Part shown: positions 1 to 44,824 of the stretch, one piece after another | Numbering within the stretch: position 1 is the stretch's first letter | Layout of the letters: each line of letters begins with the position of its first letter | Assembly: GCA_964644695.1 (NCBI GenBank) | Contig: CAZXWN010000004.1 | Span: 124,001 to 168,824, forward strand | Length of the DNA stretch: 44,824 bases | Direction: 5' to 3' | Source of the DNA: an uncultured bacterium | GTDB lineage: Bacteria > UBP4 > UBA4092 | The notes under the pieces: model-generated | Seen by the model: only the letters and a program-made list of their open reading frames with translations | What the model was told of the DNA's origin: nothing | Databases searched by the model: none | Position numbers and translations under genes: made by a program

Positions 1-618
1 GTGCCGTGCCAATCGAAGAACAGTCGAATCCACTTCGGGAGCGGGGAAGAAGGCCTTCCGAGGGACATCTGCGACCCGTTCCACCTGACACCGATATTGA
101 ACAGACAGAGTCAGAACTCCATAATCCTTATTGTCGGGTACGGCCATAATTCGGTCCGCAACTTCCCGTTGTATCATGATGACAATAGACTCAAACGGAA
201 CTTCCGTCTCAATAAGTTTCATCAAAATGGGAGTGGTGATGTAATAAGGCAGGTTGCCGACAATCTTAAAGGGTCTTCCGGGGAAATTATTCACGAAAGG
301 CATCAAGTCCATTTCCAATATGTCACCTAATATATAGGCAATATTTCCATATTGGGATAGACGGCGTTTGGCGAGAGATTGGACTTCACGGTCGATTTCT
401 ACGGTGATGACATTCCCTGCCTGGTGGGCCAGTCCTTCCGTCAGTTGTCCGGTGCCGGTCCCAATCTCAAAAACCACATCGTCTTTGGTTGGATTTACGG
501 CATCCACGATCTGTGCCAATGACTTCTCATCTGTCAGTAACGATTGGCCCAGACCCTTTTTTAATCGGACTTTACTTTTTTGGAGGGACTTTATTAATTC
601 ATGATTGGATTGCGGCAT
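1..618 (-). CDS. rsmA: 16S rRNA adenine dimethyltransferase KsgA/RsmA, truncated by window edge
   Basis: Not in the ORF track. Manual minus-strand translation from ATG at 618 gives MPQSNHELIKSLQKSKVRLKKGLGQSLLTD...VFEIGTGTGQLT...VITVEID, matching the KsgA motifs KxLGQ, EIGxGxG and EID. Confidence 0.92.
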   Translation of the reverse strand, partial: MPQSNHELIKSLQKSKVRLKKGLGQSLLTDEKSLAQIVDAVNPTKDDVVFEIGTGTGQLTEGLAHQAGNVITVEIDREVQSLAKRRLSQYGNIAYILGDILEMDLMPFVNNFPGRPFKIVGNLPYYITTPILMKLIETEVPFESIVIMIQREVADRIMAVPDNKDYGVLTLSVQYRCQVERVADVPRKAFFPAPEVDSTVLRLARH

Positions 619-658
619 AAGTAATATCTATTATCGCATAGATGCTAATGCAATCTAT

Positions 659-1225
659 TCAGGGTGCTACCATACGAAACCAATCTCTTATTACTTGCTT
701 TATACGTGCGTGCTCCTCATCACTGATGACTGACATATGACATATATTATTACGTAGATGCGAAATATGCTTTGCCTCTTCTATAAGAGACTTATCTCTC
801 ACACTTTCGGCAAAATAGTCTTTCCATAATGCATTCATAATAGCTACCAATTGACTATATGTCAGTAAACGCTCTTTTTCTCTGCCTGTTATTGCCATCC
901 AACTCTTCTGATTTTCTATAGTTTCACTTTTACGAATGTCATCAATAATATTTTCTGGTATTATTTTCCACCATTCGTTCTTTGCTTTTGATGACAATTC
1001 TGCAACAACAAACTCACGCAAATAATTCTCAAAAACAAAAAAAAGTTTATATGATTCCGCAGCCTTTGTAGCATCGCGAACACTGTCCGGTAATAATTCA
1101 GCTAAATTAATTGTATTGGAAAGATAAAGGGGTATATCGTTTGTAACATTTACATCTTCAGATATTTTTTTATTAGCTATTTGGCCTAAAGTCAAAAACA
1201 GTGCCAGTTTTTCGGCATTAATCAT
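659..1225 (-). CDS. Swt1-like HEPN domain protein (putative RNase effector)
   Basis: Pattern YxLFFVFENYLREFV...WW...LTYSQLVAIM...W..YF, plus an intact HEPN Rx4H motif (RNNICH). Confidence 0.75.
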   Translation of the reverse strand: MINAEKLALFLTLGQIANKKISEDVNVTNDIPLYLSNTINLAELLPDSVRDATKAAESYKLFFVFENYLREFVVAELSSKAKNEWWKIIPENIIDDIRKSETIENQKSWMAITGREKERLLTYSQLVAIMNALWKDYFAESVRDKSLIEEAKHISHLRNNICHMSVISDEEHARIKQVIRDWFRMVAP

Positions 1226-1824
1226 TTAAATACCTTTCGGATTGCACTAAAAATATTCAAATATGTTTCTTCTGAACAATTGCTTGGCAAATGTACCTGA
1301 ATGTTAAAGTGAAAGTCCGTTGTAAATCCATCGTTGCTAGGAGCAACGGCCAATTTATCAGCAAACACCTCATCCCTTTCTTCTTCCTCTTTATCGCTGT
1401 TGTACGAAAAGTCTGCCAATGGTACTAAGGCCTTAAAAGTCCCTAGTATTTTGCTTACTTGGGCACTATCTCCACCGCTAACTTGTGAAACAATACCCTT
1501 CATTTCCTCATTACCTAGAACATGTATATTTTCATTAGCTGCATATAAATCTCTGTATGCTTCCTTTATAGCGTCAGCCATCACTTTTCTAGAAGCAGTA
1601 TCATTTTTGTATAATTTATATCTTTCCGTTGGCTTACTTGTAGTATCCAAGAACCCTAACGATCGCAAAAGTGAAATCAATGCTCTATCCGCAGTGCTTT
1701 TAAGCCCTATGGTATGGGATAAAAATTTATGAGTAAAAGCATCCGGAATCTTTGCTGATTTCATTTTTTGGAACAAAGCACCGACATTTTTATATGATGG
1801 TAGGTATGGAATTTCGTTTTTCAT
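1222..1824 (-). CDS. DUF5343-like protein
   Basis: N-terminal PYLPSY...PDAFTHKFL..TIGLKS..DR.LI.LL.SLGFLD...PTERY and C-terminal FHFNIQVHLP...Y..IF..I. ATGA overlap with the HEPN gene. Confidence 0.7.
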   Translation of the reverse strand: MKNEIPYLPSYKNVGALFQKMKSAKIPDAFTHKFLSHTIGLKSTADRALISLLRSLGFLDTTSKPTERYKLYKNDTASRKVMADAIKEAYRDLYAANENIHVLGNEEMKGIVSQVSGGDSAQVSKILGTFKALVPLADFSYNSDKEEEERDEVFADKLAVAPSNDGFTTDFHFNIQVHLPSNCSEETYLNIFSAIRKVFK

Positions 1825-2602
1825 GCAGTTTCTCCTTATTTATCTGTTTTTTTGTTAATTGATACAACTCTAAGGCATCATGTCTTTTATAAAAATCAGC
1901 GATATCATCGTCCTCATATTTATCCCCCAGGAATTTCTTCAATGAAACAATAAATAAAACATTAAGACCAATATATTTATTAACTACATGTTTATCATTT
2001 TTATAATTCGCCCACCATTGGATAATTTTCTTTAAATAACCGAAATATTGACCAATATAATCATTCTTGAACTCCATTGGCCAAAGAAGTGCTTTACTGC
2101 CATTTATATCATGAAAAAAATCTTTATTTTTCTCATTTAATTCATCAAACATTTTTTCCGTAATATAGATAGTGGGAATGTCATGTTCTTTATCACGATT
2201 GTCAGCATATTTTTTAGCTTCATCAAATTCGATTGATAAATAATATTCTTTTTTTTCATAATTAATTGTCACAGGGAATCTTTTAGCTTCTCCGTAAGAA
2301 GCTCCTCCTCTAGCAAGTAAAGGATGTACATCTGCTGCTTCATAAAGGAGTTCCCTGAATCCAAAAATATCGACCATTAATTGTTTTAAATATTTAATAA
2401 ACTCATCCTGATTTTCAGAAACTATATATAGAGAATCAAACACAAATAAGGAATTTTCTAGCGCCTGAGAGTACTGTAAACTATTAATACTGAATAGTGC
2501 ATAAAAATCATCTAACAATTCAAAAGTTCTTTCCTTATTTTTATTTTCTAATAAAGAACTAATTCCTAATAAATCAATTACTGCCACATATTTCATGCAC
2601 AT
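1790..2602 (-). CDS. Divergent class III nucleotide (adenylate/guanylate) cyclase-like protein
   Basis: Motifs YVAVIDLLG (first Asp), FDS (second Asp) and LLARGGASYG. RBS GAGGAG at 2610-2615 favours a start at 2602 rather than 2638. Confidence 0.55.
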   Translation of the reverse strand: MCMKYVAVIDLLGISSLLENKNKERTFELLDDFYALFSINSLQYSQALENSLFVFDSLYIVSENQDEFIKYLKQLMVDIFGFRELLYEAADVHPLLARGGASYGEAKRFPVTINYEKKEYYLSIEFDEAKKYADNRDKEHDIPTIYITEKMFDELNEKNKDFFHDINGSKALLWPMEFKNDYIGQYFGYLKKIIQWWANYKNDKHVVNKYIGLNVLFIVSLKKFLGDKYEDDDIADFYKRHDALELYQLTKKQINKEKLHEKRNSIPTII

Positions 2603-2816
2603 TTTATTACTCCTCAGAGATAATATAGATGAGTGCATGATAAATCACCAATTAATTATAGTCAATGAGTTGTTTTTCAATGCAACCAAATAAAGTAAAC
2701 CATATTCAGAAAATTAATAAATATTATCCATTAATCAAATCGTGCATTCGATTATTATTCACAAACGCCCACCTTTACCGATTTGTTTAGTCCCCCTTGC
2801 AAAACCAATCCATATT

Positions 2817-2862
2817 GGATAATAATACCTATATATAACAATATGTATAGGTATATTTATCC
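2817..2862. promoter_or_regulatory. Inverted-repeat operator upstream of abiEi (probable autoregulation site)
   Basis: GGATAAtaATACCTATATATA-acaa-TATGTATAGGTATatTTATCC directly precedes the ATG at 2866. A -35-like TTGCAA lies at 2797-2802. Confidence 0.65.
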
Positions 2863-2865
2863 AAC

Positions 2866-3486
2866 ATGAAACAAAAAGAAGACATATCCGCCACATCAAA
2901 GGCTAAAGTGATCCTGCAGAGAATGAGGTCTCCTGTTCTCAGAACCTCAGATATTCTGGAACAGGGCATTCATGTCCGAACTCTGTACCAACTTCGGGAT
3001 GATGGTTTTCTGGAACAAATGTCCCGGGGAGTATATCGCCTTCAGGACCAGGATACACTGGATAATCCAGACTGGGTAATTGTCTTCACTCGAATTCCTC
3101 AAGCAGTCATTTGCCTGGTTTCCGCACTTTCATTCCATGAGATAACCACGCAAATACCACATGAGGTATCTATTGCCCTGATGAAAGGGGCAGAATCGCC
3201 CCGTCTGAAGTTTCCTCCCCTGAAAGTCCACAGATTTTCCGGTCCAGCATTCCTTGAAGGAATTGAGGAATATCGTGTTAATGGGATTCCCGTCAGAGTC
3301 TATAATCCAGAAAAGACACTGGCAGACTGCTTTAAGTTTCGAAATCAACTGGGAATGGATATTGTCATGGAAGCCCTTAAACTTTATAAAACCAGAAAGA
3401 CATTTGTACCTGATAAACTCCTTAAATATGCCCGAATCTGTCGCGTAGAGAATGTCATGAGACCCTATCTGGAGTCGATACTTTGA
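2866..3486 (+). CDS. abiEi: Type IV TA antitoxin, AbiEi family
   Basis: Winged-helix N-terminus (LEQMSRGVYRL), ICLVSALSFHEITTQIP and YNPEKTLADCFKFRN. Overlaps the next gene by 4 nt. Confidence 0.88.
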   Translation: MKQKEDISATSKAKVILQRMRSPVLRTSDILEQGIHVRTLYQLRDDGFLEQMSRGVYRLQDQDTLDNPDWVIVFTRIPQAVICLVSALSFHEITTQIPHEVSIALMKGAESPRLKFPPLKVHRFSGPAFLEGIEEYRVNGIPVRVYNPEKTLADCFKFRNQLGMDIVMEALKLYKTRKTFVPDKLLKYARICRVENVMRPYLESIL

Positions 3487-4373
3487 TAAAAGACATCTCT
3501 GCATCCATCAGGCAAAAACTGCTTAACCAATCCCGCCACGACAGAAGGCCCTTCAATGAGTTACTTCAATACTATGCTATGGAGCGGTTCTTATATCGTC
3601 TTTCAAAGTCAAAGCATCCAAATTCCTATATCTTAAAAGGCGCACTATTATTACGAGTCTGGGAAGCGCCTCTCAATCGTCCAACAAAAGATATCGATTT
3701 ATTAGGCAAAACCCGTAATACGGAGTCCAATATTCAAAAGCAGTTTAGCGATATCTTGACGACATCCGTTGAACCAGATGGACTAATATTTGACATAGAT
3801 TCTATTGAAACAGAACGAATTTCTGAAGATGCTGATTATGAGGGTATTCGAGTCCGTTTCAAAGGATCTCTTGGGACCGCTAGAGTTTCATTACAAGTAG
3901 ATATTGGATTTAGTGACGTTATCTATCCTGAACCAATAAACATATCTTTTCCAACTCTCTTTAACTCAGAAAATCCAGTTCTTTTGTCATATACACAGGA
4001 AAGTGTGATTGCCGAGAAATTTGAAGCAATTGTTAAATTGGGTGAGTTAAACAGTCGCATGAAAGACTTTTATGACATTTGGGTGTTGTCCCGAAATTTT
4101 GATTATGACGGACTAAACCTCTCCGAAGCCATAAAGCTTACCTTTCAGAAAAGAAAAACAGCAGTACCTGAATCCGTTACATCATTTAGTAAATCATTTA
4201 TTGATGCTAAACAGGTACAATGGACAGCCTTTAGAAACCGTATTCCCCTTGAATTTATCCCTCCCTCATTTGCGGATATCATCAAAGATATTAAAGAATT
4301 TATCCTTCCGATATTAACCCATGATCCAACCTCATTAATTTGGAAAGCCCCCGGTCCGTGGACTCCTAAATAA
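3483..4373 (+). CDS. abiEii: Type IV TA toxin, AbiEii/AbiGii nucleotidyltransferase
   Basis: Motifs LKGALL, RPTKDIDL, AEKFEA and SRMKDFYD. Confidence 0.9.
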   Translation: MIKDISASIRQKLLNQSRHDRRPFNELLQYYAMERFLYRLSKSKHPNSYILKGALLLRVWEAPLNRPTKDIDLLGKTRNTESNIQKQFSDILTTSVEPDGLIFDIDSIETERISEDADYEGIRVRFKGSLGTARVSLQVDIGFSDVIYPEPINISFPTLFNSENPVLLSYTQESVIAEKFEAIVKLGELNSRMKDFYDIWVLSRNFDYDGLNLSEAIKLTFQKRKTAVPESVTSFSKSFIDAKQVQWTAFRNRIPLEFIPPSFADIIKDIKEFILPILTHDPTSLIWKAPGPWTPK

Positions 4374-4407
4374 TAATACGAATAATTCACTCATCCGTTT
4401 TATCTAC

Positions 4408-4441
4408 AAAAAAAGAAGGGGCGTCCCTGATGGGACGCCCC
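4408..4441 (-). terminator. Rho-independent terminator of glmS
   Basis: 10-bp stem GGGGCGTCCC/GGGACGCCCC with a 4-nt loop, followed by a U-rich tract on the minus strand. Confidence 0.85.
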
Positions 4442-4484
4442 GATTAATATGGATTTTGTTAAATATTACTAAACGCCACTGTCT

Positions 4485-6314
4485 TTATTCGACGGTAACG
4501 GACTTAGCCAGGTTTCTGGGCTGATCAACATCACAGCCGCGTTTAACCGCGACATGATAGGAGAACAGCTGAAGCGGGATCTGAACCAGAATCGGTGAGA
4601 CGAACTCTTCACACTTCGGAATATAGATGACGGATTCGGCATGAGCCTTGATGTTTTCGTCACCTTCGGTAGCCACAGCCACGATACGACCGTTTCTGGC
4701 GCGGATTTCCTGAATGTTGGAGACCATCTTGTCATACACCGCAGACTGGGTGCAGACGCAGATAACCGGGAGACTATCATCCACGAGGGCAATCGGACCG
4801 TGCTTCATTTCGCCGGCGGCATACCCTTCAGCATGAATGTAAGAAATTTCTTTCAGTTTCAGAGCACCTTCGAGGGCGCTTGGATAGTTATAGGAACGAC
4901 CGAGATACAGGGCACTGGTGGCCTTGTAATACTTGTCGGTGCAATCCAGAATGGACTGCTGGTCTGCCAATTGGGCCTTGACCTGTTCGGGTAACTGACG
5001 AAGAGCAGCAATCATGTTCTTCCGGGTCTCCGCAGAAAGTGTACCACGGATGGCACCCAGATACAGGGTGAAGAGAATGAATGCTGTTACCTGTGAGGTA
5101 TAAGCTTTGGTAGAAGCAACGCCAATTTCCGGGCCGGCATTGGTGTAAATGACACCGTCTGAGTCACGGGCGATTGAGGAACCCACGACATTACAGATAG
5201 ACACGACTTTGGAGCCGCAGCGTTTGGCTTCACGGAGACCCGCCAGTGTATCAGCGGTTTCACCCGACTGAGTAACGGTCATGACGAGAGTGTCTTTGTC
5301 CACCATCGGGCTGCGATAACGGAATTCAGAGGCCAGATCCACTTCAACCGGGATACGGACAAACTGTTCCAACAGATAACGGCCGACCATACCAGCGTGG
5401 TAAGCAGTACCACAGGAGATAATGACGATTTTCTTGATGGACTTTAATTCAGCATCAGACATCTTCATATCTTCAAGCTGAATGCTGTCGAAGTCTTTGG
5501 AGAAACGGCCCAGGAGGGTGTTGGCAATAACGGTGGGCTGTTCGTTGATTTCTTTGAGCATGAAGTGGGGATATCCACCCTTTTCGGCGGCATTGGCATC
5601 CCAATCAATGTAATGTTCTTCCTTTTGGAGAACATTGCCATTGAGGTCAGTCACTACGACTTTGTCGCGAGTCAGGGTAATAACTTCATGTTCATCCAGG
5701 TAAATGACCCGGCGGGTATATTTCAGGATGGCGGGAACATCGGAACCAATGAAGTTTTCACCGTCACCAAGACCGATAATCAATGGGCTACCACAACGGG
5801 CGGCCACGAGTTTATCCGGCTCATCAACGCACATGACGCCAAGAGCATATGCACCTTCTACTTCTTTCAGGGCGTTGCGGACAGCTTCTTCGAGGTTACC
5901 TTTGTAATGTTTACCCACCAAATGGGCAGCCACTTCAGTGTCAGTCTGGGATTTGAAGACATGACCTTCCGCCAGCATCTGGGCTTTGAGGGACTGGTAA
6001 TTTTCGATGATACCGTTGTGGACAACCACGATTTTTCCGGAGTTGTCAGCATGGGGGTGAGAATTTACTTCAGAGGGGATACCATGTGTGGCCCAACGAG
6101 TGTGTCCAATCCCGCAACTTCCCGGAATAGGCTCTTCAGCCAGGCTCTGATCTAACACTTTCAGCTTGCCGACTCTTTTACGAACGACCAGTTTGCCATC
6201 AGAAATGACAGCCACACCGGCTGAGTCATACCCACGATATTCAAGACGATGTAAACCGTCCATAATAATCGGAGTCGCATCGGTTTTACCGATATATCCA
6301 ACAATTCCGCACAT
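4485..6314 (-). CDS. glmS: Glutamine-fructose-6-phosphate aminotransferase
   Basis: MCGIVG start, GHTRWATHG, SQSGET-like TQSGET, and C-terminal DQPRNLAKSVTVE. Confidence 0.99.
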   Translation of the reverse strand: MCGIVGYIGKTDATPIIMDGLHRLEYRGYDSAGVAVISDGKLVVRKRVGKLKVLDQSLAEEPIPGSCGIGHTRWATHGIPSEVNSHPHADNSGKIVVVHNGIIENYQSLKAQMLAEGHVFKSQTDTEVAAHLVGKHYKGNLEEAVRNALKEVEGAYALGVMCVDEPDKLVAARCGSPLIIGLGDGENFIGSDVPAILKYTRRVIYLDEHEVITLTRDKVVVTDLNGNVLQKEEHYIDWDANAAEKGGYPHFMLKEINEQPTVIANTLLGRFSKDFDSIQLEDMKMSDAELKSIKKIVIISCGTAYHAGMVGRYLLEQFVRIPVEVDLASEFRYRSPMVDKDTLVMTVTQSGETADTLAGLREAKRCGSKVVSICNVVGSSIARDSDGVIYTNAGPEIGVASTKAYTSQVTAFILFTLYLGAIRGTLSAETRKNMIAALRQLPEQVKAQLADQQSILDCTDKYYKATSALYLGRSYNYPSALEGALKLKEISYIHAEGYAAGEMKHGPIALVDDSLPVICVCTQSAVYDKMVSNIQEIRARNGRIVAVATEGDENIKAHAESVIYIPKCEEFVSPILVQIPLQLFSYHVAVKRGCDVDQPRNLAKSVTVE

Positions 6315-6399
6315 AGTAATATTTACCTTTCAACACGGTTGATTTGATAAAGAAAATCCCTTCATTACAAAGGGAATTAATGCTCAATAAGGTATGGAC

Positions 6400-6429
6400 A
6401 TTTTACCATGAGGAGGTCATAGTCGTCTA
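6400..6429 (-). promoter_or_regulatory. Putative glmS promoter (extended -10)
   Basis: TAGACG-18 nt-TAAAAT with a TGn extension. The same TGGTAAAAT occurs upstream of nagA (9448-9456) and of the Ehr operon (37460-37468 region). Confidence 0.45.
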
Positions 6430-6466
6430 TTTACCCTTATCGATTAATCCCGAAATCACCGATTTA

Positions 6467-7381
6467 TCAGGGGTTTATGTAGGTGCTTCGAGGGATATCC
6501 ATGTCCTCAGAAACGGTTATAAACTCACTAAGTTCAACAGGAACGGTTGTTCCACCATTCAATCCGGCATCCACCCATGCTGTGTACCACAGGGATGCGA
6601 CATCAATGGCTGACTGATTCAACAGTGTTGTGGTAAAGCTCTGGGTACTGGCCCATAGAAGAGAATAGTAGGTATTACTTGAGGTCGATCCTGCCGATTT
6701 CTGAGCCGAAGTATCGGCAGCCGTGATCAGAGGATAATAAGGATAATTGGCACTGAGAAGACTGAAACAAAACTCCAGTTGGTTAGACCTGTAGATGGCA
6801 CCTGACCCTGATGTACTGGAAATGCTGGGGGTATATTTGGTAATCATTGTGGTTTCGTAACGGCTGTGGACCCCATTCGCATTGTAATTTTTGGTCAAAT
6901 GCATCGGCTGGCTTAAGTCCGCTGTGTAATGTGATACGCGGGTCATCCAATACATGGCAGTCGTCAAATTGGATGGGGTAGGATTGGCCTTCCAGGTCCG
7001 TAATGACTCAGTAAACTTCTGATTCACGGATACGACTGCAAATAAACAATACCCACTGGAGACAGTGTATTTGGCGAGATAGTCAGTATAGTTTCTTGGG
7101 AAAATCGTAAATGGCCACTGAATCGCAGAATTTGCATCACCGTCCTGAAAATGAAAGTAAGACTCATTGGCATCCCAGTTCGTCCGAACCCCATTATCCG
7201 TACTGGTATCAGCTAACCATTGTTTATATGGCCGAAATACTGTCGCCATACTCACCGGAAGATTTTCAATCGCGTTACTGGTGATCCGGGTGTGGCAATA
7301 ATCTCCCCAGGCTAACGCCAGGGAAGTTAATAAAAGAAAGCTTATTATAAGAGAAGCTCTGAATGGCTTAATGTTTTTCAT
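6467..7381 (-). CDS. Secreted S1/P1 nuclease / Zn-dependent phospholipase C fold protein
   Basis: Signal peptide ending ALA, mature N-terminus WGDYCH, then HYTADLSQPMH and HSRYE zinc-ligand motifs. C-terminal VPVELSEF tail. Confidence 0.75.
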   Translation of the reverse strand: MKNIKPFRASLIISFLLLTSLALAWGDYCHTRITSNAIENLPVSMATVFRPYKQWLADTSTDNGVRTNWDANESYFHFQDGDANSAIQWPFTIFPRNYTDYLAKYTVSSGYCLFAVVSVNQKFTESLRTWKANPTPSNLTTAMYWMTRVSHYTADLSQPMHLTKNYNANGVHSRYETTMITKYTPSISSTSGSGAIYRSNQLEFCFSLLSANYPYYPLITAADTSAQKSAGSTSSNTYYSLLWASTQSFTTTLLNQSAIDVASLWYTAWVDAGLNGGTTVPVELSEFITVSEDMDIPRSTYINP

Positions 7382-7469
7382 TATGAAAATATATCACAGT
7401 GATTAGACTGGTTAACGATTAAGAAACCTTGAGTATCCAATCCAATAACACAACAATACCTTTCGGGGA

Positions 7470-8207
7470 TTAATCCAGACCGAGGTCTTGTGCCGCCTCA
7501 GAAGCAATGATCATGGTTGTTTTGGGGTGCAGTTGAAGAATAGAAGCCGGTACTTGGGGATGCACCGGACCGCCGATAGCATTAAAGACAGCTTCCGCTT
7601 TGTCGGGAGTATTTGCCAGGAGGATAATCTCCCGTGCTTTCATGATGGTCCCCATCCCAACCGACAGGGCATGAGTCGGGACCTTGGATAAATCGTCCTC
7701 AAAGAATCGGGCGTTCGCTTTTCGAGTATCTTCCTTCAAACCTGCCAGGTGAGTCCAGGGTTCAAAGGCCTCTCCCGGTTCATTAAATCCAATGTGCCCA
7801 TTACGGCCGATGCCTAATATCTGGACATCAATTCCGCCCACATCAGCCATCTTCTTTTCATATTTTTCGCATTCAGCCATGACGTCAGATGCCTGGCCAT
7901 CGAGAATATTGATGTTCTCCTCGCGGAAATTTACATTGGAGAAAAAGTTCTCATACATAAAATAGTGGTAACTCTGAGGATGGTCCGGGGATAGCCCAAC
8001 ATATTCATCCAGATTAAATGTCGTTACTTTAGAAAAATCCAACCGCAGACTGGACTGCATCTGGGTCAATTCATAATACATACCCAGAGGAGTTGAACCG
8101 GTCGCAAGCCCTAGTACTAAATCAGGTTTAACGATGATGTGGGCAGCCACCAATAAGGCTGCTCTCTGGGACATTTCCTGGTAATCCGCGGTAACAACAA
8201 TCTGCAT
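7470..8207 (-). CDS. nagB: Glucosamine-6-phosphate deaminase
   Basis: Motifs LGLATGSTP, TFNLDEY and GIGRNGHIGFNEPG. Confidence 0.97.
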   Translation of the reverse strand: MQIVVTADYQEMSQRAALLVAAHIIVKPDLVLGLATGSTPLGMYYELTQMQSSLRLDFSKVTTFNLDEYVGLSPDHPQSYHYFMYENFFSNVNFREENINILDGQASDVMAECEKYEKKMADVGGIDVQILGIGRNGHIGFNEPGEAFEPWTHLAGLKEDTRKANARFFEDDLSKVPTHALSVGMGTIMKAREIILLANTPDKAEAVFNAIGGPVHPQVPASILQLHPKTTMIIASEAAQDLGLD

Positions 8208-8219
8208 AATAAAAGTGTC

Positions 8220-9389
8220 CTAGGCCTGGAACTGGACTTTTCCTTCCACCATGGTGTACTGCACTTTGAAGTCCTCATCAAACAGGACAATATCAGCATC
8301 CTTACCAACTTCAAGGGTGCCCTTACGATGTTCCAGACCCAATTCAATGGCAGGATTTAATGAGGCACAATGGATGGCTTCCACCATGTCCAAACCAGCA
8401 AACTTCATCAGGTTATTAATTCCATTATTCATCAGGAGGGTAGAACCAGCTAATGTGTTGGTGTTATTTAGATAGGTCTCACCATTACGGACATTTAATG
8501 TATACCCAAGTTTGGCATCCTGTACATATTCACCATCCGGTAAACCTGCGGTCTGAATGGCATCTGTAATCGGAATAACTTTCCGTAAAGGTTTGGCCCG
8601 AACCAGGATTTTAACAACTTCAGGATGGACATGAACCCCATCCGTAATAATTTCAGCAGCAACTGAATCACACGCCAAAGCGGCACCGACTGTTCCCGGA
8701 TGACGATGGGATAGGACCGACATGGCATTAAAGGTGTGAGTTGCATGGCTGACACCCGCGTTTACACCTGCCATTGCCTGTTCATAAGTAGCATCCGTAT
8801 GGCCCATGGAGGCAATAATATTCCGCTTCACAAGCATTTCGATCAGGGGAATCGCACCATCAATTTCGGGTGCAATGGTCATCTGTTTCAGATATCCACT
8901 GGAAGCGTCTATGAGGCTCTGTAAAGTTTCCGGAGCACATTTCCAAATATGTTCAGGATACTGGGCTCCCCGTTTCTCCATACACAAATAAGGTCCCTCA
9001 ATATGAATACCCAGAGGTTTGGTTCCCGGCAGGCCCTCATCAAACAGGTTGGCCAGTTTTTTGAGAATCTCGGTATCAGCATGAACTGTCGGTAGATATC
9101 CCGTCACTCCATGTGCCGCATAACATTTACCCATGGCTTCAAGAGCTTCACGGGAAGCATCAGCAGACTTGTAGTTCATACAGCCATGTACATGGACATC
9201 TATGAACCCAGGTGAAATGTACTGACCAGAAACATCAATGATTTCAGCATCGGCCGGGAATGAACTGGCATTCATAAATCCCAGGTGCTCAATTTTTGAG
9301 CCCTTCACCATCAGATAAAACCCTGTATCCAGGACTTCCGTCGGTGTAATGATTTGGCCGTTAATGAATATTTTTCTCTGTTCAGACAT
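8220..9389 (-). CDS. nagA: N-acetylglucosamine-6-phosphate deacetylase
   Basis: Motifs PGFIDVHVHG, HIEGPY, THTFNAM, DGVHVHP and LAGS. Confidence 0.97.
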   Translation of the reverse strand: MSEQRKIFINGQIITPTEVLDTGFYLMVKGSKIEHLGFMNASSFPADAEIIDVSGQYISPGFIDVHVHGCMNYKSADASREALEAMGKCYAAHGVTGYLPTVHADTEILKKLANLFDEGLPGTKPLGIHIEGPYLCMEKRGAQYPEHIWKCAPETLQSLIDASSGYLKQMTIAPEIDGAIPLIEMLVKRNIIASMGHTDATYEQAMAGVNAGVSHATHTFNAMSVLSHRHPGTVGAALACDSVAAEIITDGVHVHPEVVKILVRAKPLRKVIPITDAIQTAGLPDGEYVQDAKLGYTLNVRNGETYLNNTNTLAGSTLLMNNGINNLMKFAGLDMVEAIHCASLNPAIELGLEHRKGTLEVGKDADIVLFDEDFKVQYTMVEGKVQFQA

Positions 9390-9520
9390 AATGAGATAAA
9401 CCTCTCGGTTAATTGAGATTAAACCTTTTTATTTGTTGATTTTCCCTATTTTACCATAGCCAACAGACAATGGATTGCCACCGGAAGTTGTAAATAAGTT
9501 ACAGGGGCGAAAAACCATAT

Positions 9521-9559
9521 AAAAGAAAAGGCCGGAAGTGTGGGATGGGCACTTCCGGC
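9521..9559 (-). terminator. Rho-independent terminator ending the candidate sRNA
   Basis: 10-bp stem GCCGGAAGTG/CACTTCCGGC followed by a U-tract on the minus strand. Confidence 0.75.
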
Positions 9560-9714
9560 GCCTAGCTCGGCATTGGGGGACCGAGCTAATTGCCTGCTGG
9601 AGGGCATTGCAGGCAGCCTCTGCAGGGCTGCAGAGGTGGGGTATCTTATTTTTTCAAGGGCATGAGTTAAGAAACTGGCGAATTATTTAATTCTGGTGCG
9701 TTCTTAAACCTCAT
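9521..9714 (-). ncRNA. Candidate structured small RNA (~190 nt, five hairpins, C-rich loops)
   Basis: Own sigma70 promoter, four back-to-back perfect GC stems within 9531-9636, a bulged 5' stem, and a final hairpin followed by CUUUUCUUUU. Confidence 0.6.
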
Positions 9715-9720
9715 AATAAT

Positions 9721-9749
9721 AGTATATCTTATAGCAATTAGAATAACAA
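9721..9749 (-). promoter_or_regulatory. Sigma70 promoter for the candidate sRNA
   Basis: TTGTTA (9749-9744), 17-nt spacer, TATACT (9726-9721). Predicted start near A at 9714. Confidence 0.6.
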
Positions 9750-9782
9750 CACTATTTTTTGATAAAAATTCACTTTTTTCCC

Positions 9783-10973
9783 CTATTTTACGAGTTTAAC
9801 CGGACCAGAATAGGGGGTGATTAAAAGTATGATATTGAGATTATCGTACTTAGCGTTTTCCTGTGGATTCGATTCATCTACTACCATAATTCGACGAATA
9901 TCCTCATTGACCATGGTGGTACCTGATTCAACCTGGGCATTGTTAATGCTCACGGAATAGGCCACCGTTGATCCTTTAATGGGGATGACTCCATCCACAT
10001 TGTAGGTCAATATAACATTAGGTTTCCCTTCAAAATCCGCTTTTTTAGCAACAAAGCGATACAGGAATCCGGCATCTTCACCACGAACGGTCATCATATA
10101 TCCAGTCGTCCCATTACTGACGGATTGTTTTTCAGTGTATTGATACCGTAATCCATCACGGAACCGAACTTCTTCGTTGGGAGTCACATTGACCCGCTTA
10201 CGAGATAACAAATCAGCTTTCCCAAACTTCGAAAGCCATTCCATCAACTTCTGAATATCCACATTCTTCAATGAGACAAATGATTCTGGATTATCTTTGG
10301 ATAAATAGGGACAGGTCGCCCAGTCAATCCCTGCGGAATGCTTCTCATCCAAATCCAGAGTAACCACACTACAATCCAAACCTAACTGGGTTCTGTTTTT
10401 AAGAGCATCTTCCAACTGAGCAACCACTTTTTTAATAGCTTCCACATTGGATTGTGTATCGGTCACAATAATACTATTAGTTCGGGTATCCACGGTCATT
10501 GTGCCGCCACTACTTCCCGCACGAGTAACCATTCGAACTAATTCTGTTGCATCCGCATATTTCACTGGGATAATGGCAGTTTCCAGGGCAATATCCACAG
10601 CAGCAATCAACGATTTGGCGAGATCAACCTGTCCACGGGTCCCGGACAGAATCATTAAATTACTGCGCATATCACCGGTCACTTCCATACTTGGGAAGGA
10701 GACCCGCACCAAATTAACAATATCCGAAACACGGGCATTTTTGATAGGAACAAATTCGGTAATCCGAACGGGTTCCTTCGTAACTTCCGATGTAACTGGA
10801 ACAGGTGCCGTCACCGCGGGAGACTCTGTCGTATTGACTACCGGAGGAGCGGCAGGAGCCGGAGTTTCCTGGGCCAAAGATAGAGAGCTGAGCCCCATCC
10901 CTGCCAACATTATAATTGTGACTAAGGCCACACTGAATCGTTTGAGTTTTGGCATAAATGTATTTATCTCCAT
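9783..10973 (-). CDS. Short, divergent secretin-like protein (two Secretin_N domains plus degenerate secretin core)
   Basis: Signal peptide, Pro-rich linker, two repeats of the type IPVKYADA...VDTRTNSIIV.D, then QL.LD..VV.LD.....GIDW and C-terminal IILLITP. Confidence 0.7.
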   Translation of the reverse strand: MEINTFMPKLKRFSVALVTIIMLAGMGLSSLSLAQETPAPAAPPVVNTTESPAVTAPVPVTSEVTKEPVRITEFVPIKNARVSDIVNLVRVSFPSMEVTGDMRSNLMILSGTRGQVDLAKSLIAAVDIALETAIIPVKYADATELVRMVTRAGSSGGTMTVDTRTNSIIVTDTQSNVEAIKKVVAQLEDALKNRTQLGLDCSVVTLDLDEKHSAGIDWATCPYLSKDNPESFVSLKNVDIQKLMEWLSKFGKADLLSRKRVNVTPNEEVRFRDGLRYQYTEKQSVSNGTTGYMMTVRGEDAGFLYRFVAKKADFEGKPNVILTYNVDGVIPIKGSTVAYSVSINNAQVESGTTMVNEDIRRIMVVDESNPQENAKYDNLNIILLITPYSGPVKLVK

Positions 10974-10992
10974 TATTTCTTACAGACCCGAA

Positions 10993-11763
10993 TTAATAAG
11001 AGGGTTCTGCATAACTGGCATTTGCGAAAGTCACATCTAATTCTTTTTTAACTGCATTGATAGTGTGATCCACATTAAACCTGGCTTCCCAGATATCTCG
11101 AGTGGGTTCGCTTTTCGCAGAAGATTCCACAGAAGATTTTTCATCGGATGAATTACCCGAATCGTTCATGGGAAATACGGGTGCCGGTTCAAAATTAGCG
11201 GCATTGGCCACATAAATAACCTTGGGTTTCACGACAACTTTTTCAGAAACAGGTTTGGAGGCTGAGGCAACCTGGTTATCCAGATATTTAACAACTTCCT
11301 CTTTCTGAACCACGGGAACTTCCAGAGTCTGTGTTTCCAGCTTCACAATCTTACTGGATACTCGTAAATCAGGATTCATCAGGATACTGCCCAGAAAGAT
11401 GCCCCCTATGAATAAACCGAGAGAATAGGACAACCGTAAGGCCGATGAATGCGGATTCAACATCCGGTGAAAACCATAATCAATAGTCATCCAGATTTCC
11501 TGCCACCAATAAACTTTCGGGGCGGCCAGGTGGGCTTCAATCTCCTGCCAGGTCTTTTGCCACTGATATTCCGAAGGATACTCAATTTCTTCTTCCTGGA
11601 ATAAACGGGACATCTTTAATAAGGCACTGTATTCCTCACTACAGATGGGACAATGGTCCAGATGATCCCGAACCTCATCAGCAGCAGACCCATTCAGGTC
11701 TCCATCCAGATAGTCCTGGAGTAAGTCCAGGCACTTTTGGCATTTTAATTGGTCAGAAGTCAT
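10993..11763 (-). CDS. Membrane-anchored zinc-finger (zf-HC2) anti-sigma factor
   Basis: C..C..LL.DYLDG.L...HLDHCPIC motif, one transmembrane helix, directly downstream of an ECF sigma gene. Confidence 0.85.
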   Translation of the reverse strand: MTSDQLKCQKCLDLLQDYLDGDLNGSAADEVRDHLDHCPICSEEYSALLKMSRLFQEEEIEYPSEYQWQKTWQEIEAHLAAPKVYWWQEIWMTIDYGFHRMLNPHSSALRLSYSLGLFIGGIFLGSILMNPDLRVSSKIVKLETQTLEVPVVQKEEVVKYLDNQVASASKPVSEKVVVKPKVIYVANAANFEPAPVFPMNDSGNSSDEKSSVESSAKSEPTRDIWEARFNVDHTINAVKKELDVTFANASYAEPSY

Positions 11764-11765
11764 GG

Positions 11766-12407
11766 TTAATACTCCTTCAAGACATCTTTCAACGCCAGGC
11801 GTAGAGAATATCGTGCGCGGTGTAAATGGGTTTTAACGGTTCCCTCGGTACATCCGAGGACATCGGCTATTTCTTTTACTTTCATACTTTCCAGTTCAAA
11901 CATGGTAAAACAGGCTTTTTGTTGTTCCGGCAATTCACTGACGGCTTCCCGAATAACCTGATTAAGTTCTTTCCGGGCCACCAGGACATCAGCACCCACC
12001 AGAGCTAAATCCGGACGGGTATCCGAAGGGCCTTCTTCACCATCATAGGACTTATCCAGGGGTTCAGTGCGATGACGACCCTTTTTTCCCATATAGGTCT
12101 GCGCCTCATTAAATACAATAGTGCGCAGCCAGGGATAAAAAGACGGGTACTTGGCATCAAACCGGTGGATATATTTAAAGGCCCGGATAAAAGCGCCCTG
12201 GACCACTTCTTCCGCATCAGCGGGATTGGTTACATAACGATAAGCAAACGCATAAGCACGATTCCGGTATCTCCGAAACAGTTCATTAAACGCTGAATGA
12301 TCACCTTTTTGACACCGGCGGATCAAAGTATGTTCTGATTCTTCCGCCATCACATCCATGCCCGTTTGCAGGGTATTTATTTCCAGGGTTTGATTATAGG
12401 TCAACAT
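11766..12407 (-). CDS. ECF sigma-70 factor
   Basis: Region 2 (AFNELF..Y, DAEEVVQGAF, F.PWL..I) and region 4 (EIADVLGCTEGTVKTHLHRAR). Confidence 0.95.
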   Translation of the reverse strand: MLTYNQTLEINTLQTGMDVMAEESEHTLIRRCQKGDHSAFNELFRRYRNRAYAFAYRYVTNPADAEEVVQGAFIRAFKYIHRFDAKYPSFYPWLRTIVFNEAQTYMGKKGRHRTEPLDKSYDGEEGPSDTRPDLALVGADVLVARKELNQVIREAVSELPEQQKACFTMFELESMKVKEIADVLGCTEGTVKTHLHRARYSLRLALKDVLKEY

Positions 12408-12750
12408 GCCGAACGATTCCTTTCCTGGTTCCCTTAATGATACCTTATCTTCACGAGGGACAAAAACACATCTCCCGTTACTAATAACCTATTACAATAC
12501 CTCTATTACTACAGGTTGACACGCCCCATAATATTTATTCACAAAAATAAAATAATGCCCCGATTTACCCCAAAACACCTAAAACATTAACCATCAACAT
12601 ATTAAGTAATAAACACAACTTCTTTCTTTCGTTTCAGAGTCGTTCAGAAAGTTTTGACTGACTATCATTTTCCCCCAAAAGAAGAATCTACGGTGTCCAC
12701 CCTTCAGGCACATCCGTAACACTCTGGTATTAAAGAACTAAAGAAAAAAG

Positions 12751-13473
12751 CTAAAGCGAGAAAAAGTACCAGTTTGACTCAATCTTCTTTCGATAACCAG
12801 TCCCGATTGTATCAACATAGTCCCCATAAGGGTTCGTTTCTCGATAATGATATTCACTTAACACTTCTTTATATAAATGCCGCTCTACTTCTTTATCCGG
12901 AGAATAATAAACAATACCCTCTTTTGCGTTATATCGGTTCGAGAACCTGATGGCCCAAAAATCAGCCTTCTCATTATAATCAACATAATCAACGGTTAGC
13001 TGATTATAGAGATATGCCCCATTTTTGATATCAATCCTTGATAATTTACTATTCTGTACTTTTTCTTTCTTTGTTTTCTCGACTTCCTGTATAAACCACG
13101 CTTTATTCTGATTAAAATGGATTTGCTTCCATGTCTCCTTTTTATTACTCATCCAATCTTTATGTTGAACGGAAACACCCGAAAGAATAAAACATACCAA
13201 TAAATACAAGAGGGGGGTGTATCTCCATTGTGCCTTCATAGTGACCGCTATGATAAAAACCAAGAAACTTATACCAAATCCAATAAAATTCATCAAAGTA
13301 AAAATAAACAGTAGCAAATTCAGGGGGGTCGGATCAATAGATACACTGTTTCTCAGATACATGGAGCTATATACATAGATGTCTGCTTGTATAAGCAGGA
13401 ACTGAACTACCAGTAAAATTCCAATAATCCACAAATTTATCTTCCAACGCTTGGGCATCACACAACTCCCCAT
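12751..13473 (-). CDS. Hypothetical membrane protein (three TM helices plus soluble domain), possibly immunity-like
   Basis: AT-rich ORF. Its C-terminus G.VYYS.D....KKIESNWYF resembles the neighbouring paralogs. Confidence 0.6.
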   Translation of the reverse strand: MGSCVMPKRWKINLWIIGILLVVQFLLIQADIYVYSSMYLRNSVSIDPTPLNLLLFIFTLMNFIGFGISFLVFIIAVTMKAQWRYTPLLYLLVCFILSGVSVQHKDWMSNKKETWKQIHFNQNKAWFIQEVEKTKKEKVQNSKLSRIDIKNGAYLYNQLTVDYVDYNEKADFWAIRFSNRYNAKEGIVYYSPDKEVERHLYKEVLSEYHYRETNPYGDYVDTIGTGYRKKIESNWYFFSL

Positions 13474-13483
13474 AAATATATTA

Positions 13484-14182
13484 TTAAGTATAAGTAACGA
13501 AATACCAGTGGGGCTTAATTTTCTCCAATGTTATGTATCCTGAATATTTTTCTTTTCTTGTTTCCATATAAGCGTTAAATAGTTTATCGTCTGAAGCATA
13601 ATAAACACCACCACGAATACCAGGAAGTCGACCATGTCCTATAAAAAATATGTAGGTAAAGACCTTACCCTCATCAGTTTCTTTACAAAAAAAGATTTGC
13701 CTTGCGATTTTAGGATTAATCTTTCCTTGATAGTAAACAGTACTGACCTCGCCCTTTGGAAAAACAACATATGGCTTTTGATTTACAGTATCATATGCAT
13801 AATTGACGATTTCCTGATATTCCGCATAGTTTTGGTTAAACGTATTGAGTCTTACGGTATCTATATACTCAGTACTGTTATTTAGGATATATCCTAGAGA
13901 ATATACGACAAAAAAAGTAAACGGTAATACCCCCATCACAATCCGTTTTAAAATAAATCCTTTATAGAAGAAAATATGGAAAATTATGTAGAAGAAAGCT
14001 ACTGAGGGGATAACTGCAAAAAGGATGCCACTCAAAAGCATAAAGATAATATCACTTCCATCTGCGCCCGGATAACTATGACTATAATACATTATGGCTT
14101 TCCAACCCACCTCATATAAAAGCACATTTATAGCCATTAAGATAATGGGTATCGCTATCTGATTGCGTCGCCAATCAATCAT
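13484..14182 (-). CDS. Hypothetical membrane protein, tandem paralog copy 1
   Basis: Three TM helices plus a domain ending GGVYYASDD...KIKPHWYF. Confidence 0.7.
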   Translation of the reverse strand: MIDWRRNQIAIPIILMAINVLLYEVGWKAIMYYSHSYPGADGSDIIFMLLSGILFAVIPSVAFFYIIFHIFFYKGFILKRIVMGVLPFTFFVVYSLGYILNNSTEYIDTVRLNTFNQNYAEYQEIVNYAYDTVNQKPYVVFPKGEVSTVYYQGKINPKIARQIFFCKETDEGKVFTYIFFIGHGRLPGIRGGVYYASDDKLFNAYMETRKEKYSGYITLEKIKPHWYFVTYT

Positions 14183-14184
14183 AA

Positions 14185-14310
14185 TTATTCTTTCTGCCCC
14201 TCATCGTTGAATAACCATCTATTCTTCTTAAATCGTTCCCAATCAATGAAATCCCAATCATAATATCCGTTTACAGACAACAAACAATCAACCTTTTTGG
14301 ATAATTTCAC
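14185..14310 (-). pseudogene. 41-codon ORF or remnant 3' tail of a lost upstream gene
   Basis: GTG overlaps the stop of copy 2 (GTGA). Translates as MKLSKKVDCLLSVNGYYDWDFIDWERFKKNRWLFNDEGQKE, and stops 2 nt before the ATG of copy 1. The same tail recurs at 15062-15145. Confidence 0.4.
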
Positions 14311-14961
14311 GAATAAGTAACGAAATACCAGTGGGGCTTAATTTTCTCCAATATTATGTATCCTGAATATTTTTCTTTTCTTATTTTCATATAAGCGTTA
14401 AATAGTTCATCGTCTGAAGCATAATAAACACCACCACGACTACCAGGGAGTCGACCATATCCTAAAAAATATATACAGGAGAATGTCTTACCTTCATCAG
14501 TTATTTTCGAAAAAAAGATTTGATTTGCGATTTTAGGATTAATCTTTCCTTGATAGCTATTTCCGTCGGAGTCATCCTTTGGAAAAACAACATCAGGCTT
14601 TTGATTTACAGTATCATATGCATAATTGACGATTTTCTGGTATTCCGCATAATTCTGATTAAACTTATCGAGCCTTACGGTATCTAAATACTCAGTACTA
14701 TTATTTAGAACATATCCTAGGAAATATACGACAAAAAAAGTGAACGGTAATAACCCCATCACAATCCGTTTTAAAATAAATCCTTTATAGAAGAAAATAT
14801 GAAAAATTATGTAGAGAAAATATAATGCAGGGATATTAAGAAAGAAGATACCATTATATGCGACATAGATAAAACTACTTACATCTGCACCCGGATAACT
14901 ATGACCATAATACATTATGGCTTTCCAACCCACCTCATATAAAAGCACATTTATAGCCATT
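14307..14961 (-). CDS. Hypothetical membrane protein, tandem paralog copy 2 (start codon lies in the N gap)
   Basis: Near-identical to 13484-14182 at an offset of 823 nt. The ORF-track start at 15077 is an artefact of reading through Ns. Confidence 0.7.
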
Positions 14962-15061
14962 NNNNNNNNNNNNNNNNNNNNNNNNNNNNNNNNNNNNNNN
15001 NNNNNNNNNNNNNNNNNNNNNNNNNNNNNNNNNNNNNNNNNNNNNNNNNNNNNNNNNNNNN
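14962..15061. other. Assembly gap (100 N)
   Basis: Run of Ns inside the duplicated unit. The equivalent segment in copy 1 is 64 nt. Confidence 1.
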
Positions 15062-15213
15062 ATCGTTGAATAACCATCTATTCTTCTTAAATCGTTCCCA
15101 ATCAATGAAATCCCAACCGTAATATTCGTGAAGGTAAAACAACATAATACCACTTTATGTTTAAACTTCAAACAACCCTCATACTATCCTTTCACAATAT
15201 AAAAGATATCCTT

Positions 15214-15297
15214 GACTTCATTGTCCACCCCGTTCCCTCAGACGAAGCAGAAACGAAGGGGGTACGGACTTGCTCGGAGCAGGTCCGTGGATAAGTC
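15214..15297. repeat. REP-like palindromic element
   Basis: Hairpin ACGGACTTGCTC-G-GAGCAGGTCCGT at 15264-15288. Matches 37514-37542 at 24 of 29 positions. Confidence 0.45.
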
Positions 15298-15487
15298 GTT
15301 CTTTCAGCCAGCGTGGAAGAAGTGAATCAAGCGGGAATAACCGGAATTATTCGATACAAATGGGGTTCGGGTCTAAGATATGGTATTTTTGCCCTGGAAG
15401 TCAGGTCTGACGGGGACAGAACCAATTCGGTTGACATGGCTTGTCCAGAGAGACCGACCTCGCCAATGTGATAAAATGGAACTTCTT

Positions 15488-15952
15488 ATGGCAAAATCAT
15501 CCGACGGAAAAATCGAGAAAATCATTGCGGAAAACCGGAAAGCCCGGCATGACTACTTTTTCCTGGAAACCTGGGAAGCGGGCATTGTTCTGGTGGGGTC
15601 CGAGGTCAAATCCTGCCGTCAGGGCGGATTGAACCTCGCGGACAGTTATGCCCACATCGAAAAGGGTGAGGCCATTTTGTCCAATGCCCATATTGCCCCC
15701 TATGTTCAGGCCAACCAGTTCAATCATGATGCCAAACAAGACCGTAAACTCCTCCTTCATCGCCGGGAAATATTCAAGATTGAAGGAAATTTGAATGCCG
15801 GCGGTTTGACATTAGTCCCGGTTAAGGCTTACTTTAAAGATGGTAGAGTTAAACTGGAACTGGCACTCGCTAAAGGTAAAAAAGATTACGATAAACGAAA
15901 CGATATCAAAAACCGGGATATGGACCGCGAAATGCGGAATAGCCATTATTAA
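15488..15952 (+). CDS. smpB: SsrA-binding protein
   Basis: NRKARHDY, EAGIVLVGSEVKS, RKLLLHRREI and GKKDYDKR. Start placed at ATG 15488 by family length. Confidence 0.97.
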   Translation: MAKSSDGKIEKIIAENRKARHDYFFLETWEAGIVLVGSEVKSCRQGGLNLADSYAHIEKGEAILSNAHIAPYVQANQFNHDAKQDRKLLLHRREIFKIEGNLNAGGLTLVPVKAYFKDGRVKLELALAKGKKDYDKRNDIKNRDMDREMRNSHY

Positions 15953-15981
15953 GCCCCATCCATTCGGGAGGAGAATCAATC

Positions 15982-16560
15982 ATGGTACTTTATGACCTGG
16001 TACAAAAAAACCGGTCCTATCGCCGGTTTGACCAAACTCGGACCCTTGACCGGGACAACCTGGTCGATTTAATCAAACTGGCCCGAATGACTCCCAGTGC
16101 CGCCAACCGCCAGCCCCTGAAATATATCATCGCCAATAAGCCGGAATTAAATCAAAAGATATTCTCTACTCTGGCCTGGGCAGGTTACCTGACGGAATGG
16201 GATGGCCCCGTTGAAGGAGAACGCCCCACCGCTTACATCATCGTTTTGTGTGACCGGACCATCGCCGAGAATCCGAATGTGGACCCCGGTGTTGTCGCTC
16301 AAACCATCATGCTGGGTGCCGTCGAAAAGGGATTCGGTGGATGTATCATAGGAAGCATCAAAAAAGAAGAATTATCCATCATCCTGAATCTTCCGGAACA
16401 TCTCCGAATTGAGTTAGTTCTGGCTTTGGGACATCCTGTCGAAAAAGTCCATTTGGACGCGGTCAAACAGGATGGTTCCATCAAATATTTCCGCGACGAA
16501 GACGATGTCCATCATGTACCTAAACGGGCATTGGAAGAAATTCTCCTGGAATTACCCTGA
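15982..16560 (+). CDS. Nitroreductase family protein
   Basis: RSYRRF, PSAANRQP, GFGGCIIGS and HHVPKR. RBS GGAGGAG. Confidence 0.93.
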   Translation: MVLYDLVQKNRSYRRFDQTRTLDRDNLVDLIKLARMTPSAANRQPLKYIIANKPELNQKIFSTLAWAGYLTEWDGPVEGERPTAYIIVLCDRTIAENPNVDPGVVAQTIMLGAVEKGFGGCIIGSIKKEELSIILNLPEHLRIELVLALGHPVEKVHLDAVKQDGSIKYFRDEDDVHHVPKRALEEILLELP

Positions 16561-16575
16561 AACAGGAAACTAATC

Positions 16576-16606
16576 AAAAAGGCCGGTGTTTTAAACACCG
16601 GCCTTT
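16576..16606. terminator. Bidirectional terminator
   Basis: AAAGGCCGGTGTT...AACACCGGCCTTT between convergent genes. Confidence 0.85.
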
Positions 16607-16632
16607 ATTATTTCAACTGATATCAGATAGAT

Positions 16633-17925
16633 TTATCGGCCGCCAATATCATTCCGATGGTGCATTTTATCGAAATGGATTTTGCGGATAGATTTGTACA
16701 CCTTATCCCGTGCACCGGCCAAAGTCTCATCCAAAGCAACAACATTCAAGACGCGTCCACCGGCAGTGAGGATCCCGTCTTTCCCGGCCATTGTCCCGGC
16801 GTGGAATAAAATCGGTTTTTTCACTCCATCAGCTTTTGGACTGAAATGCTCCAATCCTTCAATGACAATTCCTTTTTTGAAATTACCCGGATATCCGCCT
16901 GAAGCCAAAACCACACAACAGGCCGCCTGATTGTCCCATTCCAGTTCCATGTCCCCCAGTTTACCGTCAATACAGGCTTCCATCACATCAACTAAATCGG
17001 ATTTCAACCGGGGTAAAATCACCTGGGTTTCAGGGTCACCAAACCGACAGTTAAATTCCAGGACATACGGTTCACCGTCCACAATCATCAATCCGGTATA
17101 TAAAACACCTTTATAATCAATACCGTCTTTTTTGAGTCCTTTGAGGGTCGGCTCCATAACTTTCTTCATGATTTTAGCCCGAAGTTCATCGGTAAATATC
17201 GGAGACGGAGAAATACAACCCATTCCACCGGTATTCAAACCTTCATCATGATCATTGACCCGTTTGTAATCCTGAGCGGTCACCATCGGAACCAGTGTTT
17301 TCCCATCGACAAAAGCCAGGAGGGACACTTCCGGACCGGTCAGACATTCTTCAATAATGACTTTCTTTCCGGCATCACCAAAGACCATTTGAGCTAAACA
17401 TTGAGACAAGGCACTGACCGCCTCATCCAGATTTCCACAAATAAAAACTCCCTTCCCTGCCGCCAGCCCATCTGCTTTGATGACCAGTTTTTTCGGCGGG
17501 TTGGGTCCATTAAACCGGGATTCCACATAATCTTCCGCTTTTTCAAAATCCGTAAAGACTTCATAATCAGCGGTCGGTATCTTATGCTTTTTCAGGAATT
17601 CCTTGGAGAATATCTTGCTCCCCTCCAACATAGCCCCATTGAGTTTCGGTCCAAAAGCCCGTTTACCCTGAGCTTCCAGGGCATCCACCAGTCCCTTACA
17701 TAAGGGAGCTTCCGGCCCCACAATCGTTAAATCAATTTTGTTATCGTCAATGAATTTGGATAATTCACCAAACTGCGCCCAGTGAGTAGCTGTTTCCAGT
17801 TGGGCGATCTGACCGATACCAGCATTTCCAGGAAGACACCAAAGTTTCTTAACTTTGGGAGATTGAGCGACTTTCCAGGCAATAGCGTGTTCCCGTCCTC
17901 CGGAACCGATAATCAGTACATTCAT
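16633..17925 (-). CDS. purD: Phosphoribosylamine-glycine ligase
   Basis: GSGGREHA, KADGLAAGKGV, NTGGMG and EFNCRFGDPETQ. Confidence 0.99.
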   Translation of the reverse strand: MNVLIIGSGGREHAIAWKVAQSPKVKKLWCLPGNAGIGQIAQLETATHWAQFGELSKFIDDNKIDLTIVGPEAPLCKGLVDALEAQGKRAFGPKLNGAMLEGSKIFSKEFLKKHKIPTADYEVFTDFEKAEDYVESRFNGPNPPKKLVIKADGLAAGKGVFICGNLDEAVSALSQCLAQMVFGDAGKKVIIEECLTGPEVSLLAFVDGKTLVPMVTAQDYKRVNDHDEGLNTGGMGCISPSPIFTDELRAKIMKKVMEPTLKGLKKDGIDYKGVLYTGLMIVDGEPYVLEFNCRFGDPETQVILPRLKSDLVDVMEACIDGKLGDMELEWDNQAACCVVLASGGYPGNFKKGIVIEGLEHFSPKADGVKKPILFHAGTMAGKDGILTAGGRVLNVVALDETLAGARDKVYKSIRKIHFDKMHHRNDIGGR

Positions 17926-17946
17926 GACAGTTCTCCTTTATTTATT

Positions 17947-18798
17947 TCAGTTCGTAATCGTTTCAAGTTGAAGTATTCGTTGTAACCTTAATTGCCGATA
18001 CCCCCCACCTTCAGGCGGCCTGCAAATCAAATGGAACTGACCTTGTTGATTGGGAATGACATCCAGCGGTTCAAAGATTTCACTCTGGCGATTTCCGTCT
18101 ATGTCCATATAGTCAACAGAGATCAAAGAACCCGACTTGAAGGCTTCAGGCAAACCCGGCATCAGTTGATAGTTTTTATCCAAATCCCGGTATGGATCCA
18201 CCTGACAGGTCCCCTTTTGCAGACAAATCAAATCTCCAATCGTTCGGGCTCCCCCCTGCCGGAAATGATGAATAAAGACTTCAAACACGGACTTAAGTAA
18301 TTCAATATCGGCCAATGCCCGATGCAGATTACCCGCTTCGATTTTCAAAGCCCGGCCCAAATCTCCCAATCGATTCCCCGTAGGAAACCGGTAATAGGTT
18401 CGTGCCAGATAAAGCGAATCCAGGACCGGACATTCAAGTTCTGGCTGGCACAAGACACTGAGCTGAACGGACAGGAACCCTAAATCAAAGGGTGCATTGT
18501 GCATCACAATACAAGTCCCTTCAAGAAAATCGCGAACCGGTTTAATAACTTCCTTAAAATGGGGTTTATCCTGCACCATTTCATTGGTGATATTGTTTAT
18601 CTCGGAGGCCCCGGGAGATATTCTTCGTCCTGGATTCAATAAACTTTCCCAGGTATCTACGATTTGGCCATTGACCACCTTCAACATCGCCAGTTCACAC
18701 ATCCGCTCCCCTAATCGAGGGTCAATGCCTGTTGTTTCGGTATCTAAATAGACAAAGGGGATTTGCTCGATAGGTGTATCGGGATGTAGTCGGGCCAT
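17947..18798 (-). CDS. DEDDh 3'-5' exonuclease (DnaQ-like) with a C-terminal WYL-like domain
   Basis: LDTETTG, HNAPFD and HRALAD, followed by VDYMD..G.....EP......YRQLRLQRI. Confidence 0.85.
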   Translation of the reverse strand: MARLHPDTPIEQIPFVYLDTETTGIDPRLGERMCELAMLKVVNGQIVDTWESLLNPGRRISPGASEINNITNEMVQDKPHFKEVIKPVRDFLEGTCIVMHNAPFDLGFLSVQLSVLCQPELECPVLDSLYLARTYYRFPTGNRLGDLGRALKIEAGNLHRALADIELLKSVFEVFIHHFRQGGARTIGDLICLQKGTCQVDPYRDLDKNYQLMPGLPEAFKSGSLISVDYMDIDGNRQSEIFEPLDVIPNQQGQFHLICRPPEGGGYRQLRLQRILQLETITN

Positions 18799-19643
18799 TA
18801 CTGGGTATCCTTATCTTGAGAGGTGATTGCTTCAATCTCCAGTGGTGATTGACCGGGTTTAAGCATGGGAGGCTTAATTACAGGAATCATGGCAATGGGC
18901 AACGAAAAAATAACTGTGGTACCTGACCCAACCGTTGAGTCCAGTGTTACCGTCCCACCTAAATCTTCCACCGCCCTGCGGGTAATTGACAAGCCCAAAC
19001 CGCTCCCGCCGGTCTTGGTGGTAAAAAAGATGTCAAACACTCGGGGCAGTATTTCGGGTGGGATACCCTTCCCGGTATCAGTGATAGTGATCAATACTCT
19101 GGATTTGACCCGGCGAGTTCGGATAGTGAACTTGCCGCCATCGGGCATGGCTGCCGCAGAGTTGAGATACAGATTCATCAGGATAGACCGAAACAGGTTC
19201 TCATCCATTAAGACCCAGGGGAGTTTCTTCTGAAGTTTAGTCGATACTTTGATTTTGTCCCGGTCGGATGTGGGCTGTATGAAATCCACAAAGGTTTCAA
19301 TCAAAGGATTGATATCCTGGGGTTGGAGCTTCTGAATGGAACTTCGGGCAAAGTGCAGGAATTCGGAAAGGATATGTTCCAACCGTTGGACTTCCTTCAA
19401 TGAGGAATCCAGCCGGCGGCTCATTTTTGTATCATTATATTTTTTACAGTCTTCCTGTAATAACTGTAAATTCAGATAAATTGTATTGAGAGGATTGCGT
19501 AATTCGTGAGCCAGTTTACGAACACTCCCGCCCACATAACCCAGCCGTTCAGCAGCACGGAGTTTTTCTTCCAATTCTTCCGTAGTCGTTCGTTTTCGGC
19601 CGGTCGGCGGCAGATCACTCTCTAACAAAGTATGATCGGTCAT
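18798..19643 (-). CDS. Cytoplasmic histidine kinase (HisKA plus HATPase only)
   Basis: LAHELRNPL, DTGKGI and FFTTK.GGSGLGL. No sensor or TM region. Start uncertain (19643-19667). Confidence 0.88.
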   Translation of the reverse strand: MTDHTLLESDLPPTGRKRTTTEELEEKLRAAERLGYVGGSVRKLAHELRNPLNTIYLNLQLLQEDCKKYNDTKMSRRLDSSLKEVQRLEHILSEFLHFARSSIQKLQPQDINPLIETFVDFIQPTSDRDKIKVSTKLQKKLPWVLMDENLFRSILMNLYLNSAAAMPDGGKFTIRTRRVKSRVLITITDTGKGIPPEILPRVFDIFFTTKTGGSGLGLSITRRAVEDLGGTVTLDSTVGSGTTVIFSLPIAMIPVIKPPMLKPGQSPLEIEAITSQDKDTQ

Positions 19644-19703
19644 ATACTTATCATAGCAAATCATCAACCGTATCGCCGTAGGAGAATAACAGGACAGAAT
19701 GAA

Positions 19704-20696
19704 TCAAAAAGATGGCGTATGGGTCAGGATTTGCTGCATTTTCCAGCCCAGACAATGAATAAACCGGTCGTCTGTACCACAACATCCCCCCATGATTTTC
19801 AGGCCGTACCGTTGGTGGAGTATCATCATGTTGGCTGCCAGATGCTGAGGTTCGTCAGCCGATAACTGGTCCAATCCGTCCAGTTCACTCGGCGATAGAG
19901 TGGAAGCATTGGCTTGAAGCCCCAGGAATCGAGACAGAAGTTCGGGCGATTGTGCCATAACACTGCGTAAAACAGGATCCAACCGTACAGGGTGCATGCA
20001 GTTTGCCATGTATCCTACCGGTCGAGGTGATAACTCTTTTTCCAATAATTCCATTGCCTGATTGAAAGGAGTGCCATCCAAAAGCGTGCCCGACGGGTCA
20101 AGGATAAAACTCAAGATATAGGGTTTCCCTGTCTGCGCCATTGCTTTTCCTAATCCAAGAGCTTCTGGAAATGCCGGCAAGGTAGCGGCGAATAAAAAGT
20201 CTGCTCCCCCCTGAGCCAGGGCGTTGACCTGTGTTTGATGAAAAATAAAAGCTTCTTCCGTCGAAAGAGTTTCTTCCGGTTTATAGGCATCCCCACGACA
20301 ACCCATCAAACCACCAATTTGGATTTTATCCGAATAGGTCCCGTACTCATTACGAATCGTATTCAGGAATCGGCAGGCTTCCCCGTTGATGTCCAGCAAA
20401 TCCATTCCGGCCTGTGATATCCGGTCGGGGTTAGCACGCCAGGTTGGGGTAAAAATCAGAAAAGGAAGATTGTATTCCCGTCCAATGTTCAGATACTGCC
20501 TGAATAAAGTACCCAGAGCATCCCGGCCCTGTTCACTAAACAAAAAGCCTGCATGCACTAACATTGGATCTAATGGTAAAGAATCTCCCCGCCGCAGTCG
20601 TTCCACAATGGAACCTTCGGTGAGAATCAAAGGGTATTGGGCTAAAAATTCAGGGAAATTCATATCCTCTAAATTTAACACAAGGGTTGGGAACAT
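19704..20696 (-). CDS. Homocysteine S-methyltransferase family protein
   Basis: ANCMHP and GGCCGT zinc motifs. The start may be the internal Met (MNFPEF). Confidence 0.88.
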   Translation of the reverse strand: MFPTLVLNLEDMNFPEFLAQYPLILTEGSIVERLRRGDSLPLDPMLVHAGFLFSEQGRDALGTLFRQYLNIGREYNLPFLIFTPTWRANPDRISQAGMDLLDINGEACRFLNTIRNEYGTYSDKIQIGGLMGCRGDAYKPEETLSTEEAFIFHQTQVNALAQGGADFLFAATLPAFPEALGLGKAMAQTGKPYILSFILDPSGTLLDGTPFNQAMELLEKELSPRPVGYMANCMHPVRLDPVLRSVMAQSPELLSRFLGLQANASTLSPSELDGLDQLSADEPQHLAANMMILHQRYGLKIMGGCCGTDDRFIHCLGWKMQQILTHTPSF

Positions 20697-20725
20697 TTAT
20701 CAGGTTTTCTTAGTCTGATAATAAT

Positions 20726-21763
20726 ATGGAGGTATGTATGATGTATCACAGACAATTATGGGGCATACTGGGAATTATCCTGTTACTCACGACTTTATCT
20801 GTTTCTTCCTATTCACAAACGGAGTCAACAGCGAATCTCTTTGATCAAGAAAATCAAAATATCTATTCCAGGCAAAGTTCATATAGACCTTGGATGAGAC
20901 AAGGACAGAGGCGACAGTGGAATCAAAGAAGACAGCCTCTCTATCGACAATCCAATATTCAATTGACCGTCTCCATGGATACTTGGTTCAATATTCCTTA
21001 CAGTAACATTTCCACATCAAACCCCAATCAGCTGACTTTGGATATCTATTCTCCCAAAACCAAAGATAAACATCCGGTGATAGTCTTCATTCACGGTGGG
21101 GGATGGACAATGGGTGATAAACTGGGGGCGGCTGTACCGGTGAAAGCTAATTATTTCGTCGGTCAGGGTTGTGTCCTGGTCAGTGTAAACTACCGGCTTG
21201 CCCCAGAGGTTAAGCATCCAGAACAAATCCGGGACATTGCTCGAAGTTTATCCTGGATCCATAAACATATCGCCCAGTATGGAGGTGATACCAGCAGGAT
21301 GTTTGTCATGGGACATTCCGCAGGCGCCCATCTGGCGGCTTTAATTGGTACTGACGACCACCGATTGAAAGAGGCTGGATTGTCCCTGTCCGATTTGAAG
21401 GGAGTCATATTATTGGATGGTGCAGGATATGACCTGACCTTCCAGAACTCAGGAATTATGGGCAATCTCCATTCAAATGTGTTCGGTACAAATCCAGAAG
21501 TGTTGAAGGATGCGTCTCCCATGAGCCATATCCAATCCGGGAAAAACATCCCTCCATTCCTGATTTTCACCGCTGAACGGCCTGGCTCTCAGGCAATATC
21601 CAGCAAAATGGCATCAATGCTTACACAGGCTGGGTATCAGGCAGTTCATCACCATTTTAAGGATAAAAACCATACCACCATAAACAGTGATATTGGTAAA
21701 CAGGGAGATGTAGCGACTCAATACATACATGACTTTATAAAAACAGGGATACTCACCCAATAA
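20726..21763 (+). CDS. Secreted alpha/beta-hydrolase (HSL-family esterase)
   Basis: Signal peptide, HGGGW, NYRLAP and GHSAG. Confidence 0.9.
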   Translation: MEVCMMYHRQLWGILGIILLLTTLSVSSYSQTESTANLFDQENQNIYSRQSSYRPWMRQGQRRQWNQRRQPLYRQSNIQLTVSMDTWFNIPYSNISTSNPNQLTLDIYSPKTKDKHPVIVFIHGGGWTMGDKLGAAVPVKANYFVGQGCVLVSVNYRLAPEVKHPEQIRDIARSLSWIHKHIAQYGGDTSRMFVMGHSAGAHLAALIGTDDHRLKEAGLSLSDLKGVILLDGAGYDLTFQNSGIMGNLHSNVFGTNPEVLKDASPMSHIQSGKNIPPFLIFTAERPGSQAISSKMASMLTQAGYQAVHHHFKDKNHTTINSDIGKQGDVATQYIHDFIKTGILTQ

Positions 21764-22564
21764 TCAGCGAGATTGAGAAGTCGCAGGAGGGTTTGCCGCT
21801 GCCCAGAATTTCCAGAGACAACCACCGGTAATAAACATGAGAATACTCAGCCATTGGCCCATGGATAAATTCATTGATAGTAGTCCCAGTTGGGCATCGG
21901 GTTCACGGAAGAATTCCACAATGAACCGGCTGACACTGTAGCCCATGATAAACAAACTAAACAGTTTACCGGCATATTTTTCCAATCGATTTTTGAATAT
22001 CCAGAGAAGAATCAATAAACAAATCCCTTCCAGAAATAATTCATAGAGCTGAGAAGGATGGCGGGGTTCTGGTCCCGCACTGGGGAATATCATTCCCCAG
22101 GATACCTGGGTGATTCTTCCATACAATTCCCCATTGATAAAATTCCCCAACCGACCCAAACCCAAACCTATTGGAGCCCCCAACGCCATAATATCTGCCA
22201 TGACTCGGTAATCCTGTTTATACCTACGACAGAAGATCCAGCCAGCCAACGCTGTCCCCATGATGCCGCCATGAAAGGACATACCACCCTGCCAGATAGC
22301 AATAATATCTTTCGGGTTCTGCAAATAATCTTTTAGTCCATATATCAGGACATATCCCAGTCGGCCACCCAATACCACCCCTAAAACCATGTAGGTGTAA
22401 AACGACATAATGTCATCATTGGATAAATTTATATTCCGTTTTTTTACCAGCCGGGTGGTTATCATATACGAAGCTATAAAACCCAAAATATACATCAACC
22501 CGTACCAATGTACGGCAAAGGGTCCAATCTTCATAATCACAGGATCAAAATTTACAGTCATCAT
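21764..22564 (-). CDS. lgt: Prolipoprotein diacylglyceryl transferase
   Basis: WYGLMY, GGMSFHGG, GRLGNFINGELYGR, RHPSQLYE and EFFREPD. Confidence 0.98.
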   Translation of the reverse strand: MMTVNFDPVIMKIGPFAVHWYGLMYILGFIASYMITTRLVKKRNINLSNDDIMSFYTYMVLGVVLGGRLGYVLIYGLKDYLQNPKDIIAIWQGGMSFHGGIMGTALAGWIFCRRYKQDYRVMADIMALGAPIGLGLGRLGNFINGELYGRITQVSWGMIFPSAGPEPRHPSQLYELFLEGICLLILLWIFKNRLEKYAGKLFSLFIMGYSVSRFIVEFFREPDAQLGLLSMNLSMGQWLSILMFITGGCLWKFWAAANPPATSQSR

Positions 22565-22566
22565 AA

Positions 22567-24363
22567 TTAATTATATTCTACCGGAATTACGGGAGTCCCA
22601 TACAGAAGCGGCAAACGGCCCTCCTGTTTTGATTTAACTGGTAACCAGGACTGGTAATAAGTCCCATAAACTCCAGCCATGCCAAAGTCACCTAAATAAT
22701 ACAAATGTCCTGACTCATCCCTGATTTCATAACAAACCATGGGGGGATACTTCAGGTTCATAAAGGGATTATCTATCAACTTTAAAGTCATTATCTCTAG
22801 ATTTTGGATTTCCTGGACTTCATGAGCATTCCATTTCTGGTCATATGCCAGCACAAGAGGACCTACAATCAGAGAGGATTGATTCTGTACGCGTATATCA
22901 CCCTTTATCAGTCGTGGAGTAAAATCCAACTCAAGGCGAATCGTATCTCCCGAACTCCAATTTCGATGGATATCCACATATTCACCCGGATGGATTTTAG
23001 CCATTTCAATTTCTTCAGCATTGATTGATATTTTAGTGATTAATGACCATTGGGGTATCCTGAGTTGGATAGTTTTATCAATCGGATGTTCAGATATAAT
23101 CCTCACTACCACTGCGGGATGCACAGGATATTCAGTCTCCTGTCGAATTATCCACGAAAGACCTTCTTCATCCATACAATGAAATTCACCTGAGCCATAA
23201 TAATTGACCTGAAGCCGATGATTGAATGAAGTAAAAGCCCATTGAGTCAATAAGCCCAAAGCCTGTGGGGCACTCATCGAACAACAATTCAACTCAGGGG
23301 TACCGGCTCTTGCCTGAAATACAATGCTTTGCGCTGAAGATATACGGTGACCCTTCATGGGCGTATCATAAGTAAACCATCGACCACTGGGATGAGTAAA
23401 TCCACGGCTGGCATTCAATGTTGCCCATTCCAAAGCATCCACATACCGGGGAGCCTGTGTTATTTGGTAGAGTTTTAATGTGAGCCACATCCAGGCCACG
23501 GTACAACAAGTTTCAATAGGACCAGATTCAAACGGATTCCCCATCGCTTTTTCATGAGTTGAGAAACTACCATCCTGATGAATATCCGTTTTGAAGATAC
23601 TATCCCAGATAAATATCACTGCATCCAGATAGGAAACATCACCCGTAATCTGGGATAGTTCACACAGTCCCATCAAACAATGAAGACTTTCCCAGCGGGG
23701 TTTCGATGTCGTATAAAACTCTTTCTGAGCCAATGCCAGTCGATAATAATCACCCGCTCCCTGCTTTTCAAAATCACTGACAATACGGTGGCAAAACTCA
23801 AGGTATTCAGGATAAGACGTTAATCGATACAATCGAGCCACCCCATGTAATATACCCATATTCATTTCCATGGAGTCTGAATGACTGAATTCATACCCAT
23901 CTCTTAAATATTTATGAGTTATCAATCGCCCCATTTTATCCGCCATGGACTGATATCGAGATTCATGAAAATACTCAGCGCAATCCAGCAACCCATGAAT
24001 CAAGTGGTTATGTCCCCAGAGATCCCAATGGTCTGATAACTGTCCTTCCCGCCAGGGACCCAAATATCCACTGGATTCCTGCAACGCTTCCAGTTCTTTC
24101 AACACGGATCTGACAACCATTTCCAAATCTTTAGATTGGGTCATTATCAGATAAGGAATCGCCGATTGAAGATATTTACCCATAAACTCTCCTGACCAGG
24201 GCTCAGGGGGATTCCCATAGGAAGGAGTCCGATACTTTAGTCGGAACATTTCTAATAAACCTGGATTCGCATCTGGAACAGAGATTAACCATTGATTCAT
24301 TATATTTTTGATCCGTAATCCAAGCTCGCCATCAAGATTCATATAAGCTATTTTTCCACGCAT
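22567..24363 (-). CDS. GH127/GH146-like beta-L-arabinofuranosidase domain protein
   Basis: GEFMGKY, GYLGP, IETCC, LNCC, T.YP and LRIPQW. Start uncertain (24342-24405). Confidence 0.82.
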   Translation of the reverse strand: MRGKIAYMNLDGELGLRIKNIMNQWLISVPDANPGLLEMFRLKYRTPSYGNPPEPWSGEFMGKYLQSAIPYLIMTQSKDLEMVVRSVLKELEALQESSGYLGPWREGQLSDHWDLWGHNHLIHGLLDCAEYFHESRYQSMADKMGRLITHKYLRDGYEFSHSDSMEMNMGILHGVARLYRLTSYPEYLEFCHRIVSDFEKQGAGDYYRLALAQKEFYTTSKPRWESLHCLMGLCELSQITGDVSYLDAVIFIWDSIFKTDIHQDGSFSTHEKAMGNPFESGPIETCCTVAWMWLTLKLYQITQAPRYVDALEWATLNASRGFTHPSGRWFTYDTPMKGHRISSAQSIVFQARAGTPELNCCSMSAPQALGLLTQWAFTSFNHRLQVNYYGSGEFHCMDEEGLSWIIRQETEYPVHPAVVVRIISEHPIDKTIQLRIPQWSLITKISINAEEIEMAKIHPGEYVDIHRNWSSGDTIRLELDFTPRLIKGDIRVQNQSSLIVGPLVLAYDQKWNAHEVQEIQNLEIMTLKLIDNPFMNLKYPPMVCYEIRDESGHLYYLGDFGMAGVYGTYYQSWLPVKSKQEGRLPLLYGTPVIPVEYN

Positions 24364-24440
24364 ATTTATTACTCCAAGTTGTTCTATCTTAACCAGAACT
24401 TCCACTACTTAAAAGTTTTACTATTTGTTATTTTTATAAT

Positions 24441-24460
24441 ATTTGGTATAATTACCAAAT
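24441..24460. promoter_or_regulatory. ArsR operator palindrome
   Basis: Perfect 8-4-8 inverted repeat ATTTGGTA-TAAT-TACCAAAT overlapping a TATAAT, 7 nt before the arsR start. Confidence 0.7.
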
Positions 24461-24467
24461 AACTATT

Positions 24468-24791
24468 ATGAATAAAGCAACCTTAAAACCAAGATCACCC
24501 GAACAGTTTGCAACGCGTGCCAAGGTATTAAAGGCAATGGCACATCCATCACGGTTACTGGTTCTGGATGAACTCTCCAGTGGAGAACGATGTGTCTGTC
24601 AGCTGGTCGAGCTCATTGGTGCTGATTTTTCTACTGTATCCAAACATCTGACAGTATTAAAAGAGGCAGGATTAGTAGAAGATGATAAGCGGGGTCAACA
24701 GGTGTTCTATCGATTGAAAGTTCCCTGTATTTTGGAATTTATGGAGTGTATTGAGACTGTTGTTAAAAAAGGCTGTTCTTGCCGTAAGTAA
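24468..24791 (+). CDS. arsR: ArsR/SmtB family regulator
   Basis: KAMAHPSRL, ERCVCQL, STVSKHL..LK.AGLV and a Cys-rich tail. Confidence 0.93.
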   Translation: MNKATLKPRSPEQFATRAKVLKAMAHPSRLLVLDELSSGERCVCQLVELIGADFSTVSKHLTVLKEAGLVEDDKRGQQVFYRLKVPCILEFMECIETVVKKGCSCRK

Positions 24792-24878
24792 ATAAGCCCC
24801 ACTTTTTATTTAACCAGTATTTGGCTTTTTGGCAAAATATAAAGTAAAGAAAGAATATCCAAAGGAGTAACATAGACA

Positions 24879-25109
24879 ATGAAAATACAGATTCTAGGTA
24901 GTGGCTGTGCAAAATGTAAGAAATTGGCAGAAGCGACAGAACAGGCCGCAACAGAACTCGGTTTAGATTATGAATTGATCAAAGTAACCGATTTTGTTGA
25001 AATTATGAAATTCGCAGTCATGGCCACGCCAGCACTGGTTGTCGATGGAACAGTGAAAGTCGTCGGCAGAGTCCCTACAGTAGAAGAAATTAAGCCGTTA
25101 TTAAAATAA
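24879..25109 (+). CDS. Small thioredoxin-like redox-active disulfide protein
   Basis: ILGSGCAKC and TPALVVDG. Confidence 0.92.
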   Translation: MKIQILGSGCAKCKKLAEATEQAATELGLDYELIKVTDFVEIMKFAVMATPALVVDGTVKVVGRVPTVEEIKPLLK

Positions 25110-25140
25110 GCAATAAATACATAAAACAAAGGAGAATATC

Positions 25141-25521
25141 ATGTCAGATTGTAAAGGAACTTGTGGAAAGGCCCCTGTAATTTTATATGCGTGTTCAGGT
25201 GCATCCGATGTGGGTGGATTAGCAGATCAGGCCGCACGTAAGTTGAGCCGTGAAGGATGTGGAAAAATGTCTTGTCTGGCAGGGATTGGTGGGCGTGTCA
25301 GTGACCTCATGGCATCTGCAGAATCGGCATCAGGACTTGTGGCTATCGACGGATGTCCCCAGAACTGTGCAAAGAAGATTTTGGAACTGGCAGGGTTTAA
25401 TCAGTTTACGCATATACAGCTGGCTGATTTAGGGTTAATGAAAACTCAGTCCCCGGTTAATGATGAGAATATTAATAAGGTCGTCAGTTATACCCAGGAC
25501 ATGATGTCCAAGATAAGTTAA
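25141..25521 (+). CDS. DGC-domain putative zinc-binding protein
   Basis: YACSGASDVG, CLAGIG and AIDGCPQNC. Confidence 0.9.
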   Translation: MSDCKGTCGKAPVILYACSGASDVGGLADQAARKLSREGCGKMSCLAGIGGRVSDLMASAESASGLVAIDGCPQNCAKKILELAGFNQFTHIQLADLGLMKTQSPVNDENINKVVSYTQDMMSKIS

Positions 25522-25523
25522 TC

Positions 25524-26048
25524 ATGAAACGATTTCATCTTATCCCAGTCCTGCTGATGGGCATGCTGTCTTTGCTTTTTATTTCGGTTCTTATGGCAAC
25601 TCCACAAAAAACGAATACAAATAAAGAAAAGCCTAAGAGCTCTTCCGTAAAGAACAGCAAAACAGCACCCACACAATCGACCGTATCAACCCTTACCAAA
25701 AAGACTGATACGACACAATTAATTGTTTATTATTTTTATGGTAAACAACGGTGCAGCACCTGTCAGACTATTGAGAAATACGCGAAGGAAGCCGTTACCG
25801 AGGGATTCCCTGCTGAGATAAAATCCAAAAAGATTGTCTTTGTGCCGGTCAATGTCGAAGATGCAAATAATCTTCATTTCATCAAAGACTACCAACTGGT
25901 TTCCAGAACAGTAGTGGTCTCCCGTACCGTCAACGGCAAAGAAGTTAAATGGAAAAACCTTGATAAAGTGTGGGAACTGGTAAGAAACAAAGAAAAGTAT
26001 TTCAGTTATATACAAACGGAAGTAAAAGCCATGTCAGAGGGCAAGTAG
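25524..26048 (+). CDS. ArsF-family exported thioredoxin-like protein
   Basis: Signal peptide, VYYFYGKQRCSTCQTIE and WKNLDKVW. Confidence 0.78.
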   Translation: MKRFHLIPVLLMGMLSLLFISVLMATPQKTNTNKEKPKSSSVKNSKTAPTQSTVSTLTKKTDTTQLIVYYFYGKQRCSTCQTIEKYAKEAVTEGFPAEIKSKKIVFVPVNVEDANNLHFIKDYQLVSRTVVVSRTVNGKEVKWKNLDKVWELVRNKEKYFSYIQTEVKAMSEGK

Positions 26049-26050
26049 TA

Positions 26051-26758
26051 ATGCTCGAACTGATAACCGTTATGGGAACAGCTGTCTGGTTAGGGATATT
26101 AACTTCCATCAGCCCTTGTCCTATGGCAACCAATATTACAGCTATTTCTTATGTCAGCAGGAAAATTGGAAAACCATCACAAGTGTTTCTGACCGGACTC
26201 CTTTATTCTCTGGGAAGGACACTGGCTTACACTGTTTTAGGGATTCTTCTGGTTACCAGTTTTCTATCAGCACCGATACTATCGTTTATGCTGCAAAAGT
26301 ATATGAACTTGGTGATAGGACCATTATTGATTATCATCGGGATAATACTACTGGACATCATTCCCATTAGTTTTTCGGGACGGGGTCTAAGCACTAAAAT
26401 GCAAACAAGGATTGATACCATGGGCATCTGGGGCGCTGTACCCTTAGGTATTTTCTTCGCCTTATCATTTTGTCCTGTTTCTGCAGCTTTATTTTTTGGA
26501 AGCCTGTTATCACTGGCGTTAACACATAACTCAGGAGTATTACTTCCAGCAAGTTATGGGATCGCGACAGGATTACCTGTCCTGTTGTTCTCCATCTTGC
26601 TTTCATTGGGAGTCAGTCGTGTGGCCAAGGTTTACAATAAAATCCAGAGCTATGAAAAGTGGGCTCGACGTATCACAGCTGTATTATTTATCCTCGTTGG
26701 GCTCTATTATTCCCTAACTCAAATCTTTGGATTTTCATTCTATACTTCGAGCATCTGA
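26051..26758 (+). CDS. ArsG-family / CcdA-like membrane protein
   Basis: LTSISPCPMATNI and FALSFCPVSAALFFG. Start at ATG 26051, 2 nt after the upstream stop. Confidence 0.82.
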   Translation: MLELITVMGTAVWLGILTSISPCPMATNITAISYVSRKIGKPSQVFLTGLLYSLGRTLAYTVLGILLVTSFLSAPILSFMLQKYMNLVIGPLLIIIGIILLDIIPISFSGRGLSTKMQTRIDTMGIWGAVPLGIFFALSFCPVSAALFFGSLLSLALTHNSGVLLPASYGIATGLPVLLFSILLSLGVSRVAKVYNKIQSYEKWARRITAVLFILVGLYYSLTQIFGFSFYTSSI

Positions 26759-26788
26759 TATCTCACCCCTTTATCCACAGATAAAATA

Positions 26789-26820
26789 AAAGCCCCCGGT
26801 TTATCTAAGCCGAGGGCTTT
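26789..26820. terminator. Bidirectional terminator
   Basis: AAAGCCCCCGG...CCGAGGGCTTT between convergent genes. Confidence 0.7.
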
Positions 26821-26841
26821 CATATTTTTTATCATATTGAG

Positions 26842-27630
26842 TTATTTACGTTGTTCCTGTTCCACTGAATAAAGCTGTCCTGACCTGTCCTCTTTATAAT
26901 TGACTTTGAGGAAATCTTCATTTTGGACGGGTAATGCAACAAACAGATTTTCTTGTACGGAGATATCTACTACGCCTTTTTCTAAATCAGCGGACAGAAG
27001 ATGCCCCCCGAATGTTTTATCATCACTGAGGAAATGAAGATGATACCCCGGAACATTGAGTTTCCCCATCAGTTCGGGAAGACGAACACCAACTAGTGTT
27101 CCGGTCACATTTTCCCGCTCAAATTCCGGTTGTTTTTTGGTCACCTCAGCCAGGATGCGATATGGCTTGGTTTGAGCCGGTACCGATCGGGTTTTGACAT
27201 ATTTGAATATCCCTCTAATTTTGATGGCCAGTGGAATATTCTGGCTGGGATATTCCTTATCAATCTGGGACTTTATGGAGGCAAGGTCAGATGGACTATT
27301 TATGACCAGAGAGCGGTCAACAATAAACTTACAGATACTGGCAAAAGGTGTCGTTAACTTCGGTTGTGGCTCATATACTTTTCCATCCGCTTTTACTTGA
27401 TAGACTTTCTTCTCAAAGACCACCATCTCACCGTCCAACTTATCAAAAGTACCTATTCCAAAATCACCTTTCCTTATAAGTTGCTGACACGTCATAGAAC
27501 CGTCATAATGTCCGGCAAGTAACGCATCAATAGTTCCAACCTGTGATAAAGTTCTTTTGGGAGTAGTCGTGCAAGCCGTTAAACATAGAATTGTGATAAC
27601 AGCCAGACATAAAGAAGCCATTCTTTTCAT
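26842..27630 (-). CDS. budA: Alpha-acetolactate decarboxylase with lipoprotein signal
   Basis: GDFGIGTF..LDGEM, TRSVP and GYHLHFLSDD..FGGH. Lipobox LTAC. Confidence 0.92.
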   Translation of the reverse strand: MKRMASLCLAVITILCLTACTTTPKRTLSQVGTIDALLAGHYDGSMTCQQLIRKGDFGIGTFDKLDGEMVVFEKKVYQVKADGKVYEPQPKLTTPFASICKFIVDRSLVINSPSDLASIKSQIDKEYPSQNIPLAIKIRGIFKYVKTRSVPAQTKPYRILAEVTKKQPEFERENVTGTLVGVRLPELMGKLNVPGYHLHFLSDDKTFGGHLLSADLEKGVVDISVQENLFVALPVQNEDFLKVNYKEDRSGQLYSVEQEQRK

Positions 27631-27721
27631 ACGAGGATCCTTCCCTATTCTCTTCAGTATAACTGTGATTATATAGGAAGATTGGTAATTAAACGACCTC
27701 GGATTAAACAGACATACTTTA

Positions 27722-28330
27722 CTATTTCAATAAACTCATTGCCTGCTGAATATCTTGCGCGATCATGGTTCGTTTACTCTTCTCAATGAAAAAGCTGGGC
27801 CCGGCCTGCAAATAGGAAGGAAACACACGAACACCATGATAATAATATTCTCCCGAACGCAGCTTACAGGTTGAACCTGCAGGAATGACTCTTTTCTCTC
27901 CCTGACGTCGAGCAATAGTATTAACAGCTTGAATCGCCACATCCCCCATCAACATCCAGACTTTAGCATGAGGAAATAAAGAAAGTTCTTCTTCCAATAG
28001 TTTTGAACATTCCTTGATAGTATCGGTTTTTATTCCATACCCGGTCTTTCCACACTTAATCGCAGTCGTGAAATAAATACCCAAACTGAGAATATCCTTA
28101 AATGATTTGACGGAGACTCCAGCATCCTGAAAGGCAAGCAATGTGGTTTTTTCAAACAGGGATTCACCACCAGAATAGTAATAATCTTCCATTTTCCCCG
28201 GAGCTGCTTCGGATATCATCACCATCCGGATTTTATCGGACTGAATCTGATTCGAGGGCACCTGATACAATTCTTTCCGGATATCTAAACACGGAAAGTC
28301 TACGCATTTAATCTTCTGGCATATTTTCAT
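27722..28330 (-). CDS. Uracil-DNA glycosylase-like family protein
   Basis: MISEAAP, TTAIKC, C...LEEEL and LMGDVA. Start placed at ATG 28330. Confidence 0.7.
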   Translation of the reverse strand: MKICQKIKCVDFPCLDIRKELYQVPSNQIQSDKIRMVMISEAAPGKMEDYYYSGGESLFEKTTLLAFQDAGVSVKSFKDILSLGIYFTTAIKCGKTGYGIKTDTIKECSKLLEEELSLFPHAKVWMLMGDVAIQAVNTIARRQGEKRVIPAGSTCKLRSGEYYYHGVRVFPSYLQAGPSFFIEKSKRTMIAQDIQQAMSLLK

Positions 28331-28355
28331 ATAAGCACCCCCGGTGCCGAGGTCA

Positions 28356-28721
28356 TTATTCACCATCCCGGTGAACAATATCGGGCGCAAAGGCAGGTAG
28401 ACAAACAGCAATATATTCCGCCCCTTCAGGATCTGGACTGCTATATTTGACCCAAGTACCCCGAGAGATCAAGATTGCCTGTCCCGCTTTAACGACATAT
28501 TTCTCGTTTTTAAGTTGGACATGGAGTACGCCATGAAGAACAATTGTATATTCATCAAACTCGGGTGTTTGACCTGGCTCACTCCAACCTGCCGGGCTTT
28601 TCATACGCGCAATACTTACTTGATTGGTCATTGAATTAATAAGACCAAAGTATTCTTCTATGCGTTTGGGCAGATTACCTGCAGCACTGATAATGGTAGG
28701 TTCAGAAATAAACTGTTTCAT
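28356..28721 (-). CDS. Cupin domain protein
   Basis: GWSEPGQTPEFDEYTIVL.G and YIAVCLPAF. Confidence 0.85.
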   Translation of the reverse strand: MKQFISEPTIISAAGNLPKRIEEYFGLINSMTNQVSIARMKSPAGWSEPGQTPEFDEYTIVLHGVLHVQLKNEKYVVKAGQAILISRGTWVKYSSPDPEGAEYIAVCLPAFAPDIVHRDGE

Positions 28722-28788
28722 AATTCATCCCTTTATTTGAATATACTAATTACCCGACCTGACTCATTATACAAAGATTTAAATTAGA

Positions 28789-29325
28789 TTACCACCCTCC
28801 ACCTGGTCTCCACGAAGCTGTCAGTGATTGAGTTACGTCCAAGTTCGGAGTACGAGGAAGTGAATAATACATCACGGTCCCTTTTTCATCAGGAGTTGCT
28901 ATAATCTCGCTATCCCGAAATAAAAATAAAGGACCTTTCCACACCTTCCAACCTAACTTTGCATACCATGGCGCGATATAAGTCGATAAGCCTGCAATAT
29001 CAAAATCTTCCCTAACACATAATGTCAGTGCCCGCATCACTTGGCTGGCACATCCCTTTTTCTGATATTCAGGCAACGTCGCTACAGCATCGATGTAAGC
29101 AGCTTTCATCTCAGGCAAATCGTTTGTTCGAAATATACGTTCTGTAGCAACAGCATGGCAAATCAAAACATGATTTTCGTCATATCCAATTGCATGAATA
29201 CTTCCATCAGGAAGAAAACTGAACAACTCATTGAAAGGAGCACCAAAGGCGGCGTTACACACGGCAAGAATTTCATTACGGAGAGACTGTGGCATATCTT
29301 CCGTTTTCATTATTTTTATGACCAT
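28789..29325 (-). CDS. GNAT acetyltransferase, AAC(2')-like
   Basis: AYIDAVATLPEYQKKG, Y..LGW..WKGP and C-terminal WRPGGGW. Confidence 0.75.
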   Translation of the reverse strand: MVIKIMKTEDMPQSLRNEILAVCNAAFGAPFNELFSFLPDGSIHAIGYDENHVLICHAVATERIFRTNDLPEMKAAYIDAVATLPEYQKKGCASQVMRALTLCVREDFDIAGLSTYIAPWYAKLGWKVWKGPLFLFRDSEIIATPDEKGTVMYYSLPRTPNLDVTQSLTASWRPGGGW

Positions 29326-29349
29326 TATCCGAATCCCAAAATTTCAGTC

Positions 29350-30102
29350 TTAGAGCTTGCCCAGTAGTCGAACGAGTCCATCAAGAGTCGTAGCAGGATG
29401 AGGAGGACAGCCAGGTATATATAAATCCACAGGCAATATTTCACTAATCCCGGAAACTGTTTCAGCATGCCCCTGATACGTCCCTCCTGAGATAGCACAA
29501 GCTCCGACTGCAATAACCAATTTAGGCGAAGCAATCGCATCATAGGTTTTCAAAAGAGCTTCTTTCATGTTTTGACTGACTGGACCTGTAACCAAAATCC
29601 CATCAGCATGACGAGGTGAGGCTACGAACTGAATCCCAAATCGGTTCAAGTCCCATCCTACGGTGGTTAGTACATTCACATCGGCCTCACAGGCATTACA
29701 TCCACCCGCACTAACCTCCCTTAGTTTTAAAGATCTTCCTAATACTCGTTTCATTTCTTTATCAAGTTGACTTGCCAGTTTTAATGATTGTCCCATTTCC
29801 ACAACCAAATCTTCCCTGGCCCGAACAGACAACGAGAAGTCTGAACCATATGTGACAAGGTTCTCTGGACAAGCATTCTGACAATCTGTACAAAACAGGC
29901 AGCGTCCCAAATCTACCTTCAAATTCCCATCAAAGGCTATAGCCTGAGTAGGACATACATCTACACAGGCTCTACATTCCTTTGGACAATGTGCAACATC
30001 AAACTGTGGAATCCCCCTGAAACGGTCTGGAAGTTTTATTCCTTCCGGGAATTTCATAGTTCGGTGTCCCTGATGATATCGGGCAGATAAAATTGAGAAC
30101 AT
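29350..30102 (-). CDS. Ehr/Hyf small subunit (2x[4Fe-4S] domain fused to NuoB-like domain)
   Basis: CRACVDVCP, CLFCTDCQNACP, GGCNACE, SPRHAD and IPGCPP. Confidence 0.92.
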   Translation of the reverse strand: MFSILSARYHQGHRTMKFPEGIKLPDRFRGIPQFDVAHCPKECRACVDVCPTQAIAFDGNLKVDLGRCLFCTDCQNACPENLVTYGSDFSLSVRAREDLVVEMGQSLKLASQLDKEMKRVLGRSLKLREVSAGGCNACEADVNVLTTVGWDLNRFGIQFVASPRHADGILVTGPVSQNMKEALLKTYDAIASPKLVIAVGACAISGGTYQGHAETVSGISEILPVDLYIPGCPPHPATTLDGLVRLLGKL

Positions 30103-30135
30103 CCAGTAACTCCTTCTTAATTCTGTTCTGCAATA

Positions 30136-31644
30136 TTACAAATCATATCCACAATATGACAGATTAAAACTCTTATTGCATAATGGAAAATCTGATATTT
30201 GCTGATTACGCAAAGCCATTGCTAATCCTGACCAGTTATGAAAAGAGGGGTCAACTATTTTGTACCGCTTGAATTGTCCTGCCGCATTCGTTTGGGCTAC
30301 ATGACAAATCTCACCTCGCCACCCTTCCACCAGCGACACACATACACTGTCAGGAGATAGAGATTGAATCTCTGTTTTAACAGGTCCCGAAGGCAAGGCC
30401 ATCAATTGTTCCTGAATATATTCAATGGAGTGCTGCACTTCCAACCATCTCACATAAGCGCGGGCGAACACATCACCAGTCCGACAACTGGAGATGGGAA
30501 TGTGAGAAAACCGATAATGCCCAGTGGGATGATCCAGTCGAACATCCTGAGTTAAACTGCAGGCCCTTGCTGCCGGACCGACTATGCCTAACTCGCGGGC
30601 AACCTTTGCAGTCACAGCGCCTGTCCCCTCAAATCGGGCCAGCACGGAAGTAGAATTCCACAACAACTCTATAGCATTAGTAATATCGGCATATCCCTGC
30701 TGCAACATCTGAGATAACTTTTCAACTCTTCCCGGTTCCATATCAAAACCAATTCCACCAGGAATTACTATCCCTCTGCCAAATCTGCTGCCGCATATCA
30801 GTGCTGACATATTCAAGAAATCGCCACGGATACGGCCACAGTACGAAGCTGTAGGAAGAAAACCCACATCACCAGCCAAGGCACCCAAATCGCCGATATG
30901 ATTAGCAATTCGTTCCAGTTCAAGAGCAATGGCGCGAATAACCTGAGAGCGTAGTGAGGGCTTACCTTTTGATAAGGATTCTAAAACTTCACAATAAGCC
31001 GTCGTATGGCCAACGGTAGTATCACCGGCCGCTGTCTCCATATAATGCAGTGTCCGATAATTCGGGCTGCCAATTAATGCGCGTTCAATCCCTCGATGCT
31101 GATATCCCAATGAGATTTCAAGGTGAAAGACTTCCTCACCATGACATTGAAACCGGAAGTGCCCTGGCTCAATAATCCCAGCATGCACCGGCCCCACAGC
31201 CACTTCATGAACAGATTCACCCTCGACCCGGAAATAATCAGTAATACCAATTTCGGGCAACGCCATTTCACCCGTTTCCGTCTCCAGAGATTTCTGGAAT
31301 CGAACCGGTTTTAACCAGGGGTGACCCACCGGAGTTATACCATATTGTTCAAATATCTCGCGTTCAAATAAATGAATAGGAGGGCACTGTTTTGTAATTG
31401 ACGGAAATTCTCGTCCGTCTAAAATAGCATGCCCCAGATAAAGAGTCCCGTTGTGGTCATCTGTCATAACGGCGACAAACTCATGTCGCGTGGATTCATC
31501 CTCTGGAAGTGCATAGAAAGCGCTGACCCGCTGACCATCCTCATATCTCTGAACAATTTCTTCCTGAAACGATTGAAAATCCAAAGCAGGCCAATTATCC
31601 AGGGAAAGTGTTCCACCGTTATGCAGAGGCGTGAACTTATCCAT
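30136..31644 (-). CDS. Ehr large subunit (HyfG/NuoCD-like, lacking NiFe cysteine motifs)
   Basis: VGPVHAGIIEPGHFRF and EGWRGE present. No RxCxxC or DPCxxC. Ends NKSFNLSYCGYDL. Confidence 0.9.
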   Translation of the reverse strand: MDKFTPLHNGGTLSLDNWPALDFQSFQEEIVQRYEDGQRVSAFYALPEDESTRHEFVAVMTDDHNGTLYLGHAILDGREFPSITKQCPPIHLFEREIFEQYGITPVGHPWLKPVRFQKSLETETGEMALPEIGITDYFRVEGESVHEVAVGPVHAGIIEPGHFRFQCHGEEVFHLEISLGYQHRGIERALIGSPNYRTLHYMETAAGDTTVGHTTAYCEVLESLSKGKPSLRSQVIRAIALELERIANHIGDLGALAGDVGFLPTASYCGRIRGDFLNMSALICGSRFGRGIVIPGGIGFDMEPGRVEKLSQMLQQGYADITNAIELLWNSTSVLARFEGTGAVTAKVARELGIVGPAARACSLTQDVRLDHPTGHYRFSHIPISSCRTGDVFARAYVRWLEVQHSIEYIQEQLMALPSGPVKTEIQSLSPDSVCVSLVEGWRGEICHVAQTNAAGQFKRYKIVDPSFHNWSGLAMALRNQQISDFPLCNKSFNLSYCGYDL

Positions 31645-33076
31645 GGTTCACCTCCAGATAACTCTGAGCATCTTGAATCAGATGTCGAAGCGGTTCAGGC
31701 ATAAATATTCCCAAAACTAAAATCAATGCGAAAAGAACCAGTATCGGTAACACTGTCAAAGCACTTTCTTTCAGTGTTTCAGTGGGCTCAGTCGATTCAG
31801 CTCTATGCCCTTGAAGTGCGGTTAATACAGTCCGGCCCATGCCGATAAACACGATCAACAGGAATAGAAGGAGTAATCCTCCCACCAGATAATTTCCAGT
31901 GAGAAAGGACCCATTCAATATCATAAATTCACTAATGAAAGGTGAAAACGGAGGGGACCCAGTAATGGCAATAAATCCAACCAAAAACAACCCTGCAGAT
32001 AATGGAAGTAGTTTCAAGGCTCCCTTAATATCGGTGAGAGATTTCCCACCAAAAGCATGGGTAATATTCCCCGCCGCCAGGAACAACATCCCTTTTGTGA
32101 GACCGTTGTTGACCAGGTGAAACATGGCTCCCCAGCTGGCTGAACCACCCAACCCAAGACCCAGGGTAATCAATCCCATGTGCTCCACACTGGAATAAGC
32201 AAGCATTCGTTTGATGTCGGTTTGCCCCATCATAAATACCGCTGCCGCTGCCATGGACAACAACCCCATAATCAATAACAAATGGTGAGAAGAAGAAAAG
32301 TCTCCCGCTGCCCGGTTGATAGTATATATTCTCAACAACGCTAGAAACGCACAGTTAGTAAGTCCCCCGGCCAGCAAAGCACCTACGATACCAGAGGCTT
32401 CACCATAAGCATCGGGTTTCCAGGTATGCATCGGGGCCAATCCCATTTTGGTTCCGTATCCAACCAAAATAAAAACAAACGATATCTTTAACCATTCTTT
32501 TGATAACAAGGGTGCGGAAGCCAATAAATCGGGGATAAACAATGACGGAGTCCCGCCACCTTTTATTGACGCATAGGCCAGACAAAAAGTCCCAAGTAAA
32601 GCCAATGCAATACCTACGGAACAAATCAGCAGATACTTCCAGGTCGCCTCAATGGACCGTTCATGATAATTGAAATAAATCAGGGGCGCAGTTGTCAGTG
32701 TAGTCGCTTCCATGGCCACCCACATAAGACCCAAATGCTGAGACCAGGTGACCAATGTCATCATACCCAGAAATGCCAGCATGAAAGAACAAAATCCCTT
32801 ATTCGGTCGATCAAGGTGATTATTAAGATAACCAACCGCATAAATGGAGCAGCACAGATACAATACACTAACTGTCAATAATACTAATCGACCCGGAGCA
32901 TCCAAAGTCAGATAGGAATTAATCACCTGTAAATCAGGACGCGTGAGAATAAATACCGTCGCAACAGTATGAAATATTCCGGCGAAAGGAACAAGATATA
33001 TCCGATAACGATTGGAAGGAATAATCCAGGCTAACGCAGCCAGAATCCAGGGAAAGAAAATTAGTCCTGAGGCCAT
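31637..33076 (-). CDS. HyfF-like proton-translocating membrane subunit
   Basis: WVAMEATT, GTKMGLAPMHTWKPDAY and KRMLAYSSVEH. Confidence 0.9.
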   Translation of the reverse strand: MASGLIFFPWILAALAWIIPSNRYRIYLVPFAGIFHTVATVFILTRPDLQVINSYLTLDAPGRLVLLTVSVLYLCCSIYAVGYLNNHLDRPNKGFCSFMLAFLGMMTLVTWSQHLGLMWVAMEATTLTTAPLIYFNYHERSIEATWKYLLICSVGIALALLGTFCLAYASIKGGGTPSLFIPDLLASAPLLSKEWLKISFVFILVGYGTKMGLAPMHTWKPDAYGEASGIVGALLAGGLTNCAFLALLRIYTINRAAGDFSSSHHLLLIMGLLSMAAAAVFMMGQTDIKRMLAYSSVEHMGLITLGLGLGGSASWGAMFHLVNNGLTKGMLFLAAGNITHAFGGKSLTDIKGALKLLPLSAGLFLVGFIAITGSPPFSPFISEFMILNGSFLTGNYLVGGLLLLFLLIVFIGMGRTVLTALQGHRAESTEPTETLKESALTVLPILVLFALILVLGIFMPEPLRHLIQDAQSYLEVNHG

Positions 33077-33723
33077 GGATTTTCCTCCTTTAAGGTGGTC
33101 AGCAGTCTTGTATTCAAAGACTGGTAAGTATTACTGATATGATTCAGGATGATACCAATCAAGAACAATCCCACGAATAAATCCAGAAGAAGTCCTACTT
33201 CAACAAAGAAGGGCATGGCATCCAACATCAATAAGCTGAAAATAAATATTCCATTTTCTAAAACCAGATAACCCAGTGCCTGACTGATAGCCTTTATTCG
33301 AGTCGTCAATAAAATCAGACCCGTAAGCATTGTGGCTAATGAGGTGGGTACCAGTAATGTGCCAGAGTGAGCAGGTATCAAAGGTAACAGCCCGGAGTAA
33401 ACCAAAGCCAACCCCGTACCTAAGGCTCCAATAACCATGGACGGCAGCACTCCCAGTAAGGGTGCATTTTCATTACGGTTTCGGACTTCTCGTAAAGCAC
33501 GATATAGAATCGTCGGTATCAATACGGCTTTTACGAGGAGTGTAGCCAAAGCCAGTAAAATAGATTCCGGATGCCAAAACCCGTGAAACAGTAGTGGCAT
33601 TATGCCAATAATAGCGCCTTCAATAGTTACAATCCTAATCATGGTATTGATTCTGTTTGTTCCGAGTGCGAACAAGTTCAGAAGTAATACCGTTGCAAGC
33701 AGGGTGTTTGTCAGTGTCATCAT
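33061..33723 (-). CDS. HyfE-like membrane subunit
   Basis: Multi-TM protein with LVKAVLIP and GYLVLENG. Operon position fits. Confidence 0.85.
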   Translation of the reverse strand: MMTLTNTLLATVLLLNLFALGTNRINTMIRIVTIEGAIIGIMPLLFHGFWHPESILLALATLLVKAVLIPTILYRALREVRNRNENAPLLGVLPSMVIGALGTGLALVYSGLLPLIPAHSGTLLVPTSLATMLTGLILLTTRIKAISQALGYLVLENGIFIFSLLMLDAMPFFVEVGLLLDLFVGLFLIGIILNHISNTYQSLNTRLLTTLKEENPWPQD

Positions 33724-33726
33724 AAA

Positions 33727-34647
33727 TTATCTTCCCAACAGTAATAACCCAAACATGGATAAAACTCCGGCCGCTACCAGTAAATGAGGGACCCGAACCA
33801 TGGGCAGTCGAGCCATTATGGATTCAGTAACCCCTACCACTATGGACAGCAGGAATAACCCACCCAGATACACTATCAATCCATATCCAGAAGCAATCAC
33901 ATGAAAGGGCATAACAATATTGACCAGGACAGTCCCCAAAATAAAAAGTTTCAAGGCTGAACCATATTCAATCAATCCTAATAAAGGTCCACTATGGTCT
34001 AACACCATAACTTCATGAATCATGGTCAATTCGAGGTGAGTATTCGGGTCATCTACCGGGATACGGCAGTTTTCCGTAAGAAGAATGATGTATAAACTGG
34101 CGGACACTAAAAGCAGTGAGGCCCATCCTCCCCACACATCCACAGGAGCACTTTGTAACATTCGCGTCAGACTTAAAGACCCGGAAAGTTTCACGAGAGT
34201 CAGAAATACAATAAACAAGGCGGGCTCAGCAAATACCGCAAAGGTAACCTCACGCGCCGCCCCCATTCCTTCGAAGGCAGACCCTGTATCTAATGCAGCA
34301 GCAGTTGTCAAAAACCGGGTCAAGGCAAACAAATAGGCAAATAAAATCAAATCACCTGTAAACCGAACCGGAGCCGGGATATTTCCCAGGGGAATCAGAA
34401 ATCCTGCCACCAGCAGGGCCATCACAGTAATCACAGGCCCGGCAATAAAGACCCAACGGGTCGTCTTGCTGATAACCAGATTTTTCCTTAACAGCTTAAT
34501 AATGTCGTAATAGGGCTGCAATACAGGAAAACCAACCCTGCCCGCAAAAAAGGCTTTAGTTTTATTGATGATTCCCAGCAGCAATGGCGGCAGCAGAATC
34601 AACAGTATGATATGGATTATTTGTTCAACAACCATGAACCCTTCCAT
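33727..34647 (-). CDS. HyfC/NuoH-like membrane subunit
   Basis: QPYYDIIKLLRK and ENCRIPVDDPNTHLELTMIHE. Confidence 0.9.
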   Translation of the reverse strand: MEGFMVVEQIIHIILLILLPPLLLGIINKTKAFFAGRVGFPVLQPYYDIIKLLRKNLVISKTTRWVFIAGPVITVMALLVAGFLIPLGNIPAPVRFTGDLILFAYLFALTRFLTTAAALDTGSAFEGMGAAREVTFAVFAEPALFIVFLTLVKLSGSLSLTRMLQSAPVDVWGGWASLLLVSASLYIILLTENCRIPVDDPNTHLELTMIHEVMVLDHSGPLLGLIEYGSALKLFILGTVLVNIVMPFHVIASGYGLIVYLGGLFLLSIVVGVTESIMARLPMVRVPHLLVAAGVLSMFGLLLLGR

Positions 34648-34651
34648 CCGA

Positions 34652-36670
34652 TCAATTAAATAACCCGTTCAGGAATGAAGCACCTGAACCGTAACTCAAT
34701 ATTAAAAGCAGTATCAGAGCGACAATGATATATAAAATGTATTGTTGTGACAGACCCTGGTGAAATCGGCGGAACCAGTTAAAACATTGTTCAATCTGTT
34801 CACCAAAAGGTTTGAGTGTTTTGTCTAATACTGCATCTTCGACATGATTGTGATGTTCTGCCGATTGAGGAAATAATTCCTTGATAACAGGCTTATGTTC
34901 TCTGGGGTTCAGTATCCACCCAAACAGCAGGACCAGTGATTGTGCAAAAGATGATGCTGTATATTGCATCCGAGCCGTCGGCGCCAGATATCCGCAGTCC
35001 CAGGTCCCATATTCCCTGTCCGTCCGCTGCACAACCATTTTCTTCATAAAGTAAAATCCAACCAGTATCAGGATAGCTAAAGTCAAAGCCATTCCTGTTA
35101 TCCAGTTCAACGGCGCCAGGGTATTAAGAGATAAAGAGGTGGATTGACCCGCAGGCATCCACTGTCTGATGACCGACTCCAAAACAGGTGTAACAACAAT
35201 AGGGAATACACCTATCAGGAAAGCAAATCCCGCCAACATCATCATCGGGATTAACATGGAAGATTTTGATTCATGTGCTTTATTAATGACGGAAGTTCTG
35301 GGCTCACCCAGAAATACCGCGCCATAGACTTTAACGAAGCAGGATACCGCCAGTGCGCCAGTCATCGCTAAAGCTGGAACAACTAACGCTACAAAGATAA
35401 ATGAAGGATGGTTCTGGACGGTAAGAGTACTGAATAATCCCAGATAAATAAACAATTCACTGATGAATCCATTGAGAGGAGGGAGTCCACAAATAGCAAC
35501 GGAACCAATAAAAAACATTAACCCGGTCACGGGCATCTTTCGCCCCACTCCACCCATAACATCGATACTCCGAGTTTCTAGATGATGAATAACACTGCCG
35601 GCACTAAAGAATAATAACGATTTGAATATTCCGTGGTTCCACACATGCAGAAGACATCCAGCCATTCCCAGGAATATCCAGTCCGGATGATTCATGGACC
35701 GGCCCAGCATAGCCAACCCTAACCCCATCAGGATGATTCCAATGTTTTCGATACTGTGGTAAGCCAGGAGGCGTTTCAAATCGTGTTGTCCAATGGCATA
35801 CATAACACCCACCAGTGAACTAATAACCCCTAACCCCAGAATTATTCCGCCCCAGGATATGGGAGGGTTTGGTATCAGACTGTATATCCGAATCAGACCA
35901 TATATCCCCATCTTGATCATGACTCCAGATAAGGTGGCAGAGACATGACTGGGAGCATTGGCATGAGCCCCTGGCAGCCAGAAATGTAAGGGCATGATTC
36001 CGGCTTTGAATCCAAAACCAACTAACGCCAGGACAAATATTACTCCCGCCAGAACAGGACTTAATTGGGCAGCCATCAGAGGAACTAATGAAAACGACCC
36101 GGACACCTTATTTAATAATGAAAATAAGGCAAACAGGCACAAGGTCCCCGTATGCGTCGCAATCAGATAGATCCATCCCGCTTCACAAACTTCAGGTTTA
36201 TCGTCTTCCGTAGTAATAAGAAAATAGGCAGACAGGGCCATCAATTCCCAGGCTATCAGGAATAAAACACCATCCCGCGCCAGAACTACCAATCCCATGC
36301 CCGCAATCAGAAGGCCATAAAACAGTCTTAACTTCCGGCCGTTTTCGGGGTGCTCATTTTGTTTCCAGTATTCTTGTCCATAAACTGAACCAAGTCCGCC
36401 AATGACAAAAATGGATACCAGAAAAAAGGCGGACAGGGAATCCACCGATAAATACATACTTCCAACCGGAATCGTCCAGGCATAGTGTATAGTCCAGATA
36501 CTTCCCGTCGCTAGAATCATTCCACTTCCGAGAAGTCCCAATATCGACCCCAAAACAGCCATACTCGTCGCCAGATGTTGTCCGGTTCGCGTGTGTCGAT
36601 TTATCAGCAGTCCGGGAAGACCACTGGCCGCATACAAGCAGAGCGCTATGATAATTATTGTTAAAGACAT
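34652..36670 (-). CDS. HyfB/NuoL-like membrane subunit
   Basis: WELMAL, KAGIMPLHFWLP.AH, KRLLAYHSIEN and WDCGY. Confidence 0.92.
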   Translation of the reverse strand: MSLTIIIIALCLYAASGLPGLLINRHTRTGQHLATSMAVLGSILGLLGSGMILATGSIWTIHYAWTIPVGSMYLSVDSLSAFFLVSIFVIGGLGSVYGQEYWKQNEHPENGRKLRLFYGLLIAGMGLVVLARDGVLFLIAWELMALSAYFLITTEDDKPEVCEAGWIYLIATHTGTLCLFALFSLLNKVSGSFSLVPLMAAQLSPVLAGVIFVLALVGFGFKAGIMPLHFWLPGAHANAPSHVSATLSGVMIKMGIYGLIRIYSLIPNPPISWGGIILGLGVISSLVGVMYAIGQHDLKRLLAYHSIENIGIILMGLGLAMLGRSMNHPDWIFLGMAGCLLHVWNHGIFKSLLFFSAGSVIHHLETRSIDVMGGVGRKMPVTGLMFFIGSVAICGLPPLNGFISELFIYLGLFSTLTVQNHPSFIFVALVVPALAMTGALAVSCFVKVYGAVFLGEPRTSVINKAHESKSSMLIPMMMLAGFAFLIGVFPIVVTPVLESVIRQWMPAGQSTSLSLNTLAPLNWITGMALTLAILILVGFYFMKKMVVQRTDREYGTWDCGYLAPTARMQYTASSFAQSLVLLFGWILNPREHKPVIKELFPQSAEHHNHVEDAVLDKTLKPFGEQIEQCFNWFRRFHQGLSQQYILYIIVALILLLILSYGSGASFLNGLFN

Positions 36671-36721
36671 ATCAAATTCCTGTATCTATTCAATCTACGC
36701 AGGCAATGTTATCTGTCTTAA

Positions 36722-37411
36722 TTAACTGTTACTGGCAGAGGGAAGAAGAGATTCTGCTTTTTTAAGAGAATCCATGAGTTCTTCTCGGGAGGCCTGGGAT
36801 TTTACTTTGTCCTTAAAATCCGAGTTTTGTAATATGAATGATAATCGAGACAAAAGATGTAAATGGGCTCGGACCGTTGGACTGACTATCACAAATAATA
36901 TATCTACCGGTTGACCATCAATTGCTCCAAAATCAATCGGATTTTCTAAAAAGCATAAAGTAACACTGGGTTTGTTGACATGAAGAACAATGGGATTCCG
37001 AACATGAGGAATGGCGATTCCATCCCCAATTCCAGTAGAACCTAATTTTTCTCGGGTCAATAATACCTGATGCAGAAATTCACGATCCACTTCCTCAGGT
37101 AACTTCATGACATCCAATACGGACCGGAATACACTCGATAAATCCTTACCCCCGACCCTGTACGCTACACCCCCGAAATTGAGAGCATCTGACAGACTCG
37201 GTAAAGAAATCTGGGCACCTTCCGCTTCCTCAAAAATCTCTGGGGATACGGATATCCGGTTCGCTGTCGCCCATTCCAACAACTCAACCCGATTAAACCG
37301 ATATTGGTCATTTAACCGATAGACGGGAATGGTTTCCTGTTTGATCCAACGATATACCGTCTTCTCGGACACACTTAATAATCGAGCCGCATCTTTGACT
37401 GTTAATCTCAT
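36722..37411 (-). CDS. Excisionase-type HTH fused to PTS EIIA (Ntr/Fru-type) domain
   Basis: LTVKDAARLLSVSEKTVYRW, then RE..GSTGIGDGIAIPH with the phospho-His. Start at ATG 37411 (alternative TTG at 37432). Confidence 0.9.
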   Translation of the reverse strand: MRLTVKDAARLLSVSEKTVYRWIKQETIPVYRLNDQYRFNRVELLEWATANRISVSPEIFEEAEGAQISLPSLSDALNFGGVAYRVGGKDLSSVFRSVLDVMKLPEEVDREFLHQVLLTREKLGSTGIGDGIAIPHVRNPIVLHVNKPSVTLCFLENPIDFGAIDGQPVDILFVIVSPTVRAHLHLLSRLSFILQNSDFKDKVKSQASREELMDSLKKAESLLPSASNS

Positions 37412-37504
37412 AAATTGACTCTCAGGGGACAATCTCGCTTAATATTGGACAATTATAGACATTTTACCACAGAAGAAAAAACACCCCTATCCTACCCTTA
37501 AAAC

Positions 37505-37547
37505 GTATCATCCACGGACCAGCTCTGAACAGCTCCGTGGATGATAC
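37505..37547. repeat. 14-bp-stem palindrome (REP-like or terminator)
   Basis: GTATCATCCACGGA-15 nt-TCCGTGGATGATAC. Confidence 0.6.
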
Positions 37548-37571
37548 CTTCAATAATTATTTGATTAATCT

Positions 37572-37967
37572 TTACGGATAAAGAGAGAATTGATCCGCAA
37601 CCGCCCACCATTTCCCATTTTCTTTAATGAAGGTAAACATATCCCTTCCACTGGATTCAACCCTCTGGTCTCCAACCATAAACGCCATATCAAAGTAATA
37701 CGTCACAATGGCCGTATCCCCATAGACCTGAATTTGAGGGTCAACTTCATTCCAATAGAGAATCCTGGCCATCTTCACAAATCCCAGCCAGCCCTCAATG
37801 CAAGCCTTTCGACCTTCTCTACGATTCCGATCTACTGGAGTAATGGCCACCATTCGTTCATGGAAATAATTCTCCAGACCACTGCCATCCCCTTTTGTCC
37901 AACAATCATTCAACTCACGAAGTGTTTGCCAGACTTCCTGTTGAGTTTCTGACTCAAAAGAATTCAT
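37572..37967 (-). CDS. SnoaL/NTF2-like (DUF4440) protein
   Basis: YGDTAIVTY and GRD.FTF.KENGKW. Confidence 0.82.
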   Translation of the reverse strand: MNSFESETQQEVWQTLRELNDCWTKGDGSGLENYFHERMVAITPVDRNRREGRKACIEGWLGFVKMARILYWNEVDPQIQVYGDTAIVTYYFDMAFMVGDQRVESSGRDMFTFIKENGKWWAVADQFSLYP

Positions 37968-37973
37968 AAGGGA

Positions 37974-38501
37974 TTACTTCTTACGGACGGGGCTGTAGAG
38001 AAACATTTCGTTGGAGCCATTAAACTCCGCAGGATATAACTCAAAAAAAGGATGGTTGGCACAGTCACATCCCTGTGTTGGTCCACAATAAGTTTCCCAT
38101 TCCGATTGTGCAGCAAACCACCCCTGAGTCGCATTCCAAGTCTGAGATAATTCACCCAGATTGCGAACCGGGAATACAATATAACTACAACGGGGAATCT
38201 GAACTTCTATCATGCCTTCGGGTATTTCTGCATCGTCTGCGGCTGGAACAGCAGCAATGTATTCAAAAGAACCATCCGTGGCACCTGGGATACAGCGGCA
38301 CAAACCAAAAGACATAAATGGACCACTGTAGGGTTTAACTTCTTTCATTCGGCTTATGAAACCATCTGGACTACTCCACAACGATGGGATTTCCTGATTC
38401 TCATTTTTTCCCTTATAGTTCATCCCGATGGCCCGATAGGGTCCAAACTCTTTGACAACAGGTTCTGTCATAAAACTAAACGGTACTTCATTCTGACTCA
38501 T
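37974..38501 (-). CDS. GyrI-like small-molecule-binding protein
   Basis: IPSLW, FEYIAAV, IPEGM and FELYP. Confidence 0.82.
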   Translation of the reverse strand: MSQNEVPFSFMTEPVVKEFGPYRAIGMNYKGKNENQEIPSLWSSPDGFISRMKEVKPYSGPFMSFGLCRCIPGATDGSFEYIAAVPAADDAEIPEGMIEVQIPRCSYIVFPVRNLGELSQTWNATQGWFAAQSEWETYCGPTQGCDCANHPFFELYPAEFNGSNEMFLYSPVRKK

Positions 38502-38534
38502 TATTGCCTCCTTGTTTTACTGATTACCAATAAA

Positions 38535-39338
38535 TTAATGACTGAAAATCCAGTCATTCATAACTTCGAAGAATCGATCCTTTGCCCACTTTTCAGCCCA
38601 GGGACTGTGCCCACATTTTTCCAGTTCAATATACACTAACTGAGGCATATATTCCAAAAGAACATCCCTGATGGATTTCCCGGGATGAGGGTCATAATCA
38701 CCATGGATCATCAACACCGGGCATTTTATATTTGTGAAATGCTGGGGATATAATCCTTCCTCCTGACATTTCAACATGTCATCCCATGTTTCCTGATGGG
38801 CTTTTGCATCAAATCTGCCAGGGCCATCACTTGTTTCAATAACGGTTTCGTAATTATACACAGGGTGAATCAATTCATATTGTCTGGGAAGATGGTCATT
38901 AGGATGAGGATAATCCCGTGTAACTTGTTCCATCTTCTTCAAACCTTCATTCCCTAACCGGTCGAAAATGATTCGATTCATTTTCGCTCTGGACACCTTA
39001 TCGAAGGTTCCACACCCAATTAAAATCAAACTCTGCATCTTATCAGGATGAGTCGCGGCATAAGCCAAAGCCAACATCGCACCCCAGGATTCCCCGGCGA
39101 TAACAGGATTCTCATTTTGACATTCTGAGGTAATCAAATCATCTAAATCTGCCACATGCCGGGCAACAGTCAGACCTTCTTCACTATGGGTTCTCTGCCA
39201 TGGCTCCATCACACGACAGGTATCAGATAATCCTTTTGCTATCGGTGCACCTGACCCTGCGGCTCCAGGCCCACCATGAAGAACAATGACTCTGGGTCCG
39301 GTGTTACCATAATGATGAACAACTAAATCCATCATCAA
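38535..39338 (-). CDS. Alpha/beta-hydrolase (proline iminopeptidase-like)
   Basis: LHGGPG, GESWGA, HGDYD and CGHSPW.E. Confidence 0.88.
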   Translation of the reverse strand: MMMDLVVHHYGNTGPRVIVLHGGPGAAGSGAPIAKGLSDTCRVMEPWQRTHSEEGLTVARHVADLDDLITSECQNENPVIAGESWGAMLALAYAATHPDKMQSLILIGCGTFDKVSRAKMNRIIFDRLGNEGLKKMEQVTRDYPHPNDHLPRQYELIHPVYNYETVIETSDGPGRFDAKAHQETWDDMLKCQEEGLYPQHFTNIKCPVLMIHGDYDPHPGKSIRDVLLEYMPQLVYIELEKCGHSPWAEKWAKDRFFEVMNDWIFSH

Positions 39339-39628
39339 AGCCTAACTCGATAGTCTTTTAAATCCTCAGAGGTTTTGGTAGGTATAAACTCAATAACTTC
39401 ATACTCCGCCACCTGAGCTGTCACAAAAGGATCTTCCTGAATAATAGATTCCATTTCATTCCGGGAAGCTGCCTGTGCCAAAATAAATCCACCCGTTCTT
39501 GGAATCTGGGCTCCAGACATCAAGAATATGCCTTTTTTATAATTCTGGTCTAAATACTCCCGATGAGCAATCAATTGTTTATCCACTTCTTCAAGCGGTT
39601 GAAGGTATCGCAAAACTAATGCAAACAT
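39335..39628 (-). CDS. YciI family protein
   Basis: AHREYL, SG...PRTGG and EDPF. Confidence 0.88.
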   Translation of the reverse strand: MFALVLRYLQPLEEVDKQLIAHREYLDQNYKKGIFLMSGAQIPRTGGFILAQAASRNEMESIIQEDPFVTAQVAEYEVIEFIPTKTSEDLKDYRVRL

Positions 39629-39629
39629 A

Positions 39630-40190
39630 TTAAAAACCTTCCCTGATTTTCTTAACCATCTCTGCAGTATTCAGGACTTTCGAGAACACACTACCCAAAG
39701 CCGCCATATAAGCGCTCTGGACTTGCTGTGCAGAAACCGTCTGGTCATTCCAGACAAGATCACGAGTAGCACAAGCATCATGAATCAGCGTGCAATCAAA
39801 ACCGAGATCAAAAGCCGCCCGAACTGTTGTATCCACACATATATGGGTCATCATACCCGCAACAATCAAACGGTTAATATCCTTTTCTTTCAGCACCATT
39901 TCAAGTTCAGTACCCCGAAAACTATTGGGATAATGTTTTCGAAGCACTATCTCTTCAGGTAGTGGAGTCACACTGGAGTGAATATCTACACCCGGAGTAT
40001 CCGGTATAAAGAAAGTAGATCCAGGACGGAGTGAGAAATGTTGGATATGGATTACGGGAACACTCGAATCCCGGCAGGCAGACAACAGTTTACCTGCATT
40101 CTCCCCGGCCTGTTCAGCTCCCACCAGTTCCATTTTCCCACCGGGGAAATAATCATTCTGAATATCAATCAATAATAATGCTGTATCCAT
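39630..40190 (-). CDS. Isochorismatase-family cysteine hydrolase
   Basis: ALLLIDIQNDYF, K..PNSF and GMMTHICVDTT. Confidence 0.93.
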   Translation of the reverse strand: MDTALLLIDIQNDYFPGGKMELVGAEQAGENAGKLLSACRDSSVPVIHIQHFSLRPGSTFFIPDTPGVDIHSSVTPLPEEIVLRKHYPNSFRGTELEMVLKEKDINRLIVAGMMTHICVDTTVRAAFDLGFDCTLIHDACATRDLVWNDQTVSAQQVQSAYMAALGSVFSKVLNTAEMVKKIREGF

Positions 40191-40211
40191 ACGTCCCTCC
40201 TGAATAGAATT

Positions 40212-40691
40212 TTATCGGTCTTTTCGTAAATGAACAAAAGTCAATTTCCGCTTAATAAACTGCCGACTGGTTTCGTAATATCCCAACTTCTGATATACAT
40301 GAAGGTTCCTGACACTCTGATGTCCCGTAAACAAAGTGAAGGCTTTTGCCTGGGGAAATTCTGATTCGATGGCCAATAAAAGCTGCTGACCATATCCATG
40401 TCCCTGGTATTGAGGATCTACGACTAAGCGCCCAATATGACAGACTTTTTGGAAATCCAAAGCACCTCGGACAGACCCGACAATTCGGCCTCCAGTCTCT
40501 CCTACTAATACCGTGATGGTCTCAATATCATGCTGTAACTCTTCCAGGGTCTCAGTTAGGGGCGCTATGGTCCAATCCTGATACAGTTCCGCTTCCACCT
40601 GATAAGCTGACCTCTGGATAGTCAAAAGTGTTTCAGCATCCTCAACAGTCGCTTTCCGAACGGTAAGGGTTTCAGAGTTTTCTGCATACAT
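40212..40691 (-). CDS. GNAT N-acetyltransferase
   Basis: IGRLVVDPQYQGHGYG and N..VYQKLGY. Confidence 0.9.
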   Translation of the reverse strand: MYAENSETLTVRKATVEDAETLLTIQRSAYQVEAELYQDWTIAPLTETLEELQHDIETITVLVGETGGRIVGSVRGALDFQKVCHIGRLVVDPQYQGHGYGQQLLLAIESEFPQAKAFTLFTGHQSVRNLHVYQKLGYYETSRQFIKRKLTFVHLRKDR

Positions 40692-41400
40692 AAGTCAGGC
40701 ACCGGGGAAACTCTGATTCCTTGAATTCGATTTGGAACCCAGCCCTCTCAAATAAGCCATCCATGATCCAGTCATAGGTACTGTGTTCATCCCGAATGTG
40801 AGTAGCCGTTTCATCTGCCATACTATCACCGGCATTCTTCCGCATACCCTCCACCCAGCCATTCACTTCTTCCGCATAACGGTCCAGAGGAAAACCAAAC
40901 ACCACATCAAACAAATAAAACTTCCCTCCGGGTTTGAGCATGGAATGAATTCGGGTGAGAGCCACACCTTTCCAGAAATCAGGCAGGTGATGGAAAGCTG
41001 CCACAGATACCACAGCATCCACAGGTTCACCTTGATGTTCATAAGTCAGGAATCCTGCACAATGGTAATCCAGATTTGTCAGTTCTGATTGAATAGCTTT
41101 CCGGCGACATACTTCCAACATGGCTGCAGATACATCCACGGCATAAACCTTCTTACAATGACGAGCAGCAGTCAATACAAAGGCTCCCGTTCCACAACCA
41201 ATATCAATCACGGACTGATCTTGAGTGAGACCCAGTTTTTCAATTACGCGGAGAGCATCCTTTTCAAAATCCCTGAATTTCGAGTGCTGCGCATCATACT
41301 TCAGTGCAACTTCCACATCCGCATAATCTATCCCACAGTGCAGAGCTTCTTTGTACCACCAGGACGGTCTGGCAAGAGCAGGTTCGGTATCCCATTCCAT
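40672..41400 (-). CDS. Class I SAM-dependent methyltransferase
   Basis: IDIGCGTG, AVDVS, FHHLPD and LKPGG. Confidence 0.92.
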   Translation of the reverse strand: MEWDTEPALARPSWWYKEALHCGIDYADVEVALKYDAQHSKFRDFEKDALRVIEKLGLTQDQSVIDIGCGTGAFVLTAARHCKKVYAVDVSAAMLEVCRRKAIQSELTNLDYHCAGFLTYEHQGEPVDAVVSVAAFHHLPDFWKGVALTRIHSMLKPGGKFYLFDVVFGFPLDRYAEEVNGWVEGMRKNAGDSMADETATHIRDEHSTYDWIMDGLFERAGFQIEFKESEFPRCLTYVCRKL

Positions 41401-41471
41401 ACGAATTACCTCGCTTTAAATAACTATTTATTTTAGCAGGGATATCCAAACCTTCAAGAATCAAATTATTA

Positions 41472-41512
41472 CGAGGAAATCCCAAATCATGAATCAATTT
41501 GGGATTTCCTCG
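41472..41512. terminator. 16-bp perfect hairpin (terminator or mRNA-stabilising stem)
   Basis: CGAGGAAATCCCAAAT-9 nt-ATTTGGGATTTCCTCG just downstream of the 41529 stop. No strong U-tract. Confidence 0.55.
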
Positions 41513-41528
41513 ATTATTACAGGCTATT

Positions 41529-42206
41529 TTAAGCCTTCTTCAAATAGTCTTCAATGAGTTTAACTCTGTCCAATCGACCTCTCCGGCGATTGATATTCAC
41601 AGACAATTCCAAAGGGGGCACTCTCAGTGAATACCCTTTCCAGATAACGGTCTCCGCATGAGCCATAGCATAAGGTCCGGCATCAGTAGGTTCAGTTTGA
41701 TCCAGACAATCCAGGGTATCAAACGCAATACTGATCAACGCTTTATGGAATAAAGCACCATACGCCTTCGCCACCCAGTTGTCACAACCCTGTAAAGGCT
41801 CCATCACAACATCCCCAAATAATGATTGCACCTTCTCCATATCTTTGAGGTAACAAATAACATCAACATCCCGAGGAGTCACCTCAATACCTCTCACCAA
41901 CAAATTCAAACTTCCCACCAATAGCCACTCAACCCCTGTATCCTTCAATCTCTCTGCGAAAAAAGACAACGCATCTTCCCAGGGAACCGGAGCCAATCCC
42001 GCCAATTGATCCAGCATGGATTGTCCATTTTTAATAAAGTTTTCGCCAATGGTTTGGATATGGGGTGTTGTGGCGGGATAACTCTTGAAAAAAGTATCAC
42101 CCTCCTGTTGGTAGTAGCTTTCTTTCAAACTGGGATGATATTTTTCAGGCACTTGCTGGATCCTGAACTGAAAGTGATCATCCTTCTTCTGTACTGTGAA
42201 TTCCAT
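41529..42206 (-). CDS. Pol-beta-superfamily nucleotidyltransferase-like protein
   Basis: WLLVGS...RG....PRDVDV, matching GS-x(n)-DxD. Confidence 0.65.
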   Translation of the reverse strand: MEFTVQKKDDHFQFRIQQVPEKYHPSLKESYYQQEGDTFFKSYPATTPHIQTIGENFIKNGQSMLDQLAGLAPVPWEDALSFFAERLKDTGVEWLLVGSLNLLVRGIEVTPRDVDVICYLKDMEKVQSLFGDVVMEPLQGCDNWVAKAYGALFHKALISIAFDTLDCLDQTEPTDAGPYAMAHAETVIWKGYSLRVPPLELSVNINRRRGRLDRVKLIEDYLKKA

Positions 42207-42283
42207 TGTCTTATCCTCTTCTGAATTAGTTTTGTTATATCCAAGTTACCAATTTCATCTAAGGGTGGTGAACAAATGGAGGG

Positions 42284-43039
42284 TTAGAAAGATATGTTTT
42301 TTATTTCTTCTAACAATGCCTGGACTTTAAGGGCACCCTTAATATTATTTTTCAGAGCTTTCAACCAGCAATCTCCCACCCATACCCAGGAACGATCTTC
42401 CGGATTTCCGGGAGCATTCAGAGCTTCTACCATTCCCTGAGTAATCCCACGGTCATATTGATTCAGGCTGGCATAGATGGCAGAGATACTGTATTTGGAT
42501 TGCCGCAGCATGTAGATAATACGAAGTCGTTCAATCTCACGGTCACTATAGACTCGCGTCTGATTTTTCCCCGTGCGGGGAATTTGGATCAATTTATTCC
42601 GTTCCCAATTCCGGAGAACCTCAGGGGTAACACCAAGAAGGATGGCAGCCTGTTTATGGCTGTATTTATTTCGGCTGAGACGGGAGGTTTTTCGATTGGC
42701 CCATCGCTGGAGGATTTGGGCTGTTTTACGAGCGGTCTGGTATTCAGAATTTATCTTGTCCCGATAAATCTGAGTTGCCTCAATGGCTCTGGGGATATCC
42801 CATTCCCGCATAGCTCGTATGATTGAAAGTGAGGCGGCCCGGATTTCGCGTCCGAGCCACCCACAATCATAAATACAACGACATATTTTGATTTGATAAA
42901 GATGTCTGTCATCAAACAACCGGTATCCAGAAGAACTCCGCGGAGCCGTCGAGATAAACCCAATCTCCTCATAAAATCTGACTGTATTGGGATGGATTTT
43001 AACCATCCGGGCTAAATCAATCGTGCGGTATCGAGTCAT
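42284..43039 (-). CDS. MerR-family regulator with two HTH domains
   Basis: HPNTVRFYEEIG...R...GYR.F and GVTPEVLRNWERN..I...R....R.Y. Confidence 0.9.
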   Translation of the reverse strand: MTRYRTIDLARMVKIHPNTVRFYEEIGFISTAPRSSSGYRLFDDRHLYQIKICRCIYDCGWLGREIRAASLSIIRAMREWDIPRAIEATQIYRDKINSEYQTARKTAQILQRWANRKTSRLSRNKYSHKQAAILLGVTPEVLRNWERNKLIQIPRTGKNQTRVYSDREIERLRIIYMLRQSKYSISAIYASLNQYDRGITQGMVEALNAPGNPEDRSWVWVGDCWLKALKNNIKGALKVQALLEEIKNISF

Positions 43040-43069
43040 GGGAGACTGTTTGATAACAATACCTTTTCC

Positions 43070-44353
43070 TTACTTTTTCTGAACCAGGGGCTCAATCAGT
43101 TGATCATTCTTTTTGTCGATTGAGAATGTATCAAGGACTGTGCCGTCTTGTTTATAAGCAGTGACGGTCAACAACTTATCCTTCACATTTACCACCATAT
43201 AATTGGGCTGATCCTGTGGATCATAGAAGAAAGCATTGAAAGGTTGTTTACCAATATTCTTATAGAACTTGGTACCACTGCGGCCGTTCATATAATAGAC
43301 CGTTCCCTGAGAAGGTTTTTCCATAAACTGGGTGTTGTTAGTAATGAAAGTACGGCCGACTCCATGGTCATGTCCATTAAAGACCACACTGACATTGTGT
43401 TTTTCAAGAACAGGACAGAAGGCTTTTCTGATCTTAAGATTCTGGCGGGAAGCCATTAAGGGATATGGTGTTTTATGGAAGAAAGCCAGGTCCCAGGTGG
43501 CTTTGGATTTGACTAAATCATTATCAAGCCATTTTTTCTGAGTATATAAAATATCGCCATACATATCTTCTTCATCCTGCTGACTGTCTAACATGACCAG
43601 ATGAGTATTTCCATAATTCCAGGAATAGACCTGATTCTTTAACCCTTCAGGACCATTCTGCGGAAGGGGAATAAAAGCATTGAAATAGGCAGGGCGGCGA
43701 ACACTCACATTTCCATAAGTTTCATGGTTTCCAAAAGCAGGCATCAAAGGCAGAGAGTCAATCACACCCGCACCGGCATTCAACCAACCTTCCCAATGAG
43801 CACCGCTTTGTCCGATATCAACCAAATCACCGGTAAGCGTGATAAATTTCGCATCAGGATTGGCTTTCAGAGCATTATTCAAAGTGGTACTCCAGACACT
43901 GTAAGGAGCATTTCCGGAAGCACTACTTTGACTGTCTCCAAAAACCAGGAATTTAAACGAACGGGACTTAGGATCAGCTGTCACAAAATTATAGGATTTA
44001 CTCCAGACATTTCCGGTCCCAACCTGATAACTGTATTGTTTATTGGAAGACAGATTCTTCAAAGTGACTCGGAATAATCGGGATATTCCCAAGTCGGTTG
44101 TTAAATCAGAATAACTGGCACTGGCTTTTTTTACCGACCCTTTCAAAGACTTACTTGGGGCATATTGGACCACACCCACATTGACCGTGGTATCCGTCCG
44201 CCAGGAAATCGTGATAGAGGTTGCGGGATTTTCCATCCAGGTGAGCAGGACATGGTCCGGGGTAGGTTTGGCACCGTTAACAACGGTCTGGCCCCAAGAG
44301 ATACCTACACTGAAGATTAATACACACACCAACAGGGATACTAAACGTTTCAT
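43070..44353 (-). CDS. Secreted purple-acid-phosphatase-like metallophosphoesterase (FN3 plus calcineurin-like domain)
   Basis: Signal peptide, GDSQ, GDLVD, GNHE and GHDH. Confidence 0.92.
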   Translation of the reverse strand: MKRLVSLLVCVLIFSVGISWGQTVVNGAKPTPDHVLLTWMENPATSITISWRTDTTVNVGVVQYAPSKSLKGSVKKASASYSDLTTDLGISRLFRVTLKNLSSNKQYSYQVGTGNVWSKSYNFVTADPKSRSFKFLVFGDSQSSASGNAPYSVWSTTLNNALKANPDAKFITLTGDLVDIGQSGAHWEGWLNAGAGVIDSLPLMPAFGNHETYGNVSVRRPAYFNAFIPLPQNGPEGLKNQVYSWNYGNTHLVMLDSQQDEEDMYGDILYTQKKWLDNDLVKSKATWDLAFFHKTPYPLMASRQNLKIRKAFCPVLEKHNVSVVFNGHDHGVGRTFITNNTQFMEKPSQGTVYYMNGRSGTKFYKNIGKQPFNAFFYDPQDQPNYMVVNVKDKLLTVTAYKQDGTVLDTFSIDKKNDQLIEPLVQKK

Positions 44354-44698
44354 GAAACAATTCTCCGTAGTAATTCAGATTTTCTGCTATTTTTTCATAG
44401 ACAGAATAGAGAAAATCAGCAGAAATCCGCATCAGAAACATATTAACAGGGTCTATGATAATCAGATTTATGCCGACCCTTGTTATGGTATCGCATCACC
44501 CCCGCGATATCAAGAATCCCTCATGATCCGTATGTATTCGCTGTGTTTGATCAGATTCAATTGTCAAAAATCATCCGGGACTATTCTCCCGTAGTGAGAC
44601 TATCCTCCCATGATTTCCCTGGCAGGGGTGTCCACACTTCGGGTCAACAGGCAACACATCGCAAAGTATAGATAAAGAGGGTTTGGAACTAAGACTAA

Positions 44699-44727
44699 TT
44701 GACAAAAGTTACAGGTAAATTTATTAT
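44699..44727 (+). promoter_or_regulatory. Sigma70 promoter
   Basis: TTGACA-17 nt-TATTAT, followed by RBS GGAGG at 44741-44745. Confidence 0.7.
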
Positions 44728-44752
44728 GGGTGAAAGTTTGGGAGGGACGATT

Positions 44753-44824
44753 ATGCTGAAGCGACTCAGGCACCTTGAATTCTGGCCTTGTTTCATTGCG
44801 ACTCTAATATTATACATACTGTTA
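44753..44824 (+). CDS. 5' end of an unknown (probably membrane or exported) protein, truncated by window edge
   Basis: MLKRLRHLEFWPCFIATLILYILL is open to the window end, with promoter and RBS upstream. Confidence 0.55.
   Translation, partial: MLKRLRHLEFWPCFIATLILYILL

Follow-up and report, generated by a model that had tools for sequence, protein, structure and literature searches.

The three minus-strand genes at positions 659 to 2,602 of the window (the whole 44,824-nucleotide stretch of bacterial DNA analysed here) are probably a composite of two units: a toxin-antitoxin-like RNase module of the PDC-M34 type and an independent cyclase-like cargo gene that abuts it. The module is formed by g2 (1222..1824; 200 aa), which encodes a DUF5343 protein, and g3 (659..1225; 188 aa), which encodes a Swt1-like HEPN protein and is the predicted RNase effector or toxin. 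Most likely, these two would work in the manner of a toxin-antitoxin or abortive-infection system: the DUF5343 protein may hold the HEPN RNase inactive in an antitoxin-like manner, and possibly also repress the operon. Infection, or losing the partner, would then free the RNase, a putative Rx4H endoribonuclease, to cleave RNA and arrest growth. The other unit, g1 (1790..2602; 270 aa from its likely start), combines a cyclase-like palm with a C-terminal helical region. It belongs to a rare family of solitary genes and in this genome came to lie directly upstream of g2. Most likely it is cargo, or a defence gene in its own right, and not a required component, although the gene arrangement suggests that it is probably co-transcribed with g2 and g3. 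There is precedent for such a layout, as the available part of one report describes two independent defence systems in a single operon that are synergistic without cross-activating each other (PMC13069673).

The layout of the genes is tightly compacted. All three are co-oriented, with a 35-nt overlap between g1 and g2 and a 4-nt overlap (ATGA) between g2 and g3. The full g1 open reading frame spans 1790-2638 on the minus strand (282 aa), and its likely start is at 2602 or 2596, with GAGGAG lying 7 nt ahead of the ATG at 2602. An alternative ATG at 2638 is covered by a promoter-like site on the same strand (TTGACT-17-TATCAT; 2637..2665), found by consensus scan upstream of g1. It could drive a g1-g2-g3 transcript, but the region had 17 such sites against 14.7 expected by chance, which makes it no more than a lead. 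The ribosome-binding site and start codon of g2 sit within the 3' end of g1, and neither a reading of the sequence nor the consensus scan found a convincing terminator or a distinct promoter at the g1-g2 junction. Since the homologues of g1 end close to where its own C-terminus aligns (NSI motif), loss of a stop codon with read-through is not enough to explain the overlap. A 35-nt overlap with no intervening terminator or promoter has the look of a functionally integrated operon and counts against a composite. Base composition was counted in favour of two units: GC3 is 0.225 in g1 versus 0.303 in g2 and 0.265 in g3. Overall GC is 0.284, 0.365 and 0.342 for g1, g2 and g3, respectively, compared with 0.47-0.50 in the flanking genes and 0.430 in the window.

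The genes belong to a low-GC, lineage-specific insertion of 3.9 kb (619..4484) that also carries an AbiE pair. The latter (2866..4373) adjoins g1-g3 in divergent orientation and consists of genes overlapping by 4 nt that match the models for the AbiEi antitoxin (2866-3486, plus strand; Pfam AbiEi_4 1.4e-7, PADLOC AbiEi 4.7e-74) and the AbiEii nucleotidyltransferase toxin (3483-4373, plus strand; Pfam AbiEii 2.6e-45, PADLOC AbiEii 1.3e-99). A palindrome with 27-nt arms lies at 2811-2868, at the start of AbiEi. The insertion is flanked by rsmA-like and glmS-like genes, names that were read off the translations with no family comparison. In a sister genome without the insertion (G002), the flanking genes are ~135 bp apart, and in another genome (G001) an nrdD/radical-SAM activase pair occupies the site instead. 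We found no convincing direct repeats flanking the insertion, and no Rfam family or tRNA gene within the window. Contigs from three other sludge or wastewater runs contained only pieces of the locus of 151-449 nt, none of which bridged a gene junction. The open reading frames, GC values and Pfam/PADLOC matches thus bear out what a sequence-only reading of this DNA had described: three co-oriented, overlapping, AT-rich genes next to an AbiE pair. The same reading had proposed them as an undescribed three-gene system, and here the comparisons point elsewhere.

Judged by their matches to existing models, g2 and g3 are an already catalogued candidate system, PDC-M34, and a widespread pair, so they are not undescribed, although their status is that of a candidate only. 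The domain calls made earlier for both proteins were right: g2 matches Pfam DUF5343 at 3.1e-41, above the curated cut-off, and g3 matches HEPN_Swt1 at 1.7e-13 (51.3 bits versus a gathering cut-off of 27.5). In PADLOC, g2 matches PDC-M34A (PDLC04589; E 1.6e-50, residues 1-197 of 200 covered) and g3 matches PDC-M34B (PDLC04592; E 1.8e-24, residues 19-187 of 188 covered); with these two models, a pair from Flavobacterium reaches 2.6e-84 and 2.1e-81. The portion of the source preprint available to us presents PDC-M34 as one of 145 "phage defence candidates" (PDC), untested and picked for being embedded within known defence systems.

We gathered 20 pair loci with a 3-sequence DUF5343 alignment. A g3 homologue was found by phmmer directly downstream of the DUF5343 gene in 19 of them, from many phyla, and the remaining, archaeal locus has a 181-aa open reading frame with the motif RNECAH in that place. 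The A-then-B order holds in 20/20 loci, and in 19 the gap from stop to start is at most 10 nt or the genes overlap. The identity matrices of the DUF5343 and HEPN proteins are strongly correlated (Mantel r 0.96, a value reached in 0 of 5000 permutations); as a comparison of sequences, this shows joint inheritance of the two proteins, not binding. The window pair shares the order, co-orientation and tight coupling of the archetypal pairs. With identities to 17 other pairs of 27-36% (A) and 14-24% (B), it is, on this measure, a divergent branch of PDC-M34, and it is the only one overlapped by a cyclase-like gene on its upstream side: in all 20 gathered loci the DUF5343 frame begins past the end of the upstream one, with no overlap.

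Pairs of DUF5343 and a Swt1-like HEPN protein occur in ~2% of diverse genomes (8-10 of 401), and the genes upstream of DUF5343 vary among loci, some being housekeeping and some defence genes. Many of the 20 pair loci sit amid housekeeping genes (RF-1, FtsH, ribonucleotide reductase, IlvD), and several adjoin defence genes, including Mrr with a McrB-like gene, a type II restriction endonuclease, a TIR effector, NERD and a PDC-M55A/NsnB-like ATPase. At one locus DUF5343 is paired instead with a Hypoth_Ymh protein (PF09509), which we take to be a HEPN-type family; this pairing extends the link between DUF5343 and HEPN proteins beyond one family. At another (L020), an MNT/HepT pair adjoins a truncated DUF5343. 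Fusions of DUF5343 were also considered, but the extra N-terminal part of the sole longer protein found looks like an over-extended open reading frame call.

The g2 protein (AlphaFold2 model, pLDDT 80.8) would consist of a winged-helix-like and helical N-domain (residues 1-140) joined through an acidic, disordered linker (143-169) to a conserved strand-helix tail at the C-terminus. Residues 11-80 of the modelled N-domain match winged helix-turn-helix regulators at Z 5-6.4 in VIA, and the model matches BrxA at Z 5.7 over 142 residues, values that are middling and below the reliability bar of Z = 8. The likeness to BrxA, a BREX accessory DNA-binding protein, and to MarR/IclR-type regulators may thus be taken as fold resemblance only; a Foldseek search of the PDB with the g2 model returned nothing at E <= 0.001. 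The g3 protein carries the RNNICH motif noticed earlier, an intact Rx4-6H catalytic motif whose R158 and H163 are unchanged in 22/22 aligned sequences. Like the toxins of HEPN toxin-antitoxin systems (MNT-HEPN, or MntA-HepT) and HEPN abortive-infection proteins, g3 is a small Rx4H HEPN protein translationally coupled after a small partner gene, and like them the pair is widely and sporadically spread, sometimes in defence islands. It differs from MntA-HepT in that the partner is the winged-helix-like DUF5343 protein and not a minimal nucleotidyltransferase, and g3 itself is Swt1-like and not HepT, which places the pair outside that system.

The cyclase-like nature of g1 was the hardest of the three domain calls to establish, and it held. 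The motifs described earlier are present (VIDLLG, with D10; FDS, with D56; and the RGGASYG strand), the palm occupies approximately residues 1-165, and the helical region follows. Direct searches with g1 found nothing significant in Pfam, NCBIfam, PHROGs or PADLOC (0 PADLOC families at E <= 1), and a word-index search returned g1 itself as the sole match. Its own AlphaFold2 model, based on an alignment of 3 sequences, was poor (mean pLDDT 41.4) and was not used for fold searches, so its fold is inferred through homologues. An early hhalign comparison of a 3-sequence g1 alignment with 4 PycC-like proteins gave a probability of 3.1%, which was superseded by deeper alignments: the g1 family aligns with cyclase domains at a probability of 88.4% (E 2.8e-6, 148 columns), with D10 and D56 falling on D32 and D76, which are invariant in the cyclase alignment. 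When 470 sequences were ranked with the g1 family HMM, 12 cyclase open reading frames took ranks between 1 and 63, and in 12/12 the best stretch lay inside the cyclase domain. Finally, the Atlas model of the g1 homologue P0002 matches a Guanylate_cyc cluster with TM scores of 0.52/0.76 over 181 residues, the 0.76 being on the cyclase's length.

The g1 family thus shares with class III cyclases (PF00211) a colinear remote homology of ~150 residues, the palm fold, both Asp residues, an RxGxxxG strand and a match of a homologue's model. It differs from them in having its own C-terminal helical domain and in consisting of solitary proteins of 245-330 aa, and neither g1 nor its homologues P0002 and P0003 matched PF00211 at E <= 10, let alone at its gathering score. 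An Asn and an Arg on helix 4 are the transition-state residues of class III cyclases. In the g1 family, D10, G13, D56 and G99 are invariant in 14/14 members, so the Asp dyad is fully kept, whereas the cyclase-invariant N153 has no conserved counterpart and K, Y, L or V stands in place of the Arg. On the strength of these alignments and the homologue model, g1 falls within a divergent palm family of class III cyclase type that lacks the canonical Asn and Arg. The family is sporadic. Only 2 true homologues were found among 1.84 billion representatives, searches of PDB sequences with the family profiles gave 0 matches at E <= 10, and metagenome scans gave nothing with the g1 alignment and one locus with P0002. 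Related genes occur in 10/351 Bacteroidota genomes, 1/9 genomes of a second phylum and 2/401 diverse genomes, the window's own included. One other g1-like gene is part of a defence island, adjoining an Abi_alpha/PDC-S47 protein and a KAP/PifA-like NTPase, and therefore g1 may be a module that partners with various effectors; others lie amid housekeeping genes (for example, at L062).

Whether the three genes belong together was addressed through their recurrence, and the trio was not met again. A g1-like gene is present in 0/28 distinct DUF5343 loci, and DUF5343 or a Swt1-like HEPN gene in 0/12 g1-like loci within ~6-7 kb, where no blastp cluster besides the g1-like one is common to more than 2 of the 12. 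Among the sampled loci, a cyclase-like gene beside the DUF5343-HEPN pair was found in this genome only. The sample is limited to these 28 and 12 loci, and since sequence searches pick up g1-like proteins poorly, a trio whose cyclase-like gene has diverged further may have escaped notice. The sequence-only reading had itself named a match to a described system and a trio absent elsewhere as outcomes that would speak against its proposal, and both came about, although the system matched is a candidate only. The fallback that it offered, g1 as an independent cargo gene, is the better-supported one.

Its main proposal was a relay of signal generator, adaptor and RNase, in which g1 would act as a cyclase making a nucleotide messenger, upon infection or constitutively, that DUF5343 senses to switch on the HEPN RNase. 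We consider such an integrated system unlikely. The cyclase-type palm with its two invariant metal-binding Asp residues would suit it, as would the two overlaps and the single promoter-like site ahead of g1, the shared AT-richness within one insertion beside AbiE, the g1 homologue in a defence island and the weak match of P0002 to the PADLOC PycC model (E 1.5e-4; the weak PycC matches among g1 homologues are 1.5e-4 and 4.9e-3). However, g1 itself has no PADLOC match, the transition-state residues are not conserved, the trio is absent from the other sampled loci, and across phyla the pair evidently stands on its own. The relay went unsupported, and the supposed adaptor has no recognisable nucleotide-sensing domain: the DUF5343 model is winged-helix and helical, and no CARF, SAVED or cNMP-binding domain was found in g2 or g3 (Pfam; cNMP_binding at E <= 1). 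The contig has no cNMP-binding match, and the two PF00027 matches of the genome lie on other contigs. The comparison with Pycsar runs the same way. The g1 family is a remote homologue of PycC and class III-type domains with both metal-binding Asp residues, and g1 lies as if in one operon with an effector of the cell-killing kind, but the g1 locus showed neither a PycC-model match nor a cNMP-binding effector, and the neighbouring effector is instead a predicted HEPN RNase with its own conserved partner. It is about as improbable that g1 is an active, non-canonical palm cyclase or nucleotidyltransferase newly recruited to control the DUF5343-HEPN pair, through a product read by DUF5343 or by direct modification of the HEPN protein.

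A role in defence is itself an inference, and DUF5343-HEPN might instead be a selfish addiction or stress-responsive toxin-antitoxin system with no anti-phage function, beside an unrelated regulatory or metabolic palm enzyme, the whole AT-rich block being horizontally acquired cargo. This, too, we hold to be unlikely. Against it, several pair loci adjoin defence genes, the window pair adjoins AbiE, and HEPN Rx4H proteins are common abortive-infection effectors according to the available part of PMC3710099; in its favour stand the housekeeping surroundings of many of the 20 pair loci and of some g1-like genes, the choice of PDC systems, as candidates only, by their embedding in known systems (as far as the available preprint text goes), and searches that found no plasmid match for g1 or g2 and no phage match for g1. 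The least likely is that g1 acts without a diffusible signal, either as a nucleotidyltransferase silencing the HEPN toxin covalently or as a sensor subunit docking on DUF5343. MntA modifies and silences the HepT toxin covalently, and by analogy a protein with putative two-carboxylate, NTP-using palm chemistry, lacking the cyclase-specific Asn and Arg and lying directly upstream of a HEPN toxin module, might do likewise; the MNT/HepT pair beside a truncated DUF5343 could be read the same way. Yet the MNT fold is Pol-beta, distinct from the palm fold, and the pair occurs without g1 in every other locus examined, so that neutralising the toxin does not require g1.

The composite of a PDC-M34-type pair and an abutting cyclase-like gene is unlikely to greatly surprise a specialist. 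No paper in the literature searched mentions either DUF5343 or PDC-M34, and therefore the proposal for the pair, an antitoxin-like winged-helix protein with a C-terminal tail that would restrain an Rx4H RNase, is the first mechanistic one, and it is directly testable. The g1 family represents an uncharacterised, sporadic branch of the class III cyclase superfamily that retains the metal site without the canonical catalytic Asn and Arg. The window itself offers a natural construct of two units in one operon, in which shared transcription only may be set against the onset of cooperation; if g1 has indeed been recruited, this would be a new three-gene signalling defence system caught forming from two independent units.

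ORF calls and sequence bear out the three co-oriented, overlapping genes described by the sequence-only reading and place them on the minus strand: a cyclase-like gene (g1, ORF 1790-2638), a DUF5343 gene (g2, 1222-1824) and a Swt1-like HEPN gene (g3, 659-1225). g1 and g2 overlap by 35 nt, so that AAGGAG and the ATG of g2 sit within the final codons of g1, and g2 and g3 overlap by ATGA. The start of g1 is most likely at 2602 or 2596, and the ATG at 2602 is preceded by GAGGAG at 7 nt. A consensus scan placed a promoter-like TTGACT-17-TATCAT on the minus strand at 2665-2637, covering g1's upstream ATG; since the scanned region held 17 such sites against 14.7 expected, we treat it as a lead only. 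The trio is AT-rich, as claimed (GC 0.284, 0.365 and 0.342 for g1, g2 and g3 versus 0.47-0.50 in flanking genes), and every motif quoted for g1 and g3 is present.

The genes lie between an rsmA/ksgA-like methyltransferase gene (1-618) and a glmS-like aminotransferase gene (4485-6314), both named from reading their translations. The contents of this junction differ in all three family genomes: g1-g3 plus AbiE in the window, nrdD with a radical-SAM activase in G001 (L058 4478-7944), and an empty stretch of ~135 bp in G002 (L059 8120-8256). Window positions 619-4484 are therefore a lineage-specific insertion, which also carries the AbiE pair noted earlier, identified by Pfam and PADLOC as divergently oriented AbiEi and AbiEii. 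No direct repeats were found flanking the insertion, and DUF5343 had no match in the other four genomes of this small phylum (n=5). At 2811-2868, a near-perfect palindrome with 27-nt arms (85% complementary) around a 4-nt spacer runs up to the AbiEi start codon and resembles an operator through which AbiEi could regulate its own expression.

The trio had been put forward as an undescribed system; however, g2 and g3 are already catalogued in PADLOC as the phage defence candidate PDC-M34 (PDC-M34A, 1.6e-50; PDC-M34B, 1.8e-24), whose models score 2.6e-84 and 2.1e-81 on a Flavobacterium pair. The domain identities assigned to them hold in Pfam (g2, DUF5343, 3.1e-41; g3, HEPN_Swt1, 1.7e-13). PDC systems are candidates, explicitly untested according to their source (bioRxiv 10.1101/2024.01.29.577857). 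The pair is a catalogued candidate without a literature: no paper mentioning DUF5343, PDC-M34, PF17278 or PF18731 was found in the literature searched.

Among 401 diverse genomes, 10 had a DUF5343 match, which exceeded the cut-off in 8. A scan of species-representative genomes yielded 20 loci from Bacteroidota, Bacillota, Pseudomonadota, Actinomycetota and one archaeon. A g3 homologue lies immediately 3' of DUF5343 in 19 of these (phmmer), and in the archaeal locus a 181-aa ORF with RNECAH takes the g3 position; the distance from DUF5343 stop to HEPN start is at most 10 nt, or the genes overlap, in 19/20. The Rx4H residues R158 and H163 are kept in all 22 aligned HEPN partners. Identity matrices for DUF5343 and HEPN from 18 loci correlate strongly (Mantel r 0.96; 0/5000 permutations as high), which shows joint inheritance of the pair, not contact. 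Genes up- and downstream vary by locus, including housekeeping genes (RF-1, FtsH, ribonucleotide reductase, IlvD) and defence-type genes (Mrr with McrB-like, type II REase, TIR effector, NERD, PDC-M55A/NsnB-like ATPase). This comparison identifies DUF5343-HEPN as a conserved, mobile two-gene unit.

A distinct search gave a second set of 9 DUF5343 loci, one of them in both sets; two of the nine are without a recognised HEPN. At L019 (4477-5815), the gene after that of a 283-aa DUF5343 protein encodes Hypoth_Ymh (PF09509), which we take to be a HEPN-type family, and at L020 (7672-8802) a truncated DUF5343 lies directly 5' of an MNT/HepT pair. In the sole loosely coupled locus of the 20 (L042 5995-6636), 113 nt separate DUF5343 and HEPN; this DUF5343 gene is missing the conserved C-terminal tail and might be frameshifted. 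In Mucilaginibacter (L032 3231-5917), the pair directly follows genes for a WYL/WCX regulator and the RNA ligase RtcB; such a neighbourhood could join RNA damage by the predicted RNase to its repair. For P0005, the DUF5343 protein closest to g2 (46% identity), the gene call is 357 aa long, and the first ~157 residues seem to come from a reading frame extended too far, not from a real fused domain.

A confident AlphaFold2 model of DUF5343 from g2, built on a 20-sequence alignment (pLDDT 80.8), starts with a winged-helix-like helix-helix-helix plus hairpin (residues ~11-80), continues with a helical subdomain that reaches residue 140 and a disordered acidic linker (143-169), and closes with a C-terminal strand and helix that are conserved in the alignment, with consensus HYNIQIHLPETRD..VYDAIFKSLKEHLL. 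Foldseek returned nothing at E <= 0.001. VIA-align matched the model best to winged helices (MarR/HpaR, TubR and IclR; Z 5-6.4) and, over the whole domain, to BrxA (Z 5.7, 142 residues) and to FokI's recognition domain (Z 5.6), all resemblances only because these Z scores fall below the tool's trust bar. Many antitoxins have a like layout of DNA-binding-like head, flexible linker and short conserved tail, from which we infer that DUF5343 may restrain the HEPN RNase.

By sequence, g1 is nearly an orphan: its only real relatives among 1.84 billion representatives are P0002 (6.7e-7, 31% identity) and P0003 (1.4e-4). A further match, P0004, was dropped as a repeat artefact. No PDB relatives were found by sequence, and the AF2 model of g1 itself (pLDDT 41) was unusable for fold. 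Several lines converge on a cyclase-like protein, as the earlier reading had proposed. The ESM Atlas model of P0002 (pTM 0.82) aligns with a Guanylate_cyc cluster over 181 residues within query residues 1-221 (TM 0.52 by query length, 0.76 by cyclase length), and matches three clusters of ~320-aa hypothetical proteins at TM 0.81-0.85. The PADLOC PycC model weakly matches P0002 (1.5e-4) and a 68%-identical relative (4.9e-3). An HMM built from four family members gave scores to 470 of 929 ORFs, and in that list the 12 class III cyclase ORFs ranked 1, 2, 3, 4, 6, 8, 11, 25, 30, 40, 47 and 63 (Mann-Whitney P 1.3e-8), the best stretches of all 12 falling inside the cyclase domain in colinear order. 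A 14-sequence family alignment, including 10 members added from Bacteroidota, matched 12 cyclase domains in hhalign at 88.4% probability (E 2.8e-6; 148 columns) across the whole domain. D10 and D56 of g1, at the positions of the Asp pair invariant in the cyclases, are kept in 14/14 family members, as are G13 and G99. The invariant Asn and "AARL"-helix Arg, which have catalytic roles in class III cyclases, are not conserved in the g1 family in this alignment. Within a known superfamily, g1 represents a branch not yet described. The PycC model, which detected ordinary class III cyclases across 259/401 genomes, had no match in the window's genome at E <= 1e-5, so g1 is the only cyclase-like gene detected there with the queries used. 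Two cNMP-binding ORFs (PF00027, 4.4e-16 and 7.3e-12) lie on contigs C2 and C5 of that genome.

The three-gene arrangement was found only in the window's genome. None of 28 distinct DUF5343 loci (the 20 and 9, one shared) has a g1-like gene by phmmer, family HMM or motif inspection, the last applied to 8 co-oriented ORFs without annotation that neighbour DUF5343 in six of the loci. At the 12 g1-like loci, in turn, neither DUF5343 nor a Swt1-like HEPN matched within ~6-7 kb in any of them, and no other blastp cluster is common to more than two. The g1-like genes are sporadic (10/351 Bacteroidota, 1/9 in another phylum, 2/401 diverse genomes including the window's own). At the closest locus (L043 2466-7411), which is a defence-island setting for the family, the gene is followed by Abi_alpha (PADLOC PDC-S47, 1.7e-30) and a 984-aa KAP/PifA-like NTPase, with transposase fragments upstream; another g1-like gene sits among envelope genes. 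The copy in G554 (L066/L076 6615-7439), split by one TAA into 94-aa and 170-aa ORFs, is probably decaying. These distributions argue against g1 as a component of the conserved DUF5343-HEPN system.

An integrated three-gene system is kept alive by the 35-nt g1/g2 overlap and by the finding of neither a clear promoter nor a clear terminator between these genes, both of which count against separate modules. The domains of the proposed generator/adaptor/RNase module stand, but its relay is unsupported: g2 and g3 have no sensor domain recognised by Pfam, the window's contig has no cNMP-binding match, and the trio did not recur in the loci sampled. We regard such integration as unlikely, and assign the same small chance to a module that serves addiction alone, accompanied by unrelated cargo. 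Direct modification of the HEPN toxin by g1 seems more improbable still. The occurrence of g1-like genes apart from the pair at 12/12 loci favours the fallback that g1 is an independent cargo gene. On balance we lean towards a composite of a toxin-antitoxin-like or abortive-infection DUF5343/HEPN module and an independent, solitary cyclase-like gene. PMC13069673 offers a precedent: a single operon with two systems that are independent, act in synergy and do not cross-activate. In the composite reading, the PDC-M34-type module would probably be a toxin-antitoxin-like or abortive-infection RNase switch, with g1 packed directly upstream and probably carried on one shared transcript.

Follow-up and report, generated by a model that had tools for sequence, protein, structure and literature searches.

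The closest described systems to the RNA presented here are two groups of small RNAs with C-rich loops. The cuckoo RNAs of alphaproteobacteria (RSs0680/CcsR, SmelC397 and others) are described as two to four adjacent hairpins with a C-rich loop motif that resembles an anti-Shine-Dalgarno (anti-SD) sequence, and the description includes compensatory changes in the stems, fixed loops, a preserved genomic neighbourhood and a reported association with Hfq (PMC4615179). The UCCC-motif sRNAs of low-GC Gram-positives, LhrC1-5 in Listeria, RsaE, RNAIII and SprD in S. aureus, and FsrA in B. subtilis, are portrayed as G-poor RNAs of about 100 nt in which C-rich motifs recur redundantly, in a 5' loop, a single strand and the terminator loop; these sRNAs bind to SD regions and prevent translation, and LhrC is furthermore tied to a cell-envelope stress system (PMC4132741). 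Together, the two descriptions provide a precedent for the binding of SD regions by loops with UCCC and CCUCC motifs (PMC4132741, PMC4615179).

The window, which is the whole stretch of DNA that was analysed (44,824 nt from an uncultured bacterium of a candidate phylum), contains an RNA that is previously undescribed and represents a new family, but of a known kind. It is structured, it is under purifying selection, and the last of its four hairpins is terminator-like. We are confident that the RNA gene is real, that it is located on the minus strand and that it is independent of nagA, the gene that follows it in the window. Homologues were found in the two other genera of the host family (genomes G001 and G002) and on two metagenome contigs (L019 and L024). 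L019 is near-identical to the window, which itself belongs to genome G000, and there are four distinct sequences to compare.

The conserved core of the sRNA is approximately 126 nt (9521..9646, minus strand) and consists of an unpaired C-rich stretch at the 5' end, followed by four hairpins and then a U-tail. The unpaired 5' segment (9637..9646) has ACCCCACC in the alignments of all four distinct sequences and is a candidate 5' seed. The loop of hairpin 1 (9617..9636) is GCCC in the window, where the three other sequences have AUCCUC, and hairpin 2 (9591..9615) has an 11-nt loop, AAUGCCCUCCA, in which CCUCC, the complement of GGAGG, is found in all four. The loop of hairpin 3 (9563..9588) is UCCCCCAA(UG) in the window, also read as UCCCCCAAUG. 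Hairpin 4 (9531..9559) has a 9-nt loop, CCCAUCCCA, and makes up, together with the U-tail, a 3' end that looks like an intrinsic terminator (9521..9559). UCCC is present in the terminator loop (CAUCCCA) of all four sequences and also in loop 3 of the window, and each of the four sequences has 20–24 C and 2–4 G among its 41–42 unpaired positions.

The region 9521–9720 of the minus strand folds with an MFE of -73.2 kcal/mol, as compared to -43.9 ± 3.9 for shuffled sequences (n=200, z -7.6), and none of the 200 shuffles was as stable. The core itself, with its four abutting hairpins and U-tail, has a z of -7.5, and the four hairpins dominate the fold ensemble. All structural features that a preliminary description of this DNA had listed are present in the sequence and in their places, but not all of them belong to the family. 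The bulged 5' hairpin (approximately 9662..9714 in the fold, minus strand) is seen in the window and in L019, but is absent from the alignment of G001, G002 and L024; it would be a lineage-specific 5' extension if transcription begins near 9714. Likewise, a transcript of the proposed size, about 190 nt, is possible in this species (about 195 nt), but it is not supported as a feature of the family as a whole: the conserved core is shorter, and the promoter-like -10 elements of G001 and L024 end 4–6 nt ahead of the conserved ACCCCACC. The AAUG pointed out in two of the loops is there in the window, but loop 2 has AAAG in the other three of the four sequences, and in loop 3 it is not conserved either, two of the four having a loop of the UUCG type.

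The homologue search was seeded with an exact 21-nt pattern of loop 2, which matched ten metagenome and seven genome loci. Four of the 17 are full-length homologues (125.8–146.3 bits); the remaining 13 were rejected, being the 21-mer alone at 17–18 bits or, in one case (L032), a match of 18.2 bits in unrelated sequence. The covariance-model scores were 146 bits for the window, 143 for G001, 133 for G002 and 126 for L024, and the alignments indicate that the RNA is kept across at least three genera, between which the adjacent Secretin_N protein is just 43–47% identical. The host genome (3.07 Mb) has one copy both by BLAST, where the other matches were 14–27 nt with E >= 2, and by the covariance model, and with the latter G001 and G002 also have one copy each. 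The locus is thus not REP/MITE-like, and a dispersed repeat, the outcome that according to the preliminary description would count against an sRNA, can be set aside. A weaker trace is seen in the sister family, where G003 has a match of 15.9 bits at the syntenic place, in the form of a hairpin that has a C-rich loop and, after it, a terminator hairpin (fold z -3.4). This pair is possibly a reduced relative and was not counted among the homologues. G004, also of the sister family, has a plain terminator hairpin alone at the syntenic place.

No Rfam family reached its gathering score in the 44.8-kb window, which confirms the earlier statement that a glmS ribozyme is lacking there. The region 9300–9900 gave three noise matches only (E 3.4–7.4), none of them to a cuckoo or other alphaproteobacterial sRNA model. 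A divergent 6S RNA or SRP RNA was rejected, as both are located elsewhere in the same genome. Three small ORFs lie over the hairpins (9446–9607 on the minus strand, 9538–9690 and 9540–9665 on the plus strand). They were rejected as coding, because the three other sequences have AAG in place of the loop-2 ATG and there is a 2-nt indel between hairpins 1 and 2.

The same four-hairpin fold is found in all four sequences, with z values of -6.6 to -9.1 in the three homologues outside the window. On the sense strand, 97.7% of 132 cells are paired (33 pairs in four sequences). Covariation, which the preliminary description had named as a check, was seen as compensatory changes on both sides of 9 of the 33 pairs, six of the eight in hairpin 3 and three of the 11 in hairpin 4; no shuffle out of 500 matched this and slid controls had 0–1 such pairs, with the reservation that the count is based on only four distinct sequences, too few for statistics of the R-scape type, and that kin sequences may outscore shuffles without any structure. 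That four distinct homologues fold alike and carry compensatory changes implies that the structure is more than chance. The conservation is unevenly distributed. The stem of hairpin 1 is invariant at 14 of 14 positions and that of hairpin 2 at 12 of 14, loop 2 is invariant at 10 of 11 positions and loop 4 at 8 of 9. The window and G001 have a C-rich loop 3, and G002 and L024 have a longer stem there that ends in a loop of the UUCG type.

The RNA has much in common with the cuckoo RNAs as these are described in PMC4615179: it has two to four adjacent hairpins (four in all four sequences), C-rich anti-SD-like loops, compensatory stem changes and a preserved genomic neighbourhood. However, the defining loop motif of the cuckoo RNAs, CCUCCUCCC, is absent, as neither strand of the window has a match to CCTCCTCCC. 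Here no two loops are alike, two of the four stems are wholly unvarying, the comparison with all Rfam models at gathering score gave no match, and the host belongs to a candidate phylum and not to the alphaproteobacteria. With the UCCC-motif sRNAs, as far as PMC4132741 characterises them, it shares the G-poor composition and the redundant C-rich or UCCC motifs, including that of the terminator loop, and it adjoins an ECF-sigma/anti-sigma module, which recalls the tie of LhrC to envelope stress. Contrary to those sRNAs it is not multicopy but single copy, it has four hairpins, and it comes from a different phylum and has no sequence homology or Rfam match to any named family. Its promoter-like sites look sigma-70-like and not ECF-like, and its SD pairing is a prediction only, with best hits that are either not conserved or without an orthologue. 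As a mode of action, the comparison with cuckoo and UCCC-type sRNAs drawn in the preliminary description is nevertheless apt, judged by these two accounts (PMC4615179, PMC4132741).

The RNA is located 3' of an operon on the same strand (9783..12407, minus strand, from Pfam, orthologues and ORF maps), which encodes an ECF sigma factor (11766–12407), a zf-HC2 anti-sigma factor (10993–11763) and a Secretin_N protein (9783–10973). The same arrangement was found in G000, G001 and G002, which are all three of the genomes with a visible upstream gene. When the three sigma genes were aligned by their upstream regions, no shared motif emerged that could be an ECF-type promoter. In enterobacteria, sRNAs are known that are embedded in the 3' UTRs of envelope-stress operons, such as CpxQ from cpxP and MicL within cutC. 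By analogy, our RNA may be placed beside these, as it closes a stress-signalling operon on the 3' side, appears to share the terminator of the operon and possibly has an internal promoter, but there is no homology, and it is by synteny alone that the RNA is here linked with the ECF sigma factor.

The promoter reported earlier, TTGTTA-17-TATACT (9749..9721, minus strand), is present with 9 of 12 matches, but is insignificant on its own, as the region has two promoter-like sites where 3.1 are expected from shuffles. Sense-oriented promoter-like sites were also found upstream of the RNA in G001 (11/12) and L024 (10/12); beside the RNA of G002 the promoter scan passed none. As read from the sequences, there is thus an own sigma-70-like promoter-like site in three of the four. 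At the other end, hairpin 4 has a GC-rich stem of 10–11 bp followed by the tail CUUUUCUUUU in the window, UUUUAUUUU in G002, AAUUUAUUU in G001 and UUUGUUAUU in L024. It was not listed by the terminator scan, which has a loop limit of 8 nt, and from 9783 to hairpin 4 the scan of the minus strand gave no other site that resembles a terminator. As there is no other terminator in between, the RNA might have two sources, transcription from its own promoter and the 3' end of the operon mRNA.

Thirteen sequencing runs were listed for an 801-nt stretch of the locus, ten of them with part of it and none with half of its words. Runs X1–X4, from four studies and available as Logan contigs only, gave seven single pieces of 151–204 nt at a depth of 2–4.8. 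One contig of 155 nt in X2, a run flagged as "probably DNA", spans 9502–9656.

With moderate confidence, we consider the best explanation of the locus to be an independent sRNA that acts in trans and is possibly also embedded in a 3' UTR. It would be a lineage-specific regulator of approximately 125 nt, and in this species it may have the extra 5' hairpin. By this mechanism, its C-rich and G-poor unpaired elements, namely the 5'-terminal ACCCCACC, GCCCUCCA in loop 2 and the CAUCCCA of the terminator loop, would base-pair with the G-rich SD regions of mRNAs and block the binding of ribosomes, possibly together with Hfq, in the way of the UCCC-motif sRNAs of Firmicutes and the cuckoo sRNAs of alphaproteobacteria, and hairpin 3 would mostly be a structural spacer. 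The host does use SD sequences of the canonical kind: a GGAG beginning at -15..-11 was counted 370 times over the 2401 predicted starts, as compared to 18–31 times per bin at -60..-26. Hfq is present in all five genomes of the phylum. Of the independent trans-acting regulator proposed in the preliminary description, the discrete, conserved minus-strand RNA gene has thus been substantiated, while the trans-acting anti-SD function is still inferred. We believe and doubt the anti-SD pairing in about equal measure. Complementarity alone is of little weight, since any CCUCC loop fits any SD, and loop 3 is not C-rich in two of the four sequences, which speaks against anti-SD loops.

Targets were predicted with duplexfold, by comparing six accessible segments of the sRNA with 2401 crudely called start regions of its own genome; with the whole sRNA the program gave meaningless duplexes with long loops. 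The top predicted targets have no function in common, and none of the best predicted hits that were tested for orthologues is a conserved target. The two best single-genome hits, a TPR protein and a hypothetical protein of 193 aa, gave no orthologue in G001, G002 or G003 with the queries used. The candidate sites of a DUF4760 and a DUF3604 gene were rejected as they are not conserved in the orthologues, and that of T2SSE because it is an artefact of the ORF calling and falls in the upstream gene.

The invariant stems of hairpins 1 and 2 count against a pure base-pairing sRNA, since the stems of such an RNA would be expected to covary. That they are invariant at 26 of 28 positions while hairpins 3 and 4 covary implies a constraint on the sequence beyond pairing, and recognition by a protein would fit these helices at least equally well. 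It is conceivable that the RNA is a decoy or scaffold in which helices 1 and 2 and the C-rich loops are recognised by a protein, for instance a KH-domain protein of the KhpA/KhpB type or Hfq, and that it titrates or delivers this protein instead of pairing with mRNAs. KhpA-like and KhpB-like genes are, as is Hfq, found in five of five genomes of the phylum. The several similar C-rich loops in each RNA, comparable to the GGA loops of CsrB-type sponges, and the missing conserved mRNA target also agree with protein binding. However, the partner protein is putative only, the preference for C-rich RNA that is known from the KH domains of eukaryotic poly(C)-binding proteins would have to hold here too, a single-copy RNA that offers just three conserved C-rich sites would be a small sponge, and the C-rich motifs are the complement of the SD that this genome actually uses. 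We regard a protein-binding role as rather unlikely, though it has a real claim to attention. A sponge of the CsrB/RsmZ type on the plus strand, the alternative raised in the preliminary description, deserves almost no credence. Like those sponges, the locus has a row of hairpins with the same short loop motif that ends in a terminator, and the plus-strand loops do contain GGA, reading UGGAGGGCAUU, UGGGAUGGG and CAUUGGGGGA, with GAGGAU as loop 1 in the other three sequences, but on the supported strand the motif is C-rich and not GGA. CsrA (PF02599) was found in none of the five phylum genomes, which are 95–100% complete, in a search where the controls E. coli, B. subtilis and Thermotoga were positive. 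The plus strand also folds less well (z -3.4), its pairing is 94.7% as compared to 97.7% because four G-U cells turn into C-A, and there is no consistent U-tail past its last hairpin. The G-U pairs, the fold z, the sense-oriented promoter-like sites and the U-tail after hairpin 4 thus all favour the minus strand.

The hairpins could also be a purely cis-acting 3' end, which terminates the ECF-sigma operon mRNA and shields it from 3' exonucleases without any function in trans. The position on the same strand after the operon in three of three genomes agrees with this, as does the lack of a further terminator-like site between the Secretin_N stop codon and hairpin 4, and the hairpin with a C-rich loop before the terminator hairpin at the same place in G003. 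A stabiliser would need structure alone, but there is almost no variation in loops 2 and 4 or in the unpaired 5' segment. Furthermore, G001 has its near-consensus promoter between the gene and the RNA, L024 has its site ahead of the RNA, and in G002 the RNA is located approximately 450 nt past the stop codon of the upstream gene, which together make a solely cis-acting role improbable. The genes on the other side are those of the earlier suggestion of an attenuating leader of nagA-nagB-glmS; in such a leader, hairpin 4 would be a regulated terminator. In this genome only, the RNA is followed on the minus strand (4485..9389) by nagA (8220–9389), nagB (7470–8207), an ORF without a Pfam family (6467–7381) and glmS (4485–6314). 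The RNA is co-directional with nagA and 131 nt upstream of it, the promoter scan gave no sigma-70-like site with two hexamers in 9390–9520, and the gene after the syntenic position in G003 is also one of amino-sugar recycling (NamZ, by Pfam). However, the gene after the RNA differs and is convergent and unrelated in three of the four contexts, a GH13 amylase gene in G001, an ORF without a Pfam family followed by GH13 in G002, and likewise convergent in L024, so that synteny largely refutes the leader. Inspection of the sequence shows an extended -10, TGGTAAAAT, upstream of nagA and past the terminator of the sRNA (9448..9456, minus strand); it is plausibly nagA's own promoter, and was not reported by the promoter scan, which needs a -35 element. 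With no match to a riboswitch or leader family in Rfam and no alternative anti-terminator fold seen, a leader is very improbable also in this species.

Returning to the trans-acting sRNA, the family would be the first structure-supported one for this candidate phylum, of which the collection searched has only five species genomes. A literature search for the phylum by its placeholder name gave nothing on its RNAs, as judged by titles and the openings of abstracts. The finding leaves general principles unchanged. It would mean that C-rich loops on stacked hairpins, as in Firmicutes and alphaproteobacteria, arose or persisted in a very distant lineage, with strong SD use and Hfq but no CsrA found. 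With further sequences it would be well suited as a new Rfam family, and its fixed place behind the ECF-sigma module offers a concrete and testable regulatory hypothesis. A more far-reaching version, which we consider speculative and improbable, is that the RNA is the fourth component of an envelope-signalling module, together with the ECF sigma factor, the anti-sigma factor and the Secretin_N protein. It would then be freed from the 3' end of the operon when sigma is active, in addition to constitutive expression from its own promoter. Helices 1 and 2 with the C-rich loops would not regulate single mRNAs but imitate the 16S anti-SD in a multivalent way, or alternatively serve as a decoy for a KH-domain protein that binds C-rich RNA (KhpA/B). 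This would imply that translation is reset globally under envelope stress, in a phylum without CsrA. Two other C-rich multi-hairpin candidates were observed in the same genome, and both would share this regulatory layer if such a module exists.

The sRNA lies in a 393-nt intergenic region flanked by two minus-strand genes, one for a Secretin_N-domain protein (9783-10973) and nagA (8220-9389). Folding of the minus strand from 9720 to 9521 gave -73.2 kcal/mol, as compared to -43.9 +/- 3.9 for shuffled sequence (z -7.6), and the z value of the plus strand was -3.4. The fold of the preliminary description was recovered exactly: a 5' hairpin with a bulge (about 9662-9714) and four abutting hairpins, all on the minus strand, at 9617-9636 (loop GCCC), 9591-9615 (loop AAUGCCCUCCA), 9563-9588 (loop UCCCCCAA(UG)) and 9531-9559 (loop CCCAUCCCA, followed by the tail CUUUUCUUUU).

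The sRNA belongs to no Rfam family. A search of the whole window against Rfam 15 gave no family at gathering score, and at E values up to 10 the only matches in the region 9300-9900 were three at noise level, with E 3.4-7.4 and scores well short of gathering. The 6S and SRP RNAs are both located elsewhere in the genome holding the window (G000), and a cuckoo RNA was rejected because the defining CCUCCUCCC motif is absent from the window and no Rfam model matches. Nor are the hairpins a dispersed genomic repeat; BLAST and a covariance model found one copy in this 3.07-Mb, 98.7% complete genome, the other BLAST matches being 14-27 nt with E at least 2.

Homologues of the sRNA are present in related bacteria. 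When 41 genomes, G000 among them, were searched at the DNA level, the hairpin part was matched in G001 (85% identity, E 3e-31) and G002 (73%, E 6e-12), which represent the remaining two genera of its family. The AT-rich promoter part gave three matches of 24-28 nt in unrelated genomes (E 0.003-0.009), which we take as chance. A three-sequence covariance model found the sRNA in three of the phylum's five species genomes in the collection searched, G000 and both others of its family, and in neither of the two from the sister family. Exact matches to a 21-nt stretch of hairpin 2 were found at 10 metagenome and 7 genome loci, but by the model only 4 of the 17 are homologues over the full length (125.8-146.3 bits): the loci of G001 (L034) and G002 (L029), and two metagenome contigs, L019, near-identical to the window, and L024, a new variant. 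In total there are four distinct sequences.

All four hairpins recur in each of the four sequences when folded singly (z -6.6 to -9.1). In the alignment 97.7% of 132 cells are paired and 9 of 33 pairs have changed on both sides; none of 500 shuffles matched either figure, and slid controls had 0-1 such pairs. On the opposite strand four G-U cells become C-A, and pairing drops to 94.7%. The shared fold and the paired changes are good evidence, qualitative and from four related sequences rather than from a formal test, that the structure has been kept by compensatory change. The both-side changes cluster in hairpins 3 (6/8 pairs) and 4 (3/11), where 3/16 and 15/22 stem positions are invariant. 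The stem of hairpin 1 never varies (0/7 pairs, 14/14 positions invariant), and in hairpin 2 (0/7, 12/14 invariant) six pairs never vary and one varies on one side. Invariant are also 10/11 positions of loop 2 and 8/9 of loop 4, and ACCCCACC stands before hairpin 1 in all four sequences. The window and G001 have a C-rich loop 3, G002 and L024 a UUCG-type one on a longer stem. The adjacent Secretin_N protein shares only 43-47% identity between the genera carrying the sRNA, so the unchanged nucleotides of the hairpin 1-2 module, loop 2 and loop 4 reflect selection for sequence in addition to pairing.

Promoter-like sites in sense orientation lie just upstream of the sRNA in G001 (TTGACA-17-TATACT, 11/12, ending 4 nt before the model match) and L024 (TAGACA-17-TAAAAT, 10/12, ending 2 nt before it), so the RNA there should start at or just before ACCCCACC, with a predicted length of about 120-125 nt. 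Upstream of the sRNA in G002 no promoter-like site passes the scan. The sole site passing in the window is about 75 nt farther upstream than in G001 and L024, and with a start from it the RNA would also include the bulged 5' hairpin, seen in the window and L019 only. This promoter-like site, TTGTTA-17-TATACT at 9749-9721 (9/12), is the one first proposed; the number of sites in the scanned region is not above that of shuffles (2 vs 3.1 expected). Each of the four sequences has a U-rich tail after hairpin 4, those of G001 and L024 being weaker.

In G000, G001 and G002 the sRNA comes after a three-gene operon on the same strand, encoding an ECF sigma factor, a zf-HC2 anti-sigma factor and the Secretin_N protein. 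A scan of the window and G001 found no terminator-like site from the last stop codon of the operon to hairpin 4, so its transcripts probably end there too. In the sister-family genome G003 (L038, about 1090-1270, minus strand), past the Secretin_N orthologue and a terminator, there is by eye a near-consensus promoter, TTGACA...TATAAT, and then three short GC hairpins (loops GAAU, GGA and GUA) before a NamZ exo-N-acetylmuramidase gene, a possible leader RNA. Elsewhere in the window a tandem duplication (13478-14052 and 14301-14875, spacing 823 nt, 85-89% identity) spans adjacent paralogous minus-strand ORFs, 13484-14182, which has no Pfam family, and 14307-15077.

Two functions put forward earlier were not supported. 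An attenuating leader for nagA-nagB-glmS would fit the window, where nagA-nagB-ORF-glmS follow co-directionally. The downstream genes are convergent in G001 (a GH13 amylase), G002 (an ORF without Pfam family, then GH13) and L024 (ORFs). A separate extended -10, TGGTAAAAT (9448-9456, minus strand, without a recognisable -35), lies about 60 nt upstream of the nagA start codon and is a likely candidate promoter for nagA. We accordingly reject a nagA leader as the conserved role. The plus-strand, CsrB/Rsm-like reading is removed by the search for CsrA, which found it in none of the five phylum genomes, with positive controls. Among the unpaired positions, 41-42 per sequence, 20-24 are C and 2-4 are G, and loop 2 includes CCUCC, the complement of GGAGG. 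G000 uses the canonical SD heavily; of the GGAG motifs around 2401 crude start sites, 370 begin at -15 to -11, as compared to 18-31 per 5-nt bin further upstream, and Hfq is encoded in all five genomes. The closest working models are cuckoo sRNAs, whose 2-4 neighbouring hairpins have covarying stems and a loop motif resembling the anti-SD (PMC4615179), and UCCC-motif sRNAs such as LhrC, which binds an SD region through loop A, a single strand and the terminator loop alike and whose expression is linked to envelope stress (PMC4132741). Together these points suggest a trans-acting RNA whose C-rich accessible parts, including loop 2, would occlude SD regions of mRNAs, a reading to which we give about an even chance. 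The main rival, a protein-binding RNA, is favoured by the invariance of helices 1-2, with KhpA/B-like KH proteins present in 5/5 phylum genomes; it seems to us rather improbable.

Duplex prediction followed by orthologue comparison found no conserved mRNA target for the sRNA. The best single-genome duplexes fell on unrelated genes; for two no orthologue was found in relatives, two others had orthologues in which the pairing site is absent, and one was an artefact of crude ORF calls. In G000, G001 and G002 the gene upstream of that for a PilB-like MshEN/T2SSE ATPase has a Gly/Met- or Gly/Pro-rich low-complexity tail (L053:1690-1788, minus strand; L066; L067), whose G-rich codons make spurious "targets" for C-rich loops. 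In public sequencing runs the locus is covered by single low-depth contigs only.

The sRNA would be best called a new family of an already known kind, the C-rich-loop anti-SD sRNAs. Titles and abstract openings of the papers that a literature search returned for this candidate phylum gave nothing on RNAs. A scan of G000 yielded two further C-rich multi-hairpin candidates, which suggests that this organism uses the design repeatedly; neither showed DNA-level conservation in the four relatives. One (contig C9:102230-102376, plus strand; L074:1231-1377) has three hairpins immediately following the stop codon of a contig-end gene, with C-rich loops UUCCCCA, CUCCCCCAAGAUAA and UCCCUUCCCAAG, and ends in a GC stem and U8 tail; it shares the motif UCCCCCAA with loop 3 of the sRNA and is possibly a 3'-UTR sRNA of the same design. 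The other, intergenic (C5:46803-46950, plus strand; L075, about 925-1110), has by eye a promoter-like TTGACT-16-TACAAT, then a long hairpin enclosing a small one (loop UUCCCCCAAUC), single-stranded CCCCCUCCA and a clean terminator. A dispersed repeat of about 40 nt, usually preceded by unstructured C-rich tracts, was also observed at many intergenic loci of G000, several near contig ends (for instance C10:88265-88553, C13:49364-49440, C13:65730-65916, C19:1717-1856, C19:28636-28841 and C2:30142-30240); a mobile element end, a promoter or another element are candidates for its nature.
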